Assembly: GCA_050298595.1 (NCBI GenBank) | Contig: JBNKUM010000028.1 | Location: forward strand, 1-64,000 | Direction: 5' to 3' | From: Gammaproteobacteria bacterium | GTDB lineage: Bacteria; Pseudomonadota; Gammaproteobacteria; GCA-001735895 | DNA length: 64,000 nt | In this document: piece by piece, positions 1 through 64,000 of the stretch | Layout of the letters: each line of letters opens with the position of its first letter | Numbering within the stretch: position 1 is the first letter of the stretch | Made by a program: the position numbers and the translations under genes | The notes under the pieces: model-generated | What the model saw: the letters and a program-made list of their open reading frames with translations, nothing else | The model's database searches: none | What the model was told of the DNA's origin: nothing

Positions 1-77
1 TATCATTAATTTTGTATGTGATGTTATTCTTTGTCATGTTGACAGTTTTAATAACCATGATAAACCTACCAGAATAA

Positions 78-2138
78 GTGAAAATATTGAAAAACCCATT
101 ATTAGATCAACCAGATTTACCCGCATTTTCGCAGATAACAATCGATATGATAAAACCAGCAATTCAACAGATATTGCTGGAAAATCGCGAGCTTATAAAA
201 CAACTGGAAGATCTACCCGAAGCCGATTGGGAGAATTTAATTCAACCCCTGGAAATAATGGATGACCGCTTAAGTAAAGCGTGGTCACCAGTCAGGCATT
301 TAAATTCGGTAAAAAGCAGTGATGAGTTGCGCGAAGTTTATAATCAGTGTCTTCCCATGTTAAGTGAATACTCAACTGAGGTAGGCCAAAATCAAAAGCT
401 TTATCAAGCCTATAAGACGATTGCGCAAAGTGAAGGTTTTAGCGATTTATCACAGGCCCAGAGAAAAACCATAACTGACTCATTGAAGCATTTTGAACTT
501 GCTGGAGTTGGGCTATCTGGTGCGTCGAAAAAAGAATATCAGAAAATCCAGAAGGAACTGTCTGAATTACAATCCAGATTTGAAAATAATGTACTTGATG
601 CTAACCAGTCCTGGGAAAAAAATCTTCCAGGCGATGAGCGTTTAAGTGGATTGCCAGAATATGCGTTGGCAATGTTGAAACAGAATGCAGAAAGCAAATC
701 ACTGGAAGGTTATCGTATAACACTTGATATGCCCTGTTACATCGCCATGGTAACCCATGCGGATGATCGAGAATTACGCAAAGAAATATATCAGGCCTAC
801 TGTACACGTGCATCAGATCAGGGTTTTACAGATAAAAAATGGGACAATGCTGAAATCATGCTTAATATTTTGAAAAAGCGTCAGCAAAAAGCGAGTCTAC
901 TGGGATTTAGCAGTTATGCTGAACTATCGCTCGAGACTAAAATGGCAAAGGATGTGAAACAGGTGATCGATTTTCTAACGCAGATGGCTGACAAGAGTCA
1001 TGCGGCAGCACAGAAAGAGTATCAACAGCTACAAAATTTCGCTCAGAACAATGGATTAACAGAAGATTTACAGGCCTGGGATATAGCTTATTACAGTGAA
1101 AAACAGAGAGAGCAGTTATTTGAATTTAGTGATGAAATTTTAAAACCCTATTTTTCGGATAACCGAGTTATTCAGGGATTATTCGATATTGTAGAAAAAC
1201 TGTTTCAGATCAATATCAAACAGGTTAAACAGGGTATAGAGTTATGGCATCCAGATGTTCGCTTTTATCAGATATTTGATGAGCAGCAGAATTTAATTGG
1301 ACAATTTTATCTCGATCTTTATGCAAGAGAACATAAGCGTGGCGGTGCCTGGATGGATGAATGCATAAATAGGTATGTAATAGATAATAAAGTCCAGATA
1401 CCAGTGGCTTACTTAACCTGTAACTTAACGCCACCAGTCGGTGACAAACCAGCATTATTCACCCATGACGAAGTAATAACATTGTTTCATGAATTTGGTC
1501 ATGGCATACACCACATGCTGACTCAGGTCGATGTGCCAGAAGTATCAGGAATCAATGGAGTGGAATGGGATGCTGTGGAATTACCCAGCCAGTTTATGGA
1601 AAACTTTTGCTGGGAGCGAGAAGCACTGGATTTATTTGCACGTCACTATCAAACTGGTGAAGCTTTACCCCAGAATCTATATCACAAGATGATTGCAGCT
1701 AAAAACTATCAATCTGCCATGCAAATGGTAAGACAGCTGGAATTCTCAATATTTGATATTAAACTTCACCAAGTGGTAAAAATTGAAACAGTTGAACAGA
1801 TTATGCAAATACTTAAAGAAGTCAGGGAACAGGTAGCAGTGGTTATTCCTCCTTCATTTAATCGCTTTCAGAACAGTTTTACCCATATATTTGCTGGCGG
1901 ATATGCGGCTGGATACTATAGTTACAAATGGGCAGAAGTATTATCGGCAGATGCGTTTTCGCGTTTTGAACAGGAAGGTGTTTTTAACCCGCAAACTGGA
2001 AAGAGTTTTCTTCAGTGTATATTACAGAAAGGTGGGATGCGGCCTGCTCTGGAATCATTTATATGCTTTATGGGTCGTGAGCCCGAGATAGATGCTTTGT
2101 TAAGACATAATGGAATAGAGTCGATATCGGTACAATAA
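78..2138 (+). CDS. prlC: Oligopeptidase A (M3 zinc metallopeptidase)
   Basis: 686 aa; HEFGH zinc motif, 'WDAVELPSQFMEN' and 'HIFAGGYAAGYYSYKWAE' M3A signatures; GTG start. Confidence 0.96.
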   Translation: MKILKNPLLDQPDLPAFSQITIDMIKPAIQQILLENRELIKQLEDLPEADWENLIQPLEIMDDRLSKAWSPVRHLNSVKSSDELREVYNQCLPMLSEYSTEVGQNQKLYQAYKTIAQSEGFSDLSQAQRKTITDSLKHFELAGVGLSGASKKEYQKIQKELSELQSRFENNVLDANQSWEKNLPGDERLSGLPEYALAMLKQNAESKSLEGYRITLDMPCYIAMVTHADDRELRKEIYQAYCTRASDQGFTDKKWDNAEIMLNILKKRQQKASLLGFSSYAELSLETKMAKDVKQVIDFLTQMADKSHAAAQKEYQQLQNFAQNNGLTEDLQAWDIAYYSEKQREQLFEFSDEILKPYFSDNRVIQGLFDIVEKLFQINIKQVKQGIELWHPDVRFYQIFDEQQNLIGQFYLDLYAREHKRGGAWMDECINRYVIDNKVQIPVAYLTCNLTPPVGDKPALFTHDEVITLFHEFGHGIHHMLTQVDVPEVSGINGVEWDAVELPSQFMENFCWEREALDLFARHYQTGEALPQNLYHKMIAAKNYQSAMQMVRQLEFSIFDIKLHQVVKIETVEQIMQILKEVREQVAVVIPPSFNRFQNSFTHIFAGGYAAGYYSYKWAEVLSADAFSRFEQEGVFNPQTGKSFLQCILQKGGMRPALESFICFMGREPEIDALLRHNGIESISVQ

Positions 2139-2139
2139 T

Positions 2140-2820
2140 ATGAATAGATTTAATCGGTGGATGATGGTAATTATGAGCTTGATCAGCTTCTCTGTTCTTG
2201 CTCAAGCCCAGGAACCTGCTACAGAAGAGATAGTGCAGGAAATTAAATATGTCACCGACAAGTTAAGGCTTTCTTTGTATAAAACGGCAAATGGGAATAG
2301 CGGCACGATCAAATTACTGACATCTGGAGATCAACTTAAGCTGTTAGAACGCTCAGGTAATTACAGCAAGGTTAAAACTGATCAAGGCTTAATTGGATGG
2401 GTTAAAACAGGTTTCCTGGTTTCTGAACCAACTGCGAGTTTTCAATTAATTGAAGAAAAGAAAAAAAATGAAATTCTTGTAAGTCAGATAGAAAAATATT
2501 CTGATACACGGGAGCTGGTGGCAGATTATGAAAATACTATCAGCCTGATGAAAGCTGATGAGGCGAAAATGTCTAGCCAAGTCGAAGAACTTCAGAAAAA
2601 TCTACAACAGACACAAGAGACAAACAAAGAGCTAGAACAGGAATTGGAAGATGCTAAACAGGGCAGGATAGGACTTCTGGATATTATCCCTTTTGTTAGC
2701 CAATACTGGTATGTATTAGCAGCTATTATGGTCATATTTGTTTTAAGTGGCTTTTTTGTAGGTAAACGAATGGTTGAGGCTCAGGTTAAAAGACGATTCC
2801 AGGGTGTTAAGGTCTGGTAA
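2140..2820 (+). CDS. SH3-domain membrane-anchored protein (YgiM/TIGR04211-like)
   Basis: Signal peptide, 'YVTDKLRLSL...GWV' SH3b-like domain, coiled coil, C-terminal TM helix. Confidence 0.8.
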   Translation: MNRFNRWMMVIMSLISFSVLAQAQEPATEEIVQEIKYVTDKLRLSLYKTANGNSGTIKLLTSGDQLKLLERSGNYSKVKTDQGLIGWVKTGFLVSEPTASFQLIEEKKKNEILVSQIEKYSDTRELVADYENTISLMKADEAKMSSQVEELQKNLQQTQETNKELEQELEDAKQGRIGLLDIIPFVSQYWYVLAAIMVIFVLSGFFVGKRMVEAQVKRRFQGVKVW

Positions 2821-2829
2821 CCATAGATA

Positions 2830-4302
2830 ATGAAATATCAGGATTTAAGAGACTTCATCCAGGCTCTGGAACAGGATGGCGAACTGGTTAGAGTCGATAA
2901 AAAAGTAGATCCCAACCTTGAAATAACCGAAATATCTGATCGCACATTACGTACTGGTGGCCCAGCATTATTGTTCGAAAAGGCGGGCGATAGCGATATT
3001 CCTCTGTTGGCCAATCTATTTGGTACAGAACAGAGAGTGGCACGGGCTTTAGGAGAGCTTGAAACCACAGCTTTACGTGAGGTGGGTAAATTACTGGCAT
3101 TTCTAAAAGAACCTGAGCCACCTAAAGGCTTTAAAGAAGCGCTGTCTACACTACCGATCTATCGTAAAATTCTCGATATGTCGCCAAAGGTCGTGAAAAA
3201 GCCGGTATGTCAGCAAATAGTCTATAAAGCGGATGAAGTAGACTTATCCATGTTACCAATCCAGACCTGTTGGCCGGGTGATGCAGGCCCCTTGATCACC
3301 TGGGGGTTAGTCACCACTCGGGGACCCTATAAAGATCGGCAGAATATGGGGATTTATCGTCAGCAGGTAATCGCTAAAAATAAGGTGATCATGCGCTGGT
3401 TATCACATCGAGGCGGAGCTCTTGATTATCAGGAATGGTTACAACAAAAACCGGAGGAGCCTTTTCCGGTTACGGTAACTTTGGGATGTGATCCAGCAAC
3501 GATTCTGTCGGCGGTTACCCCTATACCCGATAATCTGTCTGAATACGCGTTTGCCGGATTGTTGCGCGGCAGTAAAACTGAATTAGCAAAGTCAATACTG
3601 TCTGATCTGCAAATTCCTGCACGCGCAGAAATTGTACTGGAAGGTTTTATCTATCCTGGGGAGCAGGCACAGGAAGGTCCGTTTGGAGATCACACTGGAT
3701 ATTACAACGAAGTCGATAGCTTCCCCGTTTTTACCATAGAAACAATCTCCACCCGTGAGAACCCCATTTATCACAGCACCTATACCGGTCGACCACCTGA
3801 TGAACCCGCGATTTTAGGTCTGGCGCTGAATGAAGTGTTTATCCCTATTTTGCAGAAACAGTTTCCTGAAATTATAGATTTTTATCTACCACCAGAGGGC
3901 TGCTCATACCGGGTGGCCATTGTCAGTATGAAAAAACAATACCCCGGTCATGCCAAACGCGTGATGATGGGTGTGTGGTCATTTCTGCGCCAATTTATGT
4001 ACACTAAATTTGTCATCGTAGTGGATGATGATGTAGATACGCGTAACTGGCAGGATGTGATCTGGGCGATATCTACTCGGGTTGATCCAGCAAGGGATAT
4101 AACCCTGGTAGAAAATACTCCCATCGATTATCTCGATTTCGCCTCACCTGTATCAGGTTTAGGTTCCAAAATGGGCCTGGACGCCACTAATAAGTGGTCC
4201 GGAGAAACTACCAGAGAATGGGGTGTACCTATTCATATGGATGCTGCAGTAAAACAAAGAGTCGATGAGATCTGGGATGAACTGGGTATTCCATCAAAAT
4301 AA
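2830..4302 (+). CDS. ubiD: 4-hydroxy-3-polyprenylbenzoate decarboxylase
   Basis: '[10 protein letters not shown]' N-terminus, '[11 protein letters not shown]', 'GRPPDEP', '[10 protein letters not shown]'. Confidence 0.97.
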
Positions 4303-4390
4303 AAATTGAATGAACTTGAGAATTTTTTTCCAGAAGACTATCTTTATTTGACTATCAGTCAAAAACAAAATAAAGAATGAGGAATGACGG

Positions 4391-5038
4391 ATGAGATCTA
4401 TCATGGTTTTAAATGCCAAGGGCGGATCGGGGAAAAGTACCGTAGCAACCAATCTTGCCAGCTATTACGCCTCTATTGGGCAAAAGGTGATGCTGGTAGA
4501 TTATGATCCACAACATTCAAGCCTGGACTGGTTGAAAGAACGCCCATCAGGCAGACATGCTATTAACGCATTAGATGGTAGCGCCGGTAATTTTCGAACC
4601 CCGCGTAATATAGATTTTGTGATCTACGATACCCCAGCCGCAGTACGAGGTAAGGAGCTAACTGCCCTGCTGCGTAAAGCTGAATCTGTCATCGTACCTG
4701 TTTTACCCTCACCTATTGATATGCGCGCTGCGACAGAGTTTATTCGTCAAGTTTTAGCGAATGGTCGAGTAAGTCGCAAAGAAGTCCGCCTGGCGCTAGT
4801 AGCTAATCGTTGCCGCGAAAATACTAATGTGTATCACCAGTTGGAGTCATATCTCAGTAAAATAAAAAAAGTCCCATTCATCTCAGTACTACGTGAAACG
4901 CAAAACTATAATCGTGCTGCTGAACGAGGATTGGGTGTCTTCGAATTACCACCCTACCAGATATCACGCGATCTTGAACAATGGGATCCCATTATCAAGT
5001 GGTTAAATAGCAAGCGTAGTCGAGCAGTAAACTCCTGA
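4391..5038 (+). CDS. ParA/MinD-family ATPase (orphan, no adjacent parB)
   Basis: Deviant Walker A 'KGGSGKST', 'DYDPQ', 'DTP'. Confidence 0.88.
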   Translation: MRSIMVLNAKGGSGKSTVATNLASYYASIGQKVMLVDYDPQHSSLDWLKERPSGRHAINALDGSAGNFRTPRNIDFVIYDTPAAVRGKELTALLRKAESVIVPVLPSPIDMRAATEFIRQVLANGRVSRKEVRLALVANRCRENTNVYHQLESYLSKIKKVPFISVLRETQNYNRAAERGLGVFELPPYQISRDLEQWDPIIKWLNSKRSRAVNS

Positions 5039-5128
5039 TAACCTTATTCGTATAAGAAGAATCTTATACTTTATTAATCGGGATAAAACACTTAGACTCT
5101 GACGCTTGTTTGATCTGGCTTTAACCTT

Positions 5129-6169
5129 ATGTCTTTTGTTGTCACTATCGCTGAACAGAATTTAACCTTTTCCTGTGAAGAAAACCAAACCATCCTAGAT
5201 GCTGCGCTGGCAGAAGGAATCACTATTTCGTATGGCTGCCGCAATGGTTTTTGTGGATCCTGCAAAGGGCAACTTATCAGTGGGCAGATAGATTATCCAG
5301 AAGGACAGCCCGGTGGCATTCAAAAACAGGAAATGGACCAGGGCGAAACCCTGTTTTGCAAAGCTGTTCCAGTATCGGATATAACAATCGAAGTTAAGGT
5401 GGTGGAGCCTCAGCCAGAAATTGTTGTGAAAACACTACCCTGTAAAGTTGCAGAGGTTGATCATCTATCGGATGATGTGATTAAACTTATATTGCAATTA
5501 CCTGCTATGGAGACATTCCATTTCAAGGCGGGACAATGGATTTATTTCTTATTGAAGGATGGCCGCAAAAGAGCATTTTCATTAGCTAATTCACCCAACG
5601 AAAAGAATGAACTCGAAATACAAATTCGTCATGCTGTTGGTGGTGTATTTACGGACTTTGTATTTAACGAATTAAAGGTTGGTGCCATGCTGCGTATTGA
5701 AGGTCCGCATGGTACATTCTGGTATCAACATGATGACTGCCCTATACTGCTGGTGGCTGGTGGTACTGGTTTTGCTCCAATTAAAGGTATTTTCGAAGAA
5801 ATCAGCCAGCAAGGTAGTGAACAACCTATCCATCTGTTCTGGGGTTCCAGGGCTAAAAAAGACCTTTATCAGGAACAACTGGTTCATCAATGGGTAGATG
5901 ATTATTCCATTCAATACACCCCGGTGCTTTCCGATCCAGATGCTAATGACGATTGGCAGGGTGAAACCGGATTTGTGCATCATTCTGTACTTAAAGCATA
6001 TCCTGATCTAAGTGGTTATGCGGTGTATATGGCAGGCCCACCACAGATGATAGCGTCCTGTAGAGATAGCTTTATCGCAGCTGGGCTCGATGTGAACCGT
6101 CTTTATTATGATTCTTTTGATTATTCAACCGATGCATTAACAGCAATGCAGGGAGAAAAAAATGGATAA
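5129..6169 (+). CDS. 2Fe-2S ferredoxin-NAD(P)H reductase (CDP-6-deoxy-delta-3,4-glucoseen reductase-like)
   Basis: CRNGFCGSC...C 2Fe-2S motif, 'RAFSLAN' FAD motif, 'AGGTGFAP' NAD motif; this family is commonly near ubiD. Confidence 0.88.
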   Translation: MSFVVTIAEQNLTFSCEENQTILDAALAEGITISYGCRNGFCGSCKGQLISGQIDYPEGQPGGIQKQEMDQGETLFCKAVPVSDITIEVKVVEPQPEIVVKTLPCKVAEVDHLSDDVIKLILQLPAMETFHFKAGQWIYFLLKDGRKRAFSLANSPNEKNELEIQIRHAVGGVFTDFVFNELKVGAMLRIEGPHGTFWYQHDDCPILLVAGGTGFAPIKGIFEEISQQGSEQPIHLFWGSRAKKDLYQEQLVHQWVDDYSIQYTPVLSDPDANDDWQGETGFVHHSVLKAYPDLSGYAVYMAGPPQMIASCRDSFIAAGLDVNRLYYDSFDYSTDALTAMQGEKNG

Positions 6170-6287
6170 TTCGATACTTCTTATAGTGATTGGATCTTCA
6201 GTACTGTTTATCGCAGTTGTAGTATGGAAAATACTCTGGCTGCTGAAAAAAATGAATTCAGAGCAAGCAACCGAAGAGTCTGATTAA
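6162..6287 (+). CDS. Small single-TM membrane protein, 41 aa (absent from ORF track)
   Basis: GGAG at 6152-6155, ATG overlapping the reductase end; MDNSILLIVIGSSVLFIAVVVWKILWLLKKMNSEQATEESD; stop overlaps rmuC stop (TTAA). Confidence 0.6.
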   Translation: MDNSILLIVIGSSVLFIAVVVWKILWLLKKMNSEQATEESD

Positions 6288-7720
6288 TCTTCAGACTGAT
6301 GCTCGATTAAATCCAGCTCCAGGCGTGCTTTTTCAAGCATTTCTGGGGGCATCTCTTTTTGTACAGAAACGCCCAGTTTCTGAAAGTCCTCCACTCGCTT
6401 GACCAGATTACCCTTGCCTGAAATAAACTGTTTGAGCGCTAAATCATAAGTTTGTCTGGATTTATCCAGCTGTTTTCCCAGTGCATCCATACTTTCAAGA
6501 AATAATCTCAACTGGTTGTAAACCTTGCTCGCCTCTTCTGCCAGACGTGCACTGTATTTATTCTGATCTTCAAAACGCCATAGCTGGCGCACTATATTTA
6601 AACTGGTCAGTAAGGTTGTGGGTGTTGTTACCAGAACCTGTTTATCTATGGCCAGCTGAAATAAGTTCTCATCAGCACGGATCGCCTCAACAAAAGCTGA
6701 TTCTATAGGCACGAACATGAACACCATTTCGGGGGATTTCAGGCCAGGTAATTCAAAATAGTTTTTATCAGACAATTCCTTGATACGCGAAGACAGTGCC
6801 AGAATATGTTCCTTTAAAGCCTGCGCCCGATCAATATCAGTTTCAGCATTAACATATCGAGTGTAGGCATTCAGTGAAACCTTGGAATCAATGATCAAAT
6901 GCTTTTCATCCGGTAGATATACAATCACATCAGGTCGTTTACGTCCATCCTGGGTATTAATACTGACTTCACGTTTGTAATCCTTATCAAGCTGTAAACC
7001 AGATCGATCAAGCACATTCTCGAGTATTAACTCACCCCAGTTACCCTGTGTTTTTTTCTGACCTTTTAAAGCGGTGGATAACTGATGAGCTTCCTCGGTC
7101 ATCTGCAGATTCAATTTTTGCAGGTTTTTAAGCTCGGTTTTTAATTCTTCCCGTTGTTTTAAATCGTTGGTATGTATGGTTTCAACCTTCAGATTAAAGT
7201 CAGAAATTTGCTGTCGAAATGGTTGCAGGAAGTTCTCCATACCTTCACGGCTGGATTGAGTAAATTCCTGCTGGGTAGATTTAAGAATTTGTTGAGCCAG
7301 GATTTCAAACTCCTTCTTCAACTGCAAACGGCTGTTTTCAAGTTGTTGCAGCTTTTCATCATGATGCTTTCTTTCCTGCTGCTGTAAAACCTGTAGCTGT
7401 TGTGCGAGACTTTGTGCCTTATTCAACTCACTGGATAATTGATCATTATGATGTGTTAGCTTATTGTTCTGTTGCTGAATATCGCTAAATGATTGTTGCA
7501 AATGCTGTATCTGTTGATGAGCCAGCGCATTCTGGGTAGCACTATCCTGAAAGTGGTCGTTTAAATCGTTTAATTGTGTGAGCGCATCTTCATTCTGTTC
7601 ACGTAACTGGCTAACGGTACGTTCGCGAAAAATGGCACAGATGCCATAAACTACTATCGAGCTAATCAATGCAGGCAGGCAGATCAGAAGGAGATAAAAC
7701 TGTTGCTCTGTAAGTGTCAT
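6284..7720 (-). CDS. rmuC: DNA recombination protein RmuC
   Basis: N-terminal TM, coiled coil, 'QGNWGE', 'RPDVIVYLP...IIDSK', 'MFVPIE'; start placed at MTLTEQQ (track gives 7786). Confidence 0.93.
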   Translation of the reverse strand: MTLTEQQFYLLLICLPALISSIVVYGICAIFRERTVSQLREQNEDALTQLNDLNDHFQDSATQNALAHQQIQHLQQSFSDIQQQNNKLTHHNDQLSSELNKAQSLAQQLQVLQQQERKHHDEKLQQLENSRLQLKKEFEILAQQILKSTQQEFTQSSREGMENFLQPFRQQISDFNLKVETIHTNDLKQREELKTELKNLQKLNLQMTEEAHQLSTALKGQKKTQGNWGELILENVLDRSGLQLDKDYKREVSINTQDGRKRPDVIVYLPDEKHLIIDSKVSLNAYTRYVNAETDIDRAQALKEHILALSSRIKELSDKNYFELPGLKSPEMVFMFVPIESAFVEAIRADENLFQLAIDKQVLVTTPTTLLTSLNIVRQLWRFEDQNKYSARLAEEASKVYNQLRLFLESMDALGKQLDKSRQTYDLALKQFISGKGNLVKRVEDFQKLGVSVQKEMPPEMLEKARLELDLIEHQSED

Positions 7721-7880
7721 ATAAATGAACGTAGGCCAGGAAGCGCAATTGTAACAGTTTTGGAAATAATCAGCAGTGGTCATCAATTGTCACTGATGAG
7801 TGAAAAAATACTCCAGTCGAGAGAGTAAAAATCCGGCATGTTTCTGCTATGCTCAACTGAGTTTAATAAAGGAAAGATCT

Positions 7881-8759
7881 ATGGAATCTTCAACTATTAC
7901 GCTGCAATCACTACTTTCAAGAGAAAGTGAGCTCGCTTCTTTACCCGAGATATATATACGAATATCCGATTTACTGGATAGTGAAACAGCAACATCAGCT
8001 CAGATTGGACAGGTAGTTGAAACCGATCCAGCGTTGAGTCTGCGCATATTAAAGATGGTGAATAGCGCGTTTTATGGCTTTTCTCATAAGGTCGACAGTA
8101 TCGCTCAGGCGATCACCATACTGGGACGCGAACGTCTGAAACAGATACTGATAGGTTCTGTACTCAGTGGCGTGTTCGGAAAAATGGAAAATCCTGTATT
8201 TCACATGGAAGACTTCTGGCGCCATAGTGTCAAAACCGCGATTCTTGCTCGATATCTCAGTCTGCAGACAGATTGTTCCCAACATTCAGACACCCTTTTT
8301 ACGGCAGGTCTTTTACATGATATTGGCCGTTTGATTATGGCCAAAATGATTCCCGAGCAAACAAAACAGATTCTGGATGCTGTTGATATAGAGGATGGAG
8401 ACCTCTACCACGCAGAAGAGAGGATATTGGGATTTACCCATTGCGATGTTGGCGCAGGGTTTATCAAAAAATGGGGATTACCAGATATATTGGCTTCAGC
8501 AGCCCAATCTCACCATAACCCCCAGTCAATTACTGAATATATTCTTGAAACCGGCATTATCTATGTTGCTAATAATTTGAATTTTCTGATAGCTCCAATT
8601 GAGGAAGAAGAAGTCGAATATGCCTTGCAGGATATTCCAGGGTGGAAAGATTATGGGCTATCTCTGGAGAATATAACTGCAGCCTGTATTATTGCCGAGG
8701 AGCAGGTACATGAAGTGATGGATTCATTAGGTATGACGCAAATGAAAATAGAGGGCTAA
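7881..8759 (+). CDS. HDOD-domain protein
   Basis: 'LASLP', 'DPALSLRILKMVNS', 'FWRHS', 'GLLHDIG', 'THCDVG'; AGGA RBS before ATG 7881. Confidence 0.9.
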   Translation: MESSTITLQSLLSRESELASLPEIYIRISDLLDSETATSAQIGQVVETDPALSLRILKMVNSAFYGFSHKVDSIAQAITILGRERLKQILIGSVLSGVFGKMENPVFHMEDFWRHSVKTAILARYLSLQTDCSQHSDTLFTAGLLHDIGRLIMAKMIPEQTKQILDAVDIEDGDLYHAEERILGFTHCDVGAGFIKKWGLPDILASAAQSHHNPQSITEYILETGIIYVANNLNFLIAPIEEEEVEYALQDIPGWKDYGLSLENITAACIIAEEQVHEVMDSLGMTQMKIEG

Positions 8760-8849
8760 GGGGCCTCTAAAAATATAAATTGATAAAATAAACTGGATTT
8801 TTAAGCTATAAAGTAGAATCGCAAAATAATAGAAAGGGAATGTGAAAAA

Positions 8850-9773
8850 ATGGCGTATATGACTGATTTTACGACAGATTCCAGGGCTCTAGATAGTTGG
8901 AAAGTTTTAATTGCGGATGATGAACAAATTATCCACGATGTGACAGCTTTGTCGTTAAAACGCTTTATATTCCACAACAAACCGATCAGTTTTTATCATG
9001 CCTATAGCGGTATAGAAGCAGGAGAAATGCTCAGGCAGAATCCAGATATGGCTATTGCCCTGCTGGATGTGGTGATGGAAACCGACGATGCGGGATTACA
9101 GGTTGCCCGTTATATCCGAGAAGAACTCAATAATCCTTTTGTACGCATCATTATCCGCACCGGCCTTCCTGATGCCGCTCCAGAAGAAAGTATAATCCGC
9201 GACTATGACATCAACGATTACAAGTCTAAAAACGAACTTACCATCCAGAAGTTGAAAACCAGTATGTATACATCATTGCGTATGTATCATGATTTAATCA
9301 ATCTGGATAAGCAACGAACTGTTTTACAAAGACTTATAGATTCAGCAGCCAATCTGTTTGAACATAATCAGGTTGAAGAGTTTATCTCAGACATAAGAGT
9401 TCAGATTGGAAAAGTACTTGGAATGGAAAGTAGAAAACATACCTTCCTGCTGGCCGCCTGCAAGAAAGGACAGTCAGGTTGTTTACCACAAATTTTATCC
9501 GGAAATGGACGGTTTGCCAGTTTAACAGGCCTGAGTATTGACAGTGTGCTGAGCATGGAAGACATGAATATCATCAAAAATGCGATTATTAAAAAGGAAA
9601 CCGTCATCGAAGATGGCAAAGCTGTTTTTCTATCTGCAAATAAACAGGGCTATTATGGTTTAATCTATTTTGCTGAAATTGAGCACTTATCCAGTAGTAA
9701 CTTTGATTTAATGCAGTTGTTTAGTCGTAATATTTCGATGGTATACAATAGTCTTTGTTTTCAATCTGGATAG
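8850..9773 (+). CDS. Response regulator receiver + DUF3369 protein, no output domain
   Basis: 'WKVLIADDE', 'LLDVVMETDDAGL', 'IIRTG', 'YDINDYKSK' typical of REC-DUF3369 proteins. Confidence 0.82.
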   Translation: MAYMTDFTTDSRALDSWKVLIADDEQIIHDVTALSLKRFIFHNKPISFYHAYSGIEAGEMLRQNPDMAIALLDVVMETDDAGLQVARYIREELNNPFVRIIIRTGLPDAAPEESIIRDYDINDYKSKNELTIQKLKTSMYTSLRMYHDLINLDKQRTVLQRLIDSAANLFEHNQVEEFISDIRVQIGKVLGMESRKHTFLLAACKKGQSGCLPQILSGNGRFASLTGLSIDSVLSMEDMNIIKNAIIKKETVIEDGKAVFLSANKQGYYGLIYFAEIEHLSSSNFDLMQLFSRNISMVYNSLCFQSG

Positions 9774-9899
9774 ACCTTTCGCAGCAAAATTGTGTCTAAA
9801 CCACATTAAAACGTAATCTATGCCTGAAATCGTTGATTGTGATACGTTCTCGGCTAACCCATAATCCTAATACTGAAATAACTACTGGTAAGTCACTCA

Positions 9900-10541
9900 A
9901 TGATTGAGCTTTTATTCCAGGGCCACGTGATGGTTTTTGTTTTCATCCTGTTCTGCCTGATATTTTCTTTGACATTTCACGAATATGGCCATGGCATCAT
10001 GGCGAAATACTTTGGCGATCGTACCGCTGAATTGCAAGGGCGCTTAACCTTAAATCCAATACCGCATATCGACCCGATGGGATTATTGATGGTTATCATG
10101 ATTGGTTTTGGTTTCGCCAAACCCGTACCTACGGATCCTCGTAACTACAGCTCACGTTGGGGAATATTTTTTGTAGCTGCTGCTGGCCCAATGATGAATC
10201 TACTGCTCGCATTTGTCGCAGTGAATCTATATGGTCTGGGCTTAATGCTTGGGTTGCCCTTATTCGAAGGACAGGCTGCAAATATGTTTTTCATATATCT
10301 GGCCAATATCAACATGTTATTAATGTTGTTCAATCTTATTCCTATCGGCCCGCTGGATGGACATTATATCCTGCCATTTTTGCTGCCACCGCGCATGGCG
10401 AGATATTATCACTACTATAATGATCGCTATGGTCATTGGGTTCTATTATCAATTATTGGATTATCGCTAATGGGAGTACCCATCTTTCAGAATATTATGG
10501 GCCTAAGCCAATATATGCTGAGCTATATTATTTTGTTTTAA
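9900..10541 (+). CDS. Site-2 protease family (M50) zinc metalloprotease
   Basis: HEYGH, 'GRLTLNP', 'AAAGP', 'FNLIPIGPLDG'. Confidence 0.92.
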   Translation: MIELLFQGHVMVFVFILFCLIFSLTFHEYGHGIMAKYFGDRTAELQGRLTLNPIPHIDPMGLLMVIMIGFGFAKPVPTDPRNYSSRWGIFFVAAAGPMMNLLLAFVAVNLYGLGLMLGLPLFEGQAANMFFIYLANINMLLMLFNLIPIGPLDGHYILPFLLPPRMARYYHYYNDRYGHWVLLSIIGLSLMGVPIFQNIMGLSQYMLSYIILF

Positions 10542-10639
10542 TTATCGATTCTCGGTATAAAGGTTATTAAAAATAATAATAGTGATACGGCAAAAGTGTT
10601 ATACGATGGTTAATCTAGATTAATTTTTTAAAGAACTGT

Positions 10640-12433
10640 ATGTCAGATCAACAATCCCCTTTTCAGGATGTCTCAGGTTTTACTTCAATTTCTCAGGGAA
10701 TCGAAGCAAGTTACAAACTGGCTGAACAACTTCTACAGCAGTTTAGTCTGCAATCAGAGAAATCAGACTATGATCCACTGAGGATGGGTGATGTTTATAA
10801 AGAGCTTTTTGCTCGCATGAATGAAAATCCGCAAAAGGTTTTAACTGCCAATATTGATTACTGGAAACAGAGCCTGGAACTGTATCAGAATTTTCTGCAA
10901 GCGTTAATGACGCAACAACCTCTAGAAGCTAGCATCGAAGAAGACAAAACAGATCGTCGCTTTCGTCATGAAGGTTGGCAGCAGCCCTCTTTCGCAATAA
11001 TAAAGCAATCTTACCTGCTGTTATCACAACATATGCTTCGACTGGTAAAGGAAACCGAAGGCCTGGATGAAAAAACCGCACAACGTGCAGAGTTCTTTAC
11101 CCATCTATATTTAAATGCCTTATCACCAGGTAACTTCGCGGCTACTAATCCTGCGGTACTGGAAAGAGTCATCGAAACTCACGGTATGAGCCTGCTGCAC
11201 GGACTTAAAAATATGATGGAAGATTTGCAGCGAGGTAGAGGCAAGTTGCAAATCAGCATGACCGATTATAGTGCTTTTGAACTGGGTAAAAATGTAGCGA
11301 CCACCAAAGGTAAGGTGGTTTACGAGAATCGAATGTTTCAGCTGATTCAATACAGCCCAAGCACTGAAAAGGTTAACAAGACACCGCTGCTGGTGGTACC
11401 ACCCTGGATCAACAAGTACTACATCCTTGATCTGCAGGAAAAGAATTCACTCATGCGCTGGTTGGTAGAACAGGGTCACACGGTATTTATTATTTCCTGG
11501 GTTAATCCTGATGAAAACTATTCCGAGGTGGGTTTTACGGAATATATGAAAGAAGGCGTGCTGAGCGCCATCGATCAGGTCAAACAGGCCACTGGTGAAA
11601 AAGAAATTAATGCCATTGGCTATTGCATTGGTGGGACATTACTGGCCACAACCCTTGCCTACATGGCAGCACATGATGATAATAGAATAAAGAGCGCAAC
11701 CTTCCTCACCTCTATGATCGATTTCTCCGAGCCGGGTGAGCTCGGCATGTTTATTGATGAGGAACAACTCCGTTCACTGGAACAGAAGATGGATAAGGAC
11801 GGCTATCTTGATGGTGCAAGCATGTCTGGCACCTTTAACCTGTTACGTTCAAATGATTTGATCTGGTCTTTCTACATCAACAATTACCTGATGGGCAAAG
11901 ATCCGCGCGCGTTTGATCTGTTGTACTGGAATTCAGACGCCACACGTATGCCCGCAAAAATGCATAAATGGTATCTGAGAAATCTATATCTCTACAACAA
12001 GCTGGTAAAACCAGGTGAGCTGATCATAGATGAAACGCCTATCGATTTAAGTAAAATTAAAACTCCGGCACTTTTTATATCTACTCAAGAAGATCATATC
12101 GCGCCGTGGAAATCCACATGGATGGGTGCTCAAAACCTCTCTGGCCCAGTTAAATTTATACTGGGTGGATCCGGCCATATCGCCGGTATAGTAAATCCAC
12201 CTGCGGCTAACAAATACGGTTATAAAATGACCGCAGCTAAACTACCCAAAGATGCACAGGCCTGGGCCGATAAAGCAACACAACATGAAGGATCATGGTG
12301 GCCTGAATGGGATAAATGGGTAAGTAAATATTGTGGAGAACAAATTGATGCAAGACACCCTGGGGACCATCAGTTAAAAATAATAGAAGATGCACCCGGC
12401 CGATATGTAAAAACAAAAATAGTTAATATATGA
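10640..12433 (+). CDS. phaC: Class I poly(3-hydroxyalkanoate) synthase
   Basis: 597 aa; 'DRRF', 'PPWINKYYILDL', lipase box GYCIGG, 'DHIAPW', 'SGHIAG', 'GSWWP'. Confidence 0.96.
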   Translation: MSDQQSPFQDVSGFTSISQGIEASYKLAEQLLQQFSLQSEKSDYDPLRMGDVYKELFARMNENPQKVLTANIDYWKQSLELYQNFLQALMTQQPLEASIEEDKTDRRFRHEGWQQPSFAIIKQSYLLLSQHMLRLVKETEGLDEKTAQRAEFFTHLYLNALSPGNFAATNPAVLERVIETHGMSLLHGLKNMMEDLQRGRGKLQISMTDYSAFELGKNVATTKGKVVYENRMFQLIQYSPSTEKVNKTPLLVVPPWINKYYILDLQEKNSLMRWLVEQGHTVFIISWVNPDENYSEVGFTEYMKEGVLSAIDQVKQATGEKEINAIGYCIGGTLLATTLAYMAAHDDNRIKSATFLTSMIDFSEPGELGMFIDEEQLRSLEQKMDKDGYLDGASMSGTFNLLRSNDLIWSFYINNYLMGKDPRAFDLLYWNSDATRMPAKMHKWYLRNLYLYNKLVKPGELIIDETPIDLSKIKTPALFISTQEDHIAPWKSTWMGAQNLSGPVKFILGGSGHIAGIVNPPAANKYGYKMTAAKLPKDAQAWADKATQHEGSWWPEWDKWVSKYCGEQIDARHPGDHQLKIIEDAPGRYVKTKIVNI

Positions 12434-12445
12434 GGGGGAGTAAAA

Positions 12446-13168
12446 ATGGGAAGAGTTGCAGTAGTTACAGGTGGTACACGTGGCATAGGTGAAGAAATTT
12501 GCCTGTCATTAAAAAAAGCAGGATACAATGTAGCGGCAACCTATGCAGGTAATGAAGCCTCTGCAAAAGCTTTTACCGAAGTTACAAAAATACCAACATT
12601 CAAGTTTGATGTAGCTGATTTTGATGCCTGTCATAAAGGGGTCGCAGCCATTGAAGCCGAACTAGGTCCGATAGAAGTACTGGTTAACAATGCGGGTATT
12701 ACCAGAGATACCACCATGCACAGGATGACCTTCGAGCAGTGGAATGAGGTCATTCAAACCAATCTGTCATCCTGCTTTAATATGTGCCGTGCGGTTATTG
12801 AAGGCATGCGTGAACGTGAGTTTGGTCGTATCGTGAATATCGGTTCAATCAATGGCCGTGCCGGTCAGTATGGTCAGGTAAACTATGCAGCAGCTAAATC
12901 CGGTATTCATGGATTTACCAAGGCACTGGCACAGGAAGGTGCAGCCAAGGGTATTACTGTAAACGCGGTCGCCCCAGGTTATGTGTTAACAGATATGGTG
13001 CGAGCAGTTCCAGAAAAGGTACTGGAAAAGATTATTGCACGTATCCCGGTAGGCCGACTGGGAGACCCGGAAGATATCGCGCGCACTGTCATGTTTCTGG
13101 TAGCGGATGAAGCGGGCTTTATCACCGGCTCTACACTAGATGTTAATGGTGGCCAGCAGATGTATTAA
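12446..13168 (+). CDS. phaB: Acetoacetyl-CoA reductase (copy 1)
   Basis: SDR 'TGGTRGIG', 'NNAGITRD', 'GQVNYAAAK'; directly after phaC. Confidence 0.93.
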   Translation: MGRVAVVTGGTRGIGEEICLSLKKAGYNVAATYAGNEASAKAFTEVTKIPTFKFDVADFDACHKGVAAIEAELGPIEVLVNNAGITRDTTMHRMTFEQWNEVIQTNLSSCFNMCRAVIEGMREREFGRIVNIGSINGRAGQYGQVNYAAAKSGIHGFTKALAQEGAAKGITVNAVAPGYVLTDMVRAVPEKVLEKIIARIPVGRLGDPEDIARTVMFLVADEAGFITGSTLDVNGGQQMY

Positions 13169-13184
13169 TCTGGATGTATCAAAG

Positions 13185-13220
13185 AAAAAACCAACGGCCC
13201 TTTGTGGGCCGTTGTTGTTT
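13185..13220 (+). terminator. Rho-independent terminator after phaC-phaB
   Basis: CAACGGCCC-tttgt-GGGCCGTTG hairpin, A-run before and T-rich tail after. Confidence 0.75.
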
Positions 13221-13268
13221 GTGTCTTCATGTTTTAAAGTAAATATAATTTAAACTCAGGATGAAACA

Positions 13269-13976
13269 ATGACACAAGAACTATTTCGAGAAGACAGTTA
13301 TCTGAAACAATGTACTGCTAGCGTAACGGGCATTCAGGATGGACATATAATCGTCGACAAAACCGTGTTCTATCCATTAGGCGGCGGTCAGCCGGGAGAC
13401 AGTGGAATCATGCTGAGGCCTGATAACACGGAAATAAAAATCATCAACACCATCAAGGATCGGGAAAGCGGTGAGATACTACATCAGGTAGAAGGCGACA
13501 TCCTGCCAGAGATTGGTGAACAGTTGACATTAAAAATAGACTGGGAAAGACGATATCAGATTATTCGGCTGCATAGTTGTATGCACATGCTATGTGCTGT
13601 AATACCCGAGCCGGTTACAGGCGGCAGTATCCGGGATGATGGAAGTGCGCGGCTGGATTTTGACCTACCCGAACCACCGGACAAGCTGGCGATCGAGCAA
13701 GCCTTGAATGAAATAACCATGACAGATCATCCGATGACGACACAGTGGATCAGCGATGCAGAAATGGGAGCACAACCAGAACTGATTCGGACTATGAGTG
13801 TTAAGCCACCGATGGGTCAGGGGAAAGTAAGGCTGGTTAAATTTGAGGGGGTGGATTTGCAGCCCTGTGGTGGGACGCATGTGAGGAATTCTAATGAGAT
13901 TGGGGCTGTTAGGGTTAAGAAGATTGAGAAGAAGGGGAAGATGAATCGGAGGATTATTATTGAGTTGATGGAGTAA
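13269..13976 (+). CDS. Alanyl-tRNA editing protein (AlaX family)
   Basis: 'FYPLGGGQPGD', HxxxH (HSCMH), 'CGGTH'. Confidence 0.92.
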   Translation: MTQELFREDSYLKQCTASVTGIQDGHIIVDKTVFYPLGGGQPGDSGIMLRPDNTEIKIINTIKDRESGEILHQVEGDILPEIGEQLTLKIDWERRYQIIRLHSCMHMLCAVIPEPVTGGSIRDDGSARLDFDLPEPPDKLAIEQALNEITMTDHPMTTQWISDAEMGAQPELIRTMSVKPPMGQGKVRLVKFEGVDLQPCGGTHVRNSNEIGAVRVKKIEKKGKMNRRIIIELME

Positions 13977-14891
13977 TTGTCTGCTACGGCCTTAAGTCAG
14001 TGCGAGGCGCGAAGCAACGAAGTAGGAGTGCTACAGGGAAGTAGCGTTTATGGAAGCAAGGGATTTAATCTTTTTAAGGATGAGAACTTCCCGGATTATG
14101 GTTTCACACGCTTTCCTTTCCTTACTCCATAGCATCTAACGAGTACGCGCACGAACCTTTTTTGCCTGGCCAAAAAAGCGGCACAAAAAAGGCCACCCCA
14201 TTTGACCCCGATCTGGACATAATTTTGTCGCGGACTTGAAAGGGGATATAAAGACACAGTATATCTCCTATTACATAGGGTAGTCATATCATAAATATGG
14301 AGAGGTTCCTCATAGCTGTAGGAGTGCAAAACGGTATGGTATTTATCAAGTTTAGAGAAAATTGAAATGGATAAACACGACACATTAAGTGTTTACACAA
14401 ATCTACGAAGAGCCATTAAGAATCGTCCATTTGATCTCTTTAAGCCGGTAAGAAAAACATATTTTTCAAAAATATAATTAGCTACATATATCGACATATT
14501 TTGTTTAATTAATTTTTTATCGCAAATTGTCGGAAAGTTAGCAGGGGTGCCAATTGATTTTACGACTTTATTAGTAGAAATATCGGGTGAAAGGGCGGTA
14601 GGCTTCTGACGATTTTATAACGGTAATATGGTTTCAGGTTAAGCGATGTCTAAACCGCTCGGCATGTTTTGAGTACTACGGTTACTGAGCAAAAGTATCT
14701 TCTGCAGTAAAAACTTCACCTTCCCTTTTCTGTTAGGTATTTTAATGCAAAATTCACATTTAATAATAGGGATAATTTGGTATTCTAAAAAAACTGAATG
14801 TTGGTTCAGACGGAGTGGAAAGGGTATCTGAGATGTCGGGAACTCTTTAACTTTATGAAATAGTTAGAGTGATATGGAGGTAGTTACCGTT

Positions 14892-16136
14892 ATGACTGAA
14901 TCCGAGAAATATAATGTTATCCTGAACCCTCATATCAGGTTGGGTTATGAACGTGATATCGTTATAAAATCTTTTGCTGAGCTTCTTAAAGTTCCGCAGG
15001 AAAAAGCCCGAGCGGTTATAGGTAAGAAACGAATTCTACAAAAGGAGCTGGACCGGGTAAAAGCAGAAAACATCCAGAAGAAACTTAAATCGATTGGCCT
15101 TGATGTGGTCCTTGAAAAAGTCTACAAGACTCCACCGAAAATGAACTGGGCAAAACCAGAAAGGTCTAGCGTGGTATCGGCTAAAGTCAAAATAGCCGAA
15201 CCGAAAAAAGTCAAAACAACTCGGGCAGGCAAACCGGTTCTTAAACTGGTACCAACAGATATGGGGTTAGCCAAAAAACCCGCCAACAAAAGCAAACCTG
15301 TCGGTAAAATAATCATCTGCCCGAAATGCCAGCTGAAACAGACAGAAACCGAACAATGTAGTGGTTGTGGAGTTTTCTTAAGCAATATAAGGGCTAATTC
15401 ACAACGTCAGCAGGTTACCCCTGCTGTGCCAGTTCAACCTGTTAGTCTGGATTCATCCAGGGCTACAGCCTCACCCAACGAGCAGGGTTCTGCCTCAATA
15501 AAAAATTTTCTTCTGCCTGCAGCTGCGGCGGTTCTGGGGGCCTTGCTGTGGAAGTTTGTTGCAGTCACTTTTAATTATGAACTAGGCCTGATTGCCTGGC
15601 TGATCGGGGGCGCTATTGGTTTTGCAGCGGTTATGGCTGGAGCCAGGGGGCAGCAGGCTGCAATGGTATGCGCCCTATTAGCCATAATAGCGATAGTTGG
15701 GGGGAAATATATGGCGACTGTTTCATTTATTTCTGAGGCGAGTGCTGCAATTAGTACTAACCAAGAGATAAATAGCATGGATTTGAAATCCTTCTATGAG
15801 AAAACCCAGGCAGATGCGGTTCAATTTTCTACAACTGTGACTGATGATGCCAGTCTGCGTGATTTCATCGTCCAACGAGGATACAGCGATTCGGAGGATG
15901 CTGCATCGGTAACTGATGAAGAGATTGCCTGGTTCAAACAATACGAACAACCCGGCCTGGAAGAGATGATGGATACTCCGCAGAGTTTTGAGCAATGGAA
16001 GAATGATAATCTTGCCAAAGAGATAGAAAATCTTTCGCCTTTCGAAATGATGATGGATGATCTGGGTCTACTGGATTTCCTGTTCCTCATTCTTGGTGTG
16101 GGTACTGCCTATCGATTGGGCATGGGCAATGACTAA
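14892..16136 (+). CDS. Hypothetical membrane protein with L7/L12-CTD-like N-terminus and zinc ribbon
   Basis: GGAGG upstream; CPKC-x7-CSGC; three TM helices, acidic loop, C-terminal TM. Confidence 0.7.
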   Translation: MTESEKYNVILNPHIRLGYERDIVIKSFAELLKVPQEKARAVIGKKRILQKELDRVKAENIQKKLKSIGLDVVLEKVYKTPPKMNWAKPERSSVVSAKVKIAEPKKVKTTRAGKPVLKLVPTDMGLAKKPANKSKPVGKIIICPKCQLKQTETEQCSGCGVFLSNIRANSQRQQVTPAVPVQPVSLDSSRATASPNEQGSASIKNFLLPAAAAVLGALLWKFVAVTFNYELGLIAWLIGGAIGFAAVMAGARGQQAAMVCALLAIIAIVGGKYMATVSFISEASAAISTNQEINSMDLKSFYEKTQADAVQFSTTVTDDASLRDFIVQRGYSDSEDAASVTDEEIAWFKQYEQPGLEEMMDTPQSFEQWKNDNLAKEIENLSPFEMMMDDLGLLDFLFLILGVGTAYRLGMGND

Positions 16137-16277
16137 GGGAGTCAGTGTATTCCTTAAACCTCGGCCCATAAATGGCAGCCCAGGATACAGGATTACTGAA
16201 GAATCAGAGTGGTGTCATGCCCTCTTCACGCAGCAGTTAAAAAGATGCAACAACTGAGTTTGTTCCTGCTGTTCGTA

Positions 16278-18884
16278 CTACTCCTGCGCAGCACATAACC
16301 AGTCTGTACCCACATTGGTGCTGATACGTGCAACATCCATAGGCCTGGAGATGTAGTATCCCTGTACATAATCGACGCCTATCTCAGCCAGATAAGCCAG
16401 AATTTCCGCATTCTCAACGTACTCGGCGATGGTTTTTTTACCCAGCGAATGGGCAATGTCATTCATCGACTGGACGATAGCCCGGTCAGCTGAATTATTT
16501 ACCACCCCGCGAACGAACAAGCCATCGATCTTGATATAGTCCACTGGCAGATTTTTTAGATGAGAGAATGAAGAGAAGCCGCTACCAAAGTCGTCCAGCG
16601 CAAAATGGCAGCCTTTAAGATTTAGCCGTTTGATTAATTCGTTGGCTGAAGTGAGATTGGAGACTGCAGAGGTCTCGGTTATCTCGAATATCACCTTACT
16701 GGTATCGATCTGAATATCGTTGATTAAAGTCTCAATATTTTCGAGCATAGATTTGTTGCCAATGCTCTGCCCTGAGAGGTTAATAGTAAACATACCCTGA
16801 TAACCGTCCTGCTGCAGCATCGACAATTTTTGTAATGCGGCATTGACGACCCAAAAGTCGATTTTATCCATCATGTTGAAGCGTTCCGCAGTTGGCAGAA
16901 AGGCTCCCGGAAAGACCATCCCCCAAACGGGATCATCCAAACGCAATAAGATCTCGCTAATAATTGCTTCCTGTGGCACCAGCGATAGCAGTTTATTGAA
17001 AATCGGTCCATCCCCTTCATATTTAAATTCACGGGGAATATGGTGGATGGGAATTATCGGTTGGGCGTGTAACAACAGATGATCTTTGAGCAGTGCATTG
17101 TGCAGTCTTGAAGACCATCCCAGATCCTTGTCCATATCAGTTTTACTGCCACTTTTTGCAACGAACAGATGGCTTCGGTTGCGCCCTTCGCCCTTAGCAA
17201 TGTGGCAGGCAATATCAGCATTTGCGAGGATGTCGCTGGGCGATTCTGTATCCCGATCGAACAGAGCGATACCGATCGTCCCATTGACCTTGTACTGTTT
17301 GTTGTTATAAACAAACATATATTCATCCAGCATCTTGCGATATTCATCTGCAACCTGAAGTACATTTTTAGCGTCCACATTTCGCAGGATAATGGCAAAT
17401 TCATCGCCGCCGAGTCGGGCCAGCATATCCGATTTTCTCAACCGTTTGGTCATTTCGTGCGCAATCTCAATCAATAAATGATCGCCTGCGGTGTGTCCAG
17501 CGGTATCATTGATATATTTAAAGCGATCCAGATCGAGATAAAGTAACGCGCTGGTTTCAGTACTACGTTTGATACGATCGGTTTCGACTATTAGCTGCTC
17601 TTCGAAATAGCGGCGATTGTATAGCCTGGTTAATGCATCATGAGTGGCTTGCCAACGTAATTCCGATTCCAGCTGTTTGCGTTCGGAAATATCGCGAAAT
17701 GCCACCACTGAACCCTCGGTCCTGTCCTCGATTGTCAGTGGATGTGCTGTGCATTCGACAGGAATTGGATACCCCGATTTATGCCAGAATACGGTTTCTC
17801 GGTCTCGCACCGGCTTACCCCCCGCATAGCTTTGCAGTAAAAAACATTCCTCATCTTCAAAGGGTTGCCCACGCTCATCCGAATAATGAAAAATCTCCAG
17901 CGCTGATTTGCCGATCAATCGATCTTCCGTTTGATAACCGAGAATGATTCGACAGGCTGGATTGACAAACAGGATATGGCCCTCGGAATCAACGCCATAT
18001 ACACCCTCTCCTACTGATTGAAGAATTCCACTGAGGCGCTCGCGCTCACTCTCGATTGAATTATGCGCTCGAACATGCCGACTCATGGCATCAAGGCGGG
18101 TCAGGAACAGGTCATCGCTTTCGTTCTTGAACATGCATTCGACCGCACCGGCCTGGAGCGATTGCTTTATCTCCTTGTCGACATAGGTTCCAGTGATGAT
18201 TGCGCTGGTAATACCCGTGGTCTTGTCATGATCGCGTAATTGCCTGCACAGAACATCCCCGGTTTGCTCAGGCATGAAGTAGTCGATAATGGCGATATCG
18301 AAATCGGACGCCAACGCTTTTTGCATCCCTTCAGCGACCGAGCAAGCTGTTTCGGCGGTATAGCCATTGGCTGTAAGCAAGCGTTTGTATTTGAGCCTTA
18401 CGGTAGGGGAATCATCGACAAAAAGTACTCTGATAGGTTGCAGCATAGTTACGGATGCTGGCTGTAGGATATTCCGTTTATTCGCATCCAGAATGAGTCG
18501 AGTAAGTGTGTCGGAACTTTGTCTGTAATCCTGCCACAGCAGAAATGCGCAGTTTTTCCGCCCTTGCAGGTGTTGATCCAGTGAGGAATCTTTTTCATGG
18601 TCTAGTACAAGCACCGGAATATTCTGAGTATCCAGCAGATCTAATACCTCGGCTGCGCCATTGATACTGCTATCTGGCCAACCCAGCACAGCAGCATCGA
18701 ACAAACCCAGGTCTACTGATGCGGAACCGAATCGCGAAATCGCGGTATCGAAATCGCGTACACTCGTAATCTGGAAACCTGCTTTGATTAGTAGGTTCGT
18801 TTCGATCTGGCGAATGGTAGCTGAAACTTCAATGAGTAATATTACTGGCAAATCTTGTATCTCTATTGTAGCTATCAATGTCAA
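16278..18884 (-). CDS. pseudoREC-REC-PAS-GGDEF-EAL c-di-GMP enzyme
   Basis: 'FVDDS...IIDYFMP' REC, PAS, RKSD I-site + GGDEF, EIL and 'DDFGSG' EAL motifs; first REC lacks the phospho-Asp. Confidence 0.92.
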   Translation of the reverse strand: MTLIATIEIQDLPVILLIEVSATIRQIETNLLIKAGFQITSVRDFDTAISRFGSASVDLGLFDAAVLGWPDSSINGAAEVLDLLDTQNIPVLVLDHEKDSSLDQHLQGRKNCAFLLWQDYRQSSDTLTRLILDANKRNILQPASVTMLQPIRVLFVDDSPTVRLKYKRLLTANGYTAETACSVAEGMQKALASDFDIAIIDYFMPEQTGDVLCRQLRDHDKTTGITSAIITGTYVDKEIKQSLQAGAVECMFKNESDDLFLTRLDAMSRHVRAHNSIESERERLSGILQSVGEGVYGVDSEGHILFVNPACRIILGYQTEDRLIGKSALEIFHYSDERGQPFEDEECFLLQSYAGGKPVRDRETVFWHKSGYPIPVECTAHPLTIEDRTEGSVVAFRDISERKQLESELRWQATHDALTRLYNRRYFEEQLIVETDRIKRSTETSALLYLDLDRFKYINDTAGHTAGDHLLIEIAHEMTKRLRKSDMLARLGGDEFAIILRNVDAKNVLQVADEYRKMLDEYMFVYNNKQYKVNGTIGIALFDRDTESPSDILANADIACHIAKGEGRNRSHLFVAKSGSKTDMDKDLGWSSRLHNALLKDHLLLHAQPIIPIHHIPREFKYEGDGPIFNKLLSLVPQEAIISEILLRLDDPVWGMVFPGAFLPTAERFNMMDKIDFWVVNAALQKLSMLQQDGYQGMFTINLSGQSIGNKSMLENIETLINDIQIDTSKVIFEITETSAVSNLTSANELIKRLNLKGCHFALDDFGSGFSSFSHLKNLPVDYIKIDGLFVRGVVNNSADRAIVQSMNDIAHSLGKKTIAEYVENAEILAYLAEIGVDYVQGYYISRPMDVARISTNVGTDWLCAAQE

Positions 18885-19121
18885 GCTAATAACCCTTGAT
18901 ACTATAGTTATTATCGTGAGGATTTGAACGATTGAAAATGAGTTATAATCTGATTTTCATGTTTTCTGTTACATTTTTTACAAAAAACTTCGTACCCGTC
19001 TGGACACACATTATAAATTGATAGATACAATGAAAAAGATGGGTGCTATCAGATAGCTTGAGGGAATGCATCGCCCCCATAGTTTGACTTAAGGTGCCTC
19101 TGATCAAGTCGAGAATTTGAA

Positions 19122-19877
19122 TCACCAAAAAGCCTCAAAATGTTGAATGGTTTGGCCCACTTCAGGATGATGCAGTTGTTCGATAAATTCAGCATTGCCG
19201 CATTGCTCAACGATGAAAGCAGTGGTACAGCGAGTGCCATAGTGATCAAGTTTGATAAACTGTGCGGACAGAGCTTTTTCCATTGCATAAGGTATTCCGC
19301 TATTGGGAAGTAGTTCGTCATCGAATGTTTGAGGATCATTTAATAATTGAACCAGACTATCAATCTCACCTGGCTGCTCTAGCCAGTTGCTGAGTTTAGC
19401 GCGGGCTGACCGTGTCTTGGGCCAGGGTGTATCTAGCAGTGCGTTGCTGAGGGCATAAATACCTGGTTCCAGTATGTTGATGTCATCGATCTGATTACTG
19501 GAGTAAACCATCTTGTCACCATCACAGAGAATCAGGTTAAAACCATTATATGCGGTGGCCTGATGACGAATCGAGCTGGCATAATCTGGCGCTGTTAAAT
19601 CACTGATTAAAAAATCACTTACCAGTGACCCACGGCTTGGAGCATTTGCATTCTGGTTTTGTGGATCACGGTAGTTGGTCAGAGCGGCAAAACGACCGTT
19701 ACGAGCTATTGCCATCCAGCTTCCACCCGCGCTTGAATCGCGCCCGCCGAAAATCTGTGGTTGATCGTCCCAGAAATGCGCACTTTGGGTCGGGCGATTA
19801 TAAAATTCATCACGATTGGCGACCACGACCAGTGGGTAGTCAGCATGGGCCTGCCAGGCAAAGGCAATTAAACACAT
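19122..19877 (-). CDS. NRDE/TANGO2-family protein
   Basis: 'MCLI...ANRDEFYNRP', 'GGSW', 'TPWPK', 'YGTR'. Confidence 0.93.
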   Translation of the reverse strand: MCLIAFAWQAHADYPLVVVANRDEFYNRPTQSAHFWDDQPQIFGGRDSSAGGSWMAIARNGRFAALTNYRDPQNQNANAPSRGSLVSDFLISDLTAPDYASSIRHQATAYNGFNLILCDGDKMVYSSNQIDDINILEPGIYALSNALLDTPWPKTRSARAKLSNWLEQPGEIDSLVQLLNDPQTFDDELLPNSGIPYAMEKALSAQFIKLDHYGTRCTTAFIVEQCGNAEFIEQLHHPEVGQTIQHFEAFW

Positions 19878-19884
19878 GGGCAGT

Positions 19885-20502
19885 TTAGCCGCGAGTACCT
19901 ATATATAATCCGGCTGACATCATGATTGTACCGGCCACGCGATTTAATCCGGTCATGGCTTTTTGTGACTGGAAGTAACGACGCGCCCACGAAGCAGTAT
20001 AGGAAACGGCCATCAAACCGATCATAAGACCCAGCAGGCAAAGCAATGATGCAATAGCGATATCCTGTACAGTGAGCACGGTTAAATCCATAAATGTGGG
20101 CAAAAAGGCAATGTAAAACAGGATGACCTTGGGGTTGGAAGCAGAGATTAAAAACCCCTGTACAAAACCCATCAATATGCTGGTTCTGGAAGCTGGCCGG
20201 GCTTCCTGTATAAGATGTGAACGATCATGCCACATTTTCCATCCCAGATAGATGAGATAGATGGCGCCAACGATACGGATTATGGTGAACAGGGCGGAAT
20301 AGTGTTCGGCGATCACTGCCAGTCCCAGACAGGCAAAAACCAGATAGATGATATCGCTGACAGCCATACCAAACGCCAATGGCAAGCAGGAAGCAGCACC
20401 CTGAGTCATGGCCCTGGCCAACAGGGCAAAAACCCCGGGGCCTGGAGTTACTGAAAAGATAAGGATAGCGATAAAAAAAGCCAGTCCGCTTTCAAAGGTC
20501 AT
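19885..20502 (-). CDS. LysE/RhtB-family amino-acid exporter
   Basis: 'TPGPG', 'GAIYLIYLG', 'NPK'. Confidence 0.92.
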   Translation of the reverse strand: MTFESGLAFFIAILIFSVTPGPGVFALLARAMTQGAASCLPLAFGMAVSDIIYLVFACLGLAVIAEHYSALFTIIRIVGAIYLIYLGWKMWHDRSHLIQEARPASRTSILMGFVQGFLISASNPKVILFYIAFLPTFMDLTVLTVQDIAIASLLCLLGLMIGLMAVSYTASWARRYFQSQKAMTGLNRVAGTIMMSAGLYIGTRG

Positions 20503-20594
20503 GATCAGATACTCGACAAAACAGTTATTATGGAACCTGATAGTATAGTTGAACAGTGGCTGTAGTTACTGAAATGAAATTAAGGGTATTCCCA

Positions 20595-20954
20595 ATGAAA
20601 AAATTACTGTTTACGTTAATGTTTGTAAGCCCGGCATTGTTCGCCGGTAAAGCCGATGTGGTGAATGTTAAGGTTTACTGCCCTATTCCTGAAAGCTGCA
20701 CCTTCAATGTAACCGTGCAACATGCCGATACAGGATGGAAACACTATGCCAATCAGTGGGATGTGGTGGCCCCAGATGGCCAGGTGCTGGGTAGCCGGGT
20801 GTTATATCATCCGCATGTTGGAGAGCAGCCTTTTACGCGTTCCTTGAGTAATGTTCAGATACCGGCTGATATCAAAAAAGTGATCGTACGGGCACAGGAT
20901 TTGAAACATGGCTGGGGTGGTAAGGCATTTGAAGTCGAATTACCTGCCAGATAA
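20595..20954 (+). CDS. Conserved secreted hypothetical protein (His/Trp motifs)
   Basis: Signal peptide MKKLLF..AxA; 'HADTGWKHYANQW', 'LYHPHVGEQPFTRS', 'HG'. Confidence 0.75.
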   Translation: MKKLLFTLMFVSPALFAGKADVVNVKVYCPIPESCTFNVTVQHADTGWKHYANQWDVVAPDGQVLGSRVLYHPHVGEQPFTRSLSNVQIPADIKKVIVRAQDLKHGWGGKAFEVELPAR

Positions 20955-21036
20955 GGTAAAAATTGCCCGTCCAAATAACGGATGAATACTTTGGTATGAT
21001 GTTGCACGATATTCGCATATCGATTATCGAGGCTGT

Positions 21037-22095
21037 ATGAATAACTTTTCACCCAATACCAATGAGATCTTCTATCAGGCTTATCTGAATAGAGATAAGT
21101 CATTTGAAGGCATCTTTTTTCTGGCGGTAAAAACCACGGGAATTTTCTGTCGGCCCGGCTGTAAGGCAAGAGCACCGAAAAAAGAGAATGTCGAATTCTT
21201 TAATTCCCCGCATGATGCCATCGATAAGGGCTATCGCCCCTGTAAGAAATGCCAGCCACTGCAAACAATGGGCGAAGTACCTCTATGGGTTAAGAAAGCC
21301 ATGGATCTGGTTGATCAGCAAACTGATCAACGCATTAGCGATCATATCTTGCAACAAAACGATATTGATCCAGTACGTTTACGTCGCTGGTTTAATGATA
21401 ATTATCATGTAACCTTTCAAAACTATCAGCGCATGAAAAAAATGCTTAGTGCCAGTGAAAAAATAGAACGTGGTGAAAAAATTATCGATACGGCTCTTGA
21501 TGTCGGCTATCAATCGTTGAGTGGGTTTAATGATACGTTTAAAATGTTTATTGGTAGCGCCCCATCACGGATAAAAAATAAGTCCATCATTACTGTGGCA
21601 CAGTTAGTCACGCCGTTAGGGCCTATGTATGCCGGAGCATCTGATCAGGGTATATGCCTGCTGGAATTTAATGACCGTAAGGCGTTACAGAAGCAGCTTG
21701 GTAGAATTCAGCAAAGGCTAAATGCGATATTTGTGCCGGGCGATCATGCATACTTACAAAAGTTACAACAGCAACTCAATGAATACTTTGCTGGTAATAG
21801 AAGGCAGTTTGATATTCCGCTGCAAATGGTGGGTAGTGATTTTCAACAGCAGGCCTGGAGCGCTTTGCAGCAAATCCCCTATGGCGAAACACGCAGTTAT
21901 CAGCAACAGGCTGAGGCGATAAAAAATCCTTCTGCAATACGTGCTATAGCGAGTGCAAATGCAGCGAATGCCATAGCGATTATTATTCCCTGTCATCGGG
22001 TTATTGCAAAAAGTGGTAGTATAGCCGGTTATGCAGGTGGTATCTGGCGTAAGCAATATCTGCTGAATCTGGAATGTGGGAGTAGCATCGCTTGA
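21037..22095 (+). CDS. ada: Bifunctional Ada regulator / methylated-DNA-protein-cysteine methyltransferase
   Basis: 'CRPGC...RPCKKC' Zn site, AraC HTH, C-terminal 'PCHRV'. Confidence 0.92.
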   Translation: MNNFSPNTNEIFYQAYLNRDKSFEGIFFLAVKTTGIFCRPGCKARAPKKENVEFFNSPHDAIDKGYRPCKKCQPLQTMGEVPLWVKKAMDLVDQQTDQRISDHILQQNDIDPVRLRRWFNDNYHVTFQNYQRMKKMLSASEKIERGEKIIDTALDVGYQSLSGFNDTFKMFIGSAPSRIKNKSIITVAQLVTPLGPMYAGASDQGICLLEFNDRKALQKQLGRIQQRLNAIFVPGDHAYLQKLQQQLNEYFAGNRRQFDIPLQMVGSDFQQQAWSALQQIPYGETRSYQQQAEAIKNPSAIRAIASANAANAIAIIIPCHRVIAKSGSIAGYAGGIWRKQYLLNLECGSSIA

Positions 22096-22967
22096 AACTC
22101 ATAGAACTGCTTGAGCTGGTTACGCTGGCTGCGATCTGGGGTGCGTCATTCTTGTTTATGCGTATAGCCACCCCAGAGTTTGGACCATTTATGTTGATAG
22201 AGCTTCGTTCGTTAACTGCTGTCCTGTTTTTACTACCGATACTTTTTATGACCCGGAGAAGTCATTATATTCTTCCGAATGCAGGACGGTTGTTGCTTGT
22301 CGGAGTGACAGGAACAGCAATGCCTTTTTGCCTGTTAAGCTATGCAACTTTATCGGTAAGTGCAGGATATGCCTCCATATTAAATTCCGTTACACCAATC
22401 TTTACTGCATTGATCGCCTGGATGTGGATTAAAGAGCGTCTGACCCTGTTGGCAGTAATCGGCTTGCTTGTCGGTTTTGTCGGAGTGATCGTATTGTCTA
22501 TGGATAAACAGCCGGGTAACACTGAAATTCTATTATTACCTGTACTAGCAGGTTTGGCAGCGACATTCTGTTATGGTTTTAGCGCTAATTATATGCGGTT
22601 GAAGTTGAATCATATTCATCCCCTGGCTCTGGCTTGCGGTAGCCAATTGGGGTCAGTGTTGTTTCTACTGCCTTTAGCATACTGGTTTAAGCCACTTTTT
22701 ATACCGAGCGCATCAGCATGGTATGCTGTGATTATCCTGGGTATAGCCTGTACCGCAATTGCGTTTATTATTTATTTTCGCCTGATCGCCAATGTTGGAG
22801 TCACTAAAACTATTTCGGTGACTTATTTGATCCCCTTTTTCGGGATTCTATGGGGCGTAGTATTTCTGCATGAGCAGTTAACCATGCTGATGATAGCGGG
22901 TGCTTTACTGATATTAACCGGTGTCAGTTTGACTACGGGGGTATTTAAACCTGAACGGGTTTCTTAA
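22092..22967 (+). CDS. DMT/EamA-family transporter
   Basis: 'AAIWGASFLF', about 10 TM helices, 'VTYLIP'. Confidence 0.9.
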   Translation: MKLIELLELVTLAAIWGASFLFMRIATPEFGPFMLIELRSLTAVLFLLPILFMTRRSHYILPNAGRLLLVGVTGTAMPFCLLSYATLSVSAGYASILNSVTPIFTALIAWMWIKERLTLLAVIGLLVGFVGVIVLSMDKQPGNTEILLLPVLAGLAATFCYGFSANYMRLKLNHIHPLALACGSQLGSVLFLLPLAYWFKPLFIPSASAWYAVIILGIACTAIAFIIYFRLIANVGVTKTISVTYLIPFFGILWGVVFLHEQLTMLMIAGALLILTGVSLTTGVFKPERVS

Positions 22968-23036
22968 AATTCGTTATTGCAGCAACTCATTCAAAATGGC
23001 AATCTATGGCCCACTCCAATACTTAGAAACTATGCT

Positions 23037-23525
23037 ATGAAAATAAAGCTCATTATCACCGGTGGCACGATTGATAAATCTTACAACATGAAAAATGGTG
23101 AATTGCATTTCGTTGATTCTCATATTCCCAGTATGTTGAACGAAGCGCGCTGTAAGGCGGATTTTGAGCTGGATAAGATTCTACTTAAAGACAGCCTGGA
23201 TATGGATGATAGTGATCGCCAGAACATTCTTGAAAATGTCCAGAATAGCGAACAAACAAGGATCATCATCACACATGGCACTGATACCATTGTGCAAACC
23301 GCACAGTTTTTAGAACAACAGGTAGAAGATAAAACCGTAGTACTCACCGGTGCGATGATCCCTTACGTATTCGAAAAATCGGATAGCCTGTTTAATCTGG
23401 GCAGCGCTTTTGCGGCCGTGCAATGTCTACCGTCAGGTATCTATATCACAATGAATGGCAGGGTCTTCAATCCAAATAATGTGATAAAAAATCGCGAAGA
23501 GGGTGTCTTTGAGACAGTTTCTTAA
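23037..23525 (+). CDS. Short asparaginase N-domain protein
   Basis: 'TGGTI', 'DSLDM', 'HGTDT', 'TGAM'; no C-terminal domain. Confidence 0.85.
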   Translation: MKIKLIITGGTIDKSYNMKNGELHFVDSHIPSMLNEARCKADFELDKILLKDSLDMDDSDRQNILENVQNSEQTRIIITHGTDTIVQTAQFLEQQVEDKTVVLTGAMIPYVFEKSDSLFNLGSAFAAVQCLPSGIYITMNGRVFNPNNVIKNREEGVFETVS

Positions 23526-23691
23526 ATCCTGGAAAAGGCTGAGAATATAAAAATAAAGGGTGATTTAGTTCAAATATCGGCATTTATCCTACCGAATATC
23601 GGTTAGAAAGTGAATTTATCAACAGTTTTATTAGTGAGCGTTTACTATATAAAGAAATTTAGCCGGGCAAAGCGGTAAGGTCTAAGCATTT

Positions 23692-24702
23692 ATGAAGATT
23701 GTTTGTTTATCATTTACATTACTACTGGCTTTGTTGATATCTGCCTGCGGTACTGATACCAGCTCGGGTAGTAAATCTTCGGAAACAGTTGCTGATAACT
23801 CTCCTACACAGAATAATGTCACCTTTTCAGTTATTAATGATCCTGATTCTTCAAATCCACAGCCAGATGATAGCTCAATTCAACAGCTATCCAGGCTTTC
23901 ACTAAATATTACAGACGCTCCTTTATTTAATGTAGCGAAGGTGGTGGTCACCTTGCAAGCGATTGAATTCATTCGAGAAAAACCATCTCAATCTGTTAAG
24001 TTCACATTTAATACCCCCAAACAAATTGACCTGTTAGCGCTACAGGGATCAACCTCTGAAACATTATTTTCGGAAGTAGACATTGAGGCCGGTAGCTATA
24101 AAGAGTTACGTGTGGTCATAGACGATTCTGATATGAGCAGCTATGTGGAGCTTGATGATGGCTCGGTTCAGACATTGACAGTGCCTGGTGGTTACTCATC
24201 AGGCTTGAAGGTTAAGGGTGATTTTGATTTTGAGGAAGGTAAAACAAGCGCTTATACCATCGATTTTGATCTGGCAAAGTCACTGGTCAAGGCTGACTTA
24301 TCGAGTAAATATTATTTAAAACCCGTTCTCAGAATAGTAGAAACCTCTAAGGTTGGACATTTCCGAGGGACGGTTGATCCCGCCCTGTTAACTTCATCCG
24401 ATTGTTCGGACTCAGATGCTAACACATACAATGCAGTGTATGTCTACCAGGGATATAATGTGATTCCATCAGACATAAATTTTAACTCTTTTTCTAATGA
24501 CCAGGTGTTTACCACGACATTTATTCGATTTGATTATCTTAGTGGTGATTATCTATTCGAAGCGGCATATCTACCCCCAGGTGAATACACCATAGCTTTC
24601 ACCTGTAATGCTGATCTGGAGGATCCAGGGGCAGATAATGATTTGCGGTTTTTTAATGCTCATAACGTTAACGTTCAGATTAACAATATTCTGTTTTTAT
24701 AA
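23692..24702 (+). CDS. DUF4382-family lipoprotein
   Basis: Lipobox LISA-C; 'ITDAP', 'IDLLALQG', 'IDFDL.KS', 'LKPVLR'. Confidence 0.85.
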   Translation: MKIVCLSFTLLLALLISACGTDTSSGSKSSETVADNSPTQNNVTFSVINDPDSSNPQPDDSSIQQLSRLSLNITDAPLFNVAKVVVTLQAIEFIREKPSQSVKFTFNTPKQIDLLALQGSTSETLFSEVDIEAGSYKELRVVIDDSDMSSYVELDDGSVQTLTVPGGYSSGLKVKGDFDFEEGKTSAYTIDFDLAKSLVKADLSSKYYLKPVLRIVETSKVGHFRGTVDPALLTSSDCSDSDANTYNAVYVYQGYNVIPSDINFNSFSNDQVFTTTFIRFDYLSGDYLFEAAYLPPGEYTIAFTCNADLEDPGADNDLRFFNAHNVNVQINNILFL

Positions 24703-24763
24703 ACTCTTATTAGTTTTATAAGCTATTCTTCGTTATTAGATTTCCATAGGTAGTTTTGGAGTT

Positions 24764-26857
24764 ATGGTTGCTGTTCTAATGTGCTGGTTTAAATGTTTCT
24801 TTGAAAAAGAATCTAATGAAGGCTTTATATTGCTGTCAGTGCGAACAGGTTATTTAATAACAATCGCAATACTTCTGCCCCACCCCTCGTCGGCAAATGC
24901 AAGTAGTGAAGAAGATGACTTAAATCAATTAATCAAATTGCTGAATCAGCAAACAAGTATCGCCACTCAGACACAGTTAAATGCCGATTATGTGCCAGGC
25001 ATGGTGAGTATTATGACCGGTGAAGAGATGCAGCAGCGTGGTTTCGCAACACTATGGGATGCTTTAGGGTATTTGCCGGGTGTTCAACTCAATATTGATG
25101 CTACCGGTAAGCGTAATCTAATCATTAGAGGTCTTGGTAAAGCAACTGAAACTTCCAAGATAAAAATTCAGCTAAATAATATATCTCTAAATCAATCCAC
25201 TACAGCTGCTTCAGTAATCCTGTTTGATACGCCGGTTAGCCAGTTAGAAAAAATAGAATTTATCCGTGGTCCGGGTTCAGCTATTCACGGTGAAAATGCA
25301 CTGCAGGGTGTGTTGAATGTAATCACACGTAAACATGGTAAAGGTGTCAGTGCAGGTGTGGACAGCATTAACAGAAGCAAGCTGATGGCAGTATATGAAT
25401 TTGGTCAACGAGATGAAGTACTAAGTGGAAGCCTGAATCTAGCCCTGTCGGGTGGCAAAGGTGAGGACATAGTCGTTATCAGTGATAAAACCAGTTCATC
25501 TATAACTGGATATGCCCCAGGCAGTATAAATAATAAAAAAAATTCAGTATCCGCAATTCTAGATATGAATATTTATAAAGTAGATTTAAATCTACAATAT
25601 CAACAATCTAATCGAGGTGATTATTTTGGCTTGAATAACTATCTACCACCACCTGAAAAACAGACAGTTATCTCTGATACCGTAATAACAATCAAGATTG
25701 CAAAAGATTTCACATTAACAGAAGACCTTACCGGCTCTGTAAGTTTAACAGAGCTAGTAAATGAGACAGAAAAAAATGCCCAGTTTTTAGGAGTAGCACC
25801 TGTTTATGGTGGTTTCAGTAGCCAGGATGATATTGTTTCAGATGTGGATCAGCAGGAGCGCAGAACAACATGGGCTGTAAACTTGAATTACGATTTGGGT
25901 GAGCACAATATTTATTCAGAAATTTCGTTAGCCGAAATTTCGGTAGAAAAGTTCAGGCAATATATCAACCTTGATCCTGTAACCGAACTACCTGTAACCA
26001 GGCTGCATGAATTTCCTGCACCAGTTGCTGAAGGTGAAGAGCGTAAAATAAAAAGCCTCGTATTGCAGGATGAGTACGCTATCAATGAGAGCACGACGCT
26101 TACGGCGGGACTACGCTATGACGATTTTAATAATGAATACAATAATGTTGCACCGAGAGTTGCATTAGTATGGATTCTGTCAAAACAAAATATACTCAAA
26201 TATCAATTTGCGGAGGCATTTAGACCCCCCAGTTTGAGGGAGTCGGGTGGATCTATAGATGGGAAATTAACACCTGAAATTAATCGTACTTCAGAATTCT
26301 CCTATATCTATAATAGCGATGATACCTTAATAAAAAATACGATTTACTATTCTGAAATAAAGGATTACATACGTTTTATGGATATAGCACCCATTGGATA
26401 TACTAATATTGGGGGTGCAGAACTTTCAGGTCTAGAAGTTGAAGTTAGAAAAAACTTATCCCATAGCCTGACACTGGGATCGAATATCACACTGCAAAAA
26501 AGTAAAGACTTAACTACGGGAGAAGCACTCTATGGTTCTACACCCTTAATAGTGTCTTCAAATGTTGATTATCAAATCAATTCAAGTACTAAAATTGATT
26601 TTCAAGTTAAGATTTTATCTGATCAGGTTAGAGAAATTACGGATACCAGGCCAGACCTGGACTCAGTCACAGTAGCAGATATTACACTCACAAAAAATAA
26701 ACTACTCAATGTAGATGATTTAACCTTAAGAGCAGGAATAAGAAATATATTCGAGCAGGAAACTCGATATCTTGCACCCGCCAATACCTATACCGATGAT
26801 TACCTGATAAATAAAGACGCTACCTTTTGGTTTGAGCTTGTTTATTATGCGCAATAA
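24764..26857 (+). CDS. TonB-dependent receptor (start codon uncertain)
   Basis: Plug motifs 'NADYVPGMVS', 'IEFIRGPGSAIHG..A..GVLNVIT'; barrel motifs 'GLRYD', 'PRVALVW', 'AFRPPS'. Confidence 0.88.
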   Translation: MVAVLMCWFKCFFEKESNEGFILLSVRTGYLITIAILLPHPSSANASSEEDDLNQLIKLLNQQTSIATQTQLNADYVPGMVSIMTGEEMQQRGFATLWDALGYLPGVQLNIDATGKRNLIIRGLGKATETSKIKIQLNNISLNQSTTAASVILFDTPVSQLEKIEFIRGPGSAIHGENALQGVLNVITRKHGKGVSAGVDSINRSKLMAVYEFGQRDEVLSGSLNLALSGGKGEDIVVISDKTSSSITGYAPGSINNKKNSVSAILDMNIYKVDLNLQYQQSNRGDYFGLNNYLPPPEKQTVISDTVITIKIAKDFTLTEDLTGSVSLTELVNETEKNAQFLGVAPVYGGFSSQDDIVSDVDQQERRTTWAVNLNYDLGEHNIYSEISLAEISVEKFRQYINLDPVTELPVTRLHEFPAPVAEGEERKIKSLVLQDEYAINESTTLTAGLRYDDFNNEYNNVAPRVALVWILSKQNILKYQFAEAFRPPSLRESGGSIDGKLTPEINRTSEFSYIYNSDDTLIKNTIYYSEIKDYIRFMDIAPIGYTNIGGAELSGLEVEVRKNLSHSLTLGSNITLQKSKDLTTGEALYGSTPLIVSSNVDYQINSSTKIDFQVKILSDQVREITDTRPDLDSVTVADITLTKNKLLNVDDLTLRAGIRNIFEQETRYLAPANTYTDDYLINKDATFWFELVYYAQ

Positions 26858-26873
26858 TATGTTGATCAGGTAA

Positions 26874-27443
26874 ATGAGATTTAAAAACATATTCTTCAGC
26901 TTTTTAAAGTTAATCTTCATAGTAATTTTACTTTTGGAAAGTGATGCTTATGCCATACATGATGTGCAACCCAGGTTGGAGATAGGTATCAATATATTGC
27001 CTAGTGTCATTGCTGCTAACATGCGCTGGAGTATTGAAGAGGATTATAAGCAGCAGCCAATTACACTATTCATAATCTATGATGATAATAGGAAGGTGGC
27101 CAGAGACACTCTATCAAAGTTAGCTAGAATAAAAAAAATACGCGGCCATAATGTGAAAAAAAAAATAGTGCCACTGAGCGAAATTCTTAGTCGAACTACG
27201 GATAAAAATACAGTGCTATTTATTGTCGAACCATTATTTGAGAATAGTGAAAGGGCTATTGAGTTTAGTAGAAGCAATCAAAACCTGTTGTTTTCTCCAT
27301 TTAAGGGAGACGTCGAAAAAGGGGTTATGACAGGATTTGAAGTGACCAACAAGGTGCTACCTGCCGTTAATATAAAAGCTTTAAAGGAAGCCAATATAAG
27401 ACTAAAAGCCTTCTTCTTACGAATAGCGGTTAGTTATGATTGA
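26874..27443 (+). CDS. YfiR/HmsC (DUF4154)-like periplasmic protein
   Basis: Signal peptide; C-terminal 'VNIKALKEANIRLKAFFLRIA' resembles the YfiR-family tail; position between TBDR and DGC. Confidence 0.65.
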   Translation: MRFKNIFFSFLKLIFIVILLLESDAYAIHDVQPRLEIGINILPSVIAANMRWSIEEDYKQQPITLFIIYDDNRKVARDTLSKLARIKKIRGHNVKKKIVPLSEILSRTTDKNTVLFIVEPLFENSERAIEFSRSNQNLLFSPFKGDVEKGVMTGFEVTNKVLPAVNIKALKEANIRLKAFFLRIAVSYD

Positions 27444-29400
27444 GCGGGTAAATCTAAAGCAGATATTTAATAAACTGGAGAAGAGTTCTTCCTGGATATT
27501 CATTTTTATTGGTTTGGTGATTCTATTATTTTCATTTATCAACTGGGAGCTGGAGTTGAAACCCAGGCTGATTCATGAAGCGATAACTAATCTACAGATT
27601 ATGGCTGATGCGCGTGCCAAATCGATTGAAGCGCAGTTCCAAAATATTGGAGAAAGTGGTGATTTGTCGGCTATTCATAATTCGTTTAATGAAATATTAT
27701 TAATACACGATCCTTTAAGCGGAGAAAAAATATTTCAGGGTGTAGAACTTGAAGTTGATTTCGATGCACTTCCTCTATCTACAAGTATTTATGAGCTTAA
27801 GTCTGGAAATACAAATTGTGATCAATGTATAAAAACAGAAAGCCCAATTTATACCCGGTCAAATGGTGAGTTATTCGGGATAATTAAAATCTATGCTAAT
27901 CCGGTTCTTTATCAAAGGCTGGTTTTTGATATCGGCTTTCGGCTAATTATTGTGTTAAGTGGTGTTTTGTTTGTGATCTCCCTGGCCTGGTACCTGACCA
28001 GTAAATTACTCATCCAGTTAAAGGAACGGGAATCAAAATTATTATTTGAAGTAAGTGAAAGAAAACTGGCCGAAGAAAAAATAAATCAAATCGCAACTTT
28101 TGATCAGTTGACAAATTTACCAAATCGCTACTTACTACATTCAGAATTTAAACAAAAGCTGGCAGAGGCTAAACTTTATAATAAAAAACTGGCGGTATTA
28201 TTTATCGATCTCGATCATTTTAAAATAATCAATGATGTATACGGTCATGAAACCGGTGATATTTTACTTAGAGAAGTTGCCAGTCGTATATCCAGGTTAA
28301 TTAGAAAATATGATTTCCTGTCCAGGTTTGGAGGTGATGAATTTGTCATGATTATGCCGTTACTGGAAGATCAGTCAGAAGTCTTTTCTGTCATTCGAAA
28401 AATTATTGACAGCTTTAATCAGGAGTTTGATTTAGGTAAGGCGAAGGTAGATATTACGCCCTCTATTGGTATCAGTGTTTTTCCTGATGATGGAGACACG
28501 CCCACAAAATTATTAAAAAATTCGGATCTCGCGATGTATCGGGCAAAGTCAGAGGGTCGTAACGGATATCATTTTTTTACATCCCAGATGAATCAGGATC
28601 TCGAACGGTCTCAGTGGATTGAAATAAATCTAAAAAAAGCATTAGCAGAAAATAATTTTCATCTTTATTTTCAACCACAGCTTAATCTGGTAACAGGTGA
28701 GGTAGTGAGTTGTGAAGCCTTGCTACGCTGGCCTCAACCGGATGGTAGCATGATAAGTCCGTTAGAATTTATTCCGATTGCTGAAAGAACCGGGCTGATC
28801 AACATGATCAGTAACTGGGTATTTGATACTGCGTATGCGTATCAGAATGAATGGAGGGAGAAAGGCTATAAAAGGATCCGGGTTGATATAAATTTATCGG
28901 GAAAAGATTTTCTCAAAAAAGAAATCATTTATAAGATTATTAATAAGATGGAGCAAGATCCCGAATTTACTCAGAAGATAGGCATAGAAATTACAGAGAA
29001 TATATTATTAAAATCCAGTGATGAAATTATAGATATGCTGAAACATTTGCATCAATCAAAAGTATATATTTCAATTGATGACTTTGGTACCGGGTATTCG
29101 TCGTTGAATTATTTAAAGAAATTCCCTGTATCCTGTTTAAAAATAGACCAAACTTTCGTTAAGGAAGCTCCAGATAAAGAACATGACCAGGCTATTATGG
29201 AAGCCTTTGTATCTGTTGGACATGGATTGGCAATGCAGGTGATTGCTGAAGGTGTTGAACAGGCTGCGCACTATAGATTAAGCCGGAATATACATTGTGA
29301 TTTGGCTCAGGGCTATTTTATCTCCAGGCCATTAAAGTCAGAAGATTTTGAACGAGAATTTCTGCAATTAGAAAACAGTCAGTATAAGACTGACGATTAA
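27436..29400 (+). CDS. Membrane-bound GGDEF-EAL protein with periplasmic sensor domain
   Basis: Two TM helices flank a periplasmic domain (CDQC); RKYD + GGDEF; EAL; 'DDFGTGYSSL'; overlaps upstream gene. Confidence 0.92.
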   Translation: MIERVNLKQIFNKLEKSSSWIFIFIGLVILLFSFINWELELKPRLIHEAITNLQIMADARAKSIEAQFQNIGESGDLSAIHNSFNEILLIHDPLSGEKIFQGVELEVDFDALPLSTSIYELKSGNTNCDQCIKTESPIYTRSNGELFGIIKIYANPVLYQRLVFDIGFRLIIVLSGVLFVISLAWYLTSKLLIQLKERESKLLFEVSERKLAEEKINQIATFDQLTNLPNRYLLHSEFKQKLAEAKLYNKKLAVLFIDLDHFKIINDVYGHETGDILLREVASRISRLIRKYDFLSRFGGDEFVMIMPLLEDQSEVFSVIRKIIDSFNQEFDLGKAKVDITPSIGISVFPDDGDTPTKLLKNSDLAMYRAKSEGRNGYHFFTSQMNQDLERSQWIEINLKKALAENNFHLYFQPQLNLVTGEVVSCEALLRWPQPDGSMISPLEFIPIAERTGLINMISNWVFDTAYAYQNEWREKGYKRIRVDINLSGKDFLKKEIIYKIINKMEQDPEFTQKIGIEITENILLKSSDEIIDMLKHLHQSKVYISIDDFGTGYSSLNYLKKFPVSCLKIDQTFVKEAPDKEHDQAIMEAFVSVGHGLAMQVIAEGVEQAAHYRLSRNIHCDLAQGYFISRPLKSEDFEREFLQLENSQYKTDD

Positions 29401-29482
29401 TAAAGGTTCCATATCGGACAGACTTTGTTTACACTTATAGCAATATACAAGCTCGCACCATTTCTATTTAAGGGAGAAAATA

Positions 29483-30286
29483 ATGGGTGAATTTAAGCAT
29501 ACCACTGCAACAATAGCTGCCTGGAATCTGGCTGGATTTGGCGGAATACCTGAAGAGCGTTTACAGAAACAGATAGAAGGTCTGGCATTACTGGATGCTG
29601 AGATTATTGCTCTGGTTGAAATAAACCCCTTATCTGCATTAGAGACATTGAAACAGGGTCTGGCGGCTAAGGGTGTTATTTACGAAAGTTGTGTATTACC
29701 ACAGCATAGTGACCTGAATCTGGGGGTTTTGTATAAACAGGGTATAACAGCGCAAAATCCGGTTCTGCTTGAGGGTTCAGATCTGAATGATGTAAGACGT
29801 AGGAAAGCGCTAGTGGTTGATATGCAGGTGGGTAAATTTGATTTCAAAATGATCGTAGTGCATTTGAAATCTGGTCGCGGTTATGCAGAGCAAAAGATTC
29901 GTGATGATCAGGCAAAGGTGATTGGGCAGTTTATTACCGATCAACGAGCCCAAAGTCGTGAAGATATTCTGCTGGTCGGTGACTTTAATATGATTCCAGG
30001 AGAGGATGTGAGTAACTTTCATCATTTAGGTGGCGATGATCTGATGAACTTTATCTCTTCATGGGATCTACAGGATCGTTATTCTCATATTCTTGAAGCA
30101 GGCCGCGCGAACCTGCTGGATGGTTTTGCCATTAGCCGTAAATATAGTACCGAATATATTCGCGGAAGCCTTAAGCTGTTTCCCATGCACTGGGCTATGG
30201 ATATGGGACGAGATCGCTATCGTGAAACCGTATCAGATCATCTACCCTTCGTAGCCAGCTTCAGAATTGATCGATCCAGAGATTAG
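29483..30286 (+). CDS. Endonuclease/exonuclease/phosphatase (EEP) family protein
   Basis: 'AWNL', 'VE', 'HLKS', 'GDFN', 'SDHLP'. Confidence 0.88.
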   Translation: MGEFKHTTATIAAWNLAGFGGIPEERLQKQIEGLALLDAEIIALVEINPLSALETLKQGLAAKGVIYESCVLPQHSDLNLGVLYKQGITAQNPVLLEGSDLNDVRRRKALVVDMQVGKFDFKMIVVHLKSGRGYAEQKIRDDQAKVIGQFITDQRAQSREDILLVGDFNMIPGEDVSNFHHLGGDDLMNFISSWDLQDRYSHILEAGRANLLDGFAISRKYSTEYIRGSLKLFPMHWAMDMGRDRYRETVSDHLPFVASFRIDRSRD

Positions 30287-30405
30287 AAGACAAATAGCGG
30301 GTTTTCTCGGCCACAATCAGAATATCTGATGATCCTGTTCGGTTAATACGATTGGATCGATTTCACCCTCAAGGCTTTAATCATCATCATACTAAACAGG
30401 AGAAT

Positions 30406-30618
30406 ATGATGATAGCCGTTGAAAAAAAACTGCAACAAGTCAGCAAGGCTCAGCCATTAAATGGACTGCAAAACTTAAATGCCCTGATTTTGTTATGGAT
30501 TAATCGATACAGACAAAGGAAATTATTAAGCAGTCTAGAAGACCATCTGTTGAAAGACATCGGCGTGTCTCGAGTAGATGCCTTGCAAGAATCGAATAAG
30601 CCGTTCTGGAAGCCTTAA
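30406..30618 (+). CDS. DUF1127 (YjiS-like) small protein
   Basis: 'RYRQRKLLSSLEDHLLKDIGVSR...KPFWK'; AGGAG RBS before ATG 30406. Confidence 0.9.
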   Translation: MMIAVEKKLQQVSKAQPLNGLQNLNALILLWINRYRQRKLLSSLEDHLLKDIGVSRVDALQESNKPFWKP

Positions 30619-31409
30619 TTAGTTAAAGCTTTGCGTAAATATTTGTTCAATGCATGTGATATAGCGGCCATGCCAAAGCTGGCCGTTACACCAACAAACG
30701 AACCCAGGCCAGATGCGCAATCGAGAGTGGTCTGATTTTGTGAGCCAGGCTTGGCATAGCTGACTGTCCCATCTGCTGCAGGATAAACTGGTTGTTGAGT
30801 AGAAAATACACAGTCAATGGCATAACGCCGTTTGGGGTTGCGACTGTAATCGAGTTGATAACGTAAATTCGATCTCACTTTAGCCAGTAATGGGTCATTA
30901 TAAGATCGGGTTAAATCATTCACTTCGATGCAGGTCGGGTCGGTAAGACCACCTGCGCCACCAGTTGATACGAAGCGAATTTTATTTCGTCTTAAATGGT
31001 GTATTAGAGCCATTTTATATTGCACGTGATCAATGGCATCAATCACGTAATCATATTGCTTAAAATTAAACGATTCCAGGTTGCCGCGTGTGACCAGATC
31101 ATCAATAGCTGAGCATTCACATTCAGGATTTATCAGACGGATGCGTTCAGCCAGGGCTTCTACCTTACTTTGACCCAGAGTGGATTGCAGGGTATGAATT
31201 TGACGATTGGTATTGCTAGTATCGATATCATCGTGATCGATTAGAGTTATATGTCCAATACCTGAGCGAGCTGCAGCTTCCGCAGACCAGGAGCCGACAC
31301 CGCCCACACCAACAATACAGAAATGAGCCTTCTGCAAATGTGGTAGCGCATCCATGCCATAGATACGACCAAGTCCAGAAAAACGTAGCAGGTAAGATTC
31401 GGAAAGCAT
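30615..31409 (-). CDS. tcdA: tRNA threonylcarbamoyladenosine dehydratase
   Basis: 'RFSGLGRIYG', 'GVGGVGSW', 'SNTNRQ', 'GGAGG..DP', 'DPLLAKVR'. Confidence 0.92.
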   Translation of the reverse strand: MLSESYLLRFSGLGRIYGMDALPHLQKAHFCIVGVGGVGSWSAEAAARSGIGHITLIDHDDIDTSNTNRQIHTLQSTLGQSKVEALAERIRLINPECECSAIDDLVTRGNLESFNFKQYDYVIDAIDHVQYKMALIHHLRRNKIRFVSTGGAGGLTDPTCIEVNDLTRSYNDPLLAKVRSNLRYQLDYSRNPKRRYAIDCVFSTQQPVYPAADGTVSYAKPGSQNQTTLDCASGLGSFVGVTASFGMAAISHALNKYLRKALTN

Positions 31410-31449
31410 GGAGCCTATAAAAAGAGATTAATCAAAGCCGGTAGTTTAA

Positions 31450-31594
31450 CCTAGATTCTACAGTTGACCGCTAATATCTAACGTAAGGTAATGATATGTT
31501 GTATCAATTGATGAATTTTCTTTTTCACCATTGGGTGAACACAATAACGCTACAGGCATTTGTGAAAAATCCATGTTCAACTGCAGATTCCAGG
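31450..31594. mobile_element. MITE copy 1 (145 bp), ISEcp1/IS1380-like ends
   Basis: Left CCTAGATTCTACAGTTGA, right TCAACTGCAGATTCCAGG (15/18 inverted match); flanked by direct repeat TTTAA (31445-49, 31595-99). Confidence 0.8.
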
Positions 31595-31595
31595 T

Positions 31596-32771
31596 TTAAC
31601 GATAAACTGCTTCAATCGGGATGAATTTTCTCTCGCGTCTGGATTCATAAATGCGCATATCCGCGGCAAGGATCAGGCTATCCATGCTATCTCCATCTTC
31701 TGGAAATTGAGAGTATCCCTGGCTGACCTCTACCGAGAGTTCGTTATTTAAATAGGAGATAGGTTGCCCAATATTTTTGGCAAGCTTACTTAACATCGGT
31801 TCGACCATTTCCTTGTCAACAGCATTTTCTAGCACAACGCAGAATTCGTCACCACCAATACGTGCGATAAAGTCAGAAGATCTTAATACTCTGCTTAGCC
31901 TGATAGCGACTTGCTTAAGTATGGTATTGCCAGCCTGATGGCCATATGTATTGTTGAAGAGTTTAAAGTTATCTAAATTGATAATGATGAATCCAAATTT
32001 ACCACTTTCTCTTTTAGCGCTATTAATGGAATGATTAATCTTGCTTTCCAGTAATCTTCGATTAGCGATTCCCGTTAATAAATCATAGTGCGCCATTCCA
32101 TTGATTTGTTGCTTAAACATTTCATGCAGCCTGATTTCATCCTGTAATTTCTGACTATCAATAATTTGTTGGATGGTGGTTTGCGAAACAACCGAAGTCT
32201 TCCTAAGTACCATAATTGACCAGATCAAGGTGGTTACTCCAAGAATAATATGAAGATAATCAGCTTTAATGAAGAAATATACAGCCAGAGGACCCAGGAA
32301 CAACAAACACAGAAGAAAAATAAATTTAGGGATAGTTGAATAGGCGATGCTAGCTAAGGATACCATGGTAGAAAGAATGATAAATAGATAGAGTTCAGCT
32401 GCTGGAGCGACATCCTGTGGCAGAATTAATGGAGTGATACCATAGACGAGGGCATTCATCCCACCTAAAAATTGCCGTTGTTTTATCCATCTCTCATTGG
32501 GAGAAGTATTTAGTGCAACACGCTTTAGTGCGCTTTTTTCGACTGCCACGGTAACAAGCGCAGCGAAAGCGGCTAGCGCAAGCCATGATATAAGCATGAT
32601 CTCTGAGGCTTTGTATTCCCATAATACAAGAGCCAGAAAAAGCGCGGCGATAAGAAGATTGGGCATGTTGCCCGTGGCATTGGAATAAAAAACAGCATTC
32701 CTTTTCTGTTTTACACGTGAGTCAAACGAACGATCATGATTGTCGGTATTATGTGGTACTTCATACAGCAT
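31596..32771 (-). CDS. Multi-TM diguanylate cyclase
   Basis: 5-6 TM helices; RSSD + GGDEF; 'NLDNFK' instead of 'DLDxFK'; AAGGA RBS before MLYEV. Confidence 0.85.
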   Translation of the reverse strand: MLYEVPHNTDNHDRSFDSRVKQKRNAVFYSNATGNMPNLLIAALFLALVLWEYKASEIMLISWLALAAFAALVTVAVEKSALKRVALNTSPNERWIKQRQFLGGMNALVYGITPLILPQDVAPAAELYLFIILSTMVSLASIAYSTIPKFIFLLCLLFLGPLAVYFFIKADYLHIILGVTTLIWSIMVLRKTSVVSQTTIQQIIDSQKLQDEIRLHEMFKQQINGMAHYDLLTGIANRRLLESKINHSINSAKRESGKFGFIIINLDNFKLFNNTYGHQAGNTILKQVAIRLSRVLRSSDFIARIGGDEFCVVLENAVDKEMVEPMLSKLAKNIGQPISYLNNELSVEVSQGYSQFPEDGDSMDSLILAADMRIYESRRERKFIPIEAVYR

Positions 32772-32880
32772 AATTCTTTCCTTACTGAAAACCAGGATAT
32801 TGCTGCTACCAAAAACAGTAGAGATATTTGTGCTTCCTGAATCCGTATTTAATCCTAAGTGAAACACAGCTTGAATAGAG

Positions 32881-32917
32881 CATCACCTGAGTCGCACTTT
32901 AGCAGTGTCAGGTGATG
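32881..32917. repeat. Inverted repeat / hairpin
   Basis: CATCACCTGA ... TCAGGTGATG perfect 10-bp arms. Confidence 0.6.
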
Positions 32918-32944
32918 ATAAAGCTGAACCAGGTCACAGTATTT

Positions 32945-32989
32945 AAAGATATAACGATATAAAGATATAAAGATATCAATATACGATAT
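32945..32989. repeat. 8-bp tandem repeat (AAAGATAT x4 plus degenerate unit)
   Basis: aaagatat aacgatat aaagatat aaagatat caatat acgatat. Confidence 0.75.
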
Positions 32990-32999
32990 TCAATCTCTG

Positions 33000-33028
33000 T
33001 TGGCGTTGATCCAGGCAGTGACTACAAT
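33000..33028 (+). promoter_or_regulatory. Putative sigma70 promoter of gmk
   Basis: TTGGCG-N17-TACAAT, 26 nt before the ATG. Confidence 0.45.
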
Positions 33029-33054
33029 AACGCTACTTTTTACACGGGAAGCTC

Positions 33055-33681
33055 ATGAATAATCGTTGTCTGTTTACTATCTCTGCACCTTCGGGTGCGG
33101 GCAAAACCAGTCTGGTTAAAGCCCTGCTGGCCAGAAAGCCAGATCAGGTTGGAGTCTCTGTCTCGCATGCAACGCGCAGCAAACGTGCTGGAGAAATTGA
33201 CGCTAAAGACTACCACTTTGTCAGCATTGCACAGTTTGAACAGATGGTCGCCGACGATGAGTTTCTGGAGCATGCCAGAGTTTTTGATAATTATTATGGG
33301 ACCTCGCAGAAATCAGTAGAAGATGTTCAGGCTGAAGGTAAGCACGTGATACTCGAAATCGACTGGCAGGGCGCGCGTCAAATCAAGCAAAAGATACCGC
33401 AAACCATCCCCATTTATATTCTGCCACCGTCTCGAGAGATCTTACGGGAGCGCTTAACAGACCGCGCCACAGATGCCGCAGAAATCATAGAACGACGCAT
33501 GGCTGCAGCTGATGAAGAGATGTCGCATTACAGTGACGCGGAATTTCTGGTCGTAAATGACAACTTTGAGCAGGCGCTATACGAGCTGGAATGCATCATA
33601 ATGGCTCAGGGATTGACACTTGAGCGTCAAAAGAGGCGATATCCCGAATTAATTGGCTCAATTCACCAACAAACAGTTTAG
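33055..33681 (+). CDS. gmk: Guanylate kinase
   Basis: '[10 protein letters not shown]', 'YYGT', 'LEIDWQGA'; gmk-rpoZ-spoT order. Confidence 0.97.
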
Positions 33682-33743
33682 AAACTCATATTATTTGGTA
33701 TGATACACGGCTGTTTATAAATTTTTATCCCTGGAGTCAAAGC

Positions 33744-34025
33744 ATGGCACGAATTACCGTTGAAGATTGTCTGGAAAATGTTGATAACCGTTTCGAACTG
33801 GTGATGTTGGCCGCTCGTCGCGCAAGACAAATTTCAAAGGGTGCTGATCCACTGGTTTCAAGAGATAACGATAAACCTACTGTTATTGCACTACGTGAAA
33901 TAGCCGCTAATCTGATCAACAATAATTCAATGGATGATATGGAAACACGCCAGGAAATGGCTGCTATAGCTTCAGATGAAGATTTGGCTAATGAGATTGC
34001 ACAAAACAGTATGAATATGGTTTAA
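33744..34025 (+). CDS. rpoZ: RNA polymerase omega subunit
   Basis: 'MARITVEDC...NRFELV..AARRARQ...[11 protein letters not shown]'. Confidence 0.98.
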
Positions 34026-34033
34026 ATACCATT

Positions 34034-36235
34034 ATGGCGAGTCCGGATACCGTCAAGCCCAACCCTGATAGTCCGGTCAGCTCGCATAGCCTTATTGTTT
34101 CCGACTCAGATCGTTATCTTATTAGCGATCTATGTACAGAATTAGAATCCTATCTTGAAAACGCACAGGTAGCAGAAGTTTATCAAGCCTACCTGTTTGG
34201 CGCCCAGGCTCACGAAGGCCAGAAAAGAGTCTCTGGTGAGCCTTATATTTACCACCCACTCGCGGTAGCCCGCATCATGTGTGAAATGCGCATGGATTAT
34301 AAAAGTATTATTGCGGCATTGTTACACGATGTCATTGAAGACACCCCTACCCTGAAAGAACAACTGGCTGAGGTGTTTGGTGATGAAGTAGCCGAACTGG
34401 TCGATGGGGTTAGTAAGTTGACCCATCTGGATTTTGTTTCCAAGGCTGAAGAACAGGCAGAGAACTTCCGTAAAATGATGCTGGCCATGGTGAAGGACAT
34501 TCGCGTCATCATTATTAAGCTGGCCGATCGACTGCATAATATGCGAACTCTGGATGCCATGCGCCCGGATAAACGTCGACGAATAGCACGCGAGACCATG
34601 GATATCTATGCGCCGATCGCTAATCGTCTGGGCATCTACAGCATGCGCCATGAACTTCTGGATCTGTCCATCAAAAGTGCCTATCCCATGCGTTACCGTG
34701 CGCTGGAGCATGCCGTACAGCAGGCTGTTGGACATCGTAAGGAAATCTTTCAAACTATAAAATCGGCAATCAGGGATCGTTTGAAGTCGGTTGAAATTAC
34801 CGCCGATGTGAGCCATAGACGTAAAAATATTCACAGTATCTACCGTAAGATGAAAGAAAAAAAGCTCAGCTTCAGGGAGCTTACCGATGTTTATGGAGTC
34901 CGTATTCTGACTGGTTCGGTGGATGATTGTTACCGGGTGTTGGGGGTAATGCATAATCTCTACAAACCGATTCCAGGGCGTTTCAAGGATTATCTGGCCA
35001 TTCCCAAGGCCAATGGTTACCAATCATTACATACCAGTTTGTTCGGTCCCTACGGTGTACCTATCGAAGTACAGATACGAACACGAGCAATGGATCGCTT
35101 TGCCAACTCGGGTATAGCAGCGCATTGGTTATATAAAAAAGGCCAGGAAAACGGCACCGAAACCGCTCAGACTCGTGCATTAGAATGGCTAAAAGGTTTA
35201 CTTGAAATGCAGCAACGCGCTGGCAGCTCTCTGGAGTTTCTGGAAAACGTTAAAGTTGACCTGTTTCCGGACGAAATTTACGTGTTTACACCTCAAGGTG
35301 ACATTAAAAAATTACCACGCGAAGCAACCGTAGTCGATTTTGCCTATGCGGTGCATACCGATATTGGTAACACCTGTGTTGCCGCACGTATCGATCATCG
35401 AATGTCACCTTTGAGTACTAAACTGTTTAATGGACAGTTAATTGAAATCATTACCTCGGAGCACTCTCGTCCTCACCCAAGCTGGTTAAATTATGTGATT
35501 ACCGCAAAAGCCAGAACCAATATCCGACATTTTTTAAAATCGTTGCAGGTTGCCGAAGCTGAGTCACTGGGTGCTCGTCTTTTGCAACAGGGTATTAATC
35601 AGATGGTGGGTAAGGATTATATTGTCAGAGAAGATCAGATTAGCCGAGTGCTTACTAACTATCGCTTAAAGACCTATCAGGAATTACTCTCCGAAATTGG
35701 CCTCGGCAACCGCAGTGCCAGCCTGGTGGTAAAGGCCCTTATCGAAGAAGATATTGACCAGGCTGATGATAAGGATTCCACTGAGTTCGATGCTTCAGGT
35801 AAACCACTCCCCATCAAGGGAACAGAAGGCATGGTGGTCAGTTATGCAAAATGTTGCAGGCCGGTACCGGGTGATCCCATAGTTGCACATTTTTCGCAGG
35901 GTCGCGGTCTGGTCGTGCACATGAGCAGCTGCAAGAATATGTCCGATAGCCAGCATGCAGATCGTAAACAGGATGTGCAATGGTCCGAGCATACCGAAGG
36001 TGAATTTCAGGCAGCTATCAGGGTACAGATGCAAAATCAGCGTGGTGCTCTGGCACGTTTGGCAACCACAATTGCTGATATGTCATCAAATATTGAGAAT
36101 GTAAGCCAGTCGGAAAAGGATGGGCTAATTGCAGCCAGCGATTTTGTTATTACAGTACGTGATCGTATTCATCTGGCTCGAATCATGAAAAAATTGCGTT
36201 CTTTACCTATGGTGAATCGGATTACCAGAAATTAG
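34034..36235 (+). CDS. spoT: Bifunctional (p)ppGpp synthetase/hydrolase
   Basis: HD motif 'LHDVIED', 'KLADRLHN', 'YQSLHT', TGS and ACT domains. Confidence 0.97.
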   Translation: MASPDTVKPNPDSPVSSHSLIVSDSDRYLISDLCTELESYLENAQVAEVYQAYLFGAQAHEGQKRVSGEPYIYHPLAVARIMCEMRMDYKSIIAALLHDVIEDTPTLKEQLAEVFGDEVAELVDGVSKLTHLDFVSKAEEQAENFRKMMLAMVKDIRVIIIKLADRLHNMRTLDAMRPDKRRRIARETMDIYAPIANRLGIYSMRHELLDLSIKSAYPMRYRALEHAVQQAVGHRKEIFQTIKSAIRDRLKSVEITADVSHRRKNIHSIYRKMKEKKLSFRELTDVYGVRILTGSVDDCYRVLGVMHNLYKPIPGRFKDYLAIPKANGYQSLHTSLFGPYGVPIEVQIRTRAMDRFANSGIAAHWLYKKGQENGTETAQTRALEWLKGLLEMQQRAGSSLEFLENVKVDLFPDEIYVFTPQGDIKKLPREATVVDFAYAVHTDIGNTCVAARIDHRMSPLSTKLFNGQLIEIITSEHSRPHPSWLNYVITAKARTNIRHFLKSLQVAEAESLGARLLQQGINQMVGKDYIVREDQISRVLTNYRLKTYQELLSEIGLGNRSASLVVKALIEEDIDQADDKDSTEFDASGKPLPIKGTEGMVVSYAKCCRPVPGDPIVAHFSQGRGLVVHMSSCKNMSDSQHADRKQDVQWSEHTEGEFQAAIRVQMQNQRGALARLATTIADMSSNIENVSQSEKDGLIAASDFVITVRDRIHLARIMKKLRSLPMVNRITRN

Positions 36236-36346
36236 TTAAACCAACAGATATTTTAGTATTGTCATTACTGCTCTCACATGGCAGTCTTTTCATCAGACTT
36301 GCACAGAATCACTATCCCTATTAACTTACATATTCACGGATATCAC

Positions 36347-36745
36347 ATGGCTAAAGAAATCATTTCAACCGCACAGGCACCTTCCGCAATTGGCACCTAT
36401 TCACAGGCGGTAAAAGTAGGCTCCACCGTTTATCTTTCCGGACAAATCCCACTAGATCCCGAGACGATGGAAGTTGTGAGTGGTGGCATAGAAGTTGAGA
36501 TAAAAAGAGTTTTTGATAACTTAACCGCTGTTTGCACGGCAGCAGGTGGCGACTTACAGGATATTGTTAAGCTAAATATTTTCCTGACCGACCTGTCCAA
36601 TTTCCCTCTCGTCAATGAAATCATGTCGCACTATTTTCAGCAGCCCTACCCGGCACGAGCAGCAATCGGTGTCGCAGAGTTACCCAAAGGTGTCGGTGTT
36701 GAAATGGATGGCATCATGGTCATTAGACAGCCTTATACAGCTTAA
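36347..36745 (+). CDS. ridA: RidA/YjgF-family enamine deaminase
   Basis: '[11 protein letters not shown]', 'SGQIPLDP', 'PARAA'; start at MAKEII. Confidence 0.9.
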
Positions 36746-36751
36746 ACGCAT

Positions 36752-38845
36752 ATGCAGGACTGGAGCAGGAACGATGTCTCCACCTTAGCCGGGGTCGGCC
36801 CGAAAATCAGGGAAAAGTTACAGCGCCTCGGCATTCAAAATAAGCAGCAGATGCTGTTTCATCTGCCGCTGCGTTATGAAGATCGCACCCAGATTACAGC
36901 GCTTGGGTCATTACAATCCGGCCAAAGAGCGCTGATTCAGGTAGAGGTATTACAGGCAGCCGTCAGCTTTCGACGACAGAGCCCTGGTCGTCGGGTGTTA
37001 GTGGTCAGGGTATCCGATGGAACCGGCATACTCACCTTACGTTTTTTCCATTTCAGTGCCGCCCAGCAGAAAGGCCTGGAGAAGGGAAACTGGATCCGTT
37101 GTTTTGGCGAAGCACGCTATGTGATGAATGCTCTGGAAATGGTTCACCCGGAATATGAGCATATCGACAGCAATGCTCCTACCCCCTTAAATCAGCACCT
37201 GACACCTGTCTACCCAACCACCGATGGCCTGCATCAGCTTGGCTTGCGAAAAATCATGCAAAACCTGATTGCCGAGTTGCATCAAAATGGACTGCAGGAA
37301 ACCATGCCCGAGCAGTGGCTACAAAAAATGAAACTTCCTGCAGTTGATGAAGCACTACAGATTTTACATAACCCCAAAGACCAACAGGATGTTGCTAAAA
37401 TAAATAATATTGCCCATCCTGCACAGCATCGATTTATCATCGAAGAACTGGCCGCTCACCGCATCAGTTTGCTAATGCGTCGACAGCGTATATCCCAACT
37501 TCCCTGTCCCCAGATTCAGCCAGCACCTGAATTACACAAGCAGTTTCTGGACAAGCTGCCGTTTCAACTTACTCGGGCTCAGGTAACAGTAAGCAGGCAA
37601 CTGCTGGATGATTATCAGGGACATAAACCCATGATGCGTCTGGTACAGGGTGATGTTGGCAGTGGAAAAACTGTGGTTGCTGCTCTGGCAACCCTGCCGG
37701 TTATCCATACTGGCTATCAATGCGCATTGATGGCACCGACGGAGATACTGGCACAGCAGCACTTTATCAATTTCACCAGCTGGCTAGAGACGCTGGGTAT
37801 TAGCGTAGTCAGTCTGATGGGTAACGATAAGGGAAAGAAGCGTCAGCAAAAAGAGGCCATGATTGCTTCGGGCCAGGCACAGATGGTGATAGGAACGCAT
37901 GCCCTGTTTCAGAAATCGGTCGTATTTAATAATCTGGGCCTGATCATTATTGATGAACAGCATAGATTCGGCGTTGAACAGCGCCAGGCATTACAGAAAA
38001 AAACCAGAAATGATCTGATTCCGCATCAGTTAATCATGACAGCGACTCCTATACCCCGAACCCTGGCGATGTCGATCTACGCCGATCTGGATTATTCACA
38101 GATCGATGAATTACCACCCGGCAGAACACCGGTAACCACTTCGATTATCGGCGAAAGTAAACGTGATGAGCTGATTGCCTCGGTACAGAAAGCCTGCCTT
38201 GAGGGGCAACAGGTTTACTGGGTATGCACCCTGATCGAAGAATCTGAAGCTTTACAATGCGAAGCCGCCGAAATGACCTTCCAGAGTTTAAATGAGCAAC
38301 TTAAAGGTATCTCTGTCGGGCTGGTACATGGACGCATGAAATCAGCCGAAAAAGAACAACAGATACAGGCCTTTAAAGACGGTGAAATCCACTGTCTGGT
38401 AGCGACCACGGTGATTGAAGTAGGCGTGGATGTGCCCAATGCCAGCATCATGATTATTGAAAATCCAGAACGCCTTGGGCTATCTCAAATTCACCAGCTA
38501 AGGGGGCGCGTAGGGCGCGGCAATAAACAAAGCTATTGCCTGCTACTGGTGAAAAACAATCTTTCGCGCCAGGTTGCGCAACGCCTGGAAGTGATACGCA
38601 ATAATCAGGATGGATTTATCATTGCAGAAAAAGATCTTGAGATAAGAGGGGCTGGAGAAGTGCTGGGAACCCGGCAAACAGGTGAAGCCAGCTTCAAAAT
38701 GGCCGACCTGGTACGTGATAAACGCTGGTTTCAACAGGCGCAATTACTGGCTGAGCAGCTTATGCAGAATCAGCATGAAACACAGAGAGAAAGGTTACTG
38801 GAAAACTGGGTTGGTCATCGCATGCACTATTCCGATGTAGGTTAA
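36752..38845 (+). CDS. recG: ATP-dependent DNA helicase RecG
   Basis: 'QGDVGSGKT', DEQH, 'TATPIPRT', 'QLRGRVGRG'. Confidence 0.97.
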   Translation: MQDWSRNDVSTLAGVGPKIREKLQRLGIQNKQQMLFHLPLRYEDRTQITALGSLQSGQRALIQVEVLQAAVSFRRQSPGRRVLVVRVSDGTGILTLRFFHFSAAQQKGLEKGNWIRCFGEARYVMNALEMVHPEYEHIDSNAPTPLNQHLTPVYPTTDGLHQLGLRKIMQNLIAELHQNGLQETMPEQWLQKMKLPAVDEALQILHNPKDQQDVAKINNIAHPAQHRFIIEELAAHRISLLMRRQRISQLPCPQIQPAPELHKQFLDKLPFQLTRAQVTVSRQLLDDYQGHKPMMRLVQGDVGSGKTVVAALATLPVIHTGYQCALMAPTEILAQQHFINFTSWLETLGISVVSLMGNDKGKKRQQKEAMIASGQAQMVIGTHALFQKSVVFNNLGLIIIDEQHRFGVEQRQALQKKTRNDLIPHQLIMTATPIPRTLAMSIYADLDYSQIDELPPGRTPVTTSIIGESKRDELIASVQKACLEGQQVYWVCTLIEESEALQCEAAEMTFQSLNEQLKGISVGLVHGRMKSAEKEQQIQAFKDGEIHCLVATTVIEVGVDVPNASIMIIENPERLGLSQIHQLRGRVGRGNKQSYCLLLVKNNLSRQVAQRLEVIRNNQDGFIIAEKDLEIRGAGEVLGTRQTGEASFKMADLVRDKRWFQQAQLLAEQLMQNQHETQRERLLENWVGHRMHYSDVG

Positions 38846-38909
38846 GCTGGGATGTCAAAGGCAATAACGCTGACGATATAAAAAAATTAACAGGCAGATC
38901 TATAGTGAA

Positions 38910-39157
38910 CCAGATTCGCAGTTGACCGCTCGCATTAGAGTGTAACCCACTGTTTCGTAAATCATTAAACTCGATTTATCTTTTCACCCAGCAGGTGAAT
39001 CCCGCTACGAGCTGAATTGCACGTTTGAGACGGTGTATCTCTACGTTACCTATAGGGACATAGGTAAGGGGCGTGAGCAGGACGTGGAAGCTTTTTAACT
39101 CCTTGATCTACACCACCTCAAACGCACTCTTCAACTCATCAAACTGCGGAATCTAGG
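38910..39157. mobile_element. MITE copy 2 (248 bp) with nested hairpin repeat
   Basis: Left CCAGATTCGCAGTTGA, right AAACTGCGGAATCTAGG; direct repeat GTGAA on both sides (38905-09, 39158-62). Confidence 0.82.
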
Positions 39158-39285
39158 GTGAAACACTTATCTGGTCAGATGCTAAACTGAAGAAAGCTCG
39201 CTACGTTGACACTCGCGATGAACATAATAGAAAAAAACCAAAAAAAGGTTAAACTAACCTACCACCTAAAATCGGAGAACTCCCC

Positions 39286-40260
39286 ATGCCAAAAGCTATT
39301 CGTATCCATAAAACCGGCGGTACCGAAGTACTAAAATGGGAAGATATCGAGGTGGGTAAGCCCGGCCCAGGCCAGGTAAAACTTAAACAAACCGCTTGCG
39401 GACTCAATTATATCGACGTCTACGGTAGATCCGGCCTGTACCCTGTAGGCGATCTACCCGCCGTGCTGGGCATGGAAGCAGTCGGTATCATCACTGAACT
39501 CGGAGATGGCGTTAATTCGTCTAAAATTGGCGATAGAGTCGCCTACCCCATGTGCCTGGGTGCCTATGCCGAAGAACGTCTGATTGATGCCGATACGCTG
39601 TGTAAGGTTCCCGATAATATCGACGACCAAACTGCTGCTGCCATGATGCTAAAAGGGCTGACTGCGCATTATCTGTTATTTAGAACCTACCCTGTAAAAC
39701 CCGGCGATAGCATCCTGGTGTACGCAGCTGCTGGCGGTGTTGGATTAATCCTTTGCCAGTGGGCCAAACTATTAGGTGCCACTGTAATTGGATGCGTTGG
39801 TTCTGAAGATAAGGCAAAACTTGCGCGCGCCAATGGCTGTGACCATATCATCATGTACCGCAACGAAGATATCCCTGCACGAGTTGCTGAAATCACCAAT
39901 GGGAAAGGGGTTGCTGTGGCTTATGACTCGATTGGTCAGGCTACCTTCGAGGCTTCGCTGGATTCCTTACGTCCCTTTGGTGTGCTGGCCACCTATGGCA
40001 ATGCAAGCGGCCCGGTAGAGGCTTTTAACCCCGGCATTCTGGCGGCTAAAGGTTCACTGTATGTCACACGCCCCACTCTGGCTACACATGTTGCTACCAG
40101 GGAATTATATTTAGAAGGTGCCAACCGTTTGATGAGCGTTGTTGCCAGTGGTGAGGTCAAGGTTCATGTGAATCAAACCTTTGCATTGTCGGATTGCGCC
40201 GCTGCCCACCGTGCGCTGGAAGGCAGGCAAACCAGTGGCTGTACGGTTTTGACGGTATAA
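39286..40260 (+). CDS. qor: NADPH:quinone oxidoreductase (zeta-crystallin type)
   Basis: 'GLNYID', 'AAAGGVG', 'KGSLYVTRP'. Confidence 0.92.
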   Translation: MPKAIRIHKTGGTEVLKWEDIEVGKPGPGQVKLKQTACGLNYIDVYGRSGLYPVGDLPAVLGMEAVGIITELGDGVNSSKIGDRVAYPMCLGAYAEERLIDADTLCKVPDNIDDQTAAAMMLKGLTAHYLLFRTYPVKPGDSILVYAAAGGVGLILCQWAKLLGATVIGCVGSEDKAKLARANGCDHIIMYRNEDIPARVAEITNGKGVAVAYDSIGQATFEASLDSLRPFGVLATYGNASGPVEAFNPGILAAKGSLYVTRPTLATHVATRELYLEGANRLMSVVASGEVKVHVNQTFALSDCAAAHRALEGRQTSGCTVLTV

Positions 40261-40262
40261 GC

Positions 40263-40604
40263 TTAGGCCCGCACGAGATATAAGCTGTTGTTACGAATTT
40301 CTACCTCAAGCTGATATAGAGAGTCCCCTGCACAGGGACCAGATACACAAAGCCCGCTTTGTATGTCAAATCGGGCATCGTGTACCGCGCACTGGATCTG
40401 CGCTGAATCCTTATCAAGAAATTGATGCTCGACCCAGTCTAATGGTGCTCCCGTATGTGGACACTCATTTCGGTAAGCAAAAAAATGTCCATCTTTATGC
40501 ACGATAAACCCTTCAATGATTCTATCACCATATTTTGCGCTAAAGCCTCGGCTTGCAGGGTCATTGATTTCGCTTATCTTACATATATACAAATCTTCAT
40601 TCAT
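40263..40604 (-). CDS. Rieske 2Fe-2S ferredoxin
   Basis: CPH...CAVH Rieske motifs, 'GPC'. Confidence 0.92.
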   Translation of the reverse strand: MNEDLYICKISEINDPASRGFSAKYGDRIIEGFIVHKDGHFFAYRNECPHTGAPLDWVEHQFLDKDSAQIQCAVHDARFDIQSGLCVSGPCAGDSLYQLEVEIRNNSLYLVRA

Positions 40605-41484
40605 CGATCAGTTCCGGCCTAAAATTCATACCTTGATACTGCACCTTACTTGCTGCAAGTTTATTGGCATAGGTCAGCGCCTGTTTAAACGCCAGCTGCT
40701 GACTTAGTCGACTAATGAGTCCTGCAATAAAGCAATCTCCCGCACCAATACTATCAATAACCTTATCAACAGCTACTGCTTCCATTTTAATAAGCCCAGC
40801 TTCAACGGTTCGAGCGACCAGGCCCTTACTTCCCTGCGTACACACGACTTTAAGCTTAGGATTAATTTCAGCGAATTCATTGATGCAGGCCTGTGTACTT
40901 ATCTGTCGCTGCCTTAGATAATCATCGGAAACGATGACTACGTTGACATAGGGCAACAGCTTTTCGATGTGCTCGCGTGGTTTTTCGATTTCCAGTGAAA
41001 TGGGTACACCATAACGATTTTGTAATACTGGTAAATAATCAAGCAATACCGGGATATTTCTACCCTCAAAATGTATCCATTGATAGGCTTCTGCCTGTAT
41101 GAGTGTTAGCTGCTGTAATGAAAGCTCGGGTAGATCACGATAGTGGCAGATGGTCCTGCTGCCGTTGCTGGTGTTTAGCCAGATACTGGAAATTGGTGTG
41201 ATGCTGTCTTTTTCCGATGAGCATTGTGAAGTTCCGATTGATCTATCTTCTAGCTGCTGACGTATCCAGTTGGCATCGGCATCATCGGCCAGTTGGCTCA
41301 TAAGCTCAACTTCATGCCCCAGTCTGGATAGGATACTGGCTGTATTACAGGCATTGCCTCCAAGTTGTCGCAAATGTGCCTGAGCGCGAAATTCAGCATC
41401 CTGCTGTGGAAATTGATCAATTTTCCAGATCTGGTCCAGGATGCAATTGCCCACTATGAGCAATCTGGGTAAATGAGTATGCAA
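40597..41484 (-). CDS. PfkB-family kinase, ketohexokinase-like
   Basis: 'GGNACN', 'GSRTI', 'WIHFEGRN', 'EIEKPRE', 'DSIGAGDCF'; TTG start with GGAG. Confidence 0.85.
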   Translation of the reverse strand: MHTHLPRLLIVGNCILDQIWKIDQFPQQDAEFRAQAHLRQLGGNACNTASILSRLGHEVELMSQLADDADANWIRQQLEDRSIGTSQCSSEKDSITPISSIWLNTSNGSRTICHYRDLPELSLQQLTLIQAEAYQWIHFEGRNIPVLLDYLPVLQNRYGVPISLEIEKPREHIEKLLPYVNVVIVSDDYLRQRQISTQACINEFAEINPKLKVVCTQGSKGLVARTVEAGLIKMEAVAVDKVIDSIGAGDCFIAGLISRLSQQLAFKQALTYANKLAASKVQYQGMNFRPELIDE

Positions 41485-41579
41485 AATATCTCCACTTTAA
41501 CTGGAAACCTGTAGTATAAATTCTACAATACTCTCAGCTATACTCTTTCCGACAATAAAACCAATCAGCAGGTATCCCG

Positions 41580-43118
41580 GTGTCAGACGATAAGGACTGG
41601 AAATCAAAATATTTTACCAGCCTCAAAGAGCTTGAAGAGATGGAGAAATCCTGGGCCAGGCTTGAGGATATGCTGCGTAAAACCATTTCCAGGGTAACCA
41701 TTACTGCCAAGGGTATAGATCCACAACTGGATCGAATTCTAAACGATATACAGAATCATACACGCAATAAAAAAGATCTGGAGTTACAGAACGATCTGGA
41801 AAATCTGGCACAGACTCTGTTGCGTATTGAGGAAAAGCCCTCCAGCAAGGAAGAACTTCCCGAAATCGATACCGATATCAGCCATGATGTCGATGAAAGC
41901 AGTTTTACACTGGCTCTTATTGACCAACTTCAGGTATCGGAGGAACAGCAGTCTCAGCTTGACCAACTGCGTAATAAGTTACCCGGAATTTCCCCCGAAA
42001 GTTGCCTGGCCGAACTGGCTGTATTGATCAACAGGCTCCTGCAAATTGAGGCATCTGAAACTGAAGATAAGAGCAAAAGCTTTGAGGTATTAATCTCTTT
42101 GATCGAAAAAATCACCTTCAGTTTCGGCAATACGGCGGAGCTGGATGTGTTAACCGAAAGGCTGGAAAATGCGGGTAAGGATGACAACTGGCGTGATTAT
42201 CTGGATCAAATTATCAAACAAATCCGTGTCATTATGCATGGTATCAGCAATGAGAAGATTGAGTTAGAGGGTCTAATCGTTGACGTGACGCGTCAACTTG
42301 GCGAGATTTCAAGTGCTCTCAACGATGAGCATCAGGATACTCTCGAAGGACGTAAGGAAACTCAGCAGCTGCAGCAGATTATGGATAAAAGCGTGCATAA
42401 CATCCAGCAAAAGGTGCAATCTGAAACGGATATCACGCAACTTAAATCGGCTATCAGTGATAACCTGATATCGATTAAAACAAGCCTGCAGGAGTTTGTT
42501 GTACATGATTCAAAGCGTTTTGAGAAAGCTGAATTACGTAACCAGAAGTTGCGGCAACAAATTCAATACATGGAACAGGAATCTGAACAGCTGAAAAAGA
42601 AACTCAGCGAAAACCGAAAAAAGCTGATGTTCGACACGCTTACCGGGGTGCGCAATCGTCTGTCATACGACGAAATACTGGAGCAGGAGCTTTCTCGCTA
42701 TGCACGATACCGTGAAACCTTTAGCTATGCACTGCTGGATATTGACCACTTCAAGCGTATCAACGATGAATACGGGCACAATGCCGGTGATAAGGCATTG
42801 CAGATTGTCGCGCAGATGATGTCAAGGAATATCCGCAAAACCGATTTTCTATTTCGCATAGGTGGCGAAGAGTTCGTGCTGATTTTACCTAAAACAGCTC
42901 TGGAGAGTGCTGCGCCACTGGTTGAAAAGATTCGCAAATCAGTGGGAGAAACAAACTTTCATTTCAAGCAGCAAAAGGTCAATATCAGCCTTTCTGTCGG
43001 GCTTAGCTGTATACGCTCAAATGATACGGCTGTATCAATATACGAACGCGCAGATAATGCACTCTATCAGGCAAAGAATTCCGGCCGTGATAAACTGGTT
43101 GTGACTAAGCCTGAATGA
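41580..43118 (+). CDS. Cytoplasmic coiled-coil diguanylate cyclase
   Basis: 'DWKSKY' N-terminus, coiled coil, 'DIDHFK', RKTD + GGEEF. Confidence 0.92.
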   Translation: MSDDKDWKSKYFTSLKELEEMEKSWARLEDMLRKTISRVTITAKGIDPQLDRILNDIQNHTRNKKDLELQNDLENLAQTLLRIEEKPSSKEELPEIDTDISHDVDESSFTLALIDQLQVSEEQQSQLDQLRNKLPGISPESCLAELAVLINRLLQIEASETEDKSKSFEVLISLIEKITFSFGNTAELDVLTERLENAGKDDNWRDYLDQIIKQIRVIMHGISNEKIELEGLIVDVTRQLGEISSALNDEHQDTLEGRKETQQLQQIMDKSVHNIQQKVQSETDITQLKSAISDNLISIKTSLQEFVVHDSKRFEKAELRNQKLRQQIQYMEQESEQLKKKLSENRKKLMFDTLTGVRNRLSYDEILEQELSRYARYRETFSYALLDIDHFKRINDEYGHNAGDKALQIVAQMMSRNIRKTDFLFRIGGEEFVLILPKTALESAAPLVEKIRKSVGETNFHFKQQKVNISLSVGLSCIRSNDTAVSIYERADNALYQAKNSGRDKLVVTKPE

Positions 43119-43341
43119 TTTCCTGCGGAGTTTTTGCAACAATCGTTAAGGCATGTAATGCGCCTGAGGCAATATCGTCATTAACGCAGGCGTAAACAAG
43201 TTTGTGTCGTTTAATAGGGGTCAGTCCGGCAAATTGCTCGCTAACTACCTGGGCGGTAAATTTACCTTCATCGCCAGTAACTGAAACTTCTGCATCAGGC
43301 ATACCCTGTATAATTTTTTGCTCGATGTGTTGTGGTGTCAT
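43105..43341 (-). CDS. BolA/IbaG-family protein
   Basis: 'VVSEQFAG...RHKLVY...LHAL...TP'. Confidence 0.9.
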   Translation of the reverse strand: MTPQHIEQKIIQGMPDAEVSVTGDEGKFTAQVVSEQFAGLTPIKRHKLVYACVNDDIASGALHALTIVAKTPQEIIQA

Positions 43342-43396
43342 AGAATCTAATTATTGTTAAAACAGAAATATAGTATCAATTCATTCGGAAATAACC

Positions 43397-43801
43397 ATGC
43401 AAAAATTAATAATCAGCCTGTTGTTACTGATTTTCACCTTACCGCTGTTTGCAGCCGATGAGCCAGAGAAGCCTGAATTGACGCCTGGTTACATTTCTAT
43501 GGGTGAAGCTATGGTACTTAATCTGGCCACGGATAGCACTCGCTCGTCTTTTGTTCAATTAAAAGCGGATGTTCTGGTCAGGGATGAGAATAGTAGTGAT
43601 CTGGTAAAATTACATATGCCTGCTTTGCGTCATCAGCTTATTCTGATGATGAGTGAGCAGGATGCTGCCAAAATGAAGTCACCCGTCGAGCGCGAAAAGC
43701 TGCGTAAACAGATTACCGATAAGATTCGAAGTGTATATAAAGAACTGGTTGGTAAAGATGATATTGATGAAGTTTTGTTTTCCAGTTTCCTGGTGCAATA
43801 A
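43397..43801 (+). CDS. FliL-family protein (orphan)
   Basis: Signal/TM, 'VLNL', 'HMPALRH', 'VLFSSFLVQ'. Confidence 0.85.
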   Translation: MQKLIISLLLLIFTLPLFAADEPEKPELTPGYISMGEAMVLNLATDSTRSSFVQLKADVLVRDENSSDLVKLHMPALRHQLILMMSEQDAAKMKSPVEREKLRKQITDKIRSVYKELVGKDDIDEVLFSSFLVQ

Positions 43802-43859
43802 GCGTATGATCCTGGTGAAGTTTAGTTCTGCAGCACTTGTTAACTATTAATACTTGAAG

Positions 43860-44909
43860 ATGCTGAAGATATATCCGGTAAAACGCTTCTTCATTTCAGC
43901 AGTTTTTTTTATTCTATCTACACCACTCTTTGCAAATCCGCCATCCAGTTTTGAAAAAGATTTTGAGCAGAGCTTTAACGATGCTCCATTAGAACGTGAA
44001 ATTCAACATCCTGAATGGTTCAAGGAGTCCTTTCTTGATCTTAGAGAAGACCTTCAACAGGCAAAAGCGGAAGGTAAACAGGGCATCGCTTTATATTTTG
44101 GCCAGGAGCATTGCGCCTATTGCAAAGCACTTATGGAAATAAATTTGACTAAACCAGATATCGTTAAATACGTAAGAGATCACTATGAAATTATTACGCT
44201 AGATATCTGGGGAAGTCGCATGCTTACCCTGTTTGATGGCAGAGAAATCAGCGAACGAGATCTGGCGATAAGTGAAAACACCAACTTTACTCCATCAATT
44301 ATCTTTTATAACGACGTCGGTGATATAGCTTTTCGGATGCGTGGTTATTACCCACCTTATCGCTTTCAGGCCATGCTCACATACATTGTTGAAGGCTTTT
44401 ATAAATTTGAAAGCTTCCGTGATTATATGGAACGCGCTGACCCACCACCAAAATTCTCACAGGAAGATCTGAATGAACATGAGCAGCTACTGAAAGGCCC
44501 TGTTATTCTGGATAGACGAGCCACAGCGGGTAGTAAACCACTGGCCGTTATTTTCGAACAGAAAGAATGTCATGCCTGCGATCAGTTACATTCAGAGCCC
44601 CTTAACAATGAAATCACCCTGCAATGGTTAGCCGGATTTGAATTACGACAGCTTGATGCTTGGTCTGAAACTCCAGTTATGACACCCACAGGTGAAAAAA
44701 TCACCGCACGTGACTGGGCCGATAAGCTGGACATACATTACATGCCAACCACGGTCTTTTTTAATGAACAGGGTGAAGAAATTTTGCGTATCGATTCAGT
44801 GGTTAAGCTCTATCGAATGCGCAGTATTCTTAGTTATATTCTTACCAAAGGATATCAAAAATACGACAGCTTTCAGCAATGGCGTCGTTATAGCGATATA
44901 CAACGTTAA
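43860..44909 (+). CDS. Periplasmic double thioredoxin-fold protein (SoxW-like)
   Basis: Signal peptide; 'PEWFKESFLDLREDL'; CAYC and CHAC motifs; cis-Pro 'FTP' and 'MPT'. Confidence 0.8.
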   Translation: MLKIYPVKRFFISAVFFILSTPLFANPPSSFEKDFEQSFNDAPLEREIQHPEWFKESFLDLREDLQQAKAEGKQGIALYFGQEHCAYCKALMEINLTKPDIVKYVRDHYEIITLDIWGSRMLTLFDGREISERDLAISENTNFTPSIIFYNDVGDIAFRMRGYYPPYRFQAMLTYIVEGFYKFESFRDYMERADPPPKFSQEDLNEHEQLLKGPVILDRRATAGSKPLAVIFEQKECHACDQLHSEPLNNEITLQWLAGFELRQLDAWSETPVMTPTGEKITARDWADKLDIHYMPTTVFFNEQGEEILRIDSVVKLYRMRSILSYILTKGYQKYDSFQQWRRYSDIQR

Positions 44910-45799
44910 TCCCTGATCAATTGTCTTCTTTTATTAATCGATCCCAGTGTGAATACGATCAGTCCGGCCCAGATAAAACAGAAACCGATAAATTGATCAT
45001 GACTGAAAGGTTCTTTTAATATAAACAGGGCGATAAAGAATTGCATCGTAGGGTTTATATACATCATGAACCCTATAATCGATAGCGTGAGTTTTTTGGT
45101 GGCTGAAGCAAACAGTAATAAAGGTATTGATGTGACCGCCCCACAGGCTAACAGTAACAGGGTAAAGCGATCGGGCGCCTGATAAAAATGGTCTGCGTTA
45201 TGCTGAATGAGATAAAACCAGTACGAGATGGCAAGGGGAAACATTAAACCAGTTTCAATCGTTAAGCCGGTTAAGGTATCTACCTCCAGTCGTTTTCTCA
45301 CCAGACCATACAGTCCAAAACTGGTGGCCAGGGTTATCGAGACCCAGGGCAGATAACCGAGCCTGACCACCAGCCAGATAATCCCTAAAGCGGCAAAAAC
45401 GATAGCGAGTTGCTGTTTTCGATTTAATCTTTCCTGCAGAAATACCCGAGCCAGAAAAACACTCACCAGAGGTGTCAGAAAATAACCCAGGCTGGATTCA
45501 ACCACACGACCCTGGCTTACCGCCCAGATATAGATCAGCCAGTTTAAACTGACCAGCAAGGCAGAGAATACCAGTCCTTGTATCAAAGCTGGTTTGCGTA
45601 TTGCCTCTATTAGACGTCGATGCCAGCCCTTCACCATCAGGATTACTAGCACAAATACAAACGACCAGATTACGCGATGTAACAGTACCTCGGTTGAGGG
45701 GACATCACGCAGCAAATGGAAAAACAGGGGAAAGATTCCCCACATGCTGTAAGCCAGAAAGCCATACAGCAAACCCTGTGTGGTTTGCGAAATTCTCAA
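44906..45799 (-). CDS. rarD: EamA-family transporter RarD
   Basis: 'AY.MWGIFP', 'HRVIWS', 'SLGYF..P', 'YGLVRK', 'YINPT'. Confidence 0.9.
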   Translation of the reverse strand: MRISQTTQGLLYGFLAYSMWGIFPLFFHLLRDVPSTEVLLHRVIWSFVFVLVILMVKGWHRRLIEAIRKPALIQGLVFSALLVSLNWLIYIWAVSQGRVVESSLGYFLTPLVSVFLARVFLQERLNRKQQLAIVFAALGIIWLVVRLGYLPWVSITLATSFGLYGLVRKRLEVDTLTGLTIETGLMFPLAISYWFYLIQHNADHFYQAPDRFTLLLLACGAVTSIPLLLFASATKKLTLSIIGFMMYINPTMQFFIALFILKEPFSHDQFIGFCFIWAGLIVFTLGSINKRRQLIRD

Positions 45800-45811
45800 C
45801 TGTTTATCCTG

Positions 45812-46177
45812 TTATTTGGCGTCGGATTTTAGAATAAAGTTTTCCAGTGCCTTATCGGTGCCAAAAATATGGCTGCGTAGCCACTCGCGTAGAAATTCAG
45901 CCAGCGCTGCACAGAATTTAATATCGTAGGTATGGCATTCCCTGATCATTAAATCCAGCTCAGACCTGAACTTGTCGTGCTCGCATTTGTGTGCTTCATA
46001 ATGTGGAAACTCGAGTTTGATCATATACTCTTCTTCAAGTGTAAAATGATTTTCAGCAAATTCATTTAAGCGTCTAAATATAGATTTATCACCATGCCCA
46101 GTCTCTAACTGATCTATGAGTTCAAATAGTACCCGATGTTGTTTATCTTGCCAGATTAGATCACTGGTTTTTTTCAT
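45812..46177 (-). CDS. Single-domain bacteriohemerythrin
   Basis: H...HFxxEE...HxxEH...HIxxxD di-iron ligands; GGAG RBS before MKKT. Confidence 0.9.
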   Translation of the reverse strand: MKKTSDLIWQDKQHRVLFELIDQLETGHGDKSIFRRLNEFAENHFTLEEEYMIKLEFPHYEAHKCEHDKFRSELDLMIRECHTYDIKFCAALAEFLREWLRSHIFGTDKALENFILKSDAK

Positions 46178-46284
46178 TGTATGCTCCACAGGTTAATTCT
46201 TTATATCAGGCATTTCTATCATGGCAAATTCTTTTTTCTCATACTAGATATACTCTTAGCTGGCGACTTTTTTACTGTATATAA

Positions 46285-46908
46285 ATGCATAAGTTACATA
46301 ATTTTCTGCTGCTAGGCAGTGGCTCTCATTTTACCTGTCAGGTTCTCAAAACGCTGTTATCCAGCGATTGCTTCCCTGTTGCCTATGTACAATACGGATG
46401 CCAAATACCCGATACCCCCAGTTATTTTGAAAATATTCCGATTGAAAGCTCTCGCCCATTGACACCTGTTACTGCTTTGATCAATCCCTACGATATTGCC
46501 TGCTACTATCAAAATTCTCTACAGCTTGCCGACTGGGTTCAGCAAAAGAATATAGACTTTTTACTGGTCGCCTGCTGGCCTGAGCTTATCTCTGCTGAGG
46601 TTATTTACAGTGTCAATTGTGCTGCTGTTAATATTCATCCCTCATTGTTGCCCACATTTCGCGGTTTTGATCCGATAAGCGATCAGCTTAACTCTGGAAG
46701 TTCTTCATTTGGAGTGAGCTTACACCTGCTGAATGAATCATTTGATTGCGGTGACATCGTATTGCAGGAGGTTGTAAAGTCTGATGCTACAGCAACAAGA
46801 TTAGAAATTGAAGCGCGCTGCGCAAAAAAAGGGGCACAGCTATTTATTCGTGCGCTGCAGACATATTCAATGCCTGGGTGGCATTTAATAAAACAGTCCG
46901 AACAGTAA
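46285..46908 (+). CDS. Formyltransferase N-domain protein
   Basis: 'NIHPSLLP.FRG.DP', 'H.L...FDCG'; lacks the Fmt C-domain. Confidence 0.85.
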   Translation: MHKLHNFLLLGSGSHFTCQVLKTLLSSDCFPVAYVQYGCQIPDTPSYFENIPIESSRPLTPVTALINPYDIACYYQNSLQLADWVQQKNIDFLLVACWPELISAEVIYSVNCAAVNIHPSLLPTFRGFDPISDQLNSGSSSFGVSLHLLNESFDCGDIVLQEVVKSDATATRLEIEARCAKKGAQLFIRALQTYSMPGWHLIKQSEQ

Positions 46909-46936
46909 AAAAAGAAAGCCGCATTAAGCGGCTTTC
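46907..46936 (-). terminator. Terminator of glcB (possibly bidirectional)
   Basis: GAAAGCCGC-attaa-GCGGCTTTC with an A-run on the left. Confidence 0.8.
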
Positions 46937-46959
46937 CCTGAACTTTAAGTGACAAAATA

Positions 46960-49134
46960 TCAGACCTGTTTTGCTTTTAATCGGTACTTTTGCAACAGGT
47001 CTTCGGTATATCCATTAGCGGATTCAGCACCCTGTAAAACCAGTTGCAAAGCCGCTTCAAATGCAACACCGTCAAATTTCGGTGCCATATTCCTGTAACC
47101 CGGCGTTGTGCTATTTTGCTTATCAACCACCTTGGCCATACGCTTAAAAGTTTCGACTAGCTGTTGTTCAGTACATATGCCGTGTAATAGCCAGTTTGCC
47201 ATATGCTGGCTGGATATACGGAGCGTAGCGCGATCTTCCATCAGGCCAACATCATGGATATCGGGAACCTTGGAACAACCTACACCCTGATCTATCCATT
47301 TCACTACATAACCCAATATGCCCTGGGCATTATTATCAAGTTCCTGCTGGATTTCACTGTCAGATAATTTACGCTTTTTAGGTAATAAAGGAACCGTCAA
47401 TATATGATCTATATTGGCACGATTTCTCAGTTTAATCTTTTGCTGTTCCTGTTTCACATTAACACTATGGTAATGCAAGGCATGTATTACCGCTGCGGTA
47501 GGTGAGGGAACCCATGCGCAATTTGCTCCGGCTTCCGGGTGTACCTGTTTACTGTCGTACATGGCTTTGATTTGGTCTGGTACCGCCCACATACCTTTAC
47601 CTATCTGCGCAACGCCATCCAGCCCACACATTAATCCGGTGTCAACATTCCAGTTTTCATAGGCTTCCATCCAGCGTTCACCTTTGATTTCTCCTTTTGG
47701 TAGCATGGCACCAATCTTCATGCTGGTATGAATTTCATCGCCGGTACGATCAAGGAATCCGGTATTAATAAAAATAACTCTTTCCTTAGCCTCTCTGATA
47801 CATTCTTTCAGGTTTACAGTGGTTCTTCTTTCTTCATCCATAATACCGATTTTTACGGTATTTTTCGGCAGACTGTAGGCCTCTTCAATGGCATCAAATA
47901 AGCGGCAGGTAAAAGCTACTTCTTCTGGGCCATGCATCTTCGGCTTTACGATATAGATGCTTTTTGTACGGCTATTATTGTATGCATGACGCTTACAGAT
48001 ATCGTACAACGAAATCAACACCGTGATTAATCCGTCGACCAGGCCTTCCGGCATCATTTGATCTTTTGCATCCAGCACCAGATCAGTCTTCATATGCATG
48101 CCTGTATTCCGCACTAGCATCAAACTGCGCCCTGGCAGGCTGAATGGCTCACCCTTCTTATTGCAGTATTCACGATTTGCGTTTAATACTCTGGTAAATG
48201 ATTTGCCATCCTTGCGCATTTCAAAACACAGTTCGCCATGCACTAATAGTCTCCAGTTACGATAGACCAGCATTTTATCTTCTGTATCTACCGCTGCTAC
48301 TGAATCTTCACAATCTTCAATGGTGGTAACCGCAGCTTCCAGAATTATATCGGTTAATCCTGCTGGATGATGCTGGCCTATGATGCTTTTCTTGTTGATT
48401 CTAAGTTCAAAATAAAGGTCATTATGAATAAATAAAAGTACCAGATCTCCGCAATGTGAATAGCCTTTAAATTGATCTGCATCCTGCAACTTGACTCTTA
48501 CACAATTGTCCAGTTTAAAGAAAGGTCGCTCTATGCCCATGATCAGTTCAAGGCCGTATTCTTTAACTTCTGCATGAGAAACGCCACCTTGTAGCGGTAG
48601 TACCTTATCCAGCCATTGGGTACAGAAATCAAATACTGCCTGACCACGCGCTTTATTGTATTGCTTACCAATAGCTGTTTCGCCTTCGTTGGCAATCATG
48701 TCGGTACCATACAGCGCATCGTATAGACTGCCCCATCTTGCATTCGCTGCATTTATTGCAAAGCGTGCATTATTGATGGGAACCACCAGTTGAGGGGCAG
48801 CTACACTTGAGATTTCACGATCAATATTTTCAATACTGACCTTAAAGTCTTCTTTTTCGGGAACGATATAACCAATTTCATTGAGAAATTGCTTATAGTT
48901 ATCCAGATCGTCTGCTTCGTATTTATTCTTCTTATGCCAGCCATCTATCTGCTGCTGGATTTCATCTCTTTTGTTTAATAACGCAGTATTCACTTCACTA
49001 AAAGTGGTCATTATGGATTCGAAATTTTCCCAATAACTCTGCGAATCCATTTCCAGTTCAGGCAAAACCTCTGTATTGACGAAATCAACCAGTGACTGTG
49101 CAACCTTAATCTTTTTTAAATGTATATATGACAT
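46960..49134 (-). CDS. glcB: Malate synthase G
   Basis: 724 aa; 'NAANARWGSLYDALYGTD', 'DCEDSVAAVD', 'KPKMHGP', 'MDEERRT', 'MEDRATLRISSQ'. Confidence 0.97.
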   Translation of the reverse strand: MSYIHLKKIKVAQSLVDFVNTEVLPELEMDSQSYWENFESIMTTFSEVNTALLNKRDEIQQQIDGWHKKNKYEADDLDNYKQFLNEIGYIVPEKEDFKVSIENIDREISSVAAPQLVVPINNARFAINAANARWGSLYDALYGTDMIANEGETAIGKQYNKARGQAVFDFCTQWLDKVLPLQGGVSHAEVKEYGLELIMGIERPFFKLDNCVRVKLQDADQFKGYSHCGDLVLLFIHNDLYFELRINKKSIIGQHHPAGLTDIILEAAVTTIEDCEDSVAAVDTEDKMLVYRNWRLLVHGELCFEMRKDGKSFTRVLNANREYCNKKGEPFSLPGRSLMLVRNTGMHMKTDLVLDAKDQMMPEGLVDGLITVLISLYDICKRHAYNNSRTKSIYIVKPKMHGPEEVAFTCRLFDAIEEAYSLPKNTVKIGIMDEERRTTVNLKECIREAKERVIFINTGFLDRTGDEIHTSMKIGAMLPKGEIKGERWMEAYENWNVDTGLMCGLDGVAQIGKGMWAVPDQIKAMYDSKQVHPEAGANCAWVPSPTAAVIHALHYHSVNVKQEQQKIKLRNRANIDHILTVPLLPKKRKLSDSEIQQELDNNAQGILGYVVKWIDQGVGCSKVPDIHDVGLMEDRATLRISSQHMANWLLHGICTEQQLVETFKRMAKVVDKQNSTTPGYRNMAPKFDGVAFEAALQLVLQGAESANGYTEDLLQKYRLKAKQV

Positions 49135-49151
49135 TACCTGCTACCTACGAA

Positions 49152-50150
49152 TTACTTTTTTGTGGGTTTACCCGACATGGAATTTAAAAACTGCTCAGCC
49201 TGTTCACGCCATTGATCCTGAAAAACCTTCCCTTTTGTCTGTAGTTCACCATCCAGATTCCTGAGCATTTCATCTGACATAGAAGCTAGTTGATTCAAAT
49301 TGTTAACACCCTGCTGGTGCAGCTTTTCATTAAATTTCTGCCCGATACCATTAAGTACCGTGAAGTCATCTGCTGCCGCTTTCAATGCTTCCTGATCTGG
49401 CGTTTTTTCACTCAATTCCCTGATTTGTTTCTGTAATGATTCTAGCTGCATTTGCATAGCATGATAGGTTTTTTCAGTGACAAGTCCCAGGCTCTGTGCG
49501 AGGGTTTCACGGTACTGCTCTTTATCATCGGCCAGTTTGGCCTGTACCATTTCCAGTTTTTTCTGTAACTCCTGATAAGCCTCGCTCGTTTTCGATTCTT
49601 CAAAAACAGATTGCGTAATCTCTGCCCACCACTGTGGCACATTGTTTAGATCCTGTTTATCCTTTTCGTTCACCTTTTTCTGCAATTTTTCCAGACTATC
49701 GATGGCTAACTGCGCCATTAAATGATTGATCTCCATCGATATCTGCTGGTAATCCTTGATTGAATTCATTAGGTCTTCTGCCTTACTACGCTCATCGTCA
49801 CTGAACAGTCCCTGCATCATGCTGATAAAAGGCGATTGCAAACTGCTCATATCGGGAACATCTGGTATCTTGAAAGGATTCTGTAACTGTGATTTAAATT
49901 GATCATTCATCTGCTGGTAGAGCGTGTTCATCGAACTCATGTCTGCCAGTGGCCAGCTATTCATCGGGTTTTGCATCTGAGCAAATGGATTGGCTGATGC
50001 ATTACCCGGCATCCAGGCCTTAAACATCTGTTCCATCGGATTTGCAGGTGCCTGTGGTTGCATCATTTGCTGTAAATTCTTCATATACTGCTGTTGCAGA
50101 TTGTACAACTGGGCCAGGTAATCCTGACCTTCATTCTTATTCTCTGGCAT
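49152..50150 (-). CDS. Degenerate PhaE-like protein fused to a C-terminal helix-hairpin-helix domain
   Basis: Q/M-rich helical N-part; 'WWAEITQSVFEE...SEAY...LGLVTEK...LESLQKQIREL' resembles the PhaE C-region; 'DDFTVLNGIGQK...LHQQGV...QLA...W.EQA' HhH (COG3743-like); divergent from phaA. Confidence 0.7.
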   Translation of the reverse strand: MPENKNEGQDYLAQLYNLQQQYMKNLQQMMQPQAPANPMEQMFKAWMPGNASANPFAQMQNPMNSWPLADMSSMNTLYQQMNDQFKSQLQNPFKIPDVPDMSSLQSPFISMMQGLFSDDERSKAEDLMNSIKDYQQISMEINHLMAQLAIDSLEKLQKKVNEKDKQDLNNVPQWWAEITQSVFEESKTSEAYQELQKKLEMVQAKLADDKEQYRETLAQSLGLVTEKTYHAMQMQLESLQKQIRELSEKTPDQEALKAAADDFTVLNGIGQKFNEKLHQQGVNNLNQLASMSDEMLRNLDGELQTKGKVFQDQWREQAEQFLNSMSGKPTKK

Positions 50151-50197
50151 TTTAACATCCCCCCTTTATATGATTGATGAGACCCTATCACTCTAAA

Positions 50198-50212
50198 TGT
50201 TGCACCGCAACA
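50198..50212. promoter_or_regulatory. Putative PhaR operator between phaE-like and phaA
   Basis: TGTTGC-acc-GCAACA palindrome with a TGC-N3-GCA core. Confidence 0.65.
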
Positions 50213-50347
50213 ATTATTCATGCTTAAATATATCGGATAATTTCAATACAAATTATGTAGCAGGACCTGTGAACACTAAATATATAAACATTGTATTTAG
50301 GGGCAGTGAATCATCCTGATAAATTAATAACAAGAGGTTTTATAACT

Positions 50348-51535
50348 ATGTCTGAATCTATTGTCATCACTCATGCCACAAGAACCGCCATTGGCGCCTT
50401 TGGGGGGGCTTTGGCCAGTGTTTCTGCTGTTCAACTCGGCGCAACGGTCGTTAAATCATTGCTCGAGCAATCTGGAGTTTCAGCGGATCAGGTTGATGAA
50501 GTCATTTTAGGCCAGGTTCTGACAGCAGGTGCGGGGCAAAATCCCGCGCGTCAAACCGCTTTAGCTGCCGGGCTACCCGATACTTCCTCAGCCATGACCA
50601 TCAACAAGGTATGTGGCAGTGGTTTGAAAGCCGTTCATCTGGCTTTTCAATCCATAAGCTGTGGCGATGCCGATATCGTCATTGCAGGTGGCCAGGAAAA
50701 TATGAGCATGTCCGCGCATGTGCTGCCCAAATCACGCAATGGCAAGATGATAGGTAACTGGGAGCTGGAAGACAGTATGATCGTTGATGGCCTTTGGTGT
50801 GCAATGAATGATATTCACATGGGCATTACCGCTGAAAATATTGCAGAACAATTCTCTCTGACCCGTGACGATCAGGATGCTTTTGCTGCTGCTTCACAAC
50901 AAAAGACTGAAGCTGCTCAGAGTGCAGGTAATTTTGATCATGAAATCACACCTGTTTCTATCCCGCAACGCAAGGGCGATCCGATCATCTTCAGTAAAGA
51001 CGAATTTCCACGTGCCGGTACAACCGCTGAAAAGCTCGGTGGCTTACGCCCTGCGTTCAAGAAAGACGGTACCGTTACTGCGGGTAATGCGTCGGGTATT
51101 AACGATGGCGCGGCGGCGGTTATGGTGATGAAAGAATCCAGGGCTAAAGAGCTTGGCCTGAAACCAATTGCACGTATAGTTGCTTTCTCCAGCGCTGGCG
51201 TTGATCCAAAGATTATGGGTACTGGACCGATTCCTTCTACCCAGAAATGCCTCGAAAAAGCAGGCTGGGATATTTCTGATCTTGATCTGATCGAAGCTAA
51301 CGAAGCTTTTGCTGCGCAGGCGCTTTCGGTTAATAAGAGCCTGGGCTGGGACACCGATAAGGTTAATGTCAGTGGTGGTGCTATTTCAATAGGCCATCCT
51401 ATTGGTGCTTCCGGTGCTCGTATTCTGGTAACCCTGTTACACGGTATGCAACGTAAATCAGCTCGAAAAGGGCTTGCTACTCTGTGTATCGGTGGTGGTC
51501 AGGGTGTTGCAATGGCCGTAGAATTGATAGATTAA
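50348..51535 (+). CDS. phaA: Acetyl-CoA acetyltransferase (beta-ketothiolase)
   Basis: 'NKVCGSG', 'NEAFA', 'GHPIGASG', 'CIGGGQG'; GAGG RBS before MSES. Confidence 0.95.
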   Translation: MSESIVITHATRTAIGAFGGALASVSAVQLGATVVKSLLEQSGVSADQVDEVILGQVLTAGAGQNPARQTALAAGLPDTSSAMTINKVCGSGLKAVHLAFQSISCGDADIVIAGGQENMSMSAHVLPKSRNGKMIGNWELEDSMIVDGLWCAMNDIHMGITAENIAEQFSLTRDDQDAFAAASQQKTEAAQSAGNFDHEITPVSIPQRKGDPIIFSKDEFPRAGTTAEKLGGLRPAFKKDGTVTAGNASGINDGAAAVMVMKESRAKELGLKPIARIVAFSSAGVDPKIMGTGPIPSTQKCLEKAGWDISDLDLIEANEAFAAQALSVNKSLGWDTDKVNVSGGAISIGHPIGASGARILVTLLHGMQRKSARKGLATLCIGGGQGVAMAVELID

Positions 51536-51553
51536 TCATCTCTAATTAGTGAT

Positions 51554-51582
51554 GCCGCGCATCTTGAGCTAAGATGCGCGGC
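51554..51582 (+). repeat. GC-rich hairpin between phaA and phaR
   Basis: GCCGCGCATCTT-gagct-AAGATGCGCGGC, 12-bp stem, no U tail. Confidence 0.7.
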
Positions 51583-51604
51583 CTGTAAACCGAGGAAACA
51601 ACAC

Positions 51605-52078
51605 GTGTCAGAATCCTGTGATAATGAACGTCTCATAAAGAAATACCCGAACCGTCGCTTATACGATACTCAGGATAGTCGTTATATCACCCTTGACGAC
51701 ACCAAACAGATGGTTATAAACAACATACCGTTTAAGGTTGTAGACCAGAAAACCGGCGAAGATCTAACCCGTAGCATTCTGTTACAGATCATCCTGGAAC
51801 AGGAAAATAATAACGAACCGCTATTCAATAGCAATATTCTGTCCGAATTTATCCGCAACAATAGTCAGACAAATCGAGATTATTTCTCCAGCTTTTTACA
51901 GGCCAGTATGCAGTTATTCTCTGAGCAACAGGGTACTCTGGTGAACCAGATGGATAAGGTTTTCAAGAATTCTCCGATGGATTTCTGGATGCAAATGACC
52001 AGTCAAAACCTTGAGAAGCTAACAGAATTACAGAGCAAATTTTTTAAAAAAGGATCTTCTGAAGAATCAAAAAAATAA
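51605..52078 (+). CDS. phaR: PHA synthesis repressor
   Basis: 'IKKYPNRRLYDT..S.YITL', 'GEDLTRSILLQII.EQE'. Confidence 0.95.
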   Translation: MSESCDNERLIKKYPNRRLYDTQDSRYITLDDTKQMVINNIPFKVVDQKTGEDLTRSILLQIILEQENNNEPLFNSNILSEFIRNNSQTNRDYFSSFLQASMQLFSEQQGTLVNQMDKVFKNSPMDFWMQMTSQNLEKLTELQSKFFKKGSSEESKK

Positions 52079-52169
52079 ATATCGCTTCTCTTCTATAATA
52101 TAAGTATTTGAATTTATTACATATAATATAAATATACTTTTATATTAAAAAATAAATCTCATTCCACTC

Positions 52170-52227
52170 TTGACAATTTTCCGATCAGACATACTATTTG
52201 TGCAGCGCAGCATTGTGCAGTGCACAA
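52170..52227 (+). promoter_or_regulatory. sigma70 promoter of the phasin gene with two PhaR boxes
   Basis: TTGACA-N16-TACTAT (52170-52197), then GTGCAGCGCAG (52200-10) and TTGTGCAGTGCACAA (52213-27). Confidence 0.8.
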
Positions 52228-52274
52228 ATGACGGAATTTGAATTTACTTCTTAACTTAAGCTCGGAGAAATGCC

Positions 52275-52673
52275 ATGACTAACCCTACAGTTGAATTATT
52301 TTACGAATACAACACGAAAGCGATGGAAGCCATGCGTGCTTTCGGTGATCTAAACGTTGCAACTGCTCAGTCTTTCATCAACAAGCAGGTTGAACTAACC
52401 AATGCAATCGTTGAAGCAACTCTGGCTACTAGCAAAGAAATTGTTTCTGCTAAAACTCCTGTTGATGCAATGCAGGCTTCTAGCGCTCTGATGCAGACTG
52501 TATCTTACAGTGTGACTGGTTTTGTTAAAGAGTCAGCTGCTGACGCAGTTAAAACTCGCGACGAACTGAAAGTAGCTATCGATGACGCAGTCAAACTGAA
52601 CAGTGTATATGCAACAAAAGCTTTCGATACCAGCGTAGAGGTTGTTAAGAAAACTGCTAAAAAAGCTGCTTAA
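52275..52673 (+). CDS. phaP: Phasin (PHA granule protein)
   Basis: Ala-rich amphipathic helical protein ending 'KKTAKKAA'; between phaR and phaB; PhaR boxes upstream. Confidence 0.8.
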   Translation: MTNPTVELFYEYNTKAMEAMRAFGDLNVATAQSFINKQVELTNAIVEATLATSKEIVSAKTPVDAMQASSALMQTVSYSVTGFVKESAADAVKTRDELKVAIDDAVKLNSVYATKAFDTSVEVVKKTAKKAA

Positions 52674-52846
52674 TCAGGCACTGATTTAACCTGCTGACGG
52701 CACCGAGTAATTAATGCTGTGCCGTCAGTTTCAACATGACTTTGTGCCCATGTTGAAAACACAAGATTTTTACTGCGCTGAAATTTAAATTATCAAAATT
52801 CAACGCAACTCTGAAGCAGATAAGATTAAGGTTTAATGAGGTTTAT

Positions 52847-53593
52847 ATGTCAAAGAAAGTTGCATTAGTCACTGGCGGTACCGGCGGAATCGGAACAGCA
52901 ATCTGTGAAGCCCTTGCATCAAGCGGTCACAGCGTTGTTGCTAACTATTTCCCTGCTGATAAAGAAGCAGCCGAAAGCTGGTTAGACGATATGCAAAGCA
53001 GAAATGCCGATGTACATATTGCTCCTGCCGATGTGACCAGTTATGAAGAATGCGGCGAAATGGTTCAGTTTATTGAATCCAGTGTTGGACCTATCGATGT
53101 ACTGGTGAACTGTGCCGGCATCACTCGCGACAAAACCTTAAAGCGTATGACTCCTGATCAGTGGACAGCGGTTATCAACACCAACCTGAACAGTGCATTC
53201 AACGTAACCCAGCATGTAGTCAGTGGTATGACCGAGCGTGGTTTTGGTCGCATCATTAATATTTCATCGGTGAATGGCCAGAAAGGTCAATTTGGTCAGG
53301 CTAACTACTCAGCTGCGAAAGCTGGCTTACATGGTTTCACCATGTCAGTAGCCCAGGAAACTGCATCTAAAGGCGTTACTGTAAATACCGTATCACCTGG
53401 ATACATCGAAACAGCTATGACCAGCGCCATGCCTGAAGAAGTGCTTAAAGCCATCGTCAGTGCCGTTCCTGCGGGACGCATGGGCAAGCCTGAAGAAATC
53501 GCTAATACTGTTGCCTGGTTGGCCGATGCGCAAAATGCCTACACTACCGGCGCCAATATTCCTGTTAATGGCGGCATGTTTATGTCTGCCTGA
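52847..53593 (+). CDS. phaB: Acetoacetyl-CoA reductase (copy 2)
   Basis: 'TGGTGGIG', 'NCAGITRD', 'GQKGQFGQANYSAAK'. Confidence 0.94.
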   Translation: MSKKVALVTGGTGGIGTAICEALASSGHSVVANYFPADKEAAESWLDDMQSRNADVHIAPADVTSYEECGEMVQFIESSVGPIDVLVNCAGITRDKTLKRMTPDQWTAVINTNLNSAFNVTQHVVSGMTERGFGRIINISSVNGQKGQFGQANYSAAKAGLHGFTMSVAQETASKGVTVNTVSPGYIETAMTSAMPEEVLKAIVSAVPAGRMGKPEEIANTVAWLADAQNAYTTGANIPVNGGMFMSA

Positions 53594-53630
53594 CAAAGAA
53601 TCTCGACATTTGACCTCCTCAATGTCCGTT

Positions 53631-53657
53631 GCGCCTCAATATCTGAGGCGCCTTTTT
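53631..53657 (+). terminator. Terminator after phaB2
   Basis: GCGCCTCA-atatc-TGAGGCGC-cTTTTT; second hairpin at 53664-53691. Confidence 0.75.
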
Positions 53658-53834
53658 ACACCAGATGACCTCGCAATATGACGAGGTCATCGAAAAATCT
53701 AAGGTTTGCACAGGTACGAAAACAAAATATTGTGACATTTAATACTAAGTATTCGATCACAAGCTGATATGCTATAAATCAGCGTCAAAATAATAATAAT
53801 AAAATTAAATTATCACTCATGAGAGGTTTTAAAG

Positions 53835-54779
53835 ATGAGCATTTCTCCCCCTTGTTATAAACAGAATCGTCTGAAGCAGCTGCGCGCCTTCTGTAAAGCC
53901 GTCGAAACCAAGAGCATCTCAAAAGCAGGTGAAGAGTTATTCCTCTCACAGCCGACTGTATCGCTACAGATACGTGCACTGGAGCGAGAGCTATGTGTTC
54001 AGGTATTCGAACGTCGTGGCCCCGTTATTAATCTGACTCCCGATGGTCAAATACTCTACGAACTCTCCAAGCCGTTAATCAGTGGTATCGATAATCTTTC
54101 GCAAAATTTTAATAGCTTAGCCGGACGTATGGAATCGGGTGAGCTGCACATTACTGCAGGGCAGACCGCCTGTATGTACCTGCTACCCAAATACATCAGC
54201 AAATTCAGGGAAGAATACCCCAGTATTCACGTCAAATTATCCAACAATACCGGCAAGGAAGGTCGCGCTCTACTTAAGTCCGATAATGTTGATTTTGCAG
54301 TGGGCACCATGGCTGATAATAGTGACGATATGGTTTTTGAACCATTACATGAATTTGAGCCCGTTTTGATCATGCCGGTAGATCACCCTCTGGCGAGGAG
54401 TAAGGACATTACGCTACAGGATATCTCTCCTTACGGGCTGATTCTGCCTCCGCGCGAATTATCCACCTGGCGCAAGGTGGACAAAATATTTAACGAAAAT
54501 AATGTCCCTTACAAGGTGTCGATGGAAGTCGGTGGCTGGGAAGTGATAAAAACCTACGTAGAAGAAGGCATGGGGGTTTCGATCGTTAGCTGTCTTTCAT
54601 TAACCGGCAAGGAAAACCTGAAAGCAATATCTCTCGCTAAATACTTCCCCAAGCAAGTGTATGGTGCAGTTATCCGTAAAGGAAAATTCCTCACCCCGCA
54701 GGCACGTGGATTTCTGGAAATACTATCTTCCGATCTATTTGACGAATCTTGCGATAAGAAGATCGTTAACGCAAAGTAA
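53835..54779 (+). CDS. LysR-family transcriptional regulator (CysB-like substrate domain)
   Basis: 'LKQLRAFC...SQPTVSLQIRALERE...FER' HTH; 'GGWEVIK.YV..G.GVS'. Confidence 0.92.
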   Translation: MSISPPCYKQNRLKQLRAFCKAVETKSISKAGEELFLSQPTVSLQIRALERELCVQVFERRGPVINLTPDGQILYELSKPLISGIDNLSQNFNSLAGRMESGELHITAGQTACMYLLPKYISKFREEYPSIHVKLSNNTGKEGRALLKSDNVDFAVGTMADNSDDMVFEPLHEFEPVLIMPVDHPLARSKDITLQDISPYGLILPPRELSTWRKVDKIFNENNVPYKVSMEVGGWEVIKTYVEEGMGVSIVSCLSLTGKENLKAISLAKYFPKQVYGAVIRKGKFLTPQARGFLEILSSDLFDESCDKKIVNAK

Positions 54780-54976
54780 GACGTTAACCCCTGAAGAACT
54801 CAATAGACTGCATTGATGCAGATGAGTTATTCATTAAACTGGGTAGTTTGGTAATTCCGATCTGCCCAGATTGCCAGAATTGTGTTTAATCCGGCATTTC
54901 GCTATATTGCATCGCCATTTAAATTAACTATATGCGCTAATAATAGCGCTAGATAACATATAACAAGAGGTTCTCC

Positions 54977-57580
54977 ATGCTCGAAGCCTATCGTCAACAC
55001 GTCGAAGAACGCGCCCAACAAGGTATTCCCCCGTTACCATTGAATGCCGAACAGGTCGCTGACCTGGTTGAGTTATTAAAAAATCCTCCGGCGGGTGAAG
55101 AAGAAACACTGGTCGACTTACTCACCAATCGCATTCCACCCGGCGTAGACGAAGCGGCTTATGTAAAAGCAGGTTTCCTGTCAGCTGTGGCCAAGGGTGA
55201 AGCTAAATCACCACTGATCAGCTCATCACGGGCTGTTGAATTACTCGGCACCATGATGGGTGGTTACAATATCGTTTCCATGATCGAATTACTCGACGAT
55301 GCTGAGCTGGGTGAACTGGCGGCTGAACAACTCAAGTACACCTTATTAATGTTCGATGCATTCCACGATGTCGCTGATAAAGCAAAAGCGGGTAATGCCA
55401 ATGCGCAGGCAGTTTTACAATCCTGGGCCGATGCCGAATGGTTTACACGCAAGGATAAGGTTGCCGAAGAAATCAAACTTCGTGTATTCAAGGTAACCGG
55501 TGAAACTAATACTGATGACCTGTCTCCAGCGCAGGATGCCTGGTCTCGTCCCGACATTCCATTACATGCACTGGCCATGTTAAAGAATGCGCGCGATGGC
55601 ATTGAACCCGATGATGCTGGCAAACTCGGACCTGTCAAATTGATTCAGTCTATGGAGCAACAGGGTATCCCGCTGGCTTACGTCGGTGACGTAGTCGGTA
55701 CCGGCTCTTCACGTAAATCAGCCACCAACTCGGTGCTCTGGTTCATGGGTCATGATATCCCTTATGTCCCCAACAAACGTCAGGGTGGCGTGGTATTGGG
55801 CAGCAAGATCGCACCTATCTTTTTTAACACGGTTGAAGACTCCGGTGCCCTACCTATCGAATGTCCTGTAGATAATATGAATATGGGTGATGTGATTACT
55901 CTAAAGCCTTATGAAGGCAAGGTGTATAACGAAGCAGGAGAAGTGATCTCGGAATTTGAACTGAAAACCGATGTTATTCTGGATGAGGTTCAGGCGGGTG
56001 GTCGTATCCCACTGATCATTGGACGATCATTAACCGAAAAAGCGCGTGAAGCACTGGGCCTGGGTGCCAGCGACATTTTCCGCCGCCCGGTAGATCCAGC
56101 CGATAGCGGCAAGGGTTACACGCTGGCGCAGAAAATGGTGGGTAAAGCCTGTGGTGTGGAAGGCGTGCGTGCTGGTACCTACTGCGAACCTCGTATGAGC
56201 ACGGTCGGTTCTCAGGATACCACTGGCCCAATGACCCGTGATGAGCTGAAAGAACTGGCCTGTCTGGGATTTTCTGCGGACCTGGTAATGCAGTCTTTCT
56301 GTCATACAGCCGCTTACCCCAAGCCAGTTGATATCAATACCCAGCACTCATTACCTGATTTTATCAAGACCCGTGGCGGTGTTTCATTACGTCCTGGTGA
56401 TGGTGTTATCCACTCCTGGCTTAACCGCATGCTGCTACCTGACCAGGTTGGTACCGGCGGCGATTCGCACACCCGTTTCCCATTAGGAATTTCTTTCCCG
56501 GCCGGTTCTGGTCTGGTTGCATTTGGTGCCGCACTAGGCGTTATTCCGCTGGATATGCCGGAATCGGTACATGTTAAATTCACTGGTGAAATGCAACCCG
56601 GTATCACCCTGCGTGACCTGGTCAATGCAATTCCTTATGAAGCGCTCAAGCGTGGATTACTAACCGTAGAAAAGAAAGGCAAGAAAAACGTCTATAACGG
56701 TCGTATCCTGGAGATATCCGGTCTGCCTGATTTGACTGTTGAGCAGGCTTTTGAATTATCTGATGCATCAGCAGAACGTAGTGCCGGTGGTTGTACTATT
56801 GAGCTCTCTGAAGAGTCTGTAGCTGAATACCTGCGCTCTAATATCGTAATGCTACGCTGGATGATCGACAATGGATATGACGATGCCCGTACACTGGAAC
56901 GTCGTGCCCGTGCGATGGAAGCCTGGCTGGAAAACCCCAGCCTGATGCGTGCAGATGAAAATGCCGAGTACGCCGAAGTGATTGAAATTAATATGAGCGA
57001 AATCACCGAGCCTCTACTGGCCTGCCCGAATGATCCAGATGATGTTAAGCCATTATCAGAGATTGCTGGAGCCAAAATCGATGAAGTCTTTATCGGTTCC
57101 TGTATGACCAATATCGGCCATTTCCGCGCGGCAGCTAAACTGCTGGAAGCTTCAGGTGGCGTTATCCCAACACGTCTGTGGATTGCACCTCCCACCAAGA
57201 TGGATGAACAGCAATTGATGGACGAAGGTATATACAATATCTTCGCCACATCCGGTGCACGTACTGAAATGCCCGGCTGTTCATTATGCATGGGCAATCA
57301 GGCTCGAATTGCAGCAAATTCAACTGCGGTTTCCACCTCAACACGTAATTTCCCGAATCGACTGGGACAGGGCGCAGACGTCTACCTGGCCTCTGCTGAA
57401 CTGGCCGCGATTGCTGCCATACTCGGAAAATTACCCACAGTTGAAGAGTACATGCAATATGCTGGCAAGTTAGACAGTATGTCTGCCGAGATCTACAGGT
57501 ATCTAAACTTCGATAAGATGCCTAATTTTATTGAATCAGCAGCTCGTGGTAAAAGTGTTGGTGTAGAGATGAATTTCTAA
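54977..57580 (+). CDS. acnB: Aconitate hydratase B
   Basis: '[13 protein letters not shown]', 'GTGSSRKSA', 'GSCMTN', '[10 protein letters not shown]'. Confidence 0.98.
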
Positions 57581-57595
57581 ATCAAGCCAGCCTGT

Positions 57596-57627
57596 AAAAA
57601 AAGCCGGAATCTTTCCGGCTTTTTTTT
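57596..57627 (+). terminator. Bidirectional-type Rho-independent terminator after acnB
   Basis: A-run, AAGCCGGAA-tct-TTCCGGCTT, T-run. Confidence 0.88.
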
Positions 57628-57666
57628 GTCTTGTAAAGAAGCTTTAGTTTATTAATAGGGATCAGG

Positions 57667-58320
57667 ATGCAACAATCTCTCAAAAAAATCATACGAGAAA
57701 ATCGTTCTTTTATCGTATTCATGCTGCTGATGTTTGTATTTCGCAGTGTAGTCGCAGACTGGAATAATGTACCCACCGGTTCCATGAAACCGACCATCAT
57801 TGAGGGTGACCGCATTCTGGTGAACAAGATGGCCTATGATTTACGTATTCCTTTCACCCATATCTCTCTTCTTCAGCTTGCTGTTCCTGAACGTGGCGAT
57901 ATCATCGTGTTCGATTCAAAGGCCTCCGATAAGCGACTGGTAAAACGCGTGATCGGTGTACCTGGTGATACCATCAGTATGCTAAATAACCGCCTGACTA
58001 TTAATGGTAAACCACTGCCTTACCATATCAAGCAAAGCAACCTTGCAATAATCGATGTAGTTGAAAATCTAAATGGTCTAAATCATGACATTCGAGTCCA
58101 TTTAAATGCCAATCCAGAATACAGCAGCTTCAGTCCTATTAGCGTACCCGAAGAGTATTATCTGGTATTGGGTGATAACCGGGACAACAGTGCCGATTCC
58201 CGCGTCATCGGACTGGTGCCCAGGGCAGAAATAGTCGGTCGTTCACGCGAAGTCATCATGTCATTAAACTACGATAATTATTATCTCCCTCGAGCAGAAA
58301 GGTTCTTTAAAAGCCTTTGA
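57667..58320 (+). CDS. Signal peptidase I (short paralog)
   Basis: 'VPTGSMKPT', 'VKRVIG.PGD', 'GDNRDNSADSR'. Confidence 0.92.
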   Translation: MQQSLKKIIRENRSFIVFMLLMFVFRSVVADWNNVPTGSMKPTIIEGDRILVNKMAYDLRIPFTHISLLQLAVPERGDIIVFDSKASDKRLVKRVIGVPGDTISMLNNRLTINGKPLPYHIKQSNLAIIDVVENLNGLNHDIRVHLNANPEYSSFSPISVPEEYYLVLGDNRDNSADSRVIGLVPRAEIVGRSREVIMSLNYDNYYLPRAERFFKSL

Positions 58321-58366
58321 TCAATTACTATCCAGCGACTTACTTAATTAACGCCGCTCATCAAAT

Positions 58367-59377
58367 ATGATATCCCGGGAAAAGCTACAACAGGCTGTTG
58401 AACACAATCTAATACAGGCACAACAGCTTGAACCACTGTATGAATTTTTAACGCAGGATAAGCAGGAAATTTCTGCTGCAGTTGAAACCAGAGAGGAACC
58501 GTTAAAATTTATTCGTAGTTTCGGCGATATCTTTATTACGCTAGGAATTGTTCTACTGGTTCTCGCCAGCCATCAAATCAATATCAGCGGTTATTATTAT
58601 CTGATACCCGCTGCTGGGTTTATTGTTCTGGCTGAGTGGCTGGTACGAGTAAGAAAGTTAGCGCTACCGGGCATTGCGGTTCTTATAGCCATCCTTTATT
58701 TCGTCAATAAAGCCATAGCATTTAATCACAGCGAGGCAACCACCTTTGGCCTTACCGTATTAAGTGCAACAAGCCTTTTATTCTATCTTCGCTACCGCAT
58801 GCCTTTTAGTCTATTACCGCTGGTGGCCGGATTACTGGCGATCATTATGCTACAACTTGGCATGGATCTTCTTGAAAAACCCTGGGTATTTATCCTGCTC
58901 GGCCTGATGGTATTTACTATCGCCATGGGTTTTGATATTCAGGATACTGCCAGAAAGTCACACTTAAGTGACAGTGCTTTCTGGCTGCATTTATTAGCAG
59001 CACCTCTAATCGTTCATGGCTCTATGGTGACACTTTTAATCAATGATCCGGCCTGGTTACAGTCGATTAATAAAGAAATCATCATGATCCTGTTCTTTGT
59101 CGTTTTCTTTCTCATCGCATTAATACTGGACCGAAGAGCAATACTAATCTCAACCCAGATTTATGCCATCTATGCGTTGACCCAATTACTAAAAAACCAT
59201 ATCAGTGGCAGTCAAAATATTTTGATGTACATCTTGATGGGACTGGGACTGTTCGTGATCTTTTTTGGCACCTACTGGTATAAAACTCGGAGTTTGATTT
59301 TTGGCTTCCTACGGCATTACTCATTCAGCCGTTATATACCAGATTTAAATGTAGAAAATTCTTTTAAGAAAGGTTAG
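58367..59377 (+). CDS. Multi-pass hypothetical membrane protein
   Basis: About 10 TM helices; 'SDSAFWLHLLAAP', 'LDRRA'. Confidence 0.75.
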   Translation: MISREKLQQAVEHNLIQAQQLEPLYEFLTQDKQEISAAVETREEPLKFIRSFGDIFITLGIVLLVLASHQINISGYYYLIPAAGFIVLAEWLVRVRKLALPGIAVLIAILYFVNKAIAFNHSEATTFGLTVLSATSLLFYLRYRMPFSLLPLVAGLLAIIMLQLGMDLLEKPWVFILLGLMVFTIAMGFDIQDTARKSHLSDSAFWLHLLAAPLIVHGSMVTLLINDPAWLQSINKEIIMILFFVVFFLIALILDRRAILISTQIYAIYALTQLLKNHISGSQNILMYILMGLGLFVIFFGTYWYKTRSLIFGFLRHYSFSRYIPDLNVENSFKKG

Positions 59378-59517
59378 ATATTTTGGCTTTGAATAATTTT
59401 CTCGTACAATCGATTAGAATCGTAATGTGTAAATAAATCTTACTACGTTTGTTAATGAGTTGACTCGCATCACGTTATTTATGTAATCACCCCATATTGG
59501 GGTTTGAGTTCCATTTT

Positions 59518-59550
59518 AAAAAGCCACCCATTATGCGGTGGCTTTTTTTT
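59518..59550 (+). terminator. Rho-independent terminator
   Basis: AAAAAGCCACC-cattatgc-GGTGGCTTTTTTTT. Confidence 0.85.
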
Positions 59551-59573
59551 ATGCTAAAAATCCTGTCTTCTGA

Positions 59574-59651
59574 CCTCAGTCCGCAGTTGACCGCTCGCAT
59601 TATAGTAACCCACTGTTTCATCACCATTACAGTCGATTTATATTTTCACCC
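59574..59651. mobile_element. MITE copy 3, truncated (left end only)
   Basis: CCTCAGTCCGCAGTTGACCGCTCGCATTA..GTAACCCACTGTTTC..TTTTCACCC aligns with 38910-38989; no right TIR seen. Confidence 0.75.
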
Positions 59652-59710
59652 TGAGTCTGCTTGCTGTTTTTATTTGGTGATAATAGAGTTAGAAGATCTG
59701 ATCAATTGTG

Positions 59711-60292
59711 TTATGCCTTACCTCTGGATCGATTCTGGTAATGGATGATGTTAATAACCCTGGCATCAACATCGTTAAGATTACGATATCCATGTGGCCT
59801 GTCTCCCGCAAAGCGGATGGTTTGGCCTGTCTTTAAAGGGTGCCATTTTTTTTCGCTGAGTACGTCCAGTTGTCCTTCAATAACGGTTATAAATTCAATT
59901 ATACCAGGGGCGTGAGCTTTGGATCTGCGTTCATAACCGGCCTCAAAGGTGAGCTCCAGATATTCAAAACCTAGTGCTTCCTCAAAAGGGAAAAGTGGCG
60001 CAATATGTAACCCGCCATCGGCAGGATGTTGGCGGATGTCATCAGCTGTTCTGATCACGGTTGTCTGTGGGTAGCTTGTTGGTGCGGGTTCGATAAAAGT
60101 CGTTAATGAAACATCAAGGCCGGTTGCAATCCTCCACAGTGTTGAAACTGTAGGGCTGGATTCGCCCCGCTCAATCTGCCCTAACATGGCTTTGCTTACG
60201 CCGGTTAATTTTGCCGTGGCATCCAGGCTTAAGCCTTTATCTTTTCGTATCTGTTGAAGCGCACTGCTTAAATATTGTTTTGGATCTGCCAT
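59711..60292 (-). CDS. XRE-HTH + cupin regulator (SutR/YdcN-like)
   Basis: 'GVSKAMLGQIERGESSPTV.TLWRIA', cupin 'H..G..E', 'F.GD.PH.Y.N'; divergent from a benE/ydcO-like gene. Confidence 0.9.
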   Translation of the reverse strand: MADPKQYLSSALQQIRKDKGLSLDATAKLTGVSKAMLGQIERGESSPTVSTLWRIATGLDVSLTTFIEPAPTSYPQTTVIRTADDIRQHPADGGLHIAPLFPFEEALGFEYLELTFEAGYERRSKAHAPGIIEFITVIEGQLDVLSEKKWHPLKTGQTIRFAGDRPHGYRNLNDVDARVINIIHYQNRSRGKA

Positions 60293-60319
60293 AAAAAATG
60301 TACCAGTAAAAAACTGCCT

Positions 60320-60372
60320 GGATGTTATAACGCACAAGTGATAAGGTTGCCAGTCTGTACGTTATAACGCAC
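60320..60372. promoter_or_regulatory. Two palindromic operators for the XRE regulator
   Basis: GGATGTTATAACGCAC (60320-35) and GTACGTTATAACGCAC (60357-72); ideal palindrome GTGCGTTATAACGCAC. Confidence 0.7.
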
Positions 60373-60381
60373 GTAAAAATC

Positions 60382-61554
60382 ATGCTAAAAGATTTCCTGT
60401 CACTCAAATATATGGTTTCCGGTTTTGTCGCGATCCTGATCGGTTATACAAGTTCAGCAGCTATCGTATTTCAGGCTGCTATCGCGGCTGGGGCGACAGT
60501 TGATCAGGTGAGTTCATGGCTGTGGGCTCTGGGGATGGGCTTGGGCGTGGTTGGTATTGGCTTATCTCTTTATTATAAGCACCCAATCCTGCTGGCATGG
60601 TCTACCCCCGGCGCGGCACTACTGGTGACGAGCTTACCTGGTATTGCGATGTCTGATGCCATTGGCGCTTTCATGTTTAGTTCCATTCTGATTATGATAT
60701 GCGGTGTCACCGGCTGGTTTAATAACATCATGAAGCTGGTGCCGCATAGCCTGGCGACGGCGATGCTGGGGGGCGTTTTATTGCGCTTTGGACTGGCGGT
60801 TTTCCCGGCCTTTACTGAAGAGTTAATCCTGGTCGGTAGCATGATCACAATCTACGTTTTAGGAAAATGGAGACGATCTTCCTATACGGTTCCATGGACG
60901 TTTGCTACAGGTGTTGTTATCGCTTTAATGCAGGGAAAGATGCAGGCTGTGGAGTCGGTGCTCACCTTTACCACACCGGTTGTTGTGATGCCGAGCTGGA
61001 ATGTCTCGGTACTGATTGGTGTGGGCCTGCCGCTTTTTATCGTGACCATGGCTTCGCAAAATGTACCGGGGATTGCCGTATTACGCGCACATAAATACCA
61101 GACGCCGGCATCGCCTCTGATAGGCTGGACAGGTTTACTGGGTGTGCTTTTGGGTCCGTTTGGTGGTTATGCCTACAACATGGCAGCTATTACCGCAGCT
61201 CTGTGTATGGGGGAAGATGTCGATAAGAATCCGAGCAAGCGATATTTCGCCACCATCTGGACCGGTATTTTCTATATCCTGGCCGGGCTTTTTGGGGCTA
61301 CAGTAGCAGGCCTGTTTGCGGCTTTTCCTGTTCAGCTGGTTTCAGCTATTGCGGGGCTGGCATTGCTGGCTACCATCGCTAATAGCCTGGGTGCTGCTTT
61401 ACAGGATGTAGATCATAGAGAAGCGGCAATACTCACCTTTATTATTACGGCTTCCGATGGTTCTTTTCTATCGATAGGGACCCCGTTTTGGGGCCTGGTT
61501 ATTGGTCTGCTGGTTCATTATTTAATGCAACACTCGAAAAGCCGGAAGCAATAA
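60382..61554 (+). CDS. BenE/YdcO-family membrane transporter
   Basis: 'AWSTPGAALL', 'TMASQNVPG', 'AAITAA', 'REAA..TF'. Confidence 0.92.
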   Translation: MLKDFLSLKYMVSGFVAILIGYTSSAAIVFQAAIAAGATVDQVSSWLWALGMGLGVVGIGLSLYYKHPILLAWSTPGAALLVTSLPGIAMSDAIGAFMFSSILIMICGVTGWFNNIMKLVPHSLATAMLGGVLLRFGLAVFPAFTEELILVGSMITIYVLGKWRRSSYTVPWTFATGVVIALMQGKMQAVESVLTFTTPVVVMPSWNVSVLIGVGLPLFIVTMASQNVPGIAVLRAHKYQTPASPLIGWTGLLGVLLGPFGGYAYNMAAITAALCMGEDVDKNPSKRYFATIWTGIFYILAGLFGATVAGLFAAFPVQLVSAIAGLALLATIANSLGAALQDVDHREAAILTFIITASDGSFLSIGTPFWGLVIGLLVHYLMQHSKSRKQ

Positions 61555-61620
61555 AGTAACTGATCGGGCAGATATTTTCGCGTTATAGTGCATGTCACAG
61601 AATGCCAGGGAATGTGCCTG

Positions 61621-62421
61621 TCAGCTATGCATTGCAGGCGTATCCAGCAGGCCCAGCCCCAGAGCTCTTAGCTCTTCGGTTTTATTGAAGTGAAATGTTT
61701 TGTAAGCCCGGGTATCCGGTTCCACAAGCAGGATATTTTTATGGTTATGCCTGAGGTTGTTGCGGGTCTGATTATAGATTAACAGGCGCATCGATTTCTC
61801 AAACATCTCCAGTACCTTGGGGGTTTTGAAAAAGCCATCCGGCATCTTTTTTTCAAAAGAATGCTGACCGAGTACATCAACAGCCAGAATATTTTCATAA
61901 CTCGCTTCGTTTAATCCAAGGTTTTCACACAGAAACCCATCGCCATAGATGTTTCCATCGATTTCCTGCTCAGCAAAAATACCGGGGATTGCCATGGTTG
62001 CTAGCACAGCATCTTTAATATAAATATCATCGGTGCAATCAAAGACTTTCTTATTTCCATTTAGTAGGTTGGTTGCGATAAGTTTAAGAGGAATAGATGT
62101 ATCGCTCATCTGTCTGTCTTCAAAGATGCCTTCAAAAATTGCAGCGATTTTTCCACTATCGATAACCGCGTTTCCGCTCCAGGAGAATTTTACCCAGTTG
62201 AAGATTCCAGCAAGGCTTTTAAGTCTTTCAAATATTTCCTGTTCCTGCATGCCCATGGCCTTACAGGCACCGATAATGCCACCCATACTGGTACCGACAA
62301 TTTCGCAGGGTACCAAACCCTGTAGCTCCATATCGTGCAATATACCCAGATGAGCAATGCCTAAAGCACCGCCGCCAGAAAGCACGAGGGTGAAAGGTTC
62401 TGTTTTAAAATCTATGGCCAT
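61621..62421 (-). CDS. Patatin-like phospholipase
   Basis: 'LSGGGALG.AH.G', GTSMG nucleophile elbow, 'DG' motif; start at MAIDF. Confidence 0.9.
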   Translation of the reverse strand: MAIDFKTEPFTLVLSGGGALGIAHLGILHDMELQGLVPCEIVGTSMGGIIGACKAMGMQEQEIFERLKSLAGIFNWVKFSWSGNAVIDSGKIAAIFEGIFEDRQMSDTSIPLKLIATNLLNGNKKVFDCTDDIYIKDAVLATMAIPGIFAEQEIDGNIYGDGFLCENLGLNEASYENILAVDVLGQHSFEKKMPDGFFKTPKVLEMFEKSMRLLIYNQTRNNLRHNHKNILLVEPDTRAYKTFHFNKTEELRALGLGLLDTPAMHS

Positions 62422-62479
62422 AAGGTTTATTCGTTTACCTGTGAAAATGGATATTACACTATACCTATCGGGATGAATG

Positions 62480-62508
62480 AAAAAAAAGGGCAGAGATAAA
62501 TCTGCCCT
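62480..62508 (-). terminator. Terminator after fbaB
   Basis: AGGGCAGA-gataaa-TCTGCCCT with an A-run on the left (U tail on minus strand). Confidence 0.8.
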
Positions 62509-62531
62509 CAAATGTAAGAGTGGTAAATCTA

Positions 62532-63581
62532 TTAAGCAAGCGTTATAGAATCATCCAGATAAACATCCTGAATTGCATTTAATAACTGTATACCTTCATC
62601 CATTGGTTTCTGGAAAGCCTTGCGACCGGAAATCAAACCCATACCACCAGCACGTTTATTGATTACCGCAGTGCGTACTGCCTGATGCAAATCATCAGAA
62701 CCAGATCCACCACCGGAATTAATCAGTCCTGCTCTCCCCATATAACAATTAGCCACCTGATAACGAGTTAGATCGATGGGGTGATCAGTAGTCAGGTCGC
62801 TATAAACTTTTGCGTGGGTTTTGCCAAATTTAATCGCATTGTAACCACCGTTATTCTCGGCCTGTTTCTGTTTGATGATGTCGGCATCGATAGTTGCCGC
62901 CAAATGATTAGCCTGTCCAGTTAAATCAGCAGACACATGGTAATCTACACCATCCTTTTTGAAATCGCTGTTGCGCAGATAAGCCCATAGTATGGTCACC
63001 ATGCCTAGTTCATGAGCATGCTCGAAGGCTTCTGAGATTTCCATAATCTGGCGTCGGCATTCGGCTGAGCCATAGTAGATGGTGGCTCCAACTGCAGCAG
63101 CGCCCATATCAAATGCCTGATCGACACTGGCAAACAGGGTTTGATCATAAAAGTTGGGATAGCTGAGGATTTCGTTGTGATTGATTTTGACGATGAAAGG
63201 GATTTTGTGAGCATAGGTACGCGCGACTGAATTGAGTACGCCCATGGTTGATGCTACGGCATTGCAACCCCCATTGATGGCTAGCTCTACGATATGCGCA
63301 GGATCAAAATAGGCCGGGTTGGGCGCAAAAGAGGCGCCTGCGGAATGCTCTACACCCTGGTCTACCGGTAACAGCGAGAGATAACCGGTTCCAGCCAGGC
63401 GACCGGTGTTGTACATCGCATTAAGGTTGCGTAGTACCGATGGCTTGCGATTTTTGCTGGCGACCACACGTTCGATATAGTCAGGTCCAGGAGCATGGAT
63501 GGTGTTTTTTGGGATCCCTGTGCAGACATGGCTCAATAATGATTCGGCTTCTTCACCCAATAGGGTTTGGCTGTTATTCAT
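62532..63581 (-). CDS. fbaB: Class I fructose-bisphosphate aldolase (DhnA type)
   Basis: '[15 protein letters not shown]', 'ADIIKQK' Schiff-base Lys, 'GLISGRKAF'; GGAGG RBS. Confidence 0.95.
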
Positions 63582-63733
63582 AATGCCCTCCATTGATTGT
63601 ATGAGAAGTTGTTTTATAGCATGGAATAGCTTGTCACGGAGCGGTTACTTAATAGATAGTAAGTGTAATATCAATAGAGTTTGCTTCTGGTGTGTGATAA
63701 TTTTTAAAGACTAAATGAAAAGGAGAGTCAGTT

Positions 63734-64000
63734 ATGCCAGTAAATCCAGCTAAACCACGTGTAGCATTAATCGTGCACGGAGTTCAAACCGGAGCCGACA
63801 AGGATCAAAATCAACATCTGGTGATCAAGCAACTGATCAAAAACCGCCTCGGTAATATCCCGTTGAATTACAAAACTGATATCTATCGTTACGAAGACAT
63901 CAACGATAAAACCATTGCTCCCGCAAAAAAGCTGATTAAATTAATGGCCAAAACACCCATCGCAGGAAAAGTAGCTGAACAGGCTATGGACCTGATAGGA
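63734..64000 (+). CDS. Hypothetical protein, possibly alpha/beta hydrolase (truncated by window end)
   Basis: AGGAG RBS; open frame MPVNPAKPRVALIVHGVQTG...; 'IVHG' oxyanion-like motif. Confidence 0.65.
   Translation, partial: MPVNPAKPRVALIVHGVQTGADKDQNQHLVIKQLIKNRLGNIPLNYKTDIYRYEDINDKTIAPAKKLIKLMAKTPIAGKVAEQAMDLIG

Follow-up and report, generated by a model that had tools for sequence, protein, structure and literature searches.

An open reading frame of the pha gene cluster in a contig of an uncultured gammaproteobacterium was found to encode an orphan PhaE joined to a C-terminal helix-hairpin-helix (HhH) domain, in a genome where the PHA synthase is of class I. Judged from its sequence, this protein, hereafter called the orphan, derives from PhaE, the class III PHA synthase subunit without catalytic activity, and has diverged very fast. 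Residues 1-258 are a strongly diverged PhaE, with a likeness beyond chance by profile comparison, and residues 259-332 are an HhH domain of the same sequence family as the C-terminus of PhaH. The best explanation, in which our confidence is about even, is that the orphan associates with granules or the synthase and tethers them to the nucleoid, with possible control by PhaR and probable co-transcription with glcB. The original prediction of an undescribed type of PHA accessory protein was overstated, as PhaH, an HhH granule-DNA tether, dates from 2023 (PMC13052382 and PMC12678847, in the portions available). A PHA protein bearing an HhH tether is thus already known, and what is new is the domain on an orphan PhaE-derived protein beside a class I PhaC. 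Features of the window (the whole stretch of 64,000 nucleotides analysed) are listed in Table 1.

The orphan frame runs from an ATG to a TAA at 49152-49154, and its start and full length are common to 40 full-length homologs of 33-100% identity (alignment A1). The dN/dS ratio was 0.062 against the homolog in locus L004 and 0.046 against that in L006 (dS 0.49-1.6), and was 0.05-0.08 in each of the N-terminal, PhaE core and HhH regions. All 7 genomes of the genus that carry it have the frame intact. The orphan is a real gene, and purifying selection acts on it. Its full-length form was found only in the genome of the window (G000) when 300 Gammaproteobacteria were sampled. The N-terminal region (residues 1-113), in which LQQQY, NPF and W66 are invariant columns of A1, was predicted by AF2 with pLDDT below 50 and had a dN/dS of 0.075. 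The full-length AF2 model was poor (mean pLDDT 53); it was used only for the long helices at about residues 115-225 (pLDDT 70-85) and was kept out of the fold search.

The PhaE profile PF09712 matched residues 7-246 of the orphan (profile positions 83-310/311) at E 4.4e-6 and a borderline 26.6 bits against a cut-off of 25.7. The NCBIfam model TIGR01834 gave 30.1 bits, and 27.5 bits in the genome search, far under its cut-off of 154.95, so that a PhaE profile match was obtained with Pfam and not with NCBIfam. When A1 was compared with 23 bona fide PhaEs using hhalign, the probability was 99.6% and the E value 7.6e-25 over 352 columns. In this alignment residues 1-113 paired with the PhaE N-region, and the PhaE consensus nmPTRxE lay over LGLVTr of the orphan family. 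The box of the orphan itself reads LGLVTEK (LGLVTEKTY, residues 221-229), unlike the consensus of the 23 aligned PhaEs; P is replaced by V in 24/24 orphan family members and R by E in the orphan's subclade, R being kept only in distant members. The degenerate box speaks against the tether reading. An HMM built from the N-part of the family alone matched the PhaE frame in 12/12 top PhaE loci, or 10/10 when two unpublished genomes were left out, and the top three atlas clusters for the orphan were PF09712 (0.83-0.84, taken as a lead only). A PDB sequence search with the orphan returned no PhaE chain, and the matches to its PhaE part were unrelated proteins at chance level (E at least 0.01). In the tree, the orphan stem branch measured about 1.8 changes per column.

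The string DDFTVLNGIGQKFNEKLHQQGV...QLA...WREQA spans residues 261-318, with a G-I-G hairpin at residues 268-270 (LNGIGQK in A1) and WREQAE at residues 314-319; this block is nearly invariant over 24 orphan family members. The best NCBIfam match of the tail was NF045508, 'phasin PhaH' (E 1.1e-12, residues 187-322), and exactly one match to this model was present in G000. At 48.6 bits against an equivalog cut-off of 250, and over profile positions 97-232 only, the match is at the level of the domain, and assignment of the orphan to PhaH was rejected. The same model matched 98/401 Pseudomonadota genomes, almost all through positions about 100-233. Tail regions of the NCBIfam NuoE, L21 and S2 models were also matched, as were PDB entries 8yy9_O (9e-9) and 9wqv_a (3.6e-5). 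The original prediction that a PhaE homolog and an HhH domain are joined in one protein is borne out by the PF09712 score over the cut-off, the hhalign comparison and the NF045508 match, and the motifs it quoted (LVTEK and the string above) are present in the frame.

Modelled alone with AF2, the HhH domain gave five helices at pLDDT 77.8; the structure prediction that had been proposed as a check was thus informative for the domain and not for the full-length protein. By sequence and AF2, the tail has the h-x-G-h-G hairpin together with five helices in an (HhH)2-like fold. VIA-align of the domain model found NusA AR domains (Z 7.2-8.1) and the PolX and Rad51 N-domains (Z 7.2), middling values that, at 8 or less, do not discriminate between structural neighbours. 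The neighbours other than NusA were DNA-binding HhH modules of Hel308, PolX, the Rad51/RadA N-domain and the Y-family thumb. A Foldseek search of the model against the PDB returned no match at E<=0.001, and its top rows were HhH modules. NusA AR domains bind proteins and are not known to bind DNA. The domain is slightly acidic (net charge -1), and the orphan has no basic linker or KPA repeats; this charge is uninformative, being about -1 in most groups and -3 in alphaproteobacterial PhaH-model matches. K/A/P-rich linkers, which resemble the tails of PhaF and AlgP, adjoin the domain in P0029 and P0319 only, among PhaC-HhH proteins and orphan family members. On NuoE, L21, S2 and the RC-LH1 protein-O, the function of the domain is called obscure in the available part of one report (PMC12079452). 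The acidic domain with no basic linker, its NusA AR neighbours and its occurrence on these four proteins are observations that speak against a tether.

Class III PhaC was missing, as had been predicted. The genome is 98.6% complete; its best TIGR01836 match, at 150 bits against a cut-off of 365, fell within the class I PhaC of the window, and none of the five other orphan-carrier genomes searched had a class III PhaC over the cut-off. The class I PhaC gave the single PhaC_N match of the genome and is its sole PHA synthase; in L007 and L009 the phaC(I)-phaB2 pair adjoins the pha cluster. Within the genus, 8 genomes have a class I-size PhaC and 7 of them carry the orphan, the remaining one being 74% complete; the 6 genomes without such a PhaC all lack the orphan. 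Another genome of the genus (G758) has a classical cluster in which phaE and phaC(III) are divergent from phaA-phaR-phaP-phaB, and a sister genus has canonical phaE-phaC(III). Given the classical cluster in the same genus, the orphan occupies the place of phaE and glcB that of phaC, in agreement with the position originally predicted. This positional match makes loss of class III PhaC, with PhaE kept and changed, the simplest history suggested by the gene orders.

The HhH tail was also found on other PHA synthase parts. PF09712 and an HhH tail are combined in 13 representative proteins of other lineages, of which 10 score 147-221 bits with PF09712. Carriers include L045/G617, L047/G411, P0067, the P0100 cluster with a Chromatiaceae MAG, and P0101 of Thiotrichaceae. 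These canonical PhaE-HhH proteins are annotated simply as PhaE and match the orphan family profile full-length in a single stretch. Like the orphan, they have the two-part architecture and a divergent phaA. Unlike it, they score fully as PhaE (192 bits in one example, over the cut-off), and a bona fide class III PhaC (548 bits) comes directly after them, as seen in L045 and L047. Because canonical PhaE-HhH adjoins class III PhaC, and given the 13 proteins from outside the lineage, the tail is not tied to loss of PhaC. Of the proposal that PhaE had been repurposed as a tether, the tether stands as the best functional guess, but repurposing did not produce the tail. Strict monophyly of all HhH-bearing PhaEs, that is, a single origin, was rejected by an AU test (p 0.0156) on a group that was named after the tree was seen and that included one long-branch row. 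With two long-branch rows removed, the tail labels need 3 changes against a minimum of 2. The orphan clade joins P0092 in the tree, a placement flagged as a possible long-branch artefact.

Among the matches listed in the protein database search, on which alone the PhaC-HhH pattern rests, 63/120 class I PhaC homologs carry a C-terminal HhH tail; the tailed proteins listed come from Sedimenticola (P0263 of Sedimenticola hydrogenitrophicus is one), Sedimenticolaceae and Thiotrichaceae, and the 33 closest homologs listed are tail-less, including the kind found in this genus. No PhaC-HhH was present in the sample of 300 Gammaproteobacteria. A C-terminal HhH tail has been remarked on Haloferax PhaC (PMC12028471, in the text available). 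These PhaCs bear the same type of tail as the orphan, also on synthase machinery; theirs is on the catalytic subunit, whereas here the PhaC is tail-less and the tail is on a PhaE-derived protein. Taken together, the PhaH match, the PhaE-HhH and PhaC-HhH proteins and the Haloferax remark indicate that the tail belongs with PHA synthesis. The literature search found no paper on the PhaE-HhH architecture.

As first noted, the ATG of glcB (at 49134) lies 17 nt past the orphan TAA, and phaA, phaR, phaP and phaB on the plus strand are divergent from the orphan on the minus strand. A terminator scan found no terminator-like site in the 17-nt spacer, and from this short spacer, the lack of a terminator within it and the strong one after glcB, the orphan and glcB are probably co-transcribed. 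The gene also follows the orphan in L004, L005, L006 and L008 and adjoins the cut 3' end of the orphan in L010; L009 ends before any glcB position is visible. L007 carries the orphan with no glcB, followed by a convergent gene, so linkage to glcB is not constant across the family.

Upstream of the orphan, the palindrome TGTTGCACCGCAACA lies 48-62 nt from the start codon and overlaps a weak -35. Its core is kept in 7/7 loci, down to 37% protein identity (alignment A2), and a site of the TGC-N3-GCA type also precedes canonical phaE in L085 and L047. Of 31 TGC-N3-GCA matches in the window, 4 lie within about 405-460 bp of pha intergenic DNA, where about 0.2 would be expected (hand arithmetic). 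For the strict palindrome TTGC-N3-GCAA, the window has one occurrence where 2.17 would be expected, no more than chance, and with 3 mismatches allowed the window count was also not above chance; the weight of the palindrome comes from its conservation across loci and not from its window count. PhaR boxes described in Alphaproteobacteria contain GC-N3-GC or TGC-rich repeats (PMC10888616, in the part available). The conserved palindrome is a putative PhaR-type operator, by which the orphan is possibly controlled. As the genes on either side of it are divergent, the site could act on phaA rather than on the orphan.

Table 1. Coordinates of the pha locus, the class I synthase genes and associated sites in the window.
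Feature	Position	Strand	Support or remark
Class I PhaC, 597 aa, no HhH tail	10640..12433	+	TIGR01838, 774 bits vs 622.65
Second phaB-like reductase (phaB2), directly after phaC	12446..13168	+	
Intrinsic-terminator-like hairpin just after glcB	46911..46939	-	12 pairs plus T run
glcB, malate synthase G, in class III phaC position	46960..49134	-	NF002825, 1078 bits vs 565
Orphan PhaE-HhH gene	49152..50150	-	ORF, 332 aa plus stop; 40 full-length homologs; dN/dS
(HhH)2-type C-terminal domain, aa 259-332	49155..49376	-	NF045508; NuoE/L21/S2 models; PDB sequence matches; AF2
Helical PhaE core, aa 114-258	49377..49811	-	PF09712; hhalign; AF2 helices
Degenerate PhaE box LVTEK, aa 223-227	49470..49484	-	Inside PhaE core
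Q/M/P/N-rich N-terminal region, aa 1-113	49812..50150	-	Conserved LQQQY, NPF, W66 motifs
Palindrome TGTTGCACCGCAACA, core TGC-N3-GCA, putative PhaR-type operator	50198..50212	none	
Second conserved dyad ATAATTT-N6-AAATTAT, divergent promoter region	50237..50256		Conserved block in A2
phaA, acetyl-CoA acetyltransferase (thiolase)	50291..51535	+	True start probably ATG near 50349
TGC-N3-GCA site upstream of phaR	51553..51561		
phaR	51605..52078	+	TIGR01848, 124.7 bits, cut-off 109
Two tandem TGC-N3-GCA sites upstream of phaP	52201..52224		
phaP (Phasin_2)	52275..52673	+	PF09361, 46 bits
phaB, acetoacetyl-CoA reductase	52847..53593	+	TIGR01829, 373 bits

As a tether, the orphan would sit on the PHB granules that the class I PhaC produces, with its helical, PhaE-derived part attaching it to the granule surface through either the polymer or the synthase. 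The HhH domain would tie the granules, or a nascent synthase-granule complex, non-specifically to the nucleoid in the manner of PhaH, with PhaM and PhaF as parallels that have other DNA-binding tails. The tail would act in trans here, where relatives have it fused to PhaE beside class III PhaC or to class I PhaC, and the orphan would be transcribed with glcB from the promoter carrying the conserved TGC-N3-GCA palindrome. Homology, domain make-up, selection, synteny, the absence of class III PhaC and the recurrence of the tail on synthase parts are directly supported. From these we infer granule location, DNA binding, PhaR control and co-transcription.

Several known systems bear on this reading. 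The orphan is homologous to PhaE of the Allochromatium vinosum type (PF09712, TIGR01834) over essentially its whole length, and shares its genomic slot divergent from phaA and a similar operator-like TGC-N3-GCA site upstream. It differs from PhaE in having no class III PhaC adjoining or in the genome, in its place beside a class I PhaC with glcB following, and in its box (PTR to VTE), very long branch and TIGR01834 score (30 bits against 155). To our knowledge, DNA binding by this type of HhH domain is known only for PhaH. PhaH of Caulobacter crescentus (NF045508) has a C-terminal HhH of the same sequence family, and the mechanism proposed for the orphan would be the same, in which the N-end binds granules and the C-end DNA; the part of PhaH that binds granules, its N-part, is unmatched, and the N-part of the orphan is PhaE-derived. 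PhaH was described by Salinas et al. (2023, Mol Microbiol 120:307) as an HhH phasin tying granules to DNA, according to PMC13052382 and PMC12678847, and the available text reports that its C-terminal HhH binds DNA non-specifically and that its loss disorganises granules (PMC13052382). PhaM of Cupriavidus necator and PhaF of Pseudomonas putida are granule-nucleoid tethers, as the orphan may be, and PhaM also activates the class I PhaC1 of C. necator. Neither is known to be a PhaE homolog. A histone-like Lys/Ala/Pro-rich tail is absent from the orphan, and a profile search found no TIGR01837-type (PHA_granule_1) protein in the genome; the tails of PhaM and PhaF are of this histone-like kind, not HhH (see PMC13052382, in part).

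A wider reading, which we hold tentatively and well below even confidence, joins the places where the tail occurs, namely PhaE next to class III PhaC, class I PhaC of Sedimenticolaceae and Thiotrichaceae, and the orphan. HhH tails would be a widespread anchor that fastens the synthase, and not a phasin only, to the nucleoid, and the orphan a trans-acting adaptor that physically binds class I PhaC. Such a design on PHA synthase machinery was unrecognised in the literature searched. Somewhat less probable is that the orphan is still a synthase subunit whose PhaE part attaches to the class I PhaC and activates or primes it, with catalytic help, and not nucleoid tethering, under selection; PhaM for PhaC1 of C. 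necator and PhaE for class III PhaC would be the models, and this role is compatible with tethering. Class III synthase needs canonical PhaE for its activity. The co-occurrence of the orphan with class I PhaC (7/8 against 0/6 genomes), the phaC(I)-phaB2 pair directly beside the cluster in L007 and L009 and selection on all regions, the non-tail parts included, point this way, as does the tail fused to class I PhaC in relatives, a Rosetta-stone-type hint that it works at the synthase. However, class I synthases need no partner to be active, the PhaE part has diverged greatly and its box is degenerate, and co-occurrence within a single genus is not independent evidence.

It is less likely again that the orphan acts as a scaffold or phasin at the granule surface, where its (HhH)2 domain has no DNA role and serves as a protein-protein adaptor that docks some other partner. 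NusA AR1 and AR2 as top structural neighbours and the slight acidity of the domain fit this, and the same domain is appended to NuoE, L21, S2 and the RC-LH1 protein-O (PMC12079452, in part); yet PhaH, the one characterised PHA-protein case, is reported to bind DNA (PMC13052382, in the text available), K/A/P-rich linkers adjoin the domain in some PhaC-HhH and orphan family members, and the other neighbours are DNA-binding HhH modules at similarly undiscriminating Z values. Recruitment or coupling of GlcB, and so of the glyoxylate shunt, to PHB granules during mobilisation is very improbable: glcB directly follows the orphan in the window and four further loci, and lies at the cut end in L010, with no terminator between, and the genome has an isocitrate lyase family match elsewhere, but L007 has the orphan with no glcB, phaC and not glcB follows canonical PhaE-HhH, and adjacency alone is weak. 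A decaying remnant of the lost class III operon that no longer has a function, for which the borderline Pfam score, the low NCBIfam score and the degenerate box might be cited, was rejected, as dN/dS of 0.046-0.062 at dS 0.49-1.6 shows strong selection, the frame is intact in all 7 genus carriers, and the C-terminal block and promoter palindrome are nearly invariant.

The surprise of a nucleoid tether of this kind is limited by the HhH tether already published. The placement of PHA granules and the way synthases start them are open questions, and three tethers are known, PhaM, PhaF and PhaH. This locus would add a fourth route, in which a synthase subunit with a PhaH-type domain survives replacement of its class III partner by one of class I. 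If the orphan is a trans-acting adaptor, it would be the first partnership of a PhaE with a class I synthase and a case of a class III subunit re-used after a swap of synthase class. If an orphan PhaE acts on class I PhaC, as it may, PHA engineering would gain a new means of adjusting the number and size of granules. That canonical PhaE and many class I PhaCs bear the tail suggests a nucleoid-bound synthase complex in many sulfur-oxidising Gammaproteobacteria.

The orphan, a PhaE-like protein with a C-terminal HhH tail and no class III PhaC partner, returned 40 full-length homologs of 332-404 amino acids at 33-100% identity in the database search. Alignment of 24 full-length members of this family showed a common N-terminal start and a C-terminal block nearly without variation. 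The dN/dS ratio was 0.062 (dS 0.49) and 0.046 (dS 1.6) for the window gene compared with those at L004 and L006, two loci from other genomes, and was alike across regions (N-region 0.075, helical core 0.051, tail 0.063); these values exclude a decaying relic. The sequence details quoted in the original prediction were all found in the window.

Positions of the orphan gene, its neighbors and associated sites in the window
Feature	Position	Strand	Remarks
Class I phaC, sole PHA synthase gene of the genome	10640-12433		TIGR01838, 774 bits vs 622.65
Second acetoacetyl-CoA reductase-like gene (phaB2)	12446-13168		immediately 3' of class I phaC
12-pair hairpin + T run	46911-46939		directly beyond glcB; terminator scan
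glcB, malate synthase G			starts 17 nt after orphan stop; NF002825, 1078 bits
Orphan PhaE-HhH gene, 332 aa	49152-50150	-	ORF
15-nt palindrome TGTTGCACCGCAACA	50198-50212		48-62 nt upstream of orphan start codon
Second dyad, ATAATTT-N6-AAATTAT	50237-50256		divergent promoter region; kept in most of 7 loci
TGC-N3-GCA site	51553-51561		upstream of phaR
Tandem TGC-N3-GCA sites	52201-52224 (52201, 52216)		upstream of phaP

On sequence grounds, residues 1-258 are a diverged PhaE, the non-catalytic subunit of class III PHA synthase. The PhaE likeness originally proposed was upheld by profile comparison: the Pfam model PF09712 scored 26.6 bits, barely above its threshold of 25.7, the NCBIfam model TIGR01834 scored 30.1 bits, far under its cut-off of 154.95, and hhalign of the family alignment against 23 bona fide PhaEs, a set without unpublished genomes, gave 99.6% probability (E 7.6e-25, 352 columns). 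Bona fide PhaEs were gathered by a TIGR01834 search of 300 Gammaproteobacteria, which was over cut-off in 35 genomes. In the hhalign result the PhaE box 'nmPTRxE' pairs with 'LGLVTr' of the family, which reads LGLVTEK in the window. A profile built from the N-part of the family alone led to a PhaE reading frame in 12/12 top loci (10/10 without L030 and L032). On the PhaE-domain tree the family formed a single clade (100/100), its stem having a length near 1.8 changes per column; it joins the database protein P0092, its nearest intermediate, and this join was flagged as a long-branch meeting, so the placement of the clade is unreliable. The AlphaFold2 model of the full-length orphan was poor (pLDDT 53), with long helices at about residues 115-225 reaching pLDDT 70-85.

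The last 74 residues are predicted to form an (HhH)2-type domain, with putative DNA binding, of the kind found in PhaH, a Caulobacter phasin. The top NCBIfam match of the tail was 'phasin PhaH' (NF045508, E 1.1e-12), confined to profile positions 97-232 and scoring 48.6 bits vs a cut-off of 250; the same stretch was also matched by the tail regions of the NuoE, L21 and S2 models. Across Pseudomonadota the PhaH model matched in 98 of 401 genomes, none over cut-off and nearly all through its C-terminal part, with exactly one match in the genome of the window. Sequence matches in the PDB were 9wqv_a and 8yy9_O (E 9e-9). The latter is D. shibae RC-LH1 protein-O, whose HhH domain is unresolved in that structure and for which the authors term the function obscure (PMC12079452). 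Modeled alone from a 43-row alignment, the domain had five helices at pLDDT 77.8. Foldseek returned no match to this model at E<=0.001, its top rows being HhH modules of Hel308, the Y-family polymerase thumb and RadA/Rad51, and VIA-align gave middling Z values for NusA AR domains (7.2-8.1), PolQ (8.0), PolX (7.2) and the Rad51 N-domain (7.2). With these models the fold call is a reasonable one. Among the domain-only matches of the representative search, those ranked first were two very large proteins, P0042 (3115 amino acids) and P0044 (3033), in which the HhH domain is repeated 20-22 times in tandem.

The genome search bore out the supposed absence of class III phaC: at 98.6% completeness one PHA synthase was found, and it is class I. 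Class III PhaC over cut-off was likewise found in none of the five other family-carrying genomes searched. The order comprises one family with four genera, and the orphan is present in 7 of the 14 genomes of its genus. A class I-size PhaC frame occurs in eight of these 14; seven of the eight carry the orphan, the other being 74% complete, and none of the six genomes lacking such a frame does, a count among kin and not a statistical test. At L007 and L009 the phaC-phaB2 pair immediately adjoins the phaB-P-R-A cluster.

Another genome of the genus, G758, has a classical phaC(III)<-phaE / phaA-phaR-phaP-phaB cluster (L085, 1260-6741) with a canonical, tail-less PhaE, so both synthase classes exist in one genus. 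In the sister genus 15/61 genomes matched less strongly and solely through the PhaE part, and the three loci inspected (L082-L084) have canonical phaE adjoining class III-size phaC. Divergence of phaA from phaE was seen in at least 6 of the 21 class III loci retrieved together with flanking sequence; in the window phaA, phaR, phaP and phaB lie on the strand opposite to the orphan, divergent from it. Judged by these layouts, the orphan occupies the phaE slot and glcB the phaC slot, an assignment in which the original prediction agrees with classical clusters, including that of G758. The terminator scan placed no terminator-like site in the orphan-glcB spacer. Synteny with glcB held in part: the gene is directly 3' of the orphan in the window, L004, L005, L006 and L008 and adjoins the cut 3' end in L010, and at L007 a convergent gene stands there instead; the L009 sequence stops 240 nt beyond the orphan. 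The listed TTG start of phaA (50291-50349) is probably too far upstream, with an ATG (MSESIVI...) near 50349; the thiolase domain begins at residue 24 of the listed frame.

The core of the palindrome upstream of the orphan was kept in all seven aligned loci, even at 37-43% protein identity, and a like site precedes canonical phaE at L085 and phaE-HhH at L047. On visual inspection, the palindrome at the orphan lies across a weak -35 (TTGCGG), from which a 17-nt spacer leads to an extended -10 (TGnTAGGGT); the scan tool gave no call for this putative promoter. The pha intergenic regions hold 4 of the 31 TGC-N3-GCA matches of the window within about 405-460 bp, and the sites upstream of phaR and phaP look like PhaR operators; published PhaR boxes are described as GC-N3-GC or TGC-rich (PMC10888616). 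PhaR may control the orphan promoter. A syntenic lysR gene (53835-54779) encodes a candidate binder of the second dyad.

The most likely function, to which we give about even odds, is a tether: the orphan would derive from PhaE, bind to granules or to the synthase, and link PHB granules to the nucleoid. Its PhaE-derived part would attach to the granule or the synthase, and its HhH domain would tie the granules to the nucleoid. Such a tie through the HhH domain has been reported for PhaH (PMC13052382), and a tether mechanism is plausible for the orphan. A PhaM-like activator of class I PhaC, a role compatible with tethering, is an unlikely alternative, and an HhH domain acting as a protein-protein adaptor without a DNA role is somewhat less likely still. 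Overall, the observation behind the original prediction was confirmed and its interpretation as a repurposed PhaE was supported in part.

The HhH tail proved not to be confined to the orphan. A family profile search of 1.84 billion representatives gave 4252 matches at E<=0.001, mostly other HhH-domain proteins, and also single-stretch, near-full-length matches to canonical PhaEs. In a Pfam scan of 16 such PhaEs, PF09712 exceeded 200 bits in eight and HHH_5 matched at E<=0.001 in 11; our own HhH profile matched 13/13 proteins kept as HhH-bearing tree rows. The tailed PhaEs bear the source name 'class III ... PhaE subunit' and come from a Chromatiaceae MAG and uncultured Thiotrichaceae. Among examined genome places over the PhaE cut-off, the tail was present in 2 of 33 (2 of 31 without unpublished genomes), both in one genus: L045 (3716-5017, minus strand) and L047 (3704-5050, minus strand), at both of which a bona fide PhaE with an HhH tail immediately precedes a bona fide class III PhaC, with phaA running divergently. 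At L047 the tailed PhaE scored 192 bits, over cut-off, and is followed at once by a class III PhaC of 548 bits. By gene order and profile score, these PhaEs are regular synthase subunits with a tether-type tail. The hypothesis that every tailed PhaE derives strictly from one origin was rejected by the AU test (p 0.0156), for a group named post hoc that included a long-branch row.

A C-terminal HhH domain of PhaH type was also found in 63 among the 120 listed homologs of the class I PhaC encoded in the window (P0251-P0337), at about residues 630-695, in Sedimenticola, Sedimenticolaceae and Thiotrichaceae. Median length among those listed was 702 amino acids with the tail vs 597. P0263 of Sedimenticola hydrogenitrophicus, for example, scored 772 bits as class I and had PhaH-, L21- and NuoE-type matches at residues 595-692. 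The 33 closest homologs among those listed (at least 62% identity) are tail-less, and in the genus of the window the tail is on the orphan and PhaC is tail-less. An HhH tail has been remarked on for Haloferax PhaC (PMC12028471); the literature searched yielded no paper on PhaE-HhH or bacterial PhaC-HhH.

Lys/Ala/Pro-rich linkers immediately precede the HhH domain in P0319, a Thiotrichaceae PhaC-HhH, and P0029, an orphan-family member. We take these linkers to resemble the histone-like tails of PhaF and AlgP, so that two putative DNA-binding devices would stand in series in these proteins. With tailed PhaEs and tailed class I PhaCs alongside the orphan, the HhH tail, as recognized by profile matches, recurs, on three distinct kinds of PHA synthase component, and this wider pattern merits following.
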